Source: Paramecium tetraurelia | Lineage: Eukaryota | Assembly: GCA_000165425.1 (NCBI GenBank) | Contig: CT868085.1 | Span: 496,001-560,000 of the forward strand | Direction of reading: 5' to 3' | DNA length: 64,000 nucleotides | Shown here: positions 1-64,000 of the stretch, one piece after another | Position numbering within the stretch: the stretch's first letter is position 1 | How the letters are laid out: every line of letters begins with the position of its first letter | Program-made: the position numbers and the translations under genes | Notes under the pieces: generated by a model | The model's input: only the letters and a program-made list of their open reading frames with translations | Told to the model about the DNA's origin: nothing | Database searches by the model: none

Positions 1-19
1 AATATTCATTATTTAACTA

Positions 20-321
20 TCAATATGGCGCACTAAATCCCGGGGGTGGTAAACCAGTATTTGGGTCAGTATTCTTGGGTCGTCTAAATAATAAGATGTG
101 AGGTTCAGGTCTATGAGTTTCATAATGAACCCATCCTCTAGATTGTTACACTCCAATAGCTCTCCATTCCATTTCATTTAATAATTTTCCTATATTTAAC
201 TAGTTTAAATACCTTTTGTAATTTTTTTAAATATGTGTTTGGGTAAGATAACGTGTCTATACTCATAATAATCATCAAAATATTTGTCAGAATATTCTAT
301 CTCCTCTGGATAATGAGGCAT
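20..321 (-). CDS. CKS1: Cyclin-dependent kinase regulatory subunit CKS1/Suc1 (92 aa)
   Basis: Ciliate-code translation [28 protein letters not shown]...[31 protein letters not shown] is the canonical CKS signature; one 23-nt intron (190-212) restores a 93-codon frame ending in TGA. Confidence 0.97.
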
Positions 322-984
322 ATCCTCTACTTCAAATTTAAATTAAAAATATAATACAATCCGTGAATTAATTAAAAATATATTTATATTTCCCAAAGTA
401 ATAATAAGGAACTAAATTTAAGTATTTATCAAAACTTAAAATTAATAAAAATAAAACCGATAAACAATAAACAATAACCAATAACCAATAGAAGATCTCA
501 TATTTATTATAATTTTCTATAATATAATACATTCTAATAATAATATGTATTAAACACAATTTATGTATTTAAAAATAACTCCAAATGCATTTTTAACACT
601 AAACTATTTTTAAATACTTAAGTTATTAATTCGGATTCAATTATTTCTACAGCTTATTAGCAAAACCTTATATTATGGATAAATTGTTAAATATAAAATA
701 ATCAATATTGTCATTAATCTAAACTAATCATTCAAGAATATTGTACTTTAGTGCTAGATTATTTTTGTTTTAAAATCGCTCAAATAAATGTTATTTACAT
801 TATTTAAAAATAAAAATAAATTATAAATGGCAAGAATGTCATCATAAAATACTCAATTTTGAGATTTACATCTAAACATTTAACAAGCTTCTTAGAACAA
901 CATAATTCTTGAGAATAATCAAATTCTTAAAAATTCTAATAATTAAACCATGATTATTCAAGAATTTATTTGATATTTTAATTA

Positions 985-2239
985 ATGAAATTCATCCTTT
1001 AATGCTCAATATGCTTATAGAATTTAAAAAGTCCAGTCTCATTGAGTTGTGGACATACTTTTTGTTAGACCTGCATATAAAATTCTTTTGATACACAAGA
1101 ATTTTGTGCATGTCCCTTGTGTCGTTAACCAGCATTACTTAGTAGCAATAAAACTGACGAATTACTACCTTTAGTTCAATAGATTTATGAATAAGAAGGA
1201 ACCTAAGGTATTGTTGACCTTTAAATTAGGTTTATTGAATGAATTCCCAACTTTAATTATATGCCTTTGTTGCGGATTAACTCCAGTCAACCCAGTAGTG
1301 CTTTCTTGCTAACATATGTTTTGTTAGAAATGCATTGAAGAAAATTTAAAAGAAGAATTATTATGCCCTGCTTGTTCTGATTATAGTTTTAATATCAAAG
1401 TCAATACAAATAAGAAATATAAAGATCTCATTGATTGGTATTTAAAGGAATTCAAAATAGAAGAAGAATAAGAAGTTGTTAATAAAGATGTCTAAAATGG
1501 AAACATAAATGGTATTCCAATCTTTGTTTATGATCAATCAGTCATTATATATGGCTCTATAGAGTTGCAATTTTTAGAATTCAGATATCAAGAAATGATA
1601 AAGATGGTTAGTTCTGGTTCAGGGAACTTTATTATATCGAGTGATTTAATTAATGGAGACTTGGTACAAATAAGAAGCATCAAAAAAACAAAGAAAGGTT
1701 ATCAAGTCTAGGTTGATGGTTTATCAAGAATAAAAATAAAATAAATATATGGTTATATTGAGGGAGTCAAGACTTCATATTAATAGTGGAATGCTCAATA
1801 ATTATGGCTTGCTTAATGCGAATACATAAGAGATTAAACTTTCAAAGAGAATTGCTTTTAGCAATACAAATATATTGTGGCTACTTTATAAAAATTATAT
1901 TAAAATATCAACTTAGAAGTCGGAGATATTTTTAAGGCTTTCATGGGAAAAATAACAAGTCTATCAGATTCTGAAAGTAGTCTTATTCTATTAACTTCGC
2001 TAAATAATAATTTTGAATAACTATACTATGAAACAGATCTAGAGAAACGAGTTTAACAGATTTAATAACACTTTGCTATTTTAGAATAAAAGATTAAAGA
2101 AATATATGCAAAAGATGATTAAATTTAACATGCCAAACTGAAATAAGATAGCATTGAAATAATCTCATATCCAGAATTCGATGTCACTACTCAATATTTT
2201 TTAAATCTCTTTAACATCAAAAAAGTTCTATGTTTTTGA
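985..2239 (+). CDS. Double RING-finger plus LON substrate-binding domain protein (LONRF-like E3 ligase)
   Basis: RING1 CSICLQNLKSPVSLSCGHTFCQTCI...CPLCR; RING2 CLCCGLTPVNPVVLSCQHMFCQKCI; then IPIFVYDQSVIIYGSIELQFLEFRYQEMIK and VDGLSRIKI, resembling the LON N-terminal domain; 22-nt intron 1208-1229 gives 411 codons. Confidence 0.85.
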
Positions 2240-3068
2240 TTTACTTATTTCATATATAATTCTAAATCGATATAAATTAATAAAAATCACTTTTTTAAGC
2301 ATCAATTAAACCTTGTTTTAACTATAAAATAAGAATATTAAATTAAATAATTTATTTTATAAAATTAATTAAGAAGTGTTAAATAATTCTTATTCCTCAA
2401 ATATCTTAAAAAAATTATATTGTATTTCATTTAAGATTCTGAATTCATCTTTATTTGTGGCATATTCTAGAGATTGTGACTATGAAATAGCAAATTTGAA
2501 AATGGTAATTTTAAATATTTTCCCTTTTATTATTTGAGGTTTTTAATATAGTTTATTGTTGGTTTTCTAAAATATATCGAGTTTCTTAATATTATATTAT
2601 TTTCTACCATTTATAATTTTTACTTTTTCTAAAAAGAATTAAAGGATTAGATTTAACTTGTATATTAAATTTTTAATCTTTGTTTTATATATATTGATGA
2701 AATTAAACAAGAGAAATTCTAATAACCATTAATAGTTATAAAAATCCTTTCCTAATATAAAGTATTATGGTTTCAATAATTGGAAATAGCTATTGATTCA
2801 AAGAAGTTAAGAAGATTTGGTAATATTTTAGGCTATTAAATCCTATACTAATAAGGTTATTATTACAATTATTCTGGCAATTAATAATTAATAAATTAAA
2901 AATAATAAAAGTAATTCTATTGTATTGTTTTTGTTAATGTTATAACTAGATAAAATCAAATCTTAGTATTAATATTGATTATTCTTATTCTTCAAGTTGA
3001 AGATACATAAAATAAGTGGCTTTTTAAATTGGAAGACATAAAACAATAATTTAAATAAATAATCTTCA

Positions 3069-4801
3069 ATGATTTTTAATAAATTCACTCTTAATTTTAA
3101 ATCGAAATGTATTGAAAATGATTATAGAAATTTGTAATAAATCTACATAAAGTAGGAATTCACACTGTTTTCAATCCAAACACTTGTAAAAATAATATTG
3201 ATTCTAGTTATTTTTCACAGCTTACATATTATACTACTTTTAAGAATATACATATAATGGAATTATTGTAGCAAATATTTTGGCCTTTATGGTTTCAATA
3301 GTGATGCTGAAATTCATAATTAATACTCATCCATCGTGGAATGAGTACATATTGCCACTACTTTAAATTTATATTGCCTACATTTGGAATTTAGATAACT
3401 TTTTCCCCACAACTACAGAAGATCCCAATTATGATTATGATGCCAGTTATGAATATAACTGGTATTATGGATTTCAAGCATTCTACTTCCACTTCGGTAA
3501 AAATTAATAAAATATATAAAGCAATATTGTAACTTGGGTATCAAATATGGCCTTAGGCAATTGCTCTTATTGCTATATATATTTAATATGTTACTTATTA
3601 CCCTACTTAGACATTAGAATATTTAGCAATGTGCTTGACTATATTTTTAGTATTTATAGGATTAGTTGTCATGAAATATTCAAATGAAAAGATAAAAAGG
3701 TTATAATTTAGGGACAGCAGAGAATAGAATAGATGGATCAAGATTATAGATTAAGTTTTAGAGTAATCTATTGTTGTTATTAAGTTTGATCAAAAGTAAG
3801 ATTAATTAATACTGTAATAAATCAATGAATTATCAAAGACAAGATTAAAAATAGAAAATAGTAAGGAATTAAGGGAAATGCTTAGAAATGTACATAACCA
3901 TTATTATTAGATTTAGATGATTATTGAAATTAACAACTTGGAAAAGGATGATATAAAAACAAAGAATTTAGAGTAAGAGATAAGAGATCTCATAATTAAA
4001 AATGATTCCTATAAATTAATTACTCATTAGGTGGATGTTAGATCAAATGTTTTCAATAAGGAATATAAAGTGAAGTTGATTCAATAAGTGTTATAAGACG
4101 AATATTGCGTGATTGCAATATTTGAATAAAATTTAAGAAATTATAATAAATAACTCCAAATTGAAGTTAAGTACAAGGAAAATATCTTTTTATTTTTATT
4201 GAAGTAATTCTTCTAATAAATAAAAACTGCCAATTCTAAATTGAAAATTTTAAATTCAATGATTAATTTTTAACAAATTCGTCTATTACTTTATGATGAA
4301 AATCTAAAATGTAGAAAATCTTGGATATCCACTTCTATCCTCGTAAGCTAAATGAATCTACTATATTCAAGGAAGATCAGAGTTACAATAAAAAAAGATA
4401 TTTAAGGATTTGTGACTAATTAAATATATCTATTTAGTATACTAATGAGTATTCCATAAGTTTTTGATGAATTTTAATGTATGAAAATCAAGGGCAAAAC
4501 TATACTCAATATTTAGAGAGTGAAGATAACTATGATTGGTAGAATGAATGATGCATAAGCTTATCAAAAATTGTTTAAATAAAACTTAAACTTATGCCAA
4601 TCCCTTAAACAAAACTAGAAGATAATTTTGAAGCATCTTTAACAATTAATATCAAATAAAACTATGTCGTGTCAATATAAAAATTAGATAATATCAATCT
4701 ATTTAAACAAATTTCTACTATGGGAAGGATTCAGAGAGAAATATTTCAACCTGAAAACTAAGGACATGTTGGCTCATCTTTCATTTGAATTTGAAGTTTG
4801 A
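3069..4801 (+). CDS. Ciliate multi-pass membrane protein, function unknown
   Basis: Starts MIFNKFTLNFKSKCIENDYR, followed by several hydrophobic segments, then a long soluble C-terminus ending ...AHLSFEFEV-TGA; intron positions not fully resolved; no intact catalytic motif recognised. Confidence 0.6.
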
Positions 4802-5079
4802 TTTGATTTAGTAAATATAAATCTCATTTTCTGATTAATAAATGTGTGTATACAATTATATCTGAATTTTTTTAGATAAAGACAACAACATCTCTGTATT
4901 TTTAAATACTCATTTATCAAGAAATATAGGCATTTAAGAATTAAACTAATTAAATAATTGTTCAATCTGATCAATCAATATAAATCTCTAAATAACAATA
5001 ATTTTTTCTAAAATAATCTGATTGATTAAGAAAATTAAGAATTTATTTATAATTTAAGCATTTTATTATCTCGTAATAT

Positions 5080-5652
5080 TCAATATCTATAAACTGTGCT
5101 ATATGCAGGTGCAACATAACTGGTAGTAACTGGGGCAATTGGAGCAGCAACACTGTAAGAGAGTGGTGAGACATAGTTGATTGGTTGTGCTGTATTGATA
5201 GGTGCAACAAATGAGCTTCTTCTTACTTCTCTTTCTAAGTAATCCACTCTAGGTACGGTTTTTTCGACAGGAATATAATCGACTTATTTTTCATATGTAA
5301 CTTAAGGTATGTATTCTTTTTGATATTCCACAGGGTAATAATCTGTCACCCATTTTTGTTTGGGTACCTACAATTTTTATAACATTCTACTTTCACAACT
5401 CTTTATTCCTCCTCTATTTCGACTACAGATTTCTAATAAGGCACGTACTCATATCTAGATTCTCCTTTAATTGTTGCTGGAGCTGGTTAAACATAGCTTA
5501 TTGGTTAAGCATATGGGATTGGTTACGCATAAGAAACTGGTTGAACATATGAGACTGAATGATGGATTTAAAATATTACCTGGAGCAGGTCTTACAATCG
5601 ATGTCCCTATTGGAGAGGCAAATGAAACACCAAGAGGAGCATATGAGTACAT
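5080..5652 (-). CDS. EPI: Epiplasmin (cortical membrane-skeleton protein), 174 aa
   Basis: P/V/Y-rich termini and central KGESRYEYVPYQKSVVEIEEEQRVVKVPKQKWVTDYYPVEYQKEYIPQVTYEKQVDYIPVEK domain typical of Paramecium epiplasmins; introns of 25 and 23 nt give 175 codons. Confidence 0.9.
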
Positions 5653-6043
5653 TTGATAAATAGAAATAAAATTTATTGAATTTTATTTTTGATTTATTCT
5701 AAAATTATAGACATAAAGGATTTTTAAAAATCTTTCATTGAAAGATTTAATTTGAATCTTTCTTATTGTCCTAGATATTAATAGAGAATTCTAAATTATT
5801 CATAATACTAAAAAATAGTTGATATGTTTAATAGTCTGTATTTAATACTTTTTAGAATATTTTGATTGTTAATTCCAATCTTTCGTTTATAAAAGCCTTG
5901 TTGATGATTAGCAATCACTTTTAATAATTCAAAATTTTCGTTAATTCTTTTCTCATTTAGATTTGTTTAGGGGTGATCAACCTTAATCATTTATAGTTAT
6001 CAATAATTATTATAAATTAATTGAATATATTTAATTAGCCAAT

Positions 6044-9000
6044 TCAAGTGTTTTCCAACTCCATCTTTTTGATGCATTATCTAATGAACATTCGGATTTT
6101 GCGATTGTTATCCACAACTTTCATTGGTATCATGTTTAGCATTTGCATATTCAGGTTAATCTAATATAATTTTTTATTCAATATACTTGAATGTTTAATT
6201 TCTGTAAAAATAATAACCATATCACCGAGACCACTAGTTCTAATATCAATATGTAGATTATGACTAAAATTAATTAGATAGTTAGAGTTGTTGACATCTA
6301 ACTAGTCATAAATTACAATTCAAAATCTGTTATTTGAGAAACTGCTTATTTTATATAGTAAAACAAGGATTGATCAATTTCATAGATTTCTTCATTATAG
6401 ACAACCTCATTTAGATTTTCATTTCTGAAATACTGTAGATAATATTGTTCAACATTGTATATGCCTAATTGAAGATTTCCTTCGATAATCTAATAACAAT
6501 TCGTATCATTATTTTTACTAATTATGGAACAAAGATCTCCATAATAGGTTGAGAAAAATAAGTTTCTGAGATCTGGTAATTTATTTAATAAATCTTTAGC
6601 AAACTAAAATAGACTTAGATCATACATTTTAAAAGTTTAATTGATTTCCTGTAAATATCGTAAGGTCTTGAGCAATCTTAGTCAAAATAGAAATGTTGTT
6701 GATTTGGAAATCTGAATTCAAACTTGACAATTTGTATAGGTTGATGTAGTAACCATAATTTTCTATCTAAATGGAACTTTAATAGAATTGGGGCAATAAG
6801 TATTAAATTTGAGATTTCTCATTTGCACTACTGATAATGTTATACACTGCAAAAACTAAGGTTAACAAAGCAATCAACAGAAATCTAATATATTATTATC
6901 ATACTATACAATTATTCCTTAATTGCCTTTTAGTTTGCTTTTTCTATATTTTTGAATGATCTTTCTCCTCTTCAATTATAACTAATATTAATTGTCTTCC
7001 TCAATAGCTTTGGAGTTCATCTTATCTTAACCATCGACATGCTATTGCAATTCAATTAATTGTTATTCTTCGTCTTCATCACTTGATTCATCATAATCAA
7101 AATTATTCAACTTCTTCAAATCTTCATTATAGAACTTCAAAAATTTGTCAACCTTTTTAGATAAATTTTAAACATCATTTTGCGGAATCTCTAAGAATAG
7201 AAATATAACATTTTCTCTATCTATTTTGATTTCCAACATCAATGTTATGAATTTAATCATACCAATTGTAGTTCCAATAAATAAAACCAATAAAGATATT
7301 AATAAATTCAAATCAGGATACTACACTTAAGAGATAACATCCTCATATAGAATTTAAGAAATCTTTATCAATGGATCATGTATCTAATTAAAATAATTAA
7401 AAAGGATATTTTAAATTGAATTACTCTAAAATACGTTATTCTACTGACTCAAAGATAGATTTAAGCATTCTGATGTAATTAAAAGTATAGAACTCTCCAA
7501 AGATAGTTATATATCCTCATATTGATTGGATTTCTCATACATTCTCAAGTTAATGGTTTCTGAATCAAAGTAAACTCTGTAAAATCCTAGATTAAGATCA
7601 TAATCAAAGTTGATGATTAATTAAGCTGATTCTTAGATTTCAATTTGCAATCGAGTAAAATTGAATTATTAATCCATACATAAATCTAAAGCTCTTGAAA
7701 TTAAGAGATTCAAATTGATAATCTCATTATTAATTTAATAAATAGCTTTAATTTCTGAAGTGAACCCTTCAAAGTTTAATTAACAGAAGTAATATTACAG
7801 GGCAGTTATCAATGCTATAAAATCAATCCAAATGTTAGCATAGATGCAAAACTTAGTAATCTTACTATGCCTGTGATTTTAGGATAATGCATTTCTGATC
7901 TTAATCTGTGATTGCATGTTACTTACCAATTTCTGATCATTGTCATGCTCATCCTAATTAGTATTATTTCTGAATATAGAATTTTCTTATTCTTCTTCTT
8001 CCAATTACTTTAAAAACCATAGTTCTTTTTCCTCATCTATATTTAGAATTTAATTATTAACCAATCTTCTCACTCTGATTTCCGAACCATAATCCAATTT
8101 GATTTAAGTTTATTAATCCTCTTATTAACTTATCATGTCTTTGTAATCATCATATCGTTATTCTGTATATAAATCTTACAAAAACTGCACCAAATTCTAA
8201 TCGTACTCAAAATTAGTATCAATTCGCAGTGCTAATGTATCCAATGATTACACTGTTTGATTAGCTCGAGTGGGTATTAATTTCTGAGTGATGGAAATAG
8301 ACTATCTTTAAGTAATTTGTATAGACTATCTACTTTGACCAGGTAACAAACCCCTAGCACTACTGATAAATGTTGAAGCCTTTCTTCCACCTGAGACATC
8401 AGAAAAATCGATCTTCTCCAACTTAACCAACCAATATCCTGATTTTACTAACTTTTTTGATGCTTGTAACTCTAAAAGTAGATTTTCATTTATTATTTAG
8501 GTAATCTCTATTTCCTTAACTGAACATTAGAAGTAATACACAGACTCAATGTTGTTCTGACCATTCTTATGATATTACACTTACTTCCCATTTTGATTCA
8601 ATATATCGGGCAAAAGGGAATTCAAAATCACTACCTATTTAATATGCCTGAGTTCTATGTCGAAGTATTGGATTGATCCCGAAGACATCTCTATTATAGT
8701 TGTTTCCGAGTCTATAATGAAGACGGCTTATCCCTTAAAAGTAGGATCACTCTTAAAACATACTAGATATTGTAATGAATCTATATTGAAGCTGACCTTA
8801 TAGATGAATGGTATGATGTAGCCATTTCTGTGCTTATAAAACTATAATTGTTCTTAATCAATATATGTTCTTGGATAATCCCCATCATTTTGCATGTTTA
8901 TTAACATATTATCAAAGAACTCAATTAGATAATTATCATGCTACTCAGCATACACTTTAGGCATTAGGATATTAATTGATTTGCCCCTCAATTCTTCCTT

Positions 9001-10973
9001 CTGATATCCAAAAAATGTTGTAAATAGAGAATTTAGATTAATTATCTTACCTATTTCTGATTTTCTAGCACACACCTGGAGAAAGGGTATTGGGTGCTTT
9101 TCAATGTTATTTTCAATCAAATCCTCATCCTCTACCTTCACTTACAATTACTGCTTAGCCAACTTATGTTGATTTTTGAGTATCTGACCCATAAAAGAAT
9201 CATTGAACACTTGATAATAGAAGTTGGCTAAGGCTTTCAAATCAGCAAAACCCAAAGAGTTCTTTTTATTCATCTCTTAATGTTTCTCCATTACTTAATT
9301 GCTCACTTTAGTAATCATGGCTCCTATATGCATGAGTCTAACGAGATTAGGCTAATCTTCTTTGAGTTCATTCCAAAAGGTTTTGTAATACAAGGCAGCC
9401 ATTTTCATTTTGGAATAGAGTTCACTTTTATTATTTTGATTTGCAATTGCATCCACAACATCATCACTTTTATCTTTGATAATCTTCCTATATTATAATA
9501 ATTCAAATACATATATCGATAGGTAATAAACTACTAGAAAAACTTGGGTTTGCTCTTTTGAGAGACCAAATTAAATTGAATATAGGCATCATTCTTATTA
9601 TTTCTTCTCTCCATCAAAAATAAGGCATAAAAGATTCGTAAAGATGCTGATGACCAGAATTTTCTCAATCCCATCCTAAACATCTTATCTAATTCAATAA
9701 TCAATCCTCTTTTCAAATCATCCAATTATTCTGAGTTCTAAGCCTTCCTTCTTTATTTAAAATAGCAATCATTCAACTTACATGTTTCTTTATGCTTCTC
9801 AATATATCCAATCAAGAGCATGTATGAATTTCTATCAGTATCAGCCTAAGATATCAATTGAAGAACGTATCTGATATGAATCCACACGTCCTCTCCACTT
9901 GAAAACTTGTTCTAGGCTCTAACCAGTGTGTCTACTTTAGATTTCTTAGTCGTCAACATGATAGACACAATAAATGGCAGACCAATGACCCAAGCAATCA
10001 AGCCTCCTGAAAACTCAGCATTTTCTTGCACTTTACATATAACCAACATAACATTAGCCCAAAAATAGTACGAACTGATGATAGAGTAGAATCGTCCAAC
10101 TTCGAAATCGTAAATTGGGTCAGCAAAATTATACTCTTTAAACAACCAAGCAGATAGTGTGAATGTTGTCAAAACCAATATCCATGATTCATTTTTACCC
10201 AAGAAGCAATACAATACTTGGCATGTAACTTTATTAATGATAAATGCAACTTCTCCATTACTGTCTTATCTGGCTGTTCTATTACCACTAGTCATGCCTG
10301 GCTCAAAAAATGCATAAGCCACTATGGCACATATCACTACAAATATCAGCATGAATAGTAATGTTATGAGGGCGTGGAATATATGCCATCCTTGCCAACA
10401 TTACACATTTATTTCATCATATCCATAAATGACATATTCATTAGTGACTGGGTCATTGTAGCATTGGAGTATTGAGGTTAAGGTTTCTGTGATGGGTAAA
10501 AAAAACACGGTCACAAAATAAAATGCCACCTATCTCAATACATAGACAGGCCACATAAATTTAAACTTGTTCTATGAAAATGAGTATGAGACGTAAATGA
10601 TATTCAAAATTATCAACAAAATTGCGCTTAAACAAACATAGACTGAGACTAACAATGCGAAATATGATAAATTAGGTACATATGTTGATATTGAAAACAC
10701 ATTTACAAAATTTAAAATATTGGTTAAAAATGAGTCAGCTTTCCAAACATAGAGTATTTTATTATTGAATGGAAATGAATGCATCTAGACATAATCCAAA
10801 GAAGTCAGAATGTAAAAGTAAATCATTTAATCATCAGCCTTTTCTTCTTTGGCCAAAACAAACAAAACTTTGAAAATAACTATCTTGACCTTCGTTAAAA
10901 AATAATCCAACCCTTTTTATTCAGTCTCAATAAGATTCTCATTTTCCTCTTCATCATCAAATTATCCTTTCAT
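6044..10973 (-). CDS. Large multi-TM PAS-domain protein, tiny macrocysts TmcB/TmcC-like family (~1600 aa)
   Basis: N-terminal TM bundle (FFLPITETLTSILQC...CWQGWHIFHA), helical region (SLRIFYALFLMERRNN), PAS motif NSLFTTFFGYQKEELRGKSINILMPKVYAEQHD...FIKHRNGYIIP, C-terminal TM segments and MLNMIP motif; 26-nt intron near the 3' end. Confidence 0.85.
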
Positions 10974-11073
10974 TTTATTATAATTTTATATTAAATTTGT
11001 TTATTTAAATCATTTATTAAGGACTGTAATTATATTTGACTCAAATGATTGAACAAGGTAGGCAAAGGCTAAA

Positions 11074-11791
11074 ATGTAGATGAAATTTCTCGATTAATCT
11101 ACCTAATCGAATTTGAAGAAATTAAGTAGAACCAAGGAGAAATTTAGAGAAAGATTCGAAATGCGAGAATAATTTGATATATGGAATTAATTTAAAATTA
11201 CATAATAATAGTTCATCTTGAATATTTTAATTAGACAAAATAAAAATTACTTTTTCACTCTTTATGTTGGAAAAGGTATTAAAGTTTTAAGTAGTCACAA
11301 AAGGAGAGAAAATACATAACATAAAGCCATTGTTGCCAACAATAAAATTCAATCTTTCTGAAAAACAAAATAATTACACAGAGATGATGGATCATCAACA
11401 ATCAATGAATCGATACTCTGGAACTTATCGTAGTAATAGTTAGAAAAGAAATTAGATAAAGTCTATCCGAAGATCGAAGGGAGTGGGTTATTCACAATTG
11501 ATTGATAATTATAAAAATACTAGTAGATAATCTTAGGAGAATCCCTTTTAAACAGAATTGCTTATAAAACAATTTTAAAGTATCAGAACCAAGGAGTAGC
11601 CTTCAGAAAGATAAAACACAATGATGGATTGTCCCCCACTCAAATTTCACACAATAGAGGCCACTCCTAAAAACATAAGATATAAGTCACAACCAAAGAA
11701 ACCAGAGCATGTTGACACCGAGATGAAAATTACTCCATATGTACATTAGAATAAAAGATATTAATGTGTTGATTATTACTACATTGTTTGA
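11074..11791 (+). CDS. Hypothetical protein (~230 aa)
   Basis: Open in ciliate code from MQMKFLDQSTQ to ...DYYYIV-TGA if a GTA..TAG intron at 11276-11294 is removed; no recognisable domain. Confidence 0.5.
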
Positions 11792-11833
11792 ATATAATTT
11801 TAAATCCGGTTGTTGTTAATATAAATTTAAAAC

Positions 11834-13036
11834 TCATTTCTTTCCATATGAGGTTTGATTGGCCATTTCTAAAACTTATTATTTGAAGATGTGAATGACT
11901 TCATCAATAATAGCATTCTCCTCTAAGAAAATAGATTGAATGCATACCATTTCTTCTATTGAGTTCGGTTTCATACAAGTCTCTTAACTCATATAAGGAA
12001 GCAGTGGCAGCATTGATGGCATTCTAAGAGTCCTTCAAAACACTATTAGCTTTGGCTTAGACAGCAAGAGCAGCTTGTTCTTACTTGAAAGATATGAGAC
12101 AATAGACATACCACAACCAATTTATCTTATAATTGAGTCTTTCTTTGGATTTCATCATTAAGATGGGCAACCTCAGATTCTGTGTCAGCAAGCCAATCAG
12201 CCAATTAATAATAAGCAGCAATTTCATTGGCTTCCAAATTGGCTAATGATGATTTCAATTAATCTTCTAGATCGGATAAAGCATTGTAAACAAGTTATCC
12301 AACATTATGGCCTGGTTATCTATCAGATGAGGATGATCCCTCTTCTTGTCCTAATGCATGTAATTCTGCATTTCCTGAGGCTTGTTCTACAGCTAATTAG
12401 GCGAATTTGGTCATGGCATCTTGATTGAATAATTGACTGTATTGTTTTAATTTGTCTGAAACATTTTGGACATTGATTTCGACCAATGAGGATGGTTATC
12501 CTGTTAAGTATCCACTCAAATCATTCTTCAATACTCTTATAACTCCAAGAGCATCATTATGTTGTTTGATTGCTCTCACAAACAAACCATTTGAGAAGCA
12601 TCTCAACTCTTATAATTCGACTGATCTTCTATCAATGTCAGCCAATCTTTAGGTTGCCCATGCAATGTAATCTGTTGCTTCCTATATTATAATTATGTTA
12701 GTTACTCTGTATTCAATTCCGATTTGTTCCCTTCTGGCTTTGGCACTGGCCCAGGCTTTTTGATTTAATTCATTGACTTTTGATAATGCAGCGATTCTTG
12801 CCTAACCAATCTCTTCGTCTGAGATATTCTTTTCGTCTGCCACTCCTTGGGCTTCGATATTGCTTGTCTTCAAATCATTCAATAAATCATAAACTGCTTA
12901 AACTGCATCATTTGATTCTGAACCTGTCTATATAATTTATCAATTCGAATGATACTTGAAGCAACAAAGCGAAATCAATATCGAATGCTGATACACTCAT
13001 TAGACCTATCATTGCCAAAATTATGATCTTGTTCAT
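11834..13036 (-). CDS. TMP: Trichocyst matrix protein (TMP / granule-lattice family) precursor
   Basis: Signal peptide MNKIIILAMIGLMSVSA, then helical acidic/Ala-rich halves (AVQAVYDLLNDLK...ELRCFSNGLFVRAIKQHNDALGVIRVLK; ...LEANEIAAYYQLADWL...YETELNRRNEENAIIDEVIHIF); four tiny introns. Confidence 0.85.
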
Positions 13037-13249
13037 TTCCTCTGAACTTTATTATTATATTAAATAAAAACGGTATTGCAATTATTCATTTTAATAAATG
13101 CCCAACACAAATTCACACTCACACCAAATCCAATGTCACTTTCAATGGCTCATGTTCACCTCAAGATATTACAAAACTATCAATTTATCATGTCTCCAAG
13201 TTTATAAACTATATTAATATTTTATTTTTTATATATCTAACTGCTAATT

Positions 13250-13579
13250 ATGAGTGACTCATTGAGATCACTGTCAACAAATCAATCGAGTTGAAGGACA
13301 AATCAGCAAAAAGAAAAAAGTTCAATCTACTTCTTCAAAGACTAATCGTCCTTAAAATATTAGTTATAATGAGCTCATAGATTTATTGCATCCAAATCAT
13401 TTATTCATTAATATTAGTTTGGAAGAAAAGTTCAATGCAATTGAAATGTATCAATATTCATTTACAATAGCATTGATTCCACCTATTTCCCAAATTTCAA
13501 ATTTGTAGTTGATGAAAACCTAGAAGACACAGAAGTCAAATGGAAGCGTTTGCCTTCATTTATTAAATTGACAACCTGA
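13250..13579 (+). pseudogene. Small ciliate-specific gene with an early frameshift (pseudogene or sequence error)
   Basis: ATG 13250 reads MSDSLRSLSTNQSS then TGA at 13292; the downstream frame RVEGQISKKKKV...[23-nt intron]...KWKRLPSFIKLTT-TGA has no in-frame ATG. Confidence 0.5.
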
Positions 13580-13958
13580 AACAGATGTAATCCTTTAGTT
13601 TTCATATATAATAAATCATCATATAATGTCATATCATATATTTTGTCGTCCTTTCTCCTTACTCTCTCTCTACCAAAAAACTAATACAATCAATCAATAT
13701 CCTATTAATACGTTATTAATTGATACAAATTAAACTATCATTTATATCATTCTTATATAATTATAATCAATATTCTAATTAAGATTACAACTCAGAATAA
13801 TTCCAAACAGAAATTGCGAATTTTCTATATAAGGACTATATTAGAGTAAGGAGATGAACACTCCAATCATCGATTTTTCTAACTATGATCATAAACTTAA
13901 GAATGGAAGGAATCTAAAGAAAAATTATGAATATAATTTCTTGGTTATGTATAGAAAA

Positions 13959-14207
13959 TCATATATGTTTAGCCTTAAAATCAGAAGAGGCTTCTTTGAT
14001 TCCGTCATGTAACTTCTTTAAAGCTTCCTAATATTGAAGTAATGAAACTTTGTTCTAGCCTTATCCACCTGTTGTAGTTTTTCCAGATCCACAAGAGCAT
14101 TTCTTAACCTCAGATGATGCTTCCGGTTAATCATTGTTTCCTCTCAGTTGTTGGGCTGTCACACTGAGTATCAAAAACACAAGCAATAATACTTTTAATA
14201 TATTCAT
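13959..14207 (-). CDS. Small secreted protein (82 aa)
   Basis: Intronless ORF MNILKVLLLVFLILSVTA-QQLRGNNDQPEASSEVKKCSCGSGKTTTGG...DFKAKHI-TGA with a clear signal peptide; GC-richer than its flanks. Confidence 0.7.
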
Positions 14208-14244
14208 TATATTAAATAATAATAATAAAAAACGATTACTCTGA

Positions 14245-15073
14245 TCAATATCGAAATTATAATACTTAAAATGAATCATCATTTAGTAAAGATTTCTTTG
14301 ACTTCTTTTACTAAGTTTGTTAAAATGAATATCTTACAAATCTAACTTTGGATGGAGTTACGAATTCTTCAACATGTTATGATTTCTACTTCCTTAGAAT
14401 ATTTTGAGCATCACGAATGAACTTCCAATCATCCTCTTAAGAATCATTTACATTTTGAGTATAATATCGAGATGAACAAATCGAATCCTTCTTTTTGAGA
14501 GCCATCTCTTCAGAGGCTATTCCTTCGTCTTCTTCGGACTTTGTTAATTCAAATGCGACTCAAATTACTCTAAAATTTATAATCTTTTATGCAAATATTC
14601 TATTTAAAATGATTCTTCACATACATTCGTCGAGTTGTTCCAACTTCTTGACATAAATCTGCCGAATTTCCTTCAATCTTTTATTTATATTGCTTTATTC
14701 TTCATTGATAATTTTCTCTTTTTAAACGAAAGAATGAATGCGCTATGTTATTTCACATTAAGGACGTTCCAAAGATTAATTTGAGTTATTGCCTTATTTT
14801 TTATCTTTAACCGAAAAGTCAATATTATCTGATAGTAATGAAATGTAACTTTTTTGATTTATGTCAATAGGAGATAGTTACAATTGAATTGGTATGTTTG
14901 TATGGCAATAATCACCGAAAATCATAGGAGAGGAATTTTTTATTTTTTAGAATGGATCCAAGTCTAAGGAATCTAAACTTTTAATACTTACAATCATCGC
15001 TCTTAGTTTTGCAGTGAATATTCAATTTCTATACTACAGCATCAAAATCGGTACTCTTTAAGAGTTTTTTCAT
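14245..15073 (-). CDS. Hypothetical protein
   Basis: Starts MKKLLKSTDFDAVVQKLNIHCK, low-complexity body, ends ...DSFQVLQFRY-TGA; at least one tiny intron. Confidence 0.5.
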
Positions 15074-15279
15074 TTGTTCTTTGATTGTTATACTTATATA
15101 ATTATAATTAAAATATAATGGTAATAAAATAATATGAATGTAATCAAAACTAATTTTTATTTTTCAACTTTAATTATTGAAGTTTTCTTTGAACTAATCT
15201 ATTTATTATGGAAAGTATTCCATTTTGAAATCAATAACACAAACATTTAGTCCATTTGATAATTTATAATTATAATAAT

Positions 15280-16119
15280 ATGAGCAATAGATTAGTAGCT
15301 ATTGGGTAAAACTCTTTGATTCCAATTAAAGCAACTGGAAAATTGGGCGATGAGTTTTTTGATAAACCAGAATACGAACCAAATTAAATGGAATTGCTCA
15401 GAAAGAAAGAGAGGCATCAAGAATTGAGAGACAAGGGATATTTAGTTAAGGATAAACTGAATGAAGATGTTCCTGATGATATACCATTTTATGAGATTTT
15501 TGATCCTCCAAACGAAAACTACAGAAAGATCTTTTACCCACAAGATCTGAAATCATAAGTAGCTTACTATTATCATTCTCCACATTTTGAGAATAACGAA
15601 CAATTTTTAGTTGATGAAGAAGATATAGAGTAAGCAGAATAAGCAATTAAGTACTAAGAAGAAGCGAATAGAAGAAAAGAGTCAAAGCTACAAAGATTGA
15701 ATCAACAATTTAAAAAATAGAAAGAATTAGAAGCAGAAATAGAAAGAAGATAGAGATAAGATCAAGCAATTGAAAATGTCAAAAGGGAGAGAATTTTAAG
15801 TAAGCAACCAATTTCATCGCCTTCAAAAAATCAGCCAAAGAAGGTCAGTCCTCATTTACCATTTAAAAATTATGGTTTGGCAATAGTTGGACCAAAGGGC
15901 AAGATGTCAATGCAAAAGGATAATAAAATTAATAAAACGAATAAGATCGTTTAAAAACAGCAGTAAAAAACAGAGGAAGATAATGATAATTAAAAGAAAA
16001 AAACTGTAACTTTCGCTGAAGAAGACGAGGTGAAATACATACCTAAAAATTGGAAATCTTCATCTGAGGAGTTTAGGGAATTGATCAAGCAAAATAAAAA
16101 AAGCAAGAAGTTAAAATGA
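15280..16119 (+). CDS. Hypothetical charged protein with RVxF-type motif (279 aa)
   Basis: Intronless 280-codon ORF MSNRLVAIGQNSLIPIKATGKL...; central coiled coil; C-terminal KKKTVTFAEEDEVKYI. Confidence 0.75.
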
Positions 16120-16167
16120 ATATAGAAGTACTATTATTTTATTTATATTTTTATTGATCTATATATA

Positions 16168-19100
16168 ATGTCTGAGAGTGAAAATTTCAAATTAAGAAGA
16201 GAAATTATACAGCTCAAAAAATAGATTGAATAATTAAGAGAGGATGGTCGTTAAAAGGATTAAAGGATAGCATTCTTGGAAGCCGAATAAGAGTTCCATT
16301 AGGGGAGATATGAAGAATAGAAAGCAAAATATAATGAATTGCTTTATTAGAATGAGAGATTTAGAAAAGATGGTTAATAGGGATGATGCATATACAAAAG
16401 AGACCTTAAAGAATTAATTAGATAAAGCAAGGGATGAATTAGATAGAGAGAAGGCTGCTGTTCAATAATATATTGATTAATTGGAGAAGGTGAAACTTGA
16501 AAATGGTAATCTGATGTGGTAATTGACTTAATTGTCATTGAAATACAAGGATGAAAATATCGTAAAGGATGAATTCCATTACAGAGACGAGGTTTAGGAT
16601 AACAGAGAAAAATTGAAGAATTTAGTGGAGAAAACAAATGCTTTGAATTAGGCTATTGAGAGATTGAGTGCTGAAAACAGAGTATTGCGGAAAATGGCAG
16701 GAGTTCCAGATGATTATTAATTTGAATTGGATGATGTGATTTAAGAAGGGCAATTGTAAGTGGAGAAGTACAGAGCCCAAGTGATTGAATTGGAGAGAGA
16801 AGTGGAAGAATTGGAAGAAGAGAGAGCAAGGTTGAGAAGAAAATTGAGAGAATAAGTAGCTGGAGGTGAAGTGAATTTGGAAGAATTCGATTCTTAATCA
16901 AATAATCAATTGAGAAAGGAAAATTAGGAATTGAGAAGTAAAGTAAAGATGTTGGAGGAAGAAAATGCCCATATTCGTTAAAATTAATAAGATTATGGAG
17001 CTATGGGCATGGGCACATAATAAGGAATTATGAAAGTTACTAATGATTAGGTGTAAGAAATGATGTAGAAACAATAACAGGAATTAAGAGAACAACTTTA
17101 AGAGATAGTCAAGAACTATGAAAGGGTAAAACCTCTAAGACACTACATAAGTCAAATAATCAATTATATAATAAAGATAAGTTGTTGATACGGCTGGATT
17201 GGATAAATTAAGTATGCCTCCTAATCCCATTCCTGGAGCCTTTGGAAATTATAATGATATTAAGGATGGTTACAGTTAGCGCTTTAATGTTAAATTTCCG
17301 GTTGACATGTCTTCAGCATATGGGGATTCAGGCATGGATCAGATGTAATTGAAATACGAATTAGCATCATTGCAATTGTAGAACATAGAGACCTTGAGAT
17401 TATTATAATAGAAGGAAGCTGAGTATATGAATTTGTTATAAGAAGTTACTACTATTAAGGAAGATATAAAGGGAAAATGTTTGTTGGTCTAAGATCAGTT
17501 ATTTGTGAAATACATTGAAGAGAGAGACAAATTTAAGGTGATGTTTGGAGAGATCCAAGAGAAATACAAGGCTTAATTGGATTTGAATGCGGGAAAGCAA
17601 AGATTAAATTAGCTCATTATGAGGAATTTATGAGAGACAGAGAGAAGCCAAAGAAAGAAATGGAAGAAAAGTTAGGAGAGATGGCTAAGAAGACTGCTAT
17701 TTTAGATGTCAATTTGATCAAATTATCTCGAAAGTATGATGCATTGACTGAAGAATATAAATAAATGAAGACCAGTTATACAATAGTAGAGAGTGAGAGT
17801 ATGGCAAAGGAGAAGGAATTATTAGAGAAAATATATAATTTGATTTCATGGAAGAAATCAGCAGAAGAACATATGAGGGTTATGATTAAAGAGTTAAAGA
17901 ATTCAGTACCAGCTGATGAATTCAACAATCTTAGATAAAAGTTAGAATACACATAGGATAAATTGGCTAATGCCTAATTGAAAGAGGCAGAGTATTAAAA
18001 GAGAATGGCAACACTTGAGAGTCATGAGAGAGAAGCATTTGAAAAAGGAGAAAGAGTTAGGTAATTGGAAGAAGAATTAGTGGAAATTTAATTGGAAGAA
18101 GAAGTTATTAAGAAAAGACTGTAGAGTTTTGATTCTGCTTTTGACAAATATGTCAAGATTTATGAACATATTGTTGAGTTTATTAAGATTAAAAATATTT
18201 CAGTTATTGAAATATTTAAATTATTCGATGAGAATGGAGACAACAAGATTTCAAGAAGTGAATTCACCACAGCTATTAGTAATATTGGAGTTCCGGTGTC
18301 TAATGATGATATGGAAGTTGTATTCATGTTTGTAGATTTAGATGGAACTGGTTAAATAGAGTATTAAGAATTCATTAGAAAGCTCAAGAGATCAGGAATC
18401 AATCTTAGAAAACCTGAAGATTAATTACTTTATCAATTATATAATGCAATTAAGGAATCAGGTTACGATTTGAGATCTGCATTCCAAGCATTTGATACTA
18501 ATTGTGATAATGTTATTTCCAAGGCAGACATGAAAGAAGCACTTCTTTAGATGAATATTAAACATGATCAAAAGGCTATTGATTATATCTTTAGAATGGC
18601 TGACACCAGTGGAGATAATTAAATCAATTATGAAGAGTTCTATGTATTATTTGATGAAATTGTGAAAAGTGAATTAATCAATCAAGGAAAATCAATCTAA
18701 CTCAGCTTAGATATTAAGTATCAAATTATGTGTAAATTGGATCAATCAATTAAAGATTAGAGATTAACATTATTAGATGTGTTCAATATGATTGATAGAG
18801 ATGGAGATTAAACAATTACTTTTAATGGAATTTTAAGCTTTGTTTAGAGAATTAGAGGGAGGAATCTCACCTGATTTGGTTAGATAATTGTTTGATTAAA
18901 TGGATTAAGATCGAAATGGTCAAATTAGTTATAATGAAATGTTAAATTATTTGAGAACTGCAAAAACAGAAGAGGAAAAATATCAAAAGTTACAATTTAT
19001 ATAATAGAGAACTGAATAACTGAAAACTATGTAGGAGACCGATGTGACTCTCCAAAAGGCCAAATAAGAAAATTAAGGATAGACATTAGAGGATAGATTG

Positions 19101-21909
19101 AAAATGAAAATAAACATTTTGGAAATGAGGGAAAAAAATGCCTAATTAAAGTGTGATGTGCTACTCAATTAATTAACCAACACAGAATTGACACTTAAAG
19201 AGACAACTAAAACTTTATTTGAACTCCAAAATTAAATGGAGAGATCTAATGATACTTTCTATAGAGATAGAGAGGAGAAACTAATGTTGTTGGAAAAGTT
19301 AAAGGGAGCATTATCCAGAGAAGAAAGTGATAAATTGACTAAACAGATTGAATAACAGAGGTTAACCATTTCTGATTAAAACAGTGCAATTACAACTTAC
19401 AGGTAATTGTATGACACAGCAGTCATGTAAACTAAAAGTATGAAATTAACTATTGAAAAAATCAAAAATGATTCTGACACAATGTAATAAACGATAAAAG
19501 AACTGTAAGCAGTATCTGATTAGAATATGATGATTGGTAAATTGTATCATCATCTCATGATTGCCAGATGGCATGAAGCACAAACTAATCAGAAGTATGA
19601 AAAGGTTTTGGATGAGTTAAGAAAACTCAAATTACAATCTGAGTCATATGATACTACAATTCTTAAACAATCACAAGAAATTATTTAATAAAATACCATA
19701 TTCTCAGAGCAAATTAGATCATATGAACAATAAATTACTGAGCTCAAATTAAAAATATTGCCAACAGTCACTTTATAAAGAGTTGAAGAATAAGCAAAAA
19801 GAGTCAAAGAATTATCAGATATGAAATAGGAGGTTGAAAGATAAAATAGAGAATTGAGAGATAGGTTCTATGAATTACAACTTAAGGCAGACTATTTTGA
19901 TAATTACAAGGAGAAGTTAGATAATCTAGAGAGAAATTTAAGACAGAATAATCCTGATGAATTAAGTTAGTAAATTATAGCTGTAAGTTAAAAGTTATCA
20001 GAAGAAAAAATAGAATTGCTTAGAGTCAAAAGGGAAATGCAAGTGAGTGCTGAGAAACAAGAGTATTTTTAAAGATTAAATAAACAATACACTGACACAA
20101 TTAAGAAGTTAGAGTACGAATTAGCACATGCTGACTTGGATTTGAGGAAAAGGGAAGAAGATTGGAGGAAAAGGTTCTATGAATAAAGAAAAACCATTTT
20201 TGCCTAATTGGGACTCATTGAAAAAGATGATATGAAAGAATATACTTAGAAGAATACAGATGCAAGTAAGATGTTGATTGATGCAATTTAGAAAAAATAG
20301 AAAGAGCAAATGGAACAATAAAATTAACCTACTGAATAATAGTAAGTAGAAATCACATAATATTAGAAAAAAATCTAAGAACTAGAGGCTTCAGTAAAGA
20401 AGAAAAATATTGAAATTGAAGGATATATAGAAAGATAAAAGATTGTTACAAGTGGCACCATTGTATTTCAATAGTAATAATTGGAAGATTATACTAAGAC
20501 ATTATTAGCTTAAGAGGCTGAAAAGGTGTCTGTTGCTGGTTAATAAATGCTTAAGGCAATGCAAGAAATAATTCAGGATAAAGATAGGGAATTGGATAGA
20601 AAGGAATAATAGTTAGATGCTTTGAGGCAAGAGACGTTATTACATAAGAAAAAGGATATTGCAGAAATCTAAAGATTAACAGATCTATTGCATAGAAGAG
20701 ATTAAGTATAACAGGAAGCAAACAAAACAGGTAATAGCAATAATTACAATAATTTTTCATATTTGTAATAAAATTAAATGGCTGAATTGCAACCAGTTTT
20801 AATAGAAAAATATTAATAATAATTATAAGAAAAAGATAGAAAAATTAAAGATCTTGAATTATCATATGAAGCAGAGAAAAGTGCTTTAAAGAAAATGAAA
20901 GAGGAATTAATCAAAACTATTGCCATTAAAGAATAATTAGAAATAGAATTAGATAATGAAAAGAAATTGAATGAAAGCATGTAATATGTGTAAAAGATTG
21001 AAAAATTATAAAATTTAGTTAATGAAAAAAATAACTAATTGGTTACATTAAAGAAAACTGTAGTTGCTTTAAAGGAAGAATAATATAAGATAGCTGGAGA
21101 ATCTATAGACAAGGAGCAAATTTACAAAACTAAAGAATCTAAATTAAATAATAATTCAACAGAACTTGAAACCAGATTAACCAAAATGGTTAATGATATG
21201 AAATTACTAAAAGAGGAAATTAAAGATAAACAGAAAAAGTTAGAACAACTTCAAGAGAAGGAAATTTAACATAGAGCACAAATGACGGATTTACAAAAGA
21301 AAAACTCAGAACTCAAGGCTATCATCTAAGCTGGAGGTGGTAAATTAGAAGAATAAGATCAAACTGTTTCTAACATCCAAGCTAAACTTCAGTAATTTAA
21401 CTAAATATAGATGGAGAAAGTGCAATTGGAGAGAGAAATTCAATTTTTGAAGTAACAAGGAGGAACAAGAGAATTATTTGATAAAGATGCTACATTAAAG
21501 CCACCTACAGGTTTATATTTTAAAACATTCGCAGAGTTGTTGGATACTCTCAAATAATATCTGATAACAAAACCAAAATTTGATTTGCTATTTGAATTTA
21601 AGAAATTAGATAAGTAGTTTACATAAGTATTGCCAATGGGAAGGTTCTTTGAAGTATTATCTAGTGCTGGAGTAAAGTTGAAAACAAGGTATACTATACA
21701 TTAATAGTTTTAGAGATCAAAAATTAGTTATAGACACAATTAAGACAAAAGATGAAAATGCCGATTATTATACTAAATTTTATTATGTTTATAAGGGTTG
21801 GTCTGATAATGTAGTTTAAACTGATTAAGCTGATAAGTAGTAATAATAACAATAGCAATAAATATAATAATAGCAATCACAAAAATTTAGTGCAAAAAGC
21901 AAAAAATGA
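16168..21909 (+). CDS. CEP290: CEP290-like ciliary transition-zone protein with internal EF-hand cluster; four frameshifts in this sequence
   Basis: Ordered CEP290-like blocks: ENRVLRKMAGVP..EVEELEEERARLRRKLR; KKTAILDVNLIKLSRKY..EKIYNLISWK..NSVP; KINILEMREKNA; ELQAVSDQNMMIGKLYHHL. Six EF-hand loops at ~18228-18941. Frame breaks near 16344, 17125, 17593 and 18821; intron near 21690-21713. Confidence 0.8.
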
Positions 21910-21951
21910 AAAAAGATTTGATTGAAATAAAATAAATAATTAATTATTTAC

Positions 21952-23170
21952 TCAATTCATTTCTATAGATAAATTATATTTTTTATATTTACCAGATGAA
22001 ATTCTTGGTTTAGAAGTATTTGTACTGGATCTCCTTTTAATATTATAAATTTTTTACTGTTTTATATTTTACTAAGGCTTAATTTACATAGTTGGAGGTT
22101 GTTTTTATTAGAATTGTTGATGTTACTGGTTTTAATTCTTTTTAATTTGCTATTTTTTCATTTAGTTTAAATATTGGATAGTGCTTTAGGCTCTTACATC
22201 CATTCCAGTGTGGCATCTGGATTGATTTGTAACCGTAGTTTTATTTTTTTAGTGATTATTGGATAGCCTCGCTTTCATCTCTTCCAAGGGTTCAGTAGAA
22301 CATCGATTAGAATTTCTCTAATAGCTGGATAGAGAGGAGCGATTCAACAACTATTTTTTCTATAGTATTTATGCCACAGTTAAAGCTTATTACTATAAAT
22401 CCATAGTTTAACTATTAATATTAACATTAAGATTGATATGACTATTATTAACATTAAAGATATTATTGGTCTTGGATGGATTGCTCTTGCTTTTCTATTT
22501 CAATAAAATGGCTGCGAGAGTGGTTTTGCTAAGTGACTTTTTGGACTCAGTTGGAATGGACTTCTTCACAGAGGAGGTTTTGGTATCTATTTCAAAGGGT
22601 CTTTGATTTTTTTTACTTATACTTCCGTTGATAATGACTATTATAATGTGTTGTGCTGTTGGAATTGCTCTTTGCTCTGGAGGCCCCTTTTTATTCGCAT
22701 TTTTTCTTAACAAAATCTTTGCAATTTATTGTATGCAACTTCCTTTCTAAGTCGTTTAAGATGGTTCTATATGTTTATTATGTAGCTGGATGTTTGGCCT
22801 TTTTAGGTTGAGGAGGCTTTAATTTTTATTAATAAGGTTTTGGCTATAATACAACTGCATCGTCTGATAAATGTTCAGATGAACTATTAAAATTAAAATT
22901 TAGATCTAATTGATCTTCTGATTTTTCATTTCCTTCTGTTTTTAAACGATGGGGAGATTCAATTGTTTAATATTTTTCAGGTGTTTCTTCAAAAGGCATT
23001 CGAGGAAACACATAATCCTATTTTGATTATCTAAATTTGAATTCGATCTCTTCTCTCTATTAACATCTATTTGAATATAATGGTTGGCAAACTTGCATAA
23101 AGTAATCATCTGTTCTATTCGAAGAATCGCAATTAAATTTATCAGTCATTTGTGAATATATATCATCCAT
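21952..23170 (-). CDS. Hypothetical low-complexity Q/S/K-rich protein
   Basis: ATG 23170 MDDIYSQMTDKFNCDSSNR..., long open Gln-rich frame ending near SKPRISS...TGA; exon structure uncertain. Confidence 0.55.
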
Positions 23171-23237
23171 TTCTTATAATTATATTAATAATTATAGTAT
23201 TGAATAATCATTGATAATTTACAATTAGTTAGCAGCT

Positions 23238-24386
23238 TCATTTCTTAAGTAATCTATTCCCTTGAACAACTCGCAATTGCAATTCCTTTACTCTGGCAGC
23301 TCTATTCAAAATTTGCTTAATTTTCTAATCATCCCCACAATAATATTCCAATTCACTCACCAATTCTTAATTCACTTTCATTAAATTGTCTATATGTGTC
23401 TACAATTGCTTCAACTTATTCTTGTAACAATTATTGTCATTGATGATCGTTTGGTTATCCATCTTAGTCTTATTAAACTCTTAATCTGCTTAAGAATATT
23501 ATTCTTAACGATGAAGTTGGGTTTTCTGCAATTAAGCCTTTTTCTTATTCAAATCATCCTTTTTTTGTTACTCCATAATCAAATATTTCCTTTACTTTGA
23601 TAAGTCAACCTCATTTTATTATAATTCTTGATTCATGCGATTTATCTGTTACTCTGTGGATTTGTTGTTTTATTTCTGCTATTGAAATTCCTACTCTATT
23701 TTTTTAATGTGTTCATTGGTATATGCTAATTGTTATTGATACTATATTATTTATGCAAAACTATTACTTTATTTATTTCCTGTTCCTAGTCACTTTACTA
23801 TAATTATATCAACTGATCTTGCAATATCTAACAATCTTATTCTATTTTCCTATTCTTTTGCTAAATCTCATTTATCTTCCTGTTCAAGTCTTTGTTCTTT
23901 ACTTCTGCATTGTAACTTTCCTATTCGAATTGTTCAAGTTTATGTTGCAAATTCTCAATAATTGATGTTTCCTAAATGACCGAATCCGATAATTTATTCA
24001 ACTGTTTTCGTGCCTATTAGATTTCAAGTTATCTTTAATCATTAATTTCTTCTAATTCTTTCTGTTATAAAATTTATCTCTCCTAATCCAAATGTCTCTC
24101 TTTCAATATTTTTGATAATTGGTTAATTTCTTAGGTCATCATCTAAATTTAACCAATACATTATTCATGTTTCTATTTATGTTCATGTTCTAAAAGTAAC
24201 TAAGAAATAAGAATATAATTAAACTTTTTCCTCATTAGCCATCTTTATCTTGATTTCCCATTTCCCCATTTCTTATTCAAGCTATTCTAATTCCTCTTAT
24301 TATTTTTGAGCTTCATAAATATCTGCTTTTAGCTAGGCTATGATAATGTCTTTTTAATCAGATTCGTAATAAGAAGATCTATACAT
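23238..24386 (-). CDS. Ciliate coiled-coil protein
   Basis: MYRSSYYESDQKDIIIAQLKADIYEAQK..., heptad-rich throughout, ends ...RAARVKELQLRVVQGNRLLKK-TGA. Confidence 0.7.
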
Positions 24387-24549
24387 TAAATGTTTTGTTA
24401 ATAAAATTTTATTGTTTAATTAATTAGTTGATTTTAATTAGACAATTAAGTAATTATTTTACCTTAGAAATTATAATAACTTGCCTTTTTCATTAAAGAT
24501 TATCTCTAAATATTTATTAATCAATTATTTATTTAAATTATAAAAGTGA

Positions 24550-27234
24550 ATGAATACAAATAGAACAGATAATGGTTTATTGCAGGACTGTTATTTTGGC
24601 CCTTGTGTTTTGGTTGATTCTACTAATGTGAACAATTATAAAAAAAATTCACCTTCTAGGAATTCAATCTCATCAGATTTTAGTTAAAAAGATATTGAGT
24701 AGTAATCAAATAATATTTCTCGGAATGTAGAAATGTTGCCCATAACTCTGCAAGTGTTGAAGGCCAAATAAAACTTTAGATCTAAGGGGAATCCTAACCA
24801 ATAATCATAAAGCAACTTCATTAAAGGAAGCAAGAGACAATTGCTGGAACCTAAAAATTAAAAATCAGAAGGACCCTCCTTCTTAAAAACTTATATTACA
24901 AATAGCATCATAAATAAATTTAAAAATAACCTATACTTGTCATCGTATGTCCTCCCATATTACATGAAATATATTTTGGATAATGAAAATTACCTATAGG
25001 AGTAAAAGGAAAAAACTAAACTAAATTCAAACAAACAAGAGAGAAGGTATTGAAATTATATTTTAAGTCAGTAAAGAAAATGGCCAAACAAACAAAATGT
25101 TGAAATTAAGTCATTTACTTATGCCTGGGAAAAATCTAACAATTTTATGGGATTTCATATCCTTATTTGTTCTGTTTCTTAGACTATTTTTTTGCACCAT
25201 GATTGCATCCTTTGGATAATCGGATAATTTTTTTAAAGGCTGTGAACTTTTCTTTAATATATATATACTATTTGAGACTTTATTGACAATTTGTAGACCT
25301 GTAATTCTCTAAGGAGAAATTGTAAGTGAGCTTGAATAAATTTGGATTCTCTATTTGAAACATTAAATGTTAGAAGATTTATCCAGTTTTGTTATTTGGT
25401 TTATGATTTATTTTGGTTTAAATTAAGTGATAGTTCTTAATGAAATTTTTGCCATTACACAATTTGTCATAACTGTTAGATAAATAGCAAGAAAATATAA
25501 TATTCAAATCGAATAATTGTATTTAAAAGGATTTAATAGTGATTTTCTAGATTTGATTAGTCTGTTTATCATTATATGTTTTTTTGCTCACACAATGGCT
25601 TGTTTATGGTATTATATAGGCCATATCACTTTGAATCAAGGTTCTTGGTTAACATACTATGAAACAACCAATGAAAATATTTGGGCTAAATATAACCTCT
25701 CTTACTATTGGGCGACTATGACCATGGTTACTGTTGGATATGGAGATATTACACCTAAAAATCAGGTAGAGGTTGCATTCGTATCCATAGTGATGATATC
25801 ATCCAGTTGTATGTTTGCTTACTCAATGAACTCTATAGGAGTGATAGTGAAAACTATTTATGATGAAAAAACAAGATTTAAGTATTCATTTATTGAAACT
25901 TCCCTAGGAGAACGTTAATTTTGATGAATCAATTCATGTCTAAAAACGAAGTAGATTCTTAAATCCAAAGCAGAGTGAAGAACTATATTAAATTTAGTAT
26001 TGAAAATGAAGTCTTAGAAAACAAAGAGGAAACTACTAAAATAATAAATGATTTACCAGTTGGTTTAAGAAAAGAATTAGAATCGGACATTTAATAGAAA
26101 GTTATTTAAAAAATAAAGGTGATAACAGATTATTTTTCAATACAAACTTAAAATAAAGTTAAAAACAATTTATGTCTAGTCAAATTCACTCCTAAAGATA
26201 TAATATACCACAGAGATGATATGAAAGATAAAAATTTGTATATATTCAAATAGTTATGTAGATATTTCATTTCTGAAGGGGAAGTCTAAATCTTCGAAGA
26301 GCAAAGTCAAAAGGTGATCAGGAGATTAAAAGCTGGGGATGTTTTCGGAGAATTTTAATTTTTTACAGGGCAGACTCCTAAAGAATCTACAATAAGTGTA
26401 GGATTTACATAATTATATAGGATAGATAGGGAGAAATTTATAAATATCATAAAACAAACGCAAAAAGATTATGAAAAATTTCATAAAATCAAAGATTCTA
26501 TTTTATATTCTAAAAATTATACCAGCATTCTATCTAAATGTTATATATGCAATAAATATACACATAGAGATATAGAATGCCCTTATTTAACATATTAACC
26601 TTCTAAATATCTAAAGATTTTGAAATTTAACAAGTCTGAACATAACGAAAGACAAAAATACACCAGAAACAATAGAAAAAAGAGCAAAGCATAACTTGAT
26701 CAATAATAGATTGAAGCAACTATACGAGACTATTAAGAATTCTTAACAGAATCAATGTTAAATGACCTCAATGATCAAGTGTTAACATATTAAGTATCAG
26801 ACACTATTAGTGGTCAAATTGAAACAATTCCTATAGATGAATTCAGATAGAAATCTTCAAATTCTATTAATAAGAATATTCAGCAAACTGGTTTAAATAG
26901 AAGAGAATCATAAACACCCAATCTGGACTTAGATAAGAAAAAGTCAGTTGTTTTAATTAAGTAAAAGGTATCTTTAACAGAAGAGGAAAAAAGAAAAACA
27001 CAAATTTATAGGGAAACTTTAATTTTTAAATAGTTAGACCAATTCTAAGTGAAATAACAGTTCTATATGTTGGAAGGCATGGATAAAATGCAGAATTATA
27101 TAGATTATTTACCACATAATAATGCTAATATAGTTATCAGAAATGCAAACAAAGAAAAGCCAAGGACTAAATCTATTAAGCCTTAGGTCTTTAAATTTTC
27201 GAATAATAGTTTTAGAATTGCTAAAAATATATGA
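24550..27234 (+). CDS. K+ channel of the cyclic-nucleotide-binding-domain (EAG/HCN/CNG-like) ciliate family
   Basis: TM segments, HTMACLWYYIG (S5), pore YWATMTMVTVGYGDITP, C-linker, CNBD (YFISEGEV..LKAGDVFGEFQFFTG), then CYICNKYTHRDIECP; several tiny introns. Confidence 0.93.
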
Positions 27235-27287
27235 CTTTATAATATTTAAATTTTAAATAATCATCATTCTTGAAATTTTTAATGATA

Positions 27288-28124
27288 TCAATAATATGAA
27301 TACTTATATCCGTAGTTAGATGAACAAGAATGATGGTGATGATGGTTTTGATGATTATGAACAGGCTGCATTGAAACCCAATGTTATTAAGTAGTATAAT
27401 GAACTGGCTAGAAGCAAATAGATTATGGTTTTATGGTATTAGAGTTTGTTGTTTCTACTATCCTTTCGACTTAATATTGCTTGAATATATAAGAGTATTA
27501 ATACCTTTATTGGTTATTCGATGTATTTAGGCTATTCAATTATAGGAACATATACAGGTATGGTAATCTCTTCATTTTGTTAGTGTATTTAGCAAGGTTA
27601 TATTTTATTATTTATTTATTAAGTTTAATATAATTAGTATGAATTTTATTACTAATTTAATTACAAGAGTCTTATTTATTTTTCTAATTCATTTATTGTG
27701 TTATGTAATCGCTTAAATTATTCATTTTTTTTAAGTATTTCTGACTCAATCAGTTAATCTTACTTGAGTTCAGATTTAAGGTACTTAATCTCTTAGGATA
27801 GAAATTCTTATTCGTTTAAAAGTTGCTATTGTTTTTATTTTAAGTCGTGAATTTCATTTGAATAGTTTTCTACTTGGATTTTGAAGTGATCGTTTTTGGA
27901 TTAGAGTTACAATACCTCTTTTTTGGTGTCTTTATATTAATACAAATATATGTACCCATATTCTGTCTTTGTGTCTACTGAAATTAGTTTTTCAACTCTC
28001 TATTTTTCCTTTATAGATTATTCAAAATAATGTATTATTCTCTGTCTTTTTGTGCAATTTACTACTCTAAGTTTCTAATTTTCTCAATTAATGCTTCATC
28101 CAATTGGTTAGTTGTATTTATCAT
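27288..28124 (-). CDS. Hypothetical coiled-coil / Q-rich protein with His-rich tail
   Basis: MINTTNQLDEALIEKIRNLEQQIAQKD...; C-terminus HNHQNHHHHHSCSSNYGYKYSYY-TGA; at least two tiny introns. Confidence 0.6.
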
Positions 28125-28184
28125 AAAATAATTTAACGTATAATAATTATATGTTAAATATGAGTATGCTAATTTTATTTAAAA

Positions 28185-29625
28185 TCACTTTGAAATAATC
28201 TATGTACAGTTTGATAAACTTTATCTTGATTCCCTTGTAGTATTTTACTCAAATATTCTACCAATTTAGGTATCAAAATTAGGCAATCTATTAACAAGAG
28301 GAGAGGAGTCATGACAATCTTCAGTGTCGTATCTTTGCTTATAGAGATCATACAAGATTGAAAATTAATCGTACGCATTCTTTAATTGTATTCTGTCAGA
28401 GATTTTCTTTTCCAATAGAGATTTCAAGAGACTCTATAAATAAAATACTCATTTACAATAATATTATTTGAGAAAGCATCACACTTATCTAAATCCAAAT
28501 TAAATTAGCATATTCTGTTGTTATGCACTAGCTATTCAATTGTATCCCCTTTAAATGGTAATTCATGAAATAACCTAAACATCAATTTGTTATTTTTACA
28601 ATTAATAAAGTAGACACCCACTGCTAAAGACATCACAGCTAAACGAGTAATATGTGCATTGAGAATTTAATACTTCAGGTGCAGCATATCCAGGAGTTCC
28701 ACACTTATATAAAAGATATCTGTTAATATTGGTGAAGGTTGCAAATCCAAAATCAATAATGGTGAGAGAGGTGAAATCATCTTCTTCTGCTAAAACCAAA
28801 TTTTAAGGTTTAATATCTCTATGGATTATCTATATTCATATATCAATTTACTTCCAATTCAGAAAGTTTGATCAAAGCTTCAAATAGACGTTTCATTATT
28901 GAAAATATTTGAAACAAGGAGAAGGTTTTATTCATCTTTTTGTTATTTTCCAGATAATGAGACAATGAATACCCATCCAGATAATTCATTATTATTAAAT
29001 ACTGTTAGTCATCCTGATAGACATCTTAAATCTGAACAAAATAGTCAAATCCTTTGACTTTGTTCATCACAGCTATCTCCTACTCTATGATTGACTAAAG
29101 TTAGATATTCTATTTACGTAATTTAAAGGAGTTAAATCCTTATTATTAATATATTTAACAGCCAATTCATTTCCAGTAGATTTACATTGAATTTTTTTTA
29201 CACTTCCCGACGACCCTCTGCTTATATCACTTTTTACAGTATATAATTCATCAAAATTACCAAAACTACATCTGCAGCTGAGCAAATTCTTTAGTCTAAT
29301 ATTCATTTTATAATGAAATATACTTTATAAGTTAGTCAGGATCTTTACTTATGAAAGTCTTAAATTTTTTCTTTATTTTTATAGTAAACCCAATGAATTT
29401 GGGCTGTTTGTTCTCAAATTTTATAATCCACTTAATCAGAGTCATGATTCTGATTAGGACCTGAAATCTAAATATTTAAACACCTTATTTTAGCTTTTCT
29501 AATAAGCATGATCATAATACCTTATACATCACAATTTTATCTCCTGTATATTTTAATTGATAAGGATGATTAAAAAATATATTCTTGCTGTAAACTTGCA
29601 AAGTGAGAATTGCTTAGTTATCCAT
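28185..29625 (-). CDS. Ser/Thr protein kinase, CAMK-like
   Basis: ISRGSSGSV, AVK, HRDIKPQN, IIDFGFA, CGTPGYAAPE, DVFSSG; ~120-aa N-terminal extension; multiple tiny introns. Confidence 0.92.
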
Positions 29626-30407
29626 TTTTATTCAATCAATATTTCTTATCTTAATAATTTATATGTATAATTCTAATAATAGTTTTGTTATTTTAGCACA
29701 GTCAGTCAGAACTCTATTTCTTAATTGGTCAGTAAGAATAATCGCAGATTAAAAGACTTATAAATTGAAACTACTTTACTTTTACAAATATTATTCAAAA
29801 TATTGCTAACTTAAAAAAAAAATGAAATTTAATATTATAATTTCTTTTTTCCCTCATCTAATTTAACTTATTGTCGTGCTTTTGCATTTTTTTATTAGAA
29901 TGCTTTTTTAGATTTTGGTTTAATTTCCCAATCATCCCTTTATTCTTTTATCATACATCTTGTTTTTATTCAGATAGAATACTCTTTGATAAAAGTTAGG
30001 TATATGCATTCTAGTTAGTACTTTGTTATTAAATTTTATTATTTGATTATTGAATATTAGGAAATCATGAACTGATTCTTATTCAATTGCAATAAATTTT
30101 AGTTAATAAAGTTATATATTAAAATCTTAAAGATATATATATATGATATGTAATTATAATTCCATTTTTCTTGATTCAGTATCATCACTATATCTTAATG
30201 CGTAAATAAAATACAACAATTATAAGAATTGCCATTAATTAAAATTTGCATATGCATTTTTGATTCTTTAGATTCAATATGATTAAAATGATCATTTTAA
30301 TTATCTTTATTAGTTATTTATAGTAAAAAATAACAAAAGATATCTAACACTCTTTATCAAGTTAGGAAAAATAAAATAAATAAAAGAAATCATCAATTGA
30401 TGGACAT

Positions 30408-30875
30408 TCATTTTAAATTTAATTTTAGATCGAATCTAACCTTTTTTTTCACCACATCCTTATTTTTGACTGAACCTTGATTTTGGCAATATCTTAAGTC
30501 ATGCTTTAGTATTGTTTTTTTTGTATTAGTATCATCACAGTGAATTGATTCATCTGATTCAGAGGAAGAATTATTATTATTTGGAATGCAATCTTATAAG
30601 AATTGATGAGACTGCTGTATTGATTCAACTCCGTCCACATCTCCATTAACTTCCTTAATTTCCTGATTGTCACCTTCAAATTTGAATGGTTCATGGATAT
30701 AAGTAACAGAGGCATCTTCTTTGAAATTTTCATCTTGTTATTGGCATTTCTCTTTGTTTAATATATTCGAAGATGAGCTGCTTTTCTTTTACAAGATATT
30801 TGATGAAGTAAATTAATTGAGATTGGTTAGCTCTGATGATTTATCATTGTATTGCCTGCAACAATTCGCACCCAT
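30408..30875 (-). CDS. Small putatively myristoylated/palmitoylated protein with PP1-docking-like motifs (155 aa)
   Basis: Intronless 156-codon ORF beginning MGANCC and ending KKTILKH...KKKVRFDLKLNLK-TGA. Confidence 0.75.
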
Positions 30876-32395
30876 CGGTATTTTAATTTATATATATAAT
30901 AAATCAATAATATAGATTAGCATCTTGTATCAGATTCAACTCAAGATGCATTAATTAGCAAATATTATGCTGTTAATTAAACAACACCTTTATAATTGCG
31001 AAATTTTAATCAATTCTTTAGAGTGGTTCTGTTAATTGCTTAAAGTTCTCAAAATCTTGGCTTCATTCTAAGCTTATTTCACTCTTATTTGATCTCTGTT
31101 CTGTCAATATGTAAGTGTTAATCTAATTGGACCTTTATTAATGTTATATTTACTTTTCTTTTCGTATCAATCAACCACACATCTAAAATTTTAATAACGC
31201 ATCCTTAAATCTTAGAAACTTATTTAACCTTTGATTCTTTTAATACTTACTCTAATAAATATAGAAAACTCAATAAAAATATCAAACACATTTTTATATC
31301 TTTCGTTTTATTGAACAAAACCAAATTGTCTTTACTGAGCGCAATATTACTAATATTGTACAATTTAAGCATAACTTTTCTCAATTTTGATGTAAGACAA
31401 CTTAAATAGTGATATTATTCAAATAAATTAGGTTTAAAATGTCAAGAATTTAAAATTTCAATAATTATTAATATATATTGAATAGTTCTAATTAATTGTA
31501 AAGAAAAACTACAGTTCTTGTATTGATTATATTTTGATATCAATAATCACACTCATTAATTAACAGAAGCCTATCAAGAATACGATAAAAAGTGTTTTTA
31601 GGAATGAAGATTTATCTTAAATAGTATTAATAAATATTATTTAAATTATTATAATGTTAATTATTAAATATATATACTCTTTTTTAGTAATAATAATAAT
31701 TTTAAACATTCTTGCTTCGTATAATTTATAGTTATCATATTTATAATTAAACACAAAAAAATAAATACTTATTGCGTATTAAAAGAGATCATAATTCTAA
31801 TTCAATTAATCTAATTGATTTAATTATTCGGTTCAGTCTAATACATTATTAAATAATCTTATAAACTTTATTATTAATGACAATATAATTAGAAAATTAA
31901 TATAATATACCACAGTAATTTTTGATAAAATAAGTTTTTTTGTTGCATTTTTAATAGTTTTTAAGCGCTAATTTATCTAATAATCCATTCTATGACTAAA
32001 AATTTACAATTATATCTGCATTTTGAGGGTAATTATTATTCAATTGCCAATTATTCTTATGGTATCGAATTTAGTAACCATTTTGCATAATTCGCAATTG
32101 GAATGACTTATTCTCTTGGTATTATGAAGAAACAGAAGAAAATGCAATGAGAACATTGAATTTGCATAATTTGTAGTGGATTGATAAAATTTATATGGAT
32201 GGATGTAGAATAAAGGGTAAAGAATTGATTTCAGACTTCAGAAGATGTTTTAGTAATTTTTTTTAAGTGATATAAGAGGAATACTCGATTTAATCTAATA
32301 TAAACTTTATTAAAATACGCTTTATTAAGGAAATAAACCGAAAACTCATTTTTTAAAGCCAAAACATAAAATGATTCAATATTATATTTATAGCA

Positions 32396-33081
32396 ATGTA
32401 AAATCCAAATTTCATGCCCATTCTCATTTACACCTAACCTACCGGATATCCCCAATATTATCCCATGTACTATATGCCAATAATGCCAAACTATATGATA
32501 CCTCAATGTCAAACCTCTTAAGAACCTGAAATGAATCATATAATCTCAAAAACCAGCGACCAAAGTTCATTTTCTAACTAAAACTTTGATCCAAACAACC
32601 AAATAAACTTTTAATCAATAAAACAAAATAATAATGAAATTGCAGTTGAAAATATTGAAGAAATTTAAACTAATACAGAATCAAATAAACCGAAATAAAA
32701 ATCTGGAAAAAAGAAGATTAACCTCTTACAAAAATCTACTAATATATAGAAAAACTATGCAAAAGCAATCGTCTCTTATGCTTGCGGACAGAGAGTTCAC
32801 ATCATAAACACCTTAGGAAAAAAGAAAGGAATTGAATTCCTAAAAATAATTAATCAACTCAAAAACAAGTTAAAAAATATAAACCACATAAAGAACTATA
32901 CATAGAAAGAATCCTTTTTGAGCATGTTCAGGATATTAGGGTATACTTTTTAAATTAATATTTTAGAAATAAATTCTTGAAGAATGAAGCCGTTAGTTAC
33001 ATCTATCACTCCAACATCCAACAGAAGAGTTGTCATCTTAAACACCTAAAAATGATTGAGCAAAACTTATTGAAGTGCTGA
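32396..33081 (+). CDS. Ciliate-specific hypothetical protein (possible nuclear regulator)
   Basis: MQNPNFMPILIYTQPTGYPQYYPMYYM..., basic stretch, C-terminal helical block STNIQKNYAKAIV...FRILGNKFLKNEAVSYIYHSNI; 26-nt intron gives 220 codons. Confidence 0.7.
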
Positions 33082-34431
33082 TCGAGTTATATGATATATA
33101 TTTATTGTTTTTATTTGATAGTAATTAATATCAAATATAATAATCTCATTAAATTATTTATATTACAATATGATTGCATAAAAAAAGCAAGTGAATTATA
33201 CTTCACATTCAAAATCATAGTTATTGGACACTTCTAAATAGATGGGAGATCATATTAATAGGCAGTAGGAATAAATTATGACCTCTTGAATTCAAATCAA
33301 AAATAGTATTTTGCAAAAGGAATTTTGAATTTTCCTTTGGCCAAGCATTTTATTTGTTTAATCAGATTATATTCTAAATTTTAGCAAACATTAAGTGAAA
33401 AATAATAAAATAAAATTAAATATGTTACTTGATTATTGAATAATTTCTCAAAAAGTAATTAATTGGAAAAGCTATTGATCATTTAAATGGAAAATAATAT
33501 AATGTAATGAAAGATGGCGGATCTTTAGATGTTCAGTCACAGCATTAACTTATTCCAAAAAAAAATAAATGAGTGCTATCATTTTACAATATTTAAAAAT
33601 ACTTAGAATATACATAATTATAAAATTAAAGTAATCAATTTTATTCTTTAAAACTTGCTCTTTAAGTATTTTCTTGAATAATACCTATTCCCATGTGCAT
33701 AAATGATTTGTAACATATAAATATATATAAACCTGAATGGATTTCCTTTAAAAAAATAAATGTAAAATTTCAGAGAAGTTCTAATTGAACCATTTGGTTA
33801 AAATTAACAAATTTTATTTAAGGGTTCTTAGCCATTCACGAATATTTGTTTTTTTTTATAATCATTATCAGCCAAAATTATATAAAATAACTCAGATTAA
33901 GTTCTAAACTCATAGGTTATTCTTAAGGTTGTTAGAAGGTAACTGTCCTTTTGAATACAAGGCTTTTAAGGCACTAAGCAGAAGAAGGATGATATATATA
34001 TTCTTAAAAAAGTATTTTCTATATTGTACTTATAGAAATAAATTCGATTGTAATAAGTCCACATAATTAATTTTACAAGTTAAATCAGAATTAAAATAGA
34101 AATTGTTCAGAGATAGTTCATTTTGCTAAAGGGAGCTAACTTATTGATGGGAGAGACACTTTTATTAAGAAATAAAGAAAGAACTTAAAAAAATAAGTGT
34201 AAATAAATTTGAAATATAAAACATAAGTTATTATTAATAATTATATAATAAAAAAAAAGATTGATTTTCATTAACGAATCTTTTGTATTGGTTAGATAAA
34301 TTATATAAAGTATCTAAATTAAATGCGTATTATTATAAATGATTTAGTTAAATCAACTGTTAAAATAAAAAATGTATATAAGTCTCAGTTATAAAACAAG
34401 ATATTTTGCTTGAATAAATAATATTTCAAAA

Positions 34432-36271
34432 ATGCAATTGATATTCCTATTCTTCTTGATTGAAGTTTCTTTTAGTTGGCACCCCATTTTATCATCAAGA
34501 ATAATAGAATCAATTGAAAATGAAAATATTATAATCGAAGAGGATTATTAAATTATTGCTGAGGGGAGCTTTTCTATCTCTTATAAAGGTTTGTAAAGTT
34601 ATAGAGAATTATACTTAATGTTTGATGCTAAAACTAATAAGACTGAAAGTGAAATATTGATATTAGTTAATGGAGTTAGAAGAAATATAATTCAGGTACA
34701 AGGAGAGTTCAAAGAATTTCATATGAGATTTTAACATTAAGCTTCGGATGTAGTGATCTAGATGAGAATAGATGATTAAACCAAAGTAGAAATACGAAAC
34801 TTTAATATGTTTGTTTAAGAATGCCCGAAGGATTGTAAATATTGCCTATCAGGTTCATGTGATCTTTCGTTATATCAGGATTGTGACTAATTAAGATATA
34901 AGAACACTTGTGTTGAAGAATGCCCAGATGGGACTGTGGCTGAGTTCAACTAATGTGTATAAGTAGGTATTATATTATCTTTATATTTAGGTTTGAAAGA
35001 GATTGAATAAGTGAAATCCTTTTTGCAAGAGGAACTTTCAACAATCTAGAAATTTGGAGAATAGAAATTGCTCAAATTCAATTTCGAAAATGGTTTTAAT
35101 GGATAATTGGAAATAGTGTTTAATTGTTATAGTAAGCAAAAGCAAAATGCTGATTAATTAATAAAGGTCGGTTTTAGGAAGGGTTAAACACAAGTTATGT
35201 ACCCTTTTTTAAATTCTTATACTAATTTACAGTTTCACAAAGAGTGCAAACCTCAATATGAACTAGAGTGTGTGTAGGTGAAAGGCTTATTTGATGTAGA
35301 ATTTCTAAAATAAGATTAAATTCTTATTGATAGTTATTCAAAGAAACTGGAGTAAATTGGCTATTGGGAAGTAGAAAGCTTTAAGGTTTACAATGAAAGC
35401 AAGAAGTTGTATGAGTGTGACATTGAGAATTGCTCTTAATGTTCTTACAACAATGTGTGTTAACAATGTCAAGATCATTTCCATTTATATTAAGGCTAAT
35501 GCATTAAGAAGTGTCCCTTCTATACAATACAAGAGAAAAATAGATGCATCAATCTTCATGAGAGCCAACCAGGTAATAAAATTTATTATACTTTAGATCT
35601 TAAATTTTTGGTTAAGTTAGAATCGCCCTTCTAAGATCTCTCTCAAATTTTTGGTTAAATTACCTTTGATTTGAAAGAGCAAATTAGTTTTAGATATGAG
35701 AATCAAACTACTTTTATTGGAGGAGGATTATTGGACAGATGGCGACGCACTACATTTTCAAAATAACTAAATTTGGGAAGACATTATGCAATTAGAATCA
35801 TGTTTAATATATCCTTAGAAAATTCAACTTAAGATTAGGATAGTTTTATTTATTCAATCGATGGAAAAACCTTCAAGGTTTTGAATAATCAAACATATGT
35901 TGATCAAACACTCAACCATAATAAAAACATTCTAAATCTAAATTTAGGATGTAAAATCTCGAGTAATGGTAGATGTGTAGTTTCTAATTACTATTTTATG
36001 ACTATGAAAGTATTAATATTCTTATATATTTCTTTAGTGTTCTCCACTTTGTTAAAGTTGTACAGGTCCATCGTAATCTGATTGCAAAATTTTTGAGGCC
36101 AATATTGATAAATTTGATTACAAGAATTTTAAGTGTTAGGATGGTTATTACTTAAGTGAATACGGTTGCAAACTCTGTTCATAAGGATGTCAACTATGCG
36201 AGTCTTAAAATAGATGTCTCAAATGCCAAGACACAAAAGAGGCAGAGTTTATTTGTAAGCCCTACCTTTGA
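34432..36271 (+). CDS. Secreted/surface Cys-rich (furin-like repeat) protein
   Basis: Signal peptide MQLIFLFFLIEVSFS; beta-rich modules alternating with CPKDCKYC, CVEECPDG, CIKKCP, CSQGCQLC repeats; several tiny introns; no C-terminal TM seen. Confidence 0.8.
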
Positions 36272-38313
36272 AAAGGCCTTCTTGATTTAATTATTGTTTA
36301 TTTGAGTTATATGAAATTAATATTTAGAATTCAAAAATTTAATGGTTATTTAATGTTAATTAACAATAACTTAAGATATGACTACTGATCTTGGGTTGGG
36401 TGTGTTCATTTAATTAATTTGATAGCCATTTTAAAGAAATTACAAGTAGCATTCTACTAATAAATTTCAAAAATTAAGGATTCTGCTTTACCTCTCTCTT
36501 TTCATTATCTTAAATTGATTGATTGATTGAATTTCCCATATACAAACTAGTCTTAATTATAAAATTTTGAAGCCATTCTACAAGAATCAATTATCTACGT
36601 ATCATATTTTATACTTCATCATCAACTCAAGATACTTAATTAAATATAATACAGAAATCCTTTAGTCAGCTTTCAAGAATCGATTAATCTTATTATTCTT
36701 AACCTATTATAAAAGAAAACTGCAGAATTCTGGGATTGCAAATGCATTTTATTTGAAATCTATTTTTTAGTAAATGGCTAGATAGTTTTGAAAAAAAGTA
36801 ATAATCTTCAAAATAACTATAATAATACAATCCAAATCATAATCATAATCAGAATAAATGGTGTGTTTAAACATAAATTGTGAAATTTTGTTTATAATTT
36901 TTAATTTATGTATATTTAATAAAATTAACCTATTTTAACTATGTAAATGACTCAAATTCTAATTCTAACACGGTTTAAACAACTATACATTTATTGTCAA
37001 TTTTATTAGATTTATCAACAAAAGATTTCAAACAAATCGTTGAGAATATAATTTGATAAATCCAAAAACTCTATTGATAGTGATTATATTAAATCAGATT
37101 CCCTTTTTTAATGTGAAAATTATTTTAATCATATAGAAGCTATAAACAGATTTAATAAAAATAATAATTGTTTCTTTAAGATTAATATTAAATTATACAA
37201 ACTTGCATACCATCTTGTTAATATTCATAGACCTAATCTAACATAATGAAGACTTGCAGCCAAACAAGAATTCATGGGCAGTTTGATTACAAACTCAAGT
37301 AAGGCAAATTGTAATAATTGAAATTGAGGATTGGACGGTTCTGCAAAATTGGTGAAATAGCTAATTTTTTAAAACATATATGTTTTGGTCAATGGTTAAT
37401 GAATCAATAGATATTAACTTGATCTAATGGATCAAAATAAACTCATGAACAATAATGATTATGTTAATCCAATTATAAAAAATTATAATAAATCTGAAGA
37501 AATTATAATAAGATTTTTTCTGTAAATATTTGAGTATGTAGAATAAAAGGTTGGCACTGTTTAGAATCATATAAATCTCTTATATTAACAATAATTACTA
37601 TTTTACGATCCTTGCTTTTCTTGTTTGGGTAATCGAATATTCCTGATAATTCATGATTGGACAACATGTGAGGGTGAGGATTATGGCTTAAACTTAGATC
37701 TTACTTACTAAAAGGGATCATATTTGATTCTAAATTAGTATATACATTAATTTGTTATCACTATTAAGTTAAAATTGAAAATTAAAAGGTATTCAAACAG
37801 AATTTAGAATATTTATATTTTTTTAGCAAAATCTAGTAAATAAATTTCTTTTATATAATGATTATCATGATTTCTAAAACTACTTGTTTGGGATTAGAGG
37901 AGATTGACCAAAATTTATACTTAATAAAATTAGTGATTGAGATTTCCTTTGATAAATTCTGATTAAGAAATTTAAATTTTTGGAGTATGATATTTTATTT
38001 GAAAGGCTTTTCCCCTGGTATAGTTGGATTTGAATGAGGAGTTTGAAGTTACTTGATAAATTAATGGAGATTGAAAATTTCCTGTTGTAGATCTGAAATT
38101 TTAAGGCAAAGTAAGTGAATAAATATAAAAAATTTAAATATAATTTTAGTAAAGAATTTTGGGGGGGAGAGATTTGGCTCTAACTCTAGAGTGCTAATTA
38201 TTGAAATGAATCGATTCTGATATAAAATTATTATATTCATATCAGAATTTATCAAACATTTTATGTATATCTCTGGATTTATGTAATATGGAAATATTTA
38301 TATAAATAACATA

Positions 38314-41300
38314 ATGAAATGGATGTAATTGCTTGTCTTGAGAATGCTTATGTAGATTGTGTAATGTGGTAAAGATATTGAGTATCCATTAAGGTTGGGA
38401 ATTATTTAAATCAGAACTAATGGATAGTTCGACTTTTGCCCTTTGGAAAAACTCAAACAATTCACCAGGTTCAAATTTACTTTAAGTTTGCGACCTACAG
38501 CCCACTCTGAACTCTAAGCTTCTGCAAGGGGATACACTTTTGAGCAGGAATATTGTCATGCCAACTACGCGAGCATTCAGCAAAATTAGGATAAGTTTCG
38601 ATATCTACTACTTAAATATCTGGAACGTAGCAGAATCTATCACAGTCTATGCCAACAGTCTCTTGGTTTATTATGGGAAGCCAATTCACTCAGTATATGA
38701 AGATTACCCACTAAGATTCTGTGTTTCAAGGCCTTTTGGAAAATCTTACGCTGAATAATTGTGGCGTATAGATTAGGAAATATCATTTAACGATCCAAAT
38801 TTAAATATTGAAATAGTGCATGATAACGCTTCAACAGGAACGACCAGTGAATATGGAATAAACAATTTCATTTTGCAAGTCTACTTTTGCCCAGACAGAT
38901 GTGGGGAATGCGATTAAGAAGAATGTTTAGTTTGTTAAAATGGATTTAGTTTGGTGAGAGGTGAGTGCAAATGCAATCCCTTCCTATAATATTCTTACTT
39001 TAACCCTGATTTGACATGTGTTGATGAATGTCCAGCCAATTATGCATCTGATGATAATCGAATATGTTAACCGTCTGTTGTTAGTGCGATTTACTCTGAT
39101 CTTGAAGAAGATACATTTAGTTCTTATAAATTTAAATTTGTCGCCGATAAGTATTACAGTGTAAATTAGCTGATGATTAATACCATCGGAACTAAATCCG
39201 TTGCAGGTATGTTTTCCAACACAGACTCAATAATATTTGATGACGTCAATTTGTAACCCAATTTTAAATACATCATCAAATTTAAACTTTACATTACTGG
39301 TAAATTGTCAAAGTTGTTTCCTGAAACCATTTAAATTCTTTTTAACCAATATGTTGTAGCTTATCTGGTAGATTTCAACTAAATATAATTAACATCCTCA
39401 ATCAAAACATCATCAACTGTAAGTTTAGGATAACACTGTAGTATTCCCAACTATTCTAAATGTTCATCATACGAAATAGTCATGCAAGTGGAATTAACCG
39501 AATTAGTAACAGAAATAATGTTCAAAACCAAATTTTAATTAAATACTCCTCAAAGAACTTGGGGAATTAGAGATTTGTAAATTTCTTAATATCAATTAAC
39601 ATCAATTTACATTTAATGTTCAAACAATTGTTAGACTTGTAATCAATCATAACCAAATGTGTGTTTGTCTTGTTCTGGAAGCTTAAAGTTATTTAATGGT
39701 AATTGTGTGACTCAATGTCCAAATTACACCACTACTAACGTAAACTCTTGTGATGATCCATAACTTACTTAGGTTAACGAGATGTATCTAGTAAGCATGT
39801 ATCATGATATGAACTATTATGTTCAAGATAACTTTTAAGATTTTCCGTAGATTTCTACATCCTATTTTATGAATCGCTAGATATTAGGTGGATTTAATAA
39901 GTGGAAAAATGAATAAATAAATTTAATACTGACTAAAGACAAATCAATGTATAAGGTAAAGATCTCTTTAATGTTGTTGTTTATTGATTCAACTAATAAC
40001 TAAATTTAATTCCGTACTAGCATCAACAATGAATAACCATAATATAGTTTGTTTGGAAGCAGCATTTCAGTGGGAAATCAAATTGGTTAATCTTATGTTG
40101 AAACTATTTAGAGTGTTTCTTATGTGAAATCATTTGAATCTACTAATTAATTCAAAATTTAATTATAGTGTATCTAAGGAATAGATATTGAAGCATATTG
40201 TGGTATCTATGATTTTAGAATTATTGTATCTACTTGCTAGGATAATTGCTTAAAATGTGATGAAAATGGAAATTGTATTACTGAAATGGATACTATTAGT
40301 ACAGACATCAATGGATGCAAGGAAGGATATTATAAAAATGGAGATGGATGCTTCAAATGTCTGTATGGATGCTCAAAATGCAGTGAGGAAAATGTTTGTT
40401 AAACATGCTAACCTGGCTATGAATGGAGATTCAATACTTGTTTTTGTAGCTCAGTTAAAGAAAAGCTCGCTTATTGTGAATAGACTAATTGCTTTCATAA
40501 TTGTTAAACTTGTTCGGACAAAAAAGAAAGTTATGGAGTTTGGAATTAATTACATCCCAAGAATTGTTTGTCTTGTGATGAATCGAAAAACTTATGGCTT
40601 AATGTGAATCAATGTAGTTGCTTAGATGGATATTATATGGAGAATTTCAGCTGTTATATGTGCTTACCAACCTGCTTAAAATGCTCTTAATAAGCTAGAA
40701 TGTGCACTGCTTGTCATCCTGGATAGAATAGAGTTTTAGAAAAGGAGTAGTGTCGTTGTTCAAATGGATATTTTCAAGAAGACAACGACTTAATTTGTAG
40801 TAAATGCGATGAATTATGTTAAAATTGTAATTTCACAAAGGATTAATGTAGCTCATGTTACTCTAGTCAGAATAGAAGATTGAACATTGATACATGTATT
40901 TGTATGGATGGGTATTATGAAAGTGGAGACTTAATTTGTAAAAGTATGAATTCATTATTTAACATTAGAATGTCCTCCAAAATGTAAAACATGTTTAAAT
41001 GAGACTACTTGTATAACTTGTAATGAGGATTAATTCAGAATACTAAGTATAGATAATGTTTCTTGCACTTGTTAATCTGGATACTTTGATTAAAGTTCCT
41101 AAAATACATGTGGAAGTAATAATCATATTTGATTATTTAGAATGTCACTCGAGTTGTTTAGAGTGTAAGTAGAGTAACAATTTTGAATCATGCACAAGAT
41201 GTCCAAATACAAGAGAACCTAAATATCATAGTGGTGGTAGTGTAACCTTATTTGAATGTAAGTGCAGAAGAGGATATTATGAAACCAATTAGTAAGAATG

Positions 41301-43548
41301 TTCTAGTTGTGCTGATTATTTGAATCCGCCTACAAATCATTATTGCTATTCGCAATGTGGTGATAGTATTGTATAATGGAATGAGGATTGCGATGATGGT
41401 AATAACATCGATAGAGATTCTTGTTTTAAATGTTTGCATGGTAATTCATTTTGCTTTGATTACACTTGCACTGGTTGTTCAGCAGGATAATGCACTGGAT
41501 GCATAGATGGATTTTATTTAACTCAAGAGTTCATATGTTTGCCTTGCAATTCAAGCTGTAAGACTTGTATTGACAGAGCAGACAATTGCACTGATTGTAT
41601 TATCTACAATGAAGATCAATCTGGATGTGTAATTTGTGATCAGAGTTTAGGATACCATATAGAAGATTCTTAATGTGTTCCCATTTGTGGAGATGCTATT
41701 AAGGTTGAATAAGAAGAATGTGATGATGGTAATTTAATTATTGGGGATGGATGTGATTAAATGTGTAAGGTTGAATCTGGGTTTAAATGTGGATCCCTTT
41801 GTCAATTAATTGTCTATCCGAGTATTATATTTGAAGTCAATAAATCAGATAAATCATTTGATGAAGAAAGAGTTATCAGAATCAAAACCGATTCTCTTGT
41901 TTCTATCACCGGCAGCATTAATTCTATATTTTCATTCAAAGTAAATAATTGTGATAACTATTCTATTTCATATGTTGATTTGACTCAATATTCAGATAAA
42001 TTCACTTACTTATTCCTGGAATTGACCTTGATTTTTAAGTCATCTGTACCTGATCCTGAACTAGTTTGTTAGATCATTCATTAGACAGCTGTATTTAATT
42101 AGGAGGGTAACACATTTGGGGAAAAGAATTACATGATAAAATTAGAGGAATACCAAAAACCTTAACTTTCTACTGAATAGGCTACAGATGGATTGATGAA
42201 AATGAGTAAATATATACTCTACCTACTCTTCGGATTTGCAATATTGGCATTTCTCTTTGGTGGATTGAATATCTTCTGGAATCTGTTGGATGCATTACAA
42301 TTAGTTTCCTATCTCCAATTCTTTAATGTTTAGTATCCTTACAATTTAAACAACTATTTAACTATCTTTGGATTTGCTCAATTTGACTTCATTAAAGATT
42401 ACTTAGATTTGGAAGCATTCATCAGCCAATTTGTGAACACTCCAGATGCAGACTTCAAATTCAGAGAAGAGGGCTATTCAACAGTCTTCTATGTCAACAT
42501 CATTACAGTCCTTACAGTATTTTTCATCACTCTCCTCACTTACATGGCATGCACACTATTGCTATCTACACTGACAAAGTTTTCACACTCCTTTGTTTAT
42601 GTGCCACTTCACTCCCAAGAACAAAGCATTTGCACCTTATTCATTTACAGAGCAACAAGAAATCTCTAAATTTAACTTATGCGTTTCAACAAGGCATTTA
42701 CATCTGGAGTTATTAGAACCTTCATGGCAGTGGCATTTGATTATAATCTCGCCTTGTTTTTATAATTAAAGGATTTCGATCTCAGTGATCCAATCCTTTT
42801 CACCAGTTTTCTTTTTTGTTTATCTGCTTTTGTTATTGAAATTGCATTTATCCATATGGCTGTTAAATATATGTCCAAACCAGCATTTGTATTTAAATAA
42901 AAAACTAGTATTGATAACTTTGGAGCTATTTATGAAGGCATTAAATTGGACAAAAATCCATTCACTTATTATTTCAACATCATACTCTTAGTCAAGAAAA
43001 TGCTCTTTATGATGTGTTTGGTTATGTTTTATTCCTCTCCCTGTCTACAAGTGGGATTGGTATCTCTCCTGAACATTGTAATGGCTCTATATCTCATCAA
43101 AATTCAACCACTTGAGGACAAAGATGAATTATTCAAATAAGTAGGCTCTGAAATCTTCATCTGGCTAGCTGAGATGCTTATCTTAGGCTTTGCCATTAAT
43201 GAATAATCGAACTCCTTAAATGAGGACTCACAACTTGTGATTGGTTGGTGCGTAATTGCATTGACTTCCTCTCTTATCATATTCCAATTATTCATAGATG
43301 TCAAATAGCATATCAAATTTCTAATTACAGAGTATTCCATCATTAAAAAATTGCTCTATAAGCTTTAGTAGATGATTTTCAAGAGGGAACCCTAATAAGA
43401 GTAAAATATTTTCCTCAAAGGAAGAAGAAGAATGGGAATTGAAAATATGACATCCTAAACCAATATTATGACTAATAAATTGAAAACCCTAAGTAATTAC
43501 AAATAAGGAAGAATGGTAACGTTTACCGTCAGCTCAAGTAGTAGCTGA
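38314..43548 (+). CDS. Large Cys-rich surface protein with C-terminal multi-TM domain (~1700 aa)
   Basis: Long array of furin/EGF-like repeats (CxxCxxxC..C.C.DGYY), two Myxococcus-type Cys repeats (CGDSIVQWNEDCDDGN at ~41356; CGDAIKVEQEECDDGN at ~41686), then FWNLLDALQLVSYL..YPYNL and about 7-8 TM helices. Confidence 0.9.
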
Positions 43549-43813
43549 TATCAATCTAAATCTTTTCCTGTGTATATTGTTTATATATTTATACATAATT
43601 TAATTAATTTTTCATAATTATTTTTACTCAACCCTTAGGTATAGGTTTATTAAATATTCTATATCATTTATAGGATTACATCCTTCCTTTTTAGGATTCA
43701 AATTTTAATTTCAAATTATTCTAAATTTCTGTTTAATTCATAATTCATTTTTCAATAATATCATTTTAATGCAATTTATCTATGTTTTATAATTTTCATA
43801 TATTTATTAATTT

Positions 43814-44700
43814 ATGACAGAATTAGACATAATAGATAACTTTCTTAAATCATATAATTCTTCTCTATCTTCCTGACTTATCCATTAATAACCATCGTCA
43901 GATTTAATAAAAGCATGCATGGTACACTTTTGAAAGATTTGTTGAAATTGGTTCATAAGGAAGGGGGATTTAGACGATTTTATAGTAGTAATTTAGTATG
44001 ATTTACAAAGGATTCTTTTATAGATATTGTCTAATTAATAACCCTAAGCATGTTTTTATGGAAGTAATAATAATTTATCAAATACTATATATTAATAATC
44101 AATTTAACATATATAATTATATCGAAAAGATTATTAGCAAATATTAAAAGTTTAAATAAATTCACATTGTTTTACGAATATGTAGGAGAGTTTCTTATAA
44201 GAAATTGAATTAAGTTTATTTTTTCTATATTCTTCCTATCTAACCAAAGAAGTAATCTAAAACCAATTCAAGATACTAGCAATTTAATAATTGTCTAGTG
44301 CAGAATACTAATCATATAGATAAATCTATAATTAACTGATAAAGGAGTGAGTTATCAATGGATCTTTCAATCTCTAGACACCAAATTGCTTATTGAATTG
44401 TTGAAGAGTTCATATATTATTTACGCTTTCGATTTCAATAAACTTTTAAGAAAAATAATGAGTTATTTCTTTGCATTTTCACAGTATACATCAACATTTT
44501 AAAAATAACACAATTATTATTTTATTATGAGTAAAATAGGCAATCAAAATAATATAGTGTAAAGTATCCCAAAATATTCGAATTAGTATTTAATTCAAAC
44601 TCTCAAATGGCCTCTTGAATTAATTAGATCTTCTTAATCCTAAGTATCATTATATACTTCATCTGACAAATCAAATTAAATGACAGAAATCTTGTTGATC
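43814..44700 (+). pseudogene. Degenerate mitochondrial-carrier-like gene remnant
   Basis: Fragments FLTYPLITIVRF...LLKLVHKEGGFRRFY and TLKWPLELIRS resemble SLC25 repeat motifs (Px[DE]xx[KR]; EGxxxFY); the nearest ATG frame stops after 20 codons. End coordinate approximate. Confidence 0.45.
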
Positions 44701-45488
44701 CTTCAGTCGGATTAGGATTAATCACCTTTTCACCATAAGGAGAACTATAAACTCATTACTTATAAAATCTAACTATTTTAGATATTGTTAGATTAACATC
44801 CATATACAAATCTTAAATCGATTTATAGACAAATTTTCATACTTATAAAACAATTCTATCTTAATAATAATTATTATTATTATTCTACCAGTCGAGAGAA
44901 GAGAAAAACATATATATTAAATAATAGTATCTTTTTGTAATTATTCTTCCACTTTAATTCTTCTATCATTTTCCCCGTTCGTTTCCTTCATTCTTCTTCA
45001 TTTAAAATCTAATTAAATTTTTAAATACTGTAGGTATTATCTCTAATATTATTTTATTAGCATCGATCTTCAATTAATATATTCTCATTTCCTCTTAAAA
45101 GGATATTTTATTTTTATTAATTAAAGGTCATATTATTTTCTCAATCTCTATCATGAAATATTTAGCTCTTACAATTATATATTAATAAATCTCAAATTTA
45201 TAATATAACTTAAAAAAGTAGATTTGCTGAATTTTTCAGTATAAAATTTTAAACATATATAATTAAAGCTGCTATTAAAATAGCATTAGAAAGCATAAAA
45301 CTGGATAAGATATTATCTAATTTAATATTATTTGTTATAACTTCAATAATTAAAGGCAATCCAAAATCCGATTGCATTCATAGGTAATCATCATGAATAA
45401 TATAGTATTAATTCTGTATAAAATTGAAGGACTATTGATTTCATATTATTTTCAATAATTAATTGATTATATAAATATTTAACTGCAA

Positions 45489-46575
45489 ATGAAGTAATTT
45501 ATCCAAATATTCTTGCCTTAGTTAAACTCCATCTATGAGATAATTTTAATAATATGGATAACAAGGGTACCCATAATAAATACAATAGTACGGCTCTCCT
45601 AAAGCTGCAATTCCGTAAGATTATTTTATATATAATTTAGTTCGTTTCAATAGACAACACAAAATCAATAATTGCAGACGTAACCAATTGATATAATATG
45701 AAAGACAACAAAGCAGATAAGGGAATAGAGCAGATGTTCATCATTTTGAGAGACCTCTTTAAGTAGTGCCATAAGAGGACATTGAGTAAAAGTGGAAGGA
45801 GAAATGCTGTAACTAATAGTGTTATGAATGATAGTAAGACTAGAGATGCATGTATATGAATTACAAGTTGAAATTTAAAGACTGAGATTGCAAAATAGTG
45901 GTGGCTAGATTACGTACATCTAGGATGACACAAGAGTAATTTAGATATTTAGAGAGTTAGATTAATGAGTTAATGTAAGCAAATAAGGAGATAAGGAATT
46001 AGGAATAATAGATGAGAATACAAAATAAGTAATTGTTAGAGGATTTGGAATCTTGGAAATCTAGATATAAGTTACTTTAGGAGTCGAATTCAAAGAGTTC
46101 AGGCTTGGATGAAGAGATTAGATAGTTGAAGAAGAAGATAAATGAATTAACTGAGGACCTAGCAGGCAGTCACGAATAAATCCAATTGAGAGATAATGAG
46201 ATTTTGAATTTGAAGCAATTATTACATGATAAAGACAACGAGTTAGATCAATTGGATGCTCGTATCAGGGAGTTGGAAATGATGTGCGAGAATTATTCTC
46301 AATCAGAAACACAAATTATAAGTCTCTAAGGAGAAGTGGAATTGTGGAAGAAAAAGTTCAAATAGGTGAATGAGTAGAACTCAGATTTGGCAGAGAAGTT
46401 GACTATGGCTGAAACATAATTAGAAGCCATTAAAAAGAGATAGGTGACTGTCACTAAGGAAACTGAAGTTCGAAAGAGTGGTACTTATGGGGGAGGAACA
46501 ACTACTTCATATGAATAGAATGTAATAAAAGGTGCTTAATTATTACATCCAAGAGGTTCATAATATTTAAAATGA
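45489..46575 (+). CDS. Ciliate coiled-coil (putative cytoskeletal) protein
   Basis: Five tiny introns join MNQTPSMRQFQQYGQQGYP...ERPLQVVPQEDIEQKWKEKC...LESWKSRY...EVELWKKKF...PRGSQYLK-TGA into one frame. Confidence 0.75.
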
Positions 46576-46623
46576 ATATTTTTGAAAAAACAAATTAAAT
46601 AAAATCTTTTTTATTTTTTTATC

Positions 46624-47075
46624 ATGGGTGTTGGTAAACCTAGAGGTATGAGAGCTGGAAGAAAGCTCAAAGATCACAGAAGAGTTAACAGATGGGCTGA
46701 TAAGGAATACAATAAGGCTATGATTGGATCAAGATATAAAAATCCATTTATGGGTGCATCACATGCTAAGGGATTGGTTGTTGAAAAAATCGGAGTGTAA
46801 TTATCATATTCTATAATCTTAGTGAATCCAAACAGCCAAACTCTGCTGTCAGAAAGTGCGTTAGAGTGTTGCTCAAGAAAAATGGTAAAAAAATATCAGC
46901 CTTCGTTCCAAAGGATGGTTGCTTGAACTTTTTAAATGAAAACGACGAAGTCACAGTAGCTGGATTCGGAAGAAAAGGACATGCAGTCGGTGATATTCCA
47001 GGGGTCAGATTCAAGATTATTGCTGTTAAAGGAAAATCATTGCTTGCTTTGTGGTTGGGCAAGGTTGAAAAATGA
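46624..47075 (+). CDS. RPS23: 40S ribosomal protein S23 (uS12), 141 aa
   Basis: [62 protein letters not shown]; 26-nt intron 46797-46822. Confidence 0.99.
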
Positions 47076-48672
47076 TAGTACAAATACATTATAAATATAT
47101 ATATTGAAGACCTCCATAAACAGCTCACATTATATTTTTATTAATTTTTTTTCCCTTCACCTTCAAATTCCTTTTTTATTATCCACATACTTTTGAATAA
47201 GATAAATAGAACTGCCTTATAAACATAAAGTCATTCTCAAAGAAGAAGCCCAAATATTAACCTTTCATGTTTATAGCTCATACGTTTGCAACTTTGGTAA
47301 CCACTCCTTTTATTTCTCAAACCAATGTTTGAGAATCTTTGAATCAAGGAAGTTCCTCATTTCAATACAACCTTACTGGATAGAGGCTTACCTGAATCCA
47401 ATCTCTTTATAGAACTTACTAGGATTTCAAGAAATTGCTATTAATAAGTAGATAATAATCTATTCCATCAAAACATAATTTTTCAGGAAACATTAAGATT
47501 TTAGGAACCCATTTTTCTCAAAATCTCATCTATATCATGTTGTTATCAGGCCTCATTTACCCTATAATTATTTTTTTTAATATTGCTGAACTCTAGATGC
47601 TTGACTTAGCTTGAGCTTCTTGATAATTTCGAACTCAATTGAAGAGATAACAAATTCTATTTTACAGATTTTGTAATCTAGATTCTGATCTTCTTAATAA
47701 ATTATCATTACATTTAATTCTGCCAAATTGATTCTGCTTCACTAAATTGGATATAAAAATTCCATCATAAATTGGACTAGCATCCAAATTTACTCCTATT
47801 CCTTCTAAGTTTCACATGCAAATCATAGCTTAGTCAATTGAATTACATTAATATATCAACTTTATCTTTACCTCTTTTGGTAACCATGCTATGCATAGAA
47901 GGTGTATTTACATATTTAATCCGTATCATTCATATCTTTATAATAATTTTCTGTTATGACTGTTTTATTTTCATCCTTCCCTTATATTATCTGTAGTTTA
48001 CATATATTTCTTTAGTATTTGCAACTAGCAAATTCCTATATTTTTGAAATTCAATTCTTAATTATTTGCTGATTATACAACTAAATGAAAACCACTTTTG
48101 ACTTATCATGTCAATAACCATTGAGTTATTTACGAAAGTATCATTGCCCAAAAAATAAAATTTAATCTGAAAACTAAAAAACTTTAGTATATCAATCTTT
48201 CCTTAATGTTTTAATTAATAATGTTGATTCTATTAAATCTTAATCCAAAAATATATTCTAAAATCGCTAAAACAGCGATATTTCTGATTTCAACCGAATG
48301 TGCTGATGTCTTATCACTTAAATGTATGATGGTTAGAATAATAATAATGTCTAATTATAATTTAAATATATTTAGCTTAAATATTTATAATTTGAATTGT
48401 GAATAGGGAACAGAGAATGCTGGAAAATAAATATTCTTCTCTCTAATTTGTTCTGAGCTCATTTGATATTAGTTTTTGATTGCTCTGAGAGAACAATTGA
48501 TAACCGACATTCACAAAATTATGAAATATTAATTTACAAGGATCTAAGAATATTTTTTCACATTTCCTATATTTGTGTATTCTACAAAGTATCTTATCTA
48601 TTATCCACTGTAGTTTAAACTCTGTTTTAAAAAGACTGAGTAATAATAAATTAAATATATAAATTTTTGAAG

Positions 48673-51668
48673 ATGATAAACAGATCTCCAACAATGAAAA
48701 CTTATAATAAATAAAATCAAAGCTAAGATCCACTGCTCATTATGACTCCTCCCAGTAGCTTGCGTGAAATTAGTTGTTCATTTAGAGGGAATCTAAATCG
48801 ATATGTAACAATATAAAGTAGGAGAAATAAATAAGAGCAATAAGAAGATTAATAACACTCAAGATAATACAGAATGCATTTGCAAAGAATGTATCAGGAG
48901 ACTTTTATTAAACAATTGCTCGATAAAACTAAGCCAACAAGCAAAATGAACAATTATTAAAAGTAAGTTCTTGATGACCTGTAATTTGGATAGGATACAT
49001 AAATAGATGATATAGATAGTAGTTGTTATAAATTTATGTTCAACTATTTCAACAATTATCCTATTATATAACCGTAAAGCAATTTAAAAATTTGTTCAGA
49101 TATTATTTTCATTATAAACACATTGATAATCTTAATATGGTTGCCATTAAAATATTCATTCGAACTCGATTAGATTCTATAAATATTAAACTACAATAAT
49201 TACGAAATAATTGAATACCTACTCATAGTGATGTTGGCATTCGAAATAATCCTCTAATTCAATTAGGCCTATATATTTAAGGGCAAAGTAATTAAGTAAT
49301 AAGTTCTTATTGTATTAGTTAGCGCTACCATATAATATACAACTATTTGAAATAAGACATGATTAAGGACCTCATCTGTTTGGTGTCCTTGATAGTTCTT
49401 TTATTGTAAACCTTCGAGGCTGGGGAATTGAATTTAGTCCTCTTGTGTGCTTTTGGGCTTCTTCAAGGATCAAAATTGTTGAAGGTTGTGAACAACACGC
49501 TGGAATATTATAACATTCAGTAGAACAATTTGATTCCATTGGTCATAAATGTGATTGGGGTAATTTATTTGATTCATCTTGTGTCATGCATATAGTACAC
49601 TCTAATAAAGGAAGTGAACAATGCAAATTCCTTAGAGAATGTAATTTAGCAGTATGTTCAATGTTTTAATTGGGCATCAGTCTATTTGACAAGTGCAGGA
49701 TTTTCGAATATAGAGTCGAATAATAATGAGCAACTGATATTCTCATCAGTGATATCGATAGTTTCTATATTGATTGATGGATTTATATCTATAAAAATAG
49801 GTTTGTTTTTGTATAATCATTCTCAAAGGATCAAGCATAATTAATACATCAATATGATGACTAATTTCATGAATTTAAATAGCATAAATTTGAATCTCCA
49901 ACACAGAATTCGTAGTTATTTGTAATACATTTATAAAGTAATATAAAAGAATAATAATATAGTAAGAACAGTAGATGAATGATGAAGATATTACTCAGAT
50001 AATGGTGAAGTTGTCACACTAGCTGAGAAGTGAGTTGAAACACTAATTATAAGCCAACATTTTGGAGCAATGCAAAATGATATCCTAAAATTTCTCTTTG
50101 AAGTTGAGGAAACAGTTAGTGTATTATATGGAGGAATTGAAGACAGTGCCTGAACAACGAATCTTAACTTTGAATGAATAAGATGATAGTTCAATATATT
50201 TTATCAATAAGGGTGAAGTCAATGTGATATTCGAATAAACAAACAATATGAATGAGAAATATCCCCGTAATCATATAAAGACTTTGCAAAAAGGAGAGTA
50301 CTTTGGATTCTTGGGGTTTATAACTGGGAGTGTAAGGACAGCCACAATAATAAGTAAAGGATTCTGTTAATTGTACAAAATCTAACGAAATCATTTTGTA
50401 AATTTGCTTGAACAATTTCCGGATGACAAAGAGAAGTTCTATATGATAAAAGATAAAGTTTAATTTCAACAGGACCTGTCTATGATTGATGCGAGATGCT
50501 ATAGTTGCAAATCCACCAGTCATTTGGTGAATCAATGTCCATTCCTACATTTTGAACCTGATAAGGATAGAGTGGTCAAATAGCAATTGTATCCAATCTA
50601 GTAGGAAAGAGAGGAGATGTAATGAAATTAGAATTAAAATAGATAACGGAAATCCAAGTACATTAACGCCTTGTTACAGCAAGCAGTAATTCAAGATTTG
50701 GCTAAAGAATTGATGAAAGATTTGGAGCACGTTGAAGAAAGTGAAAACATATCAGAAAGTTAATCTTAAGACATTCAGACAAGAACCATAAAAAGTATTA
50801 TTATTTAGTTATTTAATTAATAGGTACTTCGAATGTCCAAACCAGAAGTCTCAGCAAATCTTTTAGCCAATATAGCAATCAGTTGAGTAAGTTTAGTCAT
50901 AGACCTTCTTAAACATTGACAGTCGCATAAAGTCAAAACTACCAGTCCTTGATGTCCCAAGAGGAAATAGGGAAGTTCGAGTAAGAACTGATAAAGAAGA
51001 TGCCATTGCATAGAAGGTCTCAGTAAAAGGAAACAGCAGGTTTCGGTGCCAGATTTGAATCGTAGATGCATAATCCAATCTAAGACCATGATGAGGATAT
51101 ACCGAACATTGACATGATGGATGATGAAGTTTAAGTGTTCCAATAGGAGAGTCATAAGCCTTCTCAATAATTGTATTATTCAGACAAGAGTCCAAGAATT
51201 CATAGAAGAATCTAATAGAAGGTTAAATTTGATCAAAATTTACTTGGGATAAAGAACAGGAGATCAAGCTTAATCTACGAGAATTATATTTAACAATTGT
51301 ATGAGGAAGAACACTATCAAATAGAATTCGTAAGATTGCTTTCATTACCAACCATAGCCCATCCTAACTTAGCCCTCTGTGGGAGACTTTGATAAGATCT
51401 GTGAGTTCAGAGAGTATTATCCAGAATATAACATCTCCAGAGTTATGAGGTTTCTGCATAGAGTGACCTAGACGTATCGTAGACAACCGACAAATTCCTT
51501 ATATTCATTTTTATTCATTGCCATCCAGAAGGGACATGCCATGAAGGACAAATTGCATCATTTCCACAGCAGAAGCAATATCAAACCAAGCAATAATAGA
51601 AGGATATATAAGTATTTGATATTCAAATATTAATTAGGAAGGGCAAAATCAAAACGGTTATATTTTGA
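48673..51668 (+). CDS. CNBD-family cation channel-like protein with non-canonical pore
   Basis: TM bundle, pore region CFNWASVYLTSAGFSNIES, C-linker (LQHRIRSYLQY), CNBD (IYFINKGEV..LQKGEYFGFLGFITG), CYSCKSTSHLVNQCP, C-terminal FDKICEFREYYPEYNI motif shared with the first channel; several tiny introns. Confidence 0.85.
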
Positions 51669-51733
51669 ATTAAATAATCATGTTTTTATTTATATTTATA
51701 GTTTATTTTACTAAATGACAAATAATAAAATAT

Positions 51734-52102
51734 ATGCTAAAAAGAGATAAGAAGCAGAAGGTCGACAAGATAGTGCAGACTAATATGGAGGAGGATCCAA
51801 GACAATTCTATTTGATTGACACTCAAGAAGAGGTGAGTGGACACATTTTGGAAAGATTGAGACAACAACCCATCGTCTAAATGAAAAAGGTTGCCTTTGA
51901 CAAAGAACACGGAAACACTATTGATAGTGTGCCCATCAACATTAAATCACATGTTAAATCGGAAAACGAATTATACTTTGAATTGCAATACTAAAACCCA
52001 AACTTATTACCATCTTATTACCCTTTCTACTTCTTAAGAGAGAGATTCCCCAAACTGCTGATTGAATATTATAAGAATAACAGTGTTTTAATATTGAAAT
52101 GA
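51734..52102 (+). CDS. Small protein with C-terminal chromo-shadow-like domain (122 aa)
   Basis: Intronless 123-codon ORF ending ELYFELQYQNPNLLPSYYPFYFLRERFPKLLIEYYKNN, matching the chromo shadow pattern (L.F...W....P.LLI.[FY]Y); no chromodomain. Confidence 0.65.
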
Positions 52103-52112
52103 AATTTAAAAG

Positions 52113-53630
52113 TCATAATGATTTTTTATTAACTAATTTTCCATTATCATAAACATTTATACAATATGGTTTATCCCTCAACAACTTGAAAACCATATGT
52201 TCTCCATGTTGTTTCCCTTGAACATACTCACCGATCTCTCTCAGCCCATTCTCAACATCAGTGTAGATCCCTTACCCATGTCTTTGTCCATCCTTGTAAG
52301 TCCCCTCAAAAATGTTATCAGTTATGTACTTGTATACTCCTGGCCCTTCCCTTTTATCATTCATGTACTCTCCTGTAAAGCTAACTAAATTATCACTCAA
52401 TACATCTCGCCATTAGGAAATTTGACTATGGCACTCCCATGTCTCAAACCAGATTTAAATTATCCGACATACAGTTCCCCATTTTTGTATTAAAACGATC
52501 CGATACCTTCCTTCCTATCCTGCACAAAATCTCCTTCATACTCATCCCCAGTTGCATACTTATACAACCCCTTTCCATGAAATTGTCCCATTTTCCATTG
52601 TCCTTAATACTCGTCTCCTGAAGTGTATCTCATGATTCCAAACCCCTCTCTGATATCATTCTTTAGATCTCCCTGATAATACTCTCCTTTGAATTGGACC
52701 TGAATCCCTCTGCCTTCTATCTTCTCATTCACCCATTTCCCCTATTTAATCCAGTAACGCTTTTTCTAATCCACCAGCAATTGTTGACCCCACACAAAAT
52801 TGTCATCTCTAAAAACACCGTATTAATATGTCTAAGCCACTTTATTAAATAACAATCCTATCAAAGTCAAATTATTTCTTACCTCTTCCATACTTCTTGT
52901 CTCCTTTTACTTCCCCAATATAGAAGTCTTCATTTGGATACTCTATTTTAGTTACCTCTGGACTTCGAGTCAATAAAAATTCTGGTTATATCCAATCATA
53001 TTTAATTTGATGAGTTTGTACAAACTGTTTCAATTAATCATTCTAGATATTCTTTTCCAGAATATCATTGAAATCCAGCAACTTAATTTTATCATCCAAA
53101 TCATTGCTAATTTTTAACAAATCCTATATGCCCATTCTCTATCCAATAAAATTGGTTATATCTTCAATGCTATCCAAGATTCTCTCATCATGGAATGTTG
53201 CTAGTAATTGGCATTGTTCATTTGTAAATTAATTGATATTGCCTTATTGCAAAATCACAAAACTATCTGCTAAATCCTCCAACATGGAGTACAATTATTG
53301 TATGTCGTGAATGTAATACTAAAGCAATTTCTCCAATTGTTCACTGATATTCTGCACAACCTACTTAAACTATTCTGCCTTCTGCTATAGGATTATCGTA
53401 AGTTGCAATTTGTCAAATTTAGCAATTGAATCCTTACACAATTATTGAACTTATGAAATTGTCTTCGCATCCTTCACATGCTCACTATGATAATCATTAT
53501 AGCAGAAGCAACACATTAACTTCTTATCACAATGAGGGTTTAAGCAAATGGCTATCAATCTGTTGGATCCCTCATCATGTAGTCTGTCACACTTTTTTTC
53601 TGTTTTTATATATGATTAAGACTATTGCAT
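52113..53630 (-). CDS. MORN-repeat protein with N-terminal Cys/His zinc-binding motif
   Basis: N-terminal CDRLH..ICLNPHC..MCCFCYNDYHSEH, coiled coil, then repeated YxGxWxxxxxHGxG units (e.g. YQGQWKMGQFHGKG, YEGDFVQDRKEGIG, YVGQFKSGLRHGSA). Confidence 0.88.
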
Positions 53631-53753
53631 TAATATAATTTTATTTTCAATAATTATAGAGATGAATATATAGATGAATATACCTAATTTTCAAATTAAT
53701 TACTGCATTTTGACTACTACTCAAATGCAAATATATTTAATAAACTATACATC

Positions 53754-54911
53754 TCATTATTCAAGTGGAACATCATATTCAAAGTCCTTCGTCGTCAATC
53801 CTTTACATTAATACTACCCTTCTCTAATAAAATGTCCTCTAAAATATCGATAGTTCTTGTATTTCTTCTTAGTTTCACTCACCTTCTTTGGCACTTTTAT
53901 CTATTTTACCAAATCTTCCTCCTCCAATTGATAAACATACGGATTCTATTGCTCCTTCTTTTTATTCTTTTCCTCATCATTCCCTTTCTAAGAATTGCGT
54001 TTTTTCTTCGGCTTCAAAAGAACCGAAAACTATTCATTCTCATTATTATTAGATTCATTAAATAATTAGAGTTTTTTGGAATAGTCATTTTCTAACAGAG
54101 TCAGCTTATAAATTGGGCATTGTTTGTTTTGCTCAATAGTCTTGTATAGCATCGGATGAAATGTTAATTGATTCGCATGATTAGTGAAGAATCTATTGAT
54201 CCTTCTAAACTCCTCCATCAATTGCAAGTAAAAGTAGATCTTTTTAAATTGATGTCTCGTAGTTATCTTGGAGAACTTACTATATCTCTCCTCTCTTGAA
54301 TCTGAAAAACAGCTAGCATAGCATTTCAATAACTCCTGTAACTTCATTGCGCTTTCCCTGAAATCTCTCACAAAGTAATCATCTTTGTATTCGTCTATGT
54401 CGTGATCCAGTATTCTCAACATTGATAACACCGTTATTGGCTATATCATTGTATGTTTCTAATAGAAATCAGATCTCCTTAACGACTTCACCACTGAAAA
54501 TATATAGCAATCCTTAAATCCCAACAACCCTGGTTTCAACCACGTTTTAACATAATCAGCATATCGAGTTGAATACAATTAGATTCCTGTCAATCTCTTG
54601 AATTCGTGTTTTGCATAATCCATATTGCCCCTTGTTTTTATCGCTGTTTCGAATAGGGTGGCCAATTATTCCTTAGACATGTTTTCATTGTAATCAACAA
54701 AAGATTCCCATCTAAATATTTATCAATGTTTCTACGCTCTTTTCAATCTGTAGGCCTTCTCAATCTTTATTCCAACCTGAGCTTCCAAATGTCTTGCAAC
54801 TTATCCCCAATTCTTACAATTTGGTCCCCCATGAACATCCACTATTTAAACTAGTTCCTTTGATATGCTCAAGTATTTCCCTTTACTCTTTTGTCTATCC
54901 TTCTATCTCAT
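53754..54911 (-). CDS. Hypothetical protein with divergent N-terminal Myb/SANT-like motif
   Basis: ELVQIVDVHGGPNCKNWGQVARHL resembles a Myb repeat; long open frame with basic/acidic C-terminus ending DFEYDVPLEQ-TGA; start uncertain (54911 or an upstream ATG with an intron). Confidence 0.6.
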
Positions 54912-55286
54912 CAGAATAAGTAAAATTATTCATTATTTTCCCCTTTCTATTTCGCATTTTAATTTTTGTCAAATTATTATAAACAATATTATAAACATAA
55001 ACCAAAACTCTTTGTGCTTATTGATACATAAGATTCATTTATTGTTTATTACTTAGTTAAGAATAAAATGGCTTTAGTATATAAGAACATTGCATACAGT
55101 TAAATGGATTAAATCTACCTCAAGTTTAAAGATATTTTTATAATGAAGTATTGTGGATTCCAATTCGTTTATCCTTATTTTATTATTAAATAAGTCTTCT
55201 AAACATCGATAATTTATGTGTATAAAAATTTTAATTTTTTTGGATTTATATTTAGTTAATGAAGCAAAATAAAAATTAATTAAATA

Positions 55287-56368
55287 TCAGCATGTCTGTC
55301 TTTCGACAAATGACTTATTTATTACATTCCATATTTTGGAATGCAAAAAACAAAGAGAAGTTCCTCCTCTTTTATTTTAGGTAGTCATTCTATTCAAATC
55401 AGACATACAAACATAGGGCATAGCACTTTGGACTGAGATACCAAATTTAGAATGGTCTTTTGTATATTTAAATTTATAACCCTAAATATAGAATTTGAAT
55501 TATACATTATGATTTCTATAAATATTGCTATAAGTTTGGTAAGTATTTGTGCATGCAGCCTCCTATAGACCTCCAGTTCCATTTCCCCATGTTTCCATTA
55601 CCAAACCAACTTTTAATGTAGGAGCAACAACTGTAGCATAAAAGTCATCCACTAAATTTTGGTTCTTGGAAATAACATTAATGATCATTCCATTCTTGCT
55701 CTTAACCTATGAAGCTCCATTTTAGGCTGGGATTTTCCTTGAATTGTTTCTTAAAGCAAAAATATTTGGGTAAGTTGACTCAAAAGTGCTGATTTCATTA
55801 GCCTTCTGGGTTAAGGTTTAGGCAATAATATATTGCTCGGCTACAACATTAATTTAAGAAGTCATCATTGTCACACAAAAAAAATGTTGCCCATTTACAC
55901 TAGAACTGCTTGGCATTCCAGGTATTATATAACTAAATTTATATTACCAAAATATTACCTTTAAGTATCATCGAAAACAGGGAATTGTGGTGTTGAATGG
56001 TTGATTATGAATCCCTATCCACTAGTAGATGCTGACAAAATGCCTTTGGAATGAGCTCTATCGGAGATTGTTGATTTTCCAGAGGGTTAATCATTCCATA
56101 CTACATTCATAGTTGTAGTTGATGTAAATGAGATCTAACTCACAGTTCTTTACAAGGCAGATGTATAGTCTCTCAAATCATCATTCATCAGGTTCATTGC
56201 AGAACAGTCATTTTGTGAATCACAATAATAGTATTCAAATCCACTATAGGGAATACTTGTGTCAGCAGGCAATTTGAATATCAGCCACCAGTCAACCTAT
56301 GTTCCTGTCGAACTTAAGCAGCTTTGGCTAAACACCTATATCACTAGAACTAGCAGAAGGATTTTCAT
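55287..56368 (-). CDS. DNASE2: Deoxyribonuclease II (acid DNase), secreted/lysosomal
   Basis: Signal peptide; VDWWLIFKLP, WNDQP, AHSKG, HSTPQFP, GQHFFC, DHSKF, CMSDLNR..Q.KRGG, i.e. both catalytic HxK motifs of DNase II. Confidence 0.93.
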
Positions 56369-57503
56369 TGTTACAATTATCAATGAACTATCTTTGTTTT
56401 ATAATATGATATCACTTTATATGTCATGTGACGCACTTTTTTTATATTGTAATACTGTTCAAAATCTTTAAGCTTTGTACAATAATATTCAATATAATTA
56501 AATTAAGTGACATTTATTTTTTTAATACTAATACTACATTAAATCATCTTGCATTTTAAAATATTATACCACTTTTAATTAACTCAAAATAATTGTATTA
56601 TTCTCCTCTTTGATAAAGGTCGTTGTTGTTCCGAATTATGGTCATGATATGACTTAAATTCAATTAAAAAATAAAGAGATTTAAACTTTCTATTTATTGA
56701 AATTGCAAGAACTCAGAATTTGCATTTTAGAATTTTCATCATTTACCAATATACCTACAAGAATAAGGATCACTATTGATATTGTATATGAAATATTTCT
56801 AAAATTCATAAATCATAATCCTTTCTACTTCTTATATTATGATCAAATATATTTCTGATGAAATGCAAATATACTTTTTATTTATTGTCATAATCTTTAC
56901 TTTTTAAATATGACAATAAAACATGAATCCCCCCTCATTGATGTACCTTAATCAAATATCTCAATATTTTATGTGACGAAATTGATAAAAAATAGTATTA
57001 TTTTCTTTTGATTATGTAATATTAGAGTAATAATCTGTCACCACTCGCAAAAATATAAAATTTAATAAAAATTTTCTTATTAGAACAATAATATCCTGAA
57101 TTATGTGAAAATACGACATATACATCCCTTATAATCTAATATGGCTATAAAAATTGGAATATAAGTATTTTGTGGCGACATAAAACTTATTTTAATAAAT
57201 CAAGTGAAAAATCTTAACATTTTGATACCAGAACTTCAAATATCACTATTCTTATCAGAAAATTTAGTTGCTTTTGATTTGTGATTTTTTAAAATAAATT
57301 AATAAACTTCTAATCAAATGATGTCATAAAAAGATACAATATAAAAATTTTGAAAACAGGAAAGGAAATGGGATTCAATTATTATTAAGCATTACAAGAT
57401 TAGAAGCAAGCAATTTGGTGTGGCAGAGATGATTATTTTAAGTAAATTGAATATAAATTTTATTGATTATATTTATAAAAATTTGTCAGTTAATCGAACA
57501 ATC

Positions 57504-59045
57504 ATGTAAAGAAAAATAGAATGCTATAATAAAGGACTTTTTACGTCAATGACTCAATTTGAACTCAAATAGAGATCTAACGGTAAGACTAGTTTAGGAA
57601 CTGGATCTTTTGGAACTGTTAATCTGGTACAACATGTCAAATCATAATCACTCTATGCCATAAAATCAATTTAACAAAGCAATATCTAAACTCCATATGA
57701 GTAGGAAGGAGTGGAAAGGGAAATTAAAGTCCATTTAAAGTGCCATCATCCAAATATCGTAAATTTGTATGATAGTTTCATTGAACATGGAAACGTATAT
57801 ATGGTGTTGGAATATGCTGAAAATGGAAACCTCTACAATTACGTATAAAGGAGAAAAAGATTAGATGAAAAAGAAGCCTGCAAGTACTTTATTTAAACCT
57901 GCAAAGCATTGCAATATCTTCATGAAATAAATGTATTCCATAGAGATATCAAAGTAATAAATGATATAAACATACATAGCCTGAGAATTTGTTGTTGGAT
58001 AGCAATAACGACATCAAATTATGTGATTTCGGATGGTGCGCAGAGAACATTCATCTTAAAAGAAAGACCTTCTGTGGAACCTACGAGTACATGGCTCCTG
58101 AAATTGTCTCAGACTTGCCCTATGACTATAAGATAGACATCTGGTCAGTTGGAGTATTGCTTTATGAATTGTTGCATGGGTATGCTCCATTTAAGGGGAA
58201 GGAATACAAGGAAATAGCAGCAAATATAAAGACCGGCTTAATACGCTATTCCAGTTCAATCAATGCAGATGCCCAAGAACTAATAAAGAATATCTTATAA
58301 AAAGAACCATCTTAGAGATTATCCTTCAAAGATATTTATCAATCTCCATTTGTTCAGAGATGCTATCCATAATAAGGATGTAATATTGTTATCTAATAAT
58401 ATAATAGAACTTAAGATATCGTTATCTCCAAGGTCTAGTTTTTCAGTTGATTAAAATTCAATCTAAAAATATCAATCTCCTTTGATAAGTCACAAATAAT
58501 AACCAATTGGTAGATTAAATCAAACAAATGGGAATAATTTGAACAACTCTTCATCTTTGAGTATCAAATCTCCTAATATATCAAAAACAAGAGTTGATTC
58601 AAAGAAACAATCAAATATATTTGATGATATCAAAAAGAAAATCATTTATGAATAGACCAGTCCTTTAAGGGATGCGACAAACATGCATAAAAGAAATTAG
58701 GCTAGTTTAACCAATTTAATCAAGAATTCTAATACAAAAATTACATAGATAAAAAGTCCTTAACCAAAAAAGATCTAATTGAGTAAATACTGTTCAAAAT
58801 CAAGAAACTTTGATGAAAATGGAACTCTCAAGCTTTTAGATTAATTTAAATCAATGCCATCGTTTACAATAGAGGATCAATAGCATACTTTCGAAGAGGA
58901 AAACAGATTAAATTTAAAGACTGATAGAGTTATCAAAGTGTAAAATAAGGATTGTGTTTCTAGATTCAAAAAAGAATCTCATTAGTCTTAAGATTTAGAT
59001 AAGATACTAAAAATGTATCTAAGTATGTGCAGCAGTAGACAATGA
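57504..59045 (+). CDS. Aurora-family-like Ser/Thr kinase with long S/Q-rich C-terminal tail
   Basis: LGTGSFGTV, REIKVH..HPNIV.LY, LEYAENG, HRDIKPENLLL, LCDFGW, RKTFCGTYEYMAPE, DIWSVGVLLYELLHGYAPF; DFGW is an Aurora hallmark. Confidence 0.92.
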
Positions 59046-59651
59046 ATTGTTATTTTTATAATTTAGTACTTTATTAAATATTTTTGTAATCTATTATATT
59101 CTAAGGTCAGTTAAGAAAAATTCATTAGTCGTTAAATCTGAAATTATATAATTGCATCAAATATTAGCGTAATTAATATTGTTTGGTATTTGTACTAGGA
59201 TATAAGATATTAACATATTGAATTAAAAGCTTAATTATGTTGATATTATTTAATAATTTCTGATCTCAATTTATTGTTTAAATTATTAATTTGTTAAAAT
59301 ACTGACTAAGCAAGCCATAGATCAAAATTAATAATGTATCATCATTTACTAAATATATGACTCTAAAATAAAATAAAAATTCATCCTAACAGATTCAGTC
59401 ATCAATAATTATTTGTCCATTTTGGTCATTTATCTTGGTTAATTTTGATCTAAAGTAATCACATAAACCGATAACAAAATTGATCCCAATCAAATTTCAA
59501 TCCATGCTAACTCCCAAAACTTCATCAATAAACATTTATGTGACTATTTGCATATTAAATCCAAATTTTATTATTCATTTAGTCCATAGATTCTATGATT
59601 AATTTAAATCTCATGGCATTTTAATTACATTTTTAATAAAAATTAAATCTA

Positions 59652-60049
59652 ATGAATAGTCAAGAGAATGTTGCTGGGGTGAAAACGAGGTCTATGAAAG
59701 TGTGCGATAATATGGTAGAAATTACTGCAAAACGAGTTTACTGTCATATTTCGAAAGCAAAGAAGACTTAATTGGTTCAAACTGTACTGAAATAGAAATG
59801 CAAAATTAAGAAAGTAAGATTTTCTTAAAATTTCAGATAGCCAAAGACCTGAATATTAACTATGCTACTGCTAAAACTATACTACATTGTTATAAGAAAA
59901 AGGAAATTAATTTGAACGATGACTCATAGTAAAAAAGGGCTAGTTATAGTTCTATAAAGAATGACCCTAAATTATATGTCTAAATTAGGCAAGGGGAAAA
60001 AATAATAAACCACTATGAGTATTTCGATGTAATCAAAAGACACTAATGA
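59652..60049 (+). CDS. Small helix-turn-helix (homeodomain-like/psq-like) protein, 124 aa
   Basis: KRVYCHISKAKKTQLVQTV..KIKKIAKDLNINYATAKTILHCY; 23-nt intron gives 125 codons. Confidence 0.75.
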
Positions 60050-60529
60050 TTTTTTTTAACTCCTCTTAATTTTGCATTTCACTATATATATATACAAAAA
60101 ATAGAAAGTTCCTAGAAAAATTAAATGACTTCGACCAGAATCCTAAATAAAATACTTTTAAATATCATATTGATCAACGAATTGCCTTGATGTGTTAAAA
60201 GCCAAAATATATAATTAATAAAGCTTAGTATATATTGTCAATTAAAGGAATTAAAGAGCTTGAATGCTTTAATTTCATAAGTCCTATATCGTGAACTCCT
60301 TATAGAAATGATTATTTTGGATTCTATTCAAACCCTTCAGGAATATCACTAAATAAAAAAGTAGTAAAGAATTAATTTCAATAGTCGATTCTAAATCGAT
60401 AGTATATTTGAAAAATGATAAGTAAATAAAATATATAAATGCTAGATATTTATAAATGCGTCCTTTGAATTTTCAAAAAAAAATGGCTTGCAAATCAAAA
60501 TTATTTTAAATTTTGTATTGTAATTAATT

Positions 60530-61007
60530 ATGAAGGACAACAAAAATTAACCAGAATTAATTAAGACTTAAGTAGTTGACATTAATAATCATTTTTTAGT
60601 TAAGAAAGAGGAATTATCGTTATCTTGGTTTCCTTAGTATCAAAATTATGATATTATTTAAGGTAAACTATTAAGCAACCTTCTTATTAATCATCGAATA
60701 TTAGTCAATGTCTTTAGCAACAAGTAATCCCATTCGAAATACTAGCAACCTAGAGCTTTTAAACTATGTTTTACTGGGATTGTTCTAGAATCTCAATATT
60801 ATAGTTCATATAATAACAGGAAATTAACCTAATAATTTAGAATTGAAAGATCTAAACTCATTAAATTATGAAAGAACAAGAGCAGATATCAATATACTAT
60901 GCATTTTAGAATGGATAAATTAGCAATTTTATAAAGACCCAAAAAAGGTAGATAAAATTGTTGATGTTATATAGAGATATTGCTATCTAAGAAAGATTGA
61001 TCTTTGA
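60530..61007 (+). CDS. Hypothetical protein
   Basis: MKDNKNQPELIKTQ plus a probable GTA..TAG intron, ends ILEWINQQFYKDPKKVDKIVDVIQRYCYLRKIDL-TGA; internal frame not fully verified. Confidence 0.4.
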
Positions 61008-61300
61008 TCATATGTATACTAATTGTGAACAAATTAATTGTTATGTCCATGCTTAAATTTGGTTCTGCATGTTTAAATAACATTACGAATGTTTTAAATT
61101 ATTATATTTTATAAATGATGAATTATTTTGTAAAATAATTGGCTTATTTTATTTTTCTTTTGGTCATGAGGTTTATATCATAAAATCAATTATAAATTGC
61201 AATTTTGGTTATATTGGGGAGATGACTTTTAGATCAATTTTACTCCAATTCATTTAAATGTTGGTTTAATTATAATTATTAAAATACATAAAGTCTATTG

Positions 61301-61890
61301 ATGCTTCATTGTTGTCGATGCAATAAAAGTCGATCTCCAAAAGATAGGAACAAAAGCAATACTAAATTGCAGGATCACTAAATTGAGTAAAGGGTGTAGC
61401 AGGCGAACCATTAACAAGCTTATATTGCGAAGATTAAGGAGAATGAATAAATGATTCTGAAAATGTACAAAGAGTTGTAAGATGAAAATGGTAGACTTAG
61501 AAGTCTTATAAATTCGTATTGATTATTTGTTTTAAGGTGTAGATTGGAATAGGAGAAATTAGAATTGCAGGAGAAATTCAATTAGTTATAGATTCAAAGC
61601 ATACAATTTATTCCTCAAAGTCATTCGAGATCAATACTGGAGGAGACTAATTTACATTTTAGTACCAAGCAACAGTCTTTCCAATTTAATGACCCCAGCA
61701 ATATAAAATATTAATCGTTAAAAAAATTGTACGACGAATTAATTAAGGATAAGGACTGGGATGCTTAGAAAAAGAATCAGTATTCATCTTCAATATAGTT
61801 TCTGAATAATATTCTTTAATAGAAGTAAGAAGACTTGGAATTGGCACAAGGCCAAATCATTAAGCAGAATAAGATCATTGGGGAATATGA
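61301..61890 (+). CDS. Hypothetical low-complexity protein
   Basis: MLHCCRCNKSRSPKDR..., short coiled coil, one tiny intron, ends QAEQDHWGI-TGA. Confidence 0.55.
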
Positions 61891-61922
61891 GTTAAAATAT
61901 AATTAATTATTATGTAATACAT

Positions 61923-62096
61923 ATGATTAATAAATAAGAGGATTACTAGTAGTTATAATAGGAGGTTTACTAAAGGAAGAGATCATTCTCGGAATTTAAA
62001 ACCATGGCACTATCGTAGGATAACCCTTTTAATGGAGTGATTTAGGAGGCGATCAAATTAAACCCTTAGAAAATTGTAATAAAAACTATAAATTGA
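61923..62096 (+). CDS. Putative micro-protein (57 aa)
   Basis: MINKQEDYQQLQQEVYQRKRSFSEFKTMALSQDNPFNGVIQEAIKLNPQKIVIKTIN-TGA fills the gap between two genes with ~30-nt AT spacers on both sides. Confidence 0.5.
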
Positions 62097-62125
62097 GTTC
62101 GTCTATTTATATAATTATATTTATA

Positions 62126-62827
62126 ATGATTACTCGCAGTGAAATTAAGGGATTTCTGCCCCAAAGTATTAGTAAACAATATAAAACAGAACCGATAGAT
62201 CAGAATATCAGCGATCTCTCCTTCAGTTTCACACACAGTTTGAAGAGTAGTGTGAAGCCGAAGTTAAACGATTCAATACAATTCGAAACCCAGATATCTT
62301 AGAGAATTCAAGTTAAACCTCCTCTAACATCAAAGAGCAACAAAAAGTTCTCGATCCCAATAATCAGAGATAAAACAAACTTTAATTCTGGATTGATTAG
62401 TGATTAAATGTCTACTCCTAGATCGAAATTGTAAGACTGTAAATTTTAACTAATTCATCTCAAGCTGTAAAACTAACAAAACCAAAAGATCAACAAGCAA
62501 ATATTGATTGAGAAATTATCTAAGCAATTGAAACAATCTTCAACAACCAACATCCCAAAATCAAAAGAGATGATGTAAATTGAGTTGTTATTAGCTGCAT
62601 ACAATTAATTACACTTAAGTCATTCAAAGTTGAAACAGGAGAACAAGACTTTAGAATAAGAAATCACAATATGGAAATCAAAGTATCAGGATTTGGAAAA
62701 AAAGACAAAATCAAACATCCATTCTAAAAGTACATCATTATAAGTGTAATTCAATAAGCCAATTAATTAAAATATATAAGAGAGATTAAAAACACAATCA
62801 AATTCTTTTAAGTTCTCCTTATATTGA
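62126..62827 (+). CDS. Hypothetical protein with C-terminal coiled coil (233 aa)
   Basis: Intronless 234-codon frame MITRSEIKGFLPQS...LEQEITIWKSKYQDLEKK...FSLY-TGA. Confidence 0.7.
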
Positions 62828-62871
62828 TTTATATAATTCATACTATATTTATACATATATATTTAGATTAG

Positions 62872-64000
62872 TCATTGTTTTCTTGATCCAAAATTACTTA
62901 AGCTTGGATACTCCCCATAATTATTTCTCATCTGTCTCTGTGATCCAAACTATTGTTAACTTTATTGCAAGTAATTATTGGAACCAGGAGACTGATTCAT
63001 GTATTAGGCTTGCTATGAAATCTCAAGTCCCCCTTTTGTTTGACTTTATGAAATCTTCTGTTCAGATTATCTTATTGATGCTTTACTATTTATAGCCGAT
63101 CCAGCATTAGATTTCGAAGTAGTTATTTCTGGGGGAGCCAACTTGTGAATATTCAAGTATTCCGGTAGATCATAATTAACTACTTTTAGAAACTCAGAAA
63201 TAAATCCTCCTAATTAAGAACTAGATTTATGTATAAATTAGTACGATTTCTCAGAATCAAAACTAACTTTGGTTTAATGAAGAGCATATCTCTCTGTGAA
63301 TTCTTATGCTTGTAGAAAATATTGTTCATTTTCCTGTAAAGTTTTGGATTTCAAAAATCGTATGAGTGGTCTCATGCAATCCTGATTCTTTAAATTATCT
63401 AATAATTCAACATGTGAATTCCATCTATCTTGAATTACCTATTTGAAGAATTGAGCATCTCGTTTATAATTTTCAATATTTTTTATATGCTTTCCTTGGA
63501 CATCTATGAGCAATGAATTGAAATGTTATTCAATTATCTTAATGATCCTCTCCTTCTTCTCATTTAATAGTTTTATGCATTACATGTTCATTTGGTCAGC
63601 CATTAATACAGAATTAGTAATATTCTAAAAGCAAGATGCCAATTTATTAGCTTATAATATATATGATCTAAAGGTACCTTCATTATGCACTGTCAATTAT
63701 ATTTTATTTAAGACATTTTCCAGACTATCCAATTTAGGTTTGGACTGCGATTCAAAATGCTCCTGCACATGTTAAGGAATACATTCAGGACATAATGGGA
63801 AACAACATCCTTCAAGTTAACAGAAGTTAGTATAATTATATCCTTAATGATTGTAGCAATTAATCTAATTGCAATTTAAATAAACAATACTCTTGGTATG
63901 TTGTGAGTGTTAAATTCATTACAATGCTCGAGAATTTTAGGTACTTATAAAACGCTTGACACCAATTTTGTTTCACACATTGGATTATTGGCCTATTATT
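62872..64000 (-). CDS. B-box-type zinc finger coiled-coil protein (5' end may lie beyond the window)
   Basis: CYNHQGYNYTNFCQLEGCCFPLCPECIPQHVQEH followed by a helical region and a low-complexity tail ending FGSRKQ-TGA. Confidence 0.7.

Follow-up and report, generated by a model that had tools for sequence, protein, structure and literature searches.

CEP290 (NPHP6/MKS4) is a coiled-coil scaffold with a transition-zone role common to the animal and Paramecium proteins (PMC7093003, excerpts). Transition-zone localisation and function of P. tetraurelia CEP290-GFP have been published, and CEP290-RNAi paramecia (partial depletion, mRNA down by at least 40%) were resistant to deciliation with Ca2+/EtOH, were bald after dibucaine and shed their cilia in more than 80% of cases after Triton permeabilisation; the defect was ascribed by the authors to Ca2+ influx and not to sensing or severing (excerpts of PMC7093003). 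In the same excerpts ciliary shedding is described as Ca2+-driven, with its site immediately distal to the transition zone; a reference title presents Tetrahymena as a classic dibucaine-deciliation system. CEP290 was reported absent in Tetrahymena and Ichthyophthirius in the 2011 genome paper.

EF-hands have been linked to the transition zone in three other settings. Animal CEP290 is attached to a calmodulin-type four-EF-hand sensor in a CEP290-NPHP5(IQCB1)-calmodulin arrangement (PMC5446187 and PMC10297203, in part), NPHP5 being mapped with one calmodulin-binding and one Cep290-binding domain (PMC5446187, in part); NPHP5/IQCB1 is tabulated as absent in Paramecium (PMC7093003, Table 1). Paramecium RPGRIP1L is likewise a transition-zone scaffold with lineage-specific EF-hands (Gogendeau et al. 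2020, PMC7093003, excerpts); its RNAi produces deciliation resistance as for CEP290, and experimental deletion showed its EF-hands to be dispensable for the deciliation signal, the only assay made. On the same theme, NPHP1 and NPHP4, proteins of the transition-zone module, carry EF-hands in some eukaryotes, taken by the authors to suggest a response to Ca2+ (Zhang and Aravind 2012, PMC3495828).

The window analysed here is a 64,000-nt stretch of the P. tetraurelia genome (contig CT868085.1, positions 496,001 to 560,000), and it encodes a known protein, CEP290, in a new variant carrying a six-EF-hand module. These EF-hands are internal, whereas those of RPGRIP1L are C-terminal and stand where the RPGR-binding domain would be (PMC7093003, excerpts). 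The host protein also differs from those of PMC3495828, where CEP290 was entered only as 'CC (coiled coil)'. In animals the sensor is attached in trans via an adaptor, whereas in ciliates it lies in cis within the CEP290 chain and has a third EF pair. CEP290 goes unmentioned in the EF-hand passages of PMC7093003, and no published description of its six-EF-hand module was found.

Gene locus, frame corrections and intron

The gene and the positions that determine its reading frame are as follows (depths are those lacking the base or intron over total depth).

16168..21909, + strand: whole CEP290 gene, ATG at 16168, TGA at 21907-21909; 1903 aa after correction
16337, + strand: extra base, frame 1 to frame 2; absent in X2 (75.7/75.7), X17 (25/25) and X18 (17.7/17.7)
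17113..17114, + strand: one extra base, frame 2 to frame 0; omitted at 17113 or 17114
17590..17594, + strand: two extra bases, frame 0 to frame 2
18820, + strand: extra T within EF-hand 5, frame 2 to frame 0; cuts the deposited gene model short
21687..21711, + strand: 25-nt intron, GTATAC...TTTTAG, from contig splicing

The raw window sequence contains four frame changes within the gene, which were checked against public contigs from sequencing runs, X2 being a DNA run and X17, X18 and X20 being runs that show splicing. The bases responsible were missing in every covering contig, in three runs from three studies, and the covering contigs otherwise had 0 differing letters across up to 2743 bases. 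The omission at 17113/17114 was carried by contigs of this copy and of its close paralogue, which together made up all depth in X2, X17 and X18; 17593-17594, or 17590 plus 17594, was omitted by every covering contig of the same runs. At 18820 the deletion depth equalled the total depth in X2 (82.4/82.4), X17 (15.3/15.3) and X18 (17.8/17.8), X20 being without coverage there. A reading of the window made earlier from the letters alone (the sequence-only reading) had proposed that loop 5 ends in ...TITLMEF if one base is dropped at 18820, a correction that every covering public contig supports; uncorrected, loop 5 reads DRDGDQTITFNGILSF... in frame 2 and is followed by a stop at 18872-18874. The intron was skipped by all covering contigs (X17, 11.3/11.3; X18, 10.7/10.7; X20, 13.4/13.4) and retained in the DNA run X2 (0/67 without it), and its removal restored colinearity with the C-terminus of the P. 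primaurelia protein P0001.

Dropping the five spurious bases and splicing out the intron gave a translation free of stops up to aa 1903, which over 1873 aa aligned gap-free with P0001 (1904 aa) at 93.5% identity. P0152, the protein deposited for this locus of P. tetraurelia, has 874 aa and terminates at the stop created by the extra T at 18820, its last block mapping to 17519-18871; the five spurious reference bases thus led to a truncated model that masked both the CEP290 identity and the complete module. P0152 spans three of the frame changes by means of 'introns' (16372-16399, 17150-17180 and 17499-17518), which were considered as an explanation of the frame changes and rejected, because in the splice-showing runs the contigs are unspliced across 16144-16519 and 16987-17363 and lack single bases instead, and because P0001 is collinear without such introns. 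An upstream ORF at 15283-16119 was ruled out as an N-terminal extension by its in-frame TGA at 16117-16119, and the start MSESENF shared by P0001 and the window gene is further evidence against it.

Among the listed RNA contigs, no single one covers the N block, the six EF-hands and the C block. The listed RNA contigs leave some stretches of the gene uncovered, and they break where those of the DNA run do.

The window gene is one of two near-identical P. tetraurelia CEP290 copies (ohnologues). Two of the four published CEP290 primers tested match the window exactly, at 16168-16206 (the CEP290-GFP forward primer) and 16999-17016; the internal and C-terminal reverse primers had no match in the window at up to 3 mismatches, so the published CEP290-GFP construct was probably made from the other ohnologue.

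The CEP290 host and its EF-hand module

The corrected protein was divided into the following parts.

16168..18124, + strand: N-terminal CEP290 coiled-coil part, aa 1-651 (hhalign; invariant family columns)
18143..18962, + strand: six-EF-hand module, aa 658-930 (Pfam, loop ligands, calmodulin alignment, AlphaFold2, Foldseek)
18227-18262, + strand: EF1, DENGDNKISRSE, aa 686-697
18335-18370, + strand: EF2, DLDGTGQIEYQE, aa 722-733
18494-18529, + strand: EF3, DTNCDNVISKAD, aa 775-786
18602-18637, + strand: EF4, DTSGDNQINYEE, aa 811-822
18794-18830, + strand: EF5, DRDGDQTITLME, aa 875-886
18903-18938, + strand: EF6, DQDRNGQISYNE, aa 911-922
18963..21686, + strand: C-terminal CEP290 coiled-coil part, to the intron, aa 931-1838 (phmmer, hhalign)
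21471..21801, + strand: degenerate EF-hand-like C-terminal domain, aa 1767-1863, across the intron (family consensus)

The sequence-only reading had named the host a CEP290 homologue, and profile searches bear this out. Of 7998 candidates scored with a profile built from 11 EF-bearing relatives (A1), 61 matched at E<=1e-3; 43 of the 61 carry Pfam PF16574, and most of these bear the name centrosomal protein of 290 kDa, as does the top non-ciliate match, an animal protein (E 2.0e-68). Alignment of A1 by hhalign to a profile of 8 non-ciliate CEP290 proteins (A2) was collinear over 1664 columns, with a reported probability of 100% and E 5.8e-66. On these profile comparisons the host is identified as an orthologue of CEP290 (NPHP6). 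Blocks common to the animal and ciliate proteins are ENxxLRxxxG..., NSV(P/S), (I/L)xxLEM(R/K)E and SDxxxLIxKL. The N-terminal part contains a ENRVLRKMAGVPDDY / ELEEERARL stretch, which is conserved, and at 17900-17923 the NSVPADEF block; the C-terminal part has KINILEMREKNA (19107-19142) and a SDQNMMIGKLYHHLM...W..A.TN.KY block. NSVPADEF and KINILEMREKNA, which flank the EF module, are both CEP290 blocks, as had been claimed.

Comparison with an animal CEP290 (P0163 of Jaculus jaculus, 2472 aa) gave the same collinear rod, the animal protein having about 300 additional N-terminal residues; the N-terminal part of the ciliate protein matches the animal profile with high confidence from column 304 onward. 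At the junction that holds the module in ciliates, about 40 residues of Jaculus CEP290 (1009-1049) stand against about 340 in the ciliate protein, and Pfam EF-hand matches were found in 0 of the 11 non-ciliate CEP290-like proteins scanned, whereas the ciliate protein has six. The statement in the sequence-only reading that the animal blocks are joined by a much shorter linker free of EF-hands was therefore correct.

The Pfam domain PF16574 (CEP209_CC5) scores 174.5 bits in P0163 and gives none in Paramecium: there was no match to P0001 or to the Pseudocohnilembus protein P0002 at E<=1, nor to the window pieces at E<=0.01. When the window's post-EF piece was searched with phmmer, 139 relatives were obtained; of 29 relatives scanned, 8 gave CEP209_CC5 matches at E<=0.001, of which 4 exceed the curated cut-off (P0009, P0015, P0019 and P0057), P0019 having six EF-hands and CEP209_CC5 in collinear order. 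The hhalign match covers template columns 304-2080, and the CEP209_CC5 domain occupies residues 1283-1410 of P0163. The miss in Paramecium reads as a limit of model sensitivity rather than as a missing region. A homologue search with a 987-aa piece ('longer' lengths) returned only 2 proteins, the animal proteins being reached by profile. In the ESM Atlas the best named cluster for the post-EF part of P0001 was a 2041-aa EF-hand cluster (0.88), and the remaining matches were generic coiled-coil fragments (0.82-0.83), which gave no usable lead.

The module is integral to and in frame with CEP290, comprises about 270 residues and consists of three EF-hand pairs, its six loops spanning aa 686-922 (window 18227-18938) between the two CEP290 blocks. 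The loops were judged as 12-residue units in which positions 1, 3 and 5 supply oxygen ligands, Gly or another small residue stands near position 6, position 8 is hydrophobic and position 12 is Glu or Asp. All six satisfy this pattern, with positions 1, 3, 5 and 12 canonical throughout (position 12 of EF3 being Asp); at position 6, EF2 and EF6 carry Gly, EF5 carries Gln and the other three (EF1, EF3 and EF4) carry Asn. Since the canonical ligand positions are kept in all six loops, the module is predicted to bind Ca2+. An EF-loop pattern had 6 matches in the protein, a number reached in 0 of 2000 shuffles (mean 0.25, maximum 4). Pfam EF-hand_7 matched the window piece 17519-18871 at E 9.1e-29 and EF-hand_6 the next piece, which holds EF6, at 5.2e-6; in P0001 EF-hand_7 matched at 1.3e-33, and EF-hand_6 and EF-hand_1 in six separate stretches each.

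An AlphaFold2 model of the module (mean pLDDT 81) contains three pairs of helix-loop-helix units, six in all, together with short strands in the loops, a long exit helix after the six units and a disordered linker (model residues 194-198) dividing pairs 2 and 3; its pTM of only 0.46 leaves undefined how the three lobes are arranged. Profile searches against CEP290 and EF-hand families and a structure prediction had been suggested as checks; the six loops in three pairs that were read from the letters are all confirmed. Calmodulin aligns end to end with EF1-EF4 (E 1e-16 to 1.7e-22; query 28-175 to calmodulin 13-144 at E about 1e-16), and calmodulin was the top fold class in Foldseek (identity 27-30%). 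The module is calmodulin-like and is not calmodulin or a calmodulin orthologue: calmodulin has about 149 aa, stands alone and contains four EF-hands, whereas the module has six, forms part of a 1903-aa coiled-coil chain and is about 28% identical.

The degenerate C-terminal domain has the family consensus D....G.I....F...L...G. Its counterpart in Protocruzia P0142 is matched by EF-hand_11 at 1792-1849, and Pfam finds nothing at this domain in the Paramecium protein.

The module was found in Paramecium, Pseudocohnilembus and Protocruzia (Intramacronucleata) and in Blepharisma (Postciliodesmatophora), that is, in both ciliate subphyla. Full-length proteins from these four named ciliates have the order N-CEP290, six EF-hands, C-CEP290, two of them being transcriptome-derived ORFs (P0012, 'type:complete', and Protocruzia P0142). 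Canonical loops number 6/6 in Paramecium and Pseudocohnilembus, 5/6 in four more relatives and 1/6 in each of the divergent relatives P0145, P0047 and P0046, which keep the module. A homologue search with P0002 gave 5 matches, none named Tetrahymena; it also missed Paramecium and is thus uninformative on Tetrahymena. Between the window protein and P0001 identity is 95.6% in the EF module and 94.8% and 91.9% in the coiled-coil flanks, and in a diverged copy (18278-18406) 13 of the 16 altered codons have synonymous changes. By such substitution patterns the EF module is under purifying selection.

Possible roles of the module at the transition zone

We favour, with moderate confidence, the reading that the built-in calmodulin-like six-EF-hand module of this CEP290 acts, at a hinge in the rod, either as a Ca2+ switch or as a docking unit. 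EF1-EF4, collinear with calmodulin, and the one further pair after them would form this unit where animals have a short linker; Ca2+ would then alter its local conformation, or the way it binds a partner helix, and thereby tune the architecture or gating of the transition zone. The module may in this way be a counterpart in cis of the animal NPHP5-calmodulin arrangement, the support for NPHP5 replacement being co-occurrence only. The NPHP5-binding interval of CEP290 may be residues 696-896; a literature search for it found no paper, and it does not enter the argument. The module probably does not serve as the Ca2+ sensor behind axonemal severing.

The sequence-only reading had proposed that a gate protein with a built-in sensor could link Ca2+ directly to ciliary gating or shedding. 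This functional proposal is only partly supported, and published data weaken it for shedding; a role in gating, or in some other Ca2+-dependent function of the transition zone, is possible. In the strong version of the proposal the module would be what senses Ca2+ and directly triggers shedding at the transition zone. In favour of it, the module is calmodulin-like, shedding is Ca2+-driven and takes place immediately distal to the transition zone, and paramecia depleted of CEP290 resist deciliation with Ca2+/EtOH. The same depleted cells, however, deciliate with dibucaine, and more than 80% of them with Triton (PMC7093003, excerpts), which indicates that sensing and severing function with little CEP290, although the RNAi was partial; as they still shed once Ca2+ is admitted, the module is unlikely as the severing trigger. 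Tetrahymena, reported to be without CEP290, also deciliates with dibucaine, and we regard a direct shedding sensor as improbable. An artefactual architecture (misassembly, two fused genes, an EF-hand part transcribed on its own, or a decaying pseudogene whose frameshifts are real) would account for the four frame changes in the raw gene, the 874-aa deposited model and the want of a single listed RNA contig bridging every part. Against it, the frame changes are missing from all covering contigs, the corrected frame is open for 1903 codons, and the domain order recurs in four named ciliates; an artefact is very improbable indeed.

A more serious alternative, credible if less probable than the switch, is that the module is a Ca2+-independent rigid spacer or constitutive protein-binding unit in the rod, as are the calmodulin-like domains of other rod proteins, and that physiological Ca2+ changes do not regulate CEP290. 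With mostly degenerate loops in P0145, P0047 and P0046 the ligand set is not kept universally, so that a role independent of Ca2+ is possible, and EF3 has Asp in place of Glu at position 12; the C-terminal EF-like domain of Paramecium CEP290 is already degenerate, and the EF-hands of RPGRIP1L are not needed for deciliation (PMC7093003, excerpts). Ligand retention of 6/6 in Paramecium and Pseudocohnilembus and of 5/6 in four relatives, across very deep divergence, is nevertheless hard to account for without selection for metal binding, and the loops are conserved equally to the remainder of the module.

The switch or docking reading can be extended to a ciliate transition zone that is a Ca2+-operated gate, in which the CEP290 hinge switch replaces NPHP5-calmodulin in cis and is redundant with the EF-hands of RPGRIP1L. 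We offer this only tentatively and think it rather unlikely. Such redundancy would explain the lack of effect from deleting the RPGRIP1L EF-hands alone, and Ca2+ entry into the cilium during reversal or stress would remodel the Y-link scaffold. Such remodelling would govern the retention of channels, traffic into and out of the cilium, or the threshold at which shedding sets in.

No transition-zone and ciliopathy scaffold has been studied more than CEP290, and the action of Ca2+ at the ciliary base, in deciliation as in gating, is a question still to be answered. Paramecium offers both a Ca2+-related phenotype on CEP290 depletion and an EF-hand deletion and rescue design already used for a neighbouring protein. 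The conserved CEP290 module is a concrete, testable handle linking Ca2+ and the ciliary gate in this organism, and it suggests an evolutionary parallel, ciliates having calmodulin attached in cis and animals having it attached in trans by way of NPHP5.

Frame of the host gene and errors in the reference

The window has a G+C content of 27.8%, and its long open frames appear only if TAA and TAG are translated as Gln; it is ciliate DNA. A large coiled-coil gene begins with an ATG at 16168 on the + strand, and its raw reading frame shifts four times (1 to 2 to 0 to 2 to 0, near 16337, 17113, 17590 and 18820). Contigs of four public sequencing runs were aligned to window 15200-22000; X2 is a DNA run, and X17 and X18 were taken as RNA, which is a guess. 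Every covering contig (X2, X17, X18) lacked five window bases, each of which shifts the frame: single bases at 16337, 17113/17114 and 18820, and two at 17590-17594. The absence of the base at 18820 bears out the frame correction made by the sequence-only reading in the fifth EF-hand loop. Elsewhere those contigs matched the window without a single substitution, over as many as 2743 bases at a stretch, so the five bases look like errors of the reference rather than strain differences. A 25-nt stretch (21687-21711) was absent from contigs of X17, X18 and X20 and retained in the DNA run X2, and is therefore a genuine intron. Removal of the five bases and the intron by coordinate produced an unbroken 1903-codon frame ending in TGA at 21907-21909, the product of which was 93.5% identical to the Paramecium primaurelia protein P0001 (1904 aa), with zero gaps across 1873 residues.

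The public P. tetraurelia protein record, P0152 (874 aa, "unnamed protein product (macronuclear)") mapped to the window in four blocks at 99-100% identity; the window is therefore P. tetraurelia reference sequence. The P0152 model crosses three of the frame changes by invented introns at 16372-16399 (28 nt), 17150-17180 (31 nt) and 17499-17518 (20 nt), and terminates within EF-hand 5 at a stop (18872-18874) produced by the fourth. This public record for the locus is a truncated, partly wrong model, an artefact. Separately, a contig in X2 and X20 omitted 51 bases at 20753-20805 and had 11 other letters in their place, probably length variation of a close paralogue in an Asn/Gln-rich coiled-coil stretch.

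Features of the gene and its neighbours
15283-16119, +, separate upstream gene, about 278 aa, Lys/Gln-rich, no Pfam match
17900-17923, +, upstream flanking block NSVPADEF, before the six loops
aa 686-697, +, EF1 loop (EF1 to EF6 all within window 18227-18938)
aa 722-733, +, EF2 loop
aa 775-786, +, EF3 loop
aa 811-822, +, EF4 loop
aa 875-886, +, EF5 loop
aa 911-922, +, EF6 loop
19107-19142, +, downstream flanking block KINILEMREKNA, after the six loops
24968-27234, +, downstream gene, Ion_trans_2 pore domain (E 2.9e-9), then cyclic-nucleotide-binding domain (E 4.6e-12)

The upstream gene stops only about 50 bases 5' of the CEP290 ATG, and an RNA-like contig spans 15279-16089 over it. The downstream gene looks like a K+ channel of the cNMP-gated or cNMP-regulated type.

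None of the listed RNA contigs spanned all parts of the gene, and contigs are no proof of a transcript. The corrected frame runs on without a stop, no intergenic stretch interrupts the gene, and the N part, six EF-hands and C part lie in single ORFs of two transcriptome-derived orthologues, P0012 (MMETSP, "type:complete", 2209 aa) and Protocruzia P0142 (2685 aa). These observations argue for the CEP290 parts and the EF module being carried on one mRNA.

The six-EF-hand module

All six loops announced by the sequence-only reading were located between its two named blocks, spanning aa 686-922. The Pfam family EF-hand_7 matched at E 9.1e-29 on the window piece and 1.3e-33 on P0001, where EF-hand_6 and EF-hand_1 each matched six stretches. 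The EF-loop pattern occurred six times in the protein; across 2000 shuffles it averaged 0.25 occurrences and never exceeded 4. Loop positions 1, 3 and 5 are oxygen ligands and position 8 is hydrophobic in 6/6 loops; position 12 is Glu in five and Asp in EF3. Calmodulin aligned end to end with EF1-EF4, at E values from about 1e-16 to 1.7e-22 at best. With 20 aligned relatives as input, AlphaFold2 modelled aa 645-960 of P0001 as six helix-loop-helix units in three pairs (mean pLDDT 81), with long entry and exit helices and a disordered linker separating pairs 2 and 3; the mutual placement of the lobes is undefined, because pTM was only 0.46. Foldseek matches were calmodulins at 27-30% identity and multi-EF-hand proteins from the doublet microtubules of cilia. 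Close to the C-terminus lies a second EF-hand-like region (window 21471-21801, aa 1767-1863); it is degenerate in Paramecium, where it had no Pfam match, with the family consensus still recognisable. The equivalent region of P0142 has additional EF-hand matches, EF-hand_11 (1792-1849) and DUF5580_M (2152-2215).

Paramecium and Pseudocohnilembus keep six canonical loops, four other relatives keep five of the six, and three divergent relatives only one each. Identity between the window protein and P0001 was 95.6% in the module, and 94.8% and 91.9% in the coiled-coil flanks. In a diverged copy (X18, X20), 13 of 16 changed codons within 18278-18406 were synonymous.

Identity of the host protein and distribution of the insertion

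The sole Pfam CEP290 model, PF16574 (CEP209_CC5), had no match in the Paramecium protein at a threshold as permissive as E<=1. A phmmer search with the window post-EF piece (18960-21686) against 1.84 billion representatives returned 139 matches, and 29 of the longer ones were scanned with Pfam; CEP209_CC5 was found in 8/29 at E<=0.001, four of them exceeding the curated cut-off, including P0019, in which six EF-hands precede CEP209_CC5 in collinear order. Profile A1, made from 11 EF-bearing relatives of full length, matched 61 proteins: 9 EF-bearing and ciliate-type, 43 with PF16574 (E from 2.0e-68 downward) and 9 others. Those with PF16574 were mostly named "centrosomal protein of 290 kDa", upholding the earlier assignment as a CEP290 homologue. 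Hhalign of A1 against eight non-ciliate CEP290 proteins (mammal, frog, amphioxus, hemichordate, snail, rotifer, chytrid and one further record) gave a probability of 100% (E 5.8e-66, 1664 aligned columns), the ciliate protein beginning opposite animal column ~304. The three lines (phmmer relatives, A1 profile and hhalign) agree in pointing to CEP290.

A supplementary table of Gogendeau et al. 2020 (PMC7093003) lists primers for "CEP290-GFP / PTET.51.1.G0130345" and an RNAi vector. Exact window matches were obtained for two of them (16168-16206 and 16999-17016), and none within 3 mismatches for the internal and C-terminal reverse primers. The accessible text of that paper gives two nearly identical CEP290 paralogues in Paramecium, and a CEP290 copy about 8-9% diverged was seen among the contigs. 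The window gene is therefore one of two CEP290 ohnologues, probably the one other than that tagged with GFP.

In the profile-profile alignment, P0001 residues ~637-977 had no animal counterpart except about 40 low-confidence columns (1009-1049 of the Jaculus jaculus protein) between the conserved blocks ...NSV(S/P)... and ...ITMLEMKE..., and at E<=0.001 EF-hand families matched none of the 11 CEP290-like proteins from non-ciliates. The shorter animal linker lacking EF-hands that the sequence-only reading described agrees with both comparisons. Strong EF-hand matches lie at the equivalent place in Blepharisma stoltei (665-912) and Protocruzia (700-915), and likewise in Paramecium and Pseudocohnilembus; the four genera span both ciliate subphyla (NCBI taxonomy), so the module goes back to early ciliate evolution. 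P0009 (1178 aa), P0010 (1178 aa) and P0015 (1205 aa) start a few residues before the post-EF block (query 45-55, protein 2-16); P0009 and P0015 have CEP209_CC5 and lack EF-hands, and P0010 has no Pfam match. Possible explanations are a split gene, an alternative start or an incomplete record.

Databases already name orthologues "EF-hand domain-containing protein", so the EF domains are annotated. A search of the running text of open-access papers returned no description of EF-hands in any CEP290. In the accessible text, all four EF-hand mentions in PMC7093003 concern RPGRIP1L and those in PMC8535419 centrin only; Zhang and Aravind 2012 (PMC3495828) report that NPHP1 and NPHP4 carry EF-hands in some eukaryotes, and give CEP290 as coiled coil only. 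The identity of the protein as CEP290, the module as an internal insertion and its conservation across ciliates appear undescribed so far.

Calcium, ciliary gating and shedding

The observation made from sequence alone is real and its structural interpretation correct; its proposal that the insert links Ca2+ to gating or shedding is plausible in weakened form. We lean modestly towards a cis-acting calmodulin-like regulatory or docking unit at a natural hinge of the rod, which would bind Ca2+ and would then change conformation or partner binding. A suggestive parallel exists in animals, where calmodulin is tied to CEP290 via NPHP5/IQCB1, described in the accessible text as having both a calmodulin-binding and a Cep290-binding domain (PMC5446187; PMC10297203); NPHP5 is listed as absent in Paramecium (PMC7093003). 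In P0014 (1896 aa, EukProt transcript), the post-EF CEP290 part is preceded by one EF-hand pair (75-137) and, directly after that pair, by an IQ calmodulin-binding motif that barely passes its cut-off (144-162; 20.4 bits, cut-off 20.3), which hints that calmodulin-type interactions may cluster at the EF/CEP290 junction. The main rival, a Ca2+-independent structural role of the module, is possible and on balance doubtful.

That the CEP290 EF-hands trigger ciliary shedding is the strong reading and distinctly improbable. As reported in the accessible text of PMC7093003, CEP290-GFP localises to the transition zone where basal bodies bear cilia, and depletion of CEP290, RPGRIP1L or NPHP4 makes cells resistant to deciliation by Ca2+/EtOH; the depletion data weigh against a trigger in that dibucaine renders these cells bald and >80% deciliate if first permeabilised with Triton, from which the authors concluded that the defect lies in Ca2+ influx rather than in sensing or severing. 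In Paramecium RPGRIP1L, deletion of the additional EF-hands at the C-terminus left the deciliation signal unimpaired (PMC7093003). This evidence is tempered by the RNAi having been partial and by possible redundancy with the RPGRIP1L EF-hands. According to the accessible text of the 2011 Ichthyophthirius genome paper (PMC3341644), CEP290 (MKS4) is absent from Tetrahymena and Ichthyophthirius. On that account, if correct, this branch of the Oligohymenophorea lost CEP290 together with its EF module, yet those ciliates still deciliate.
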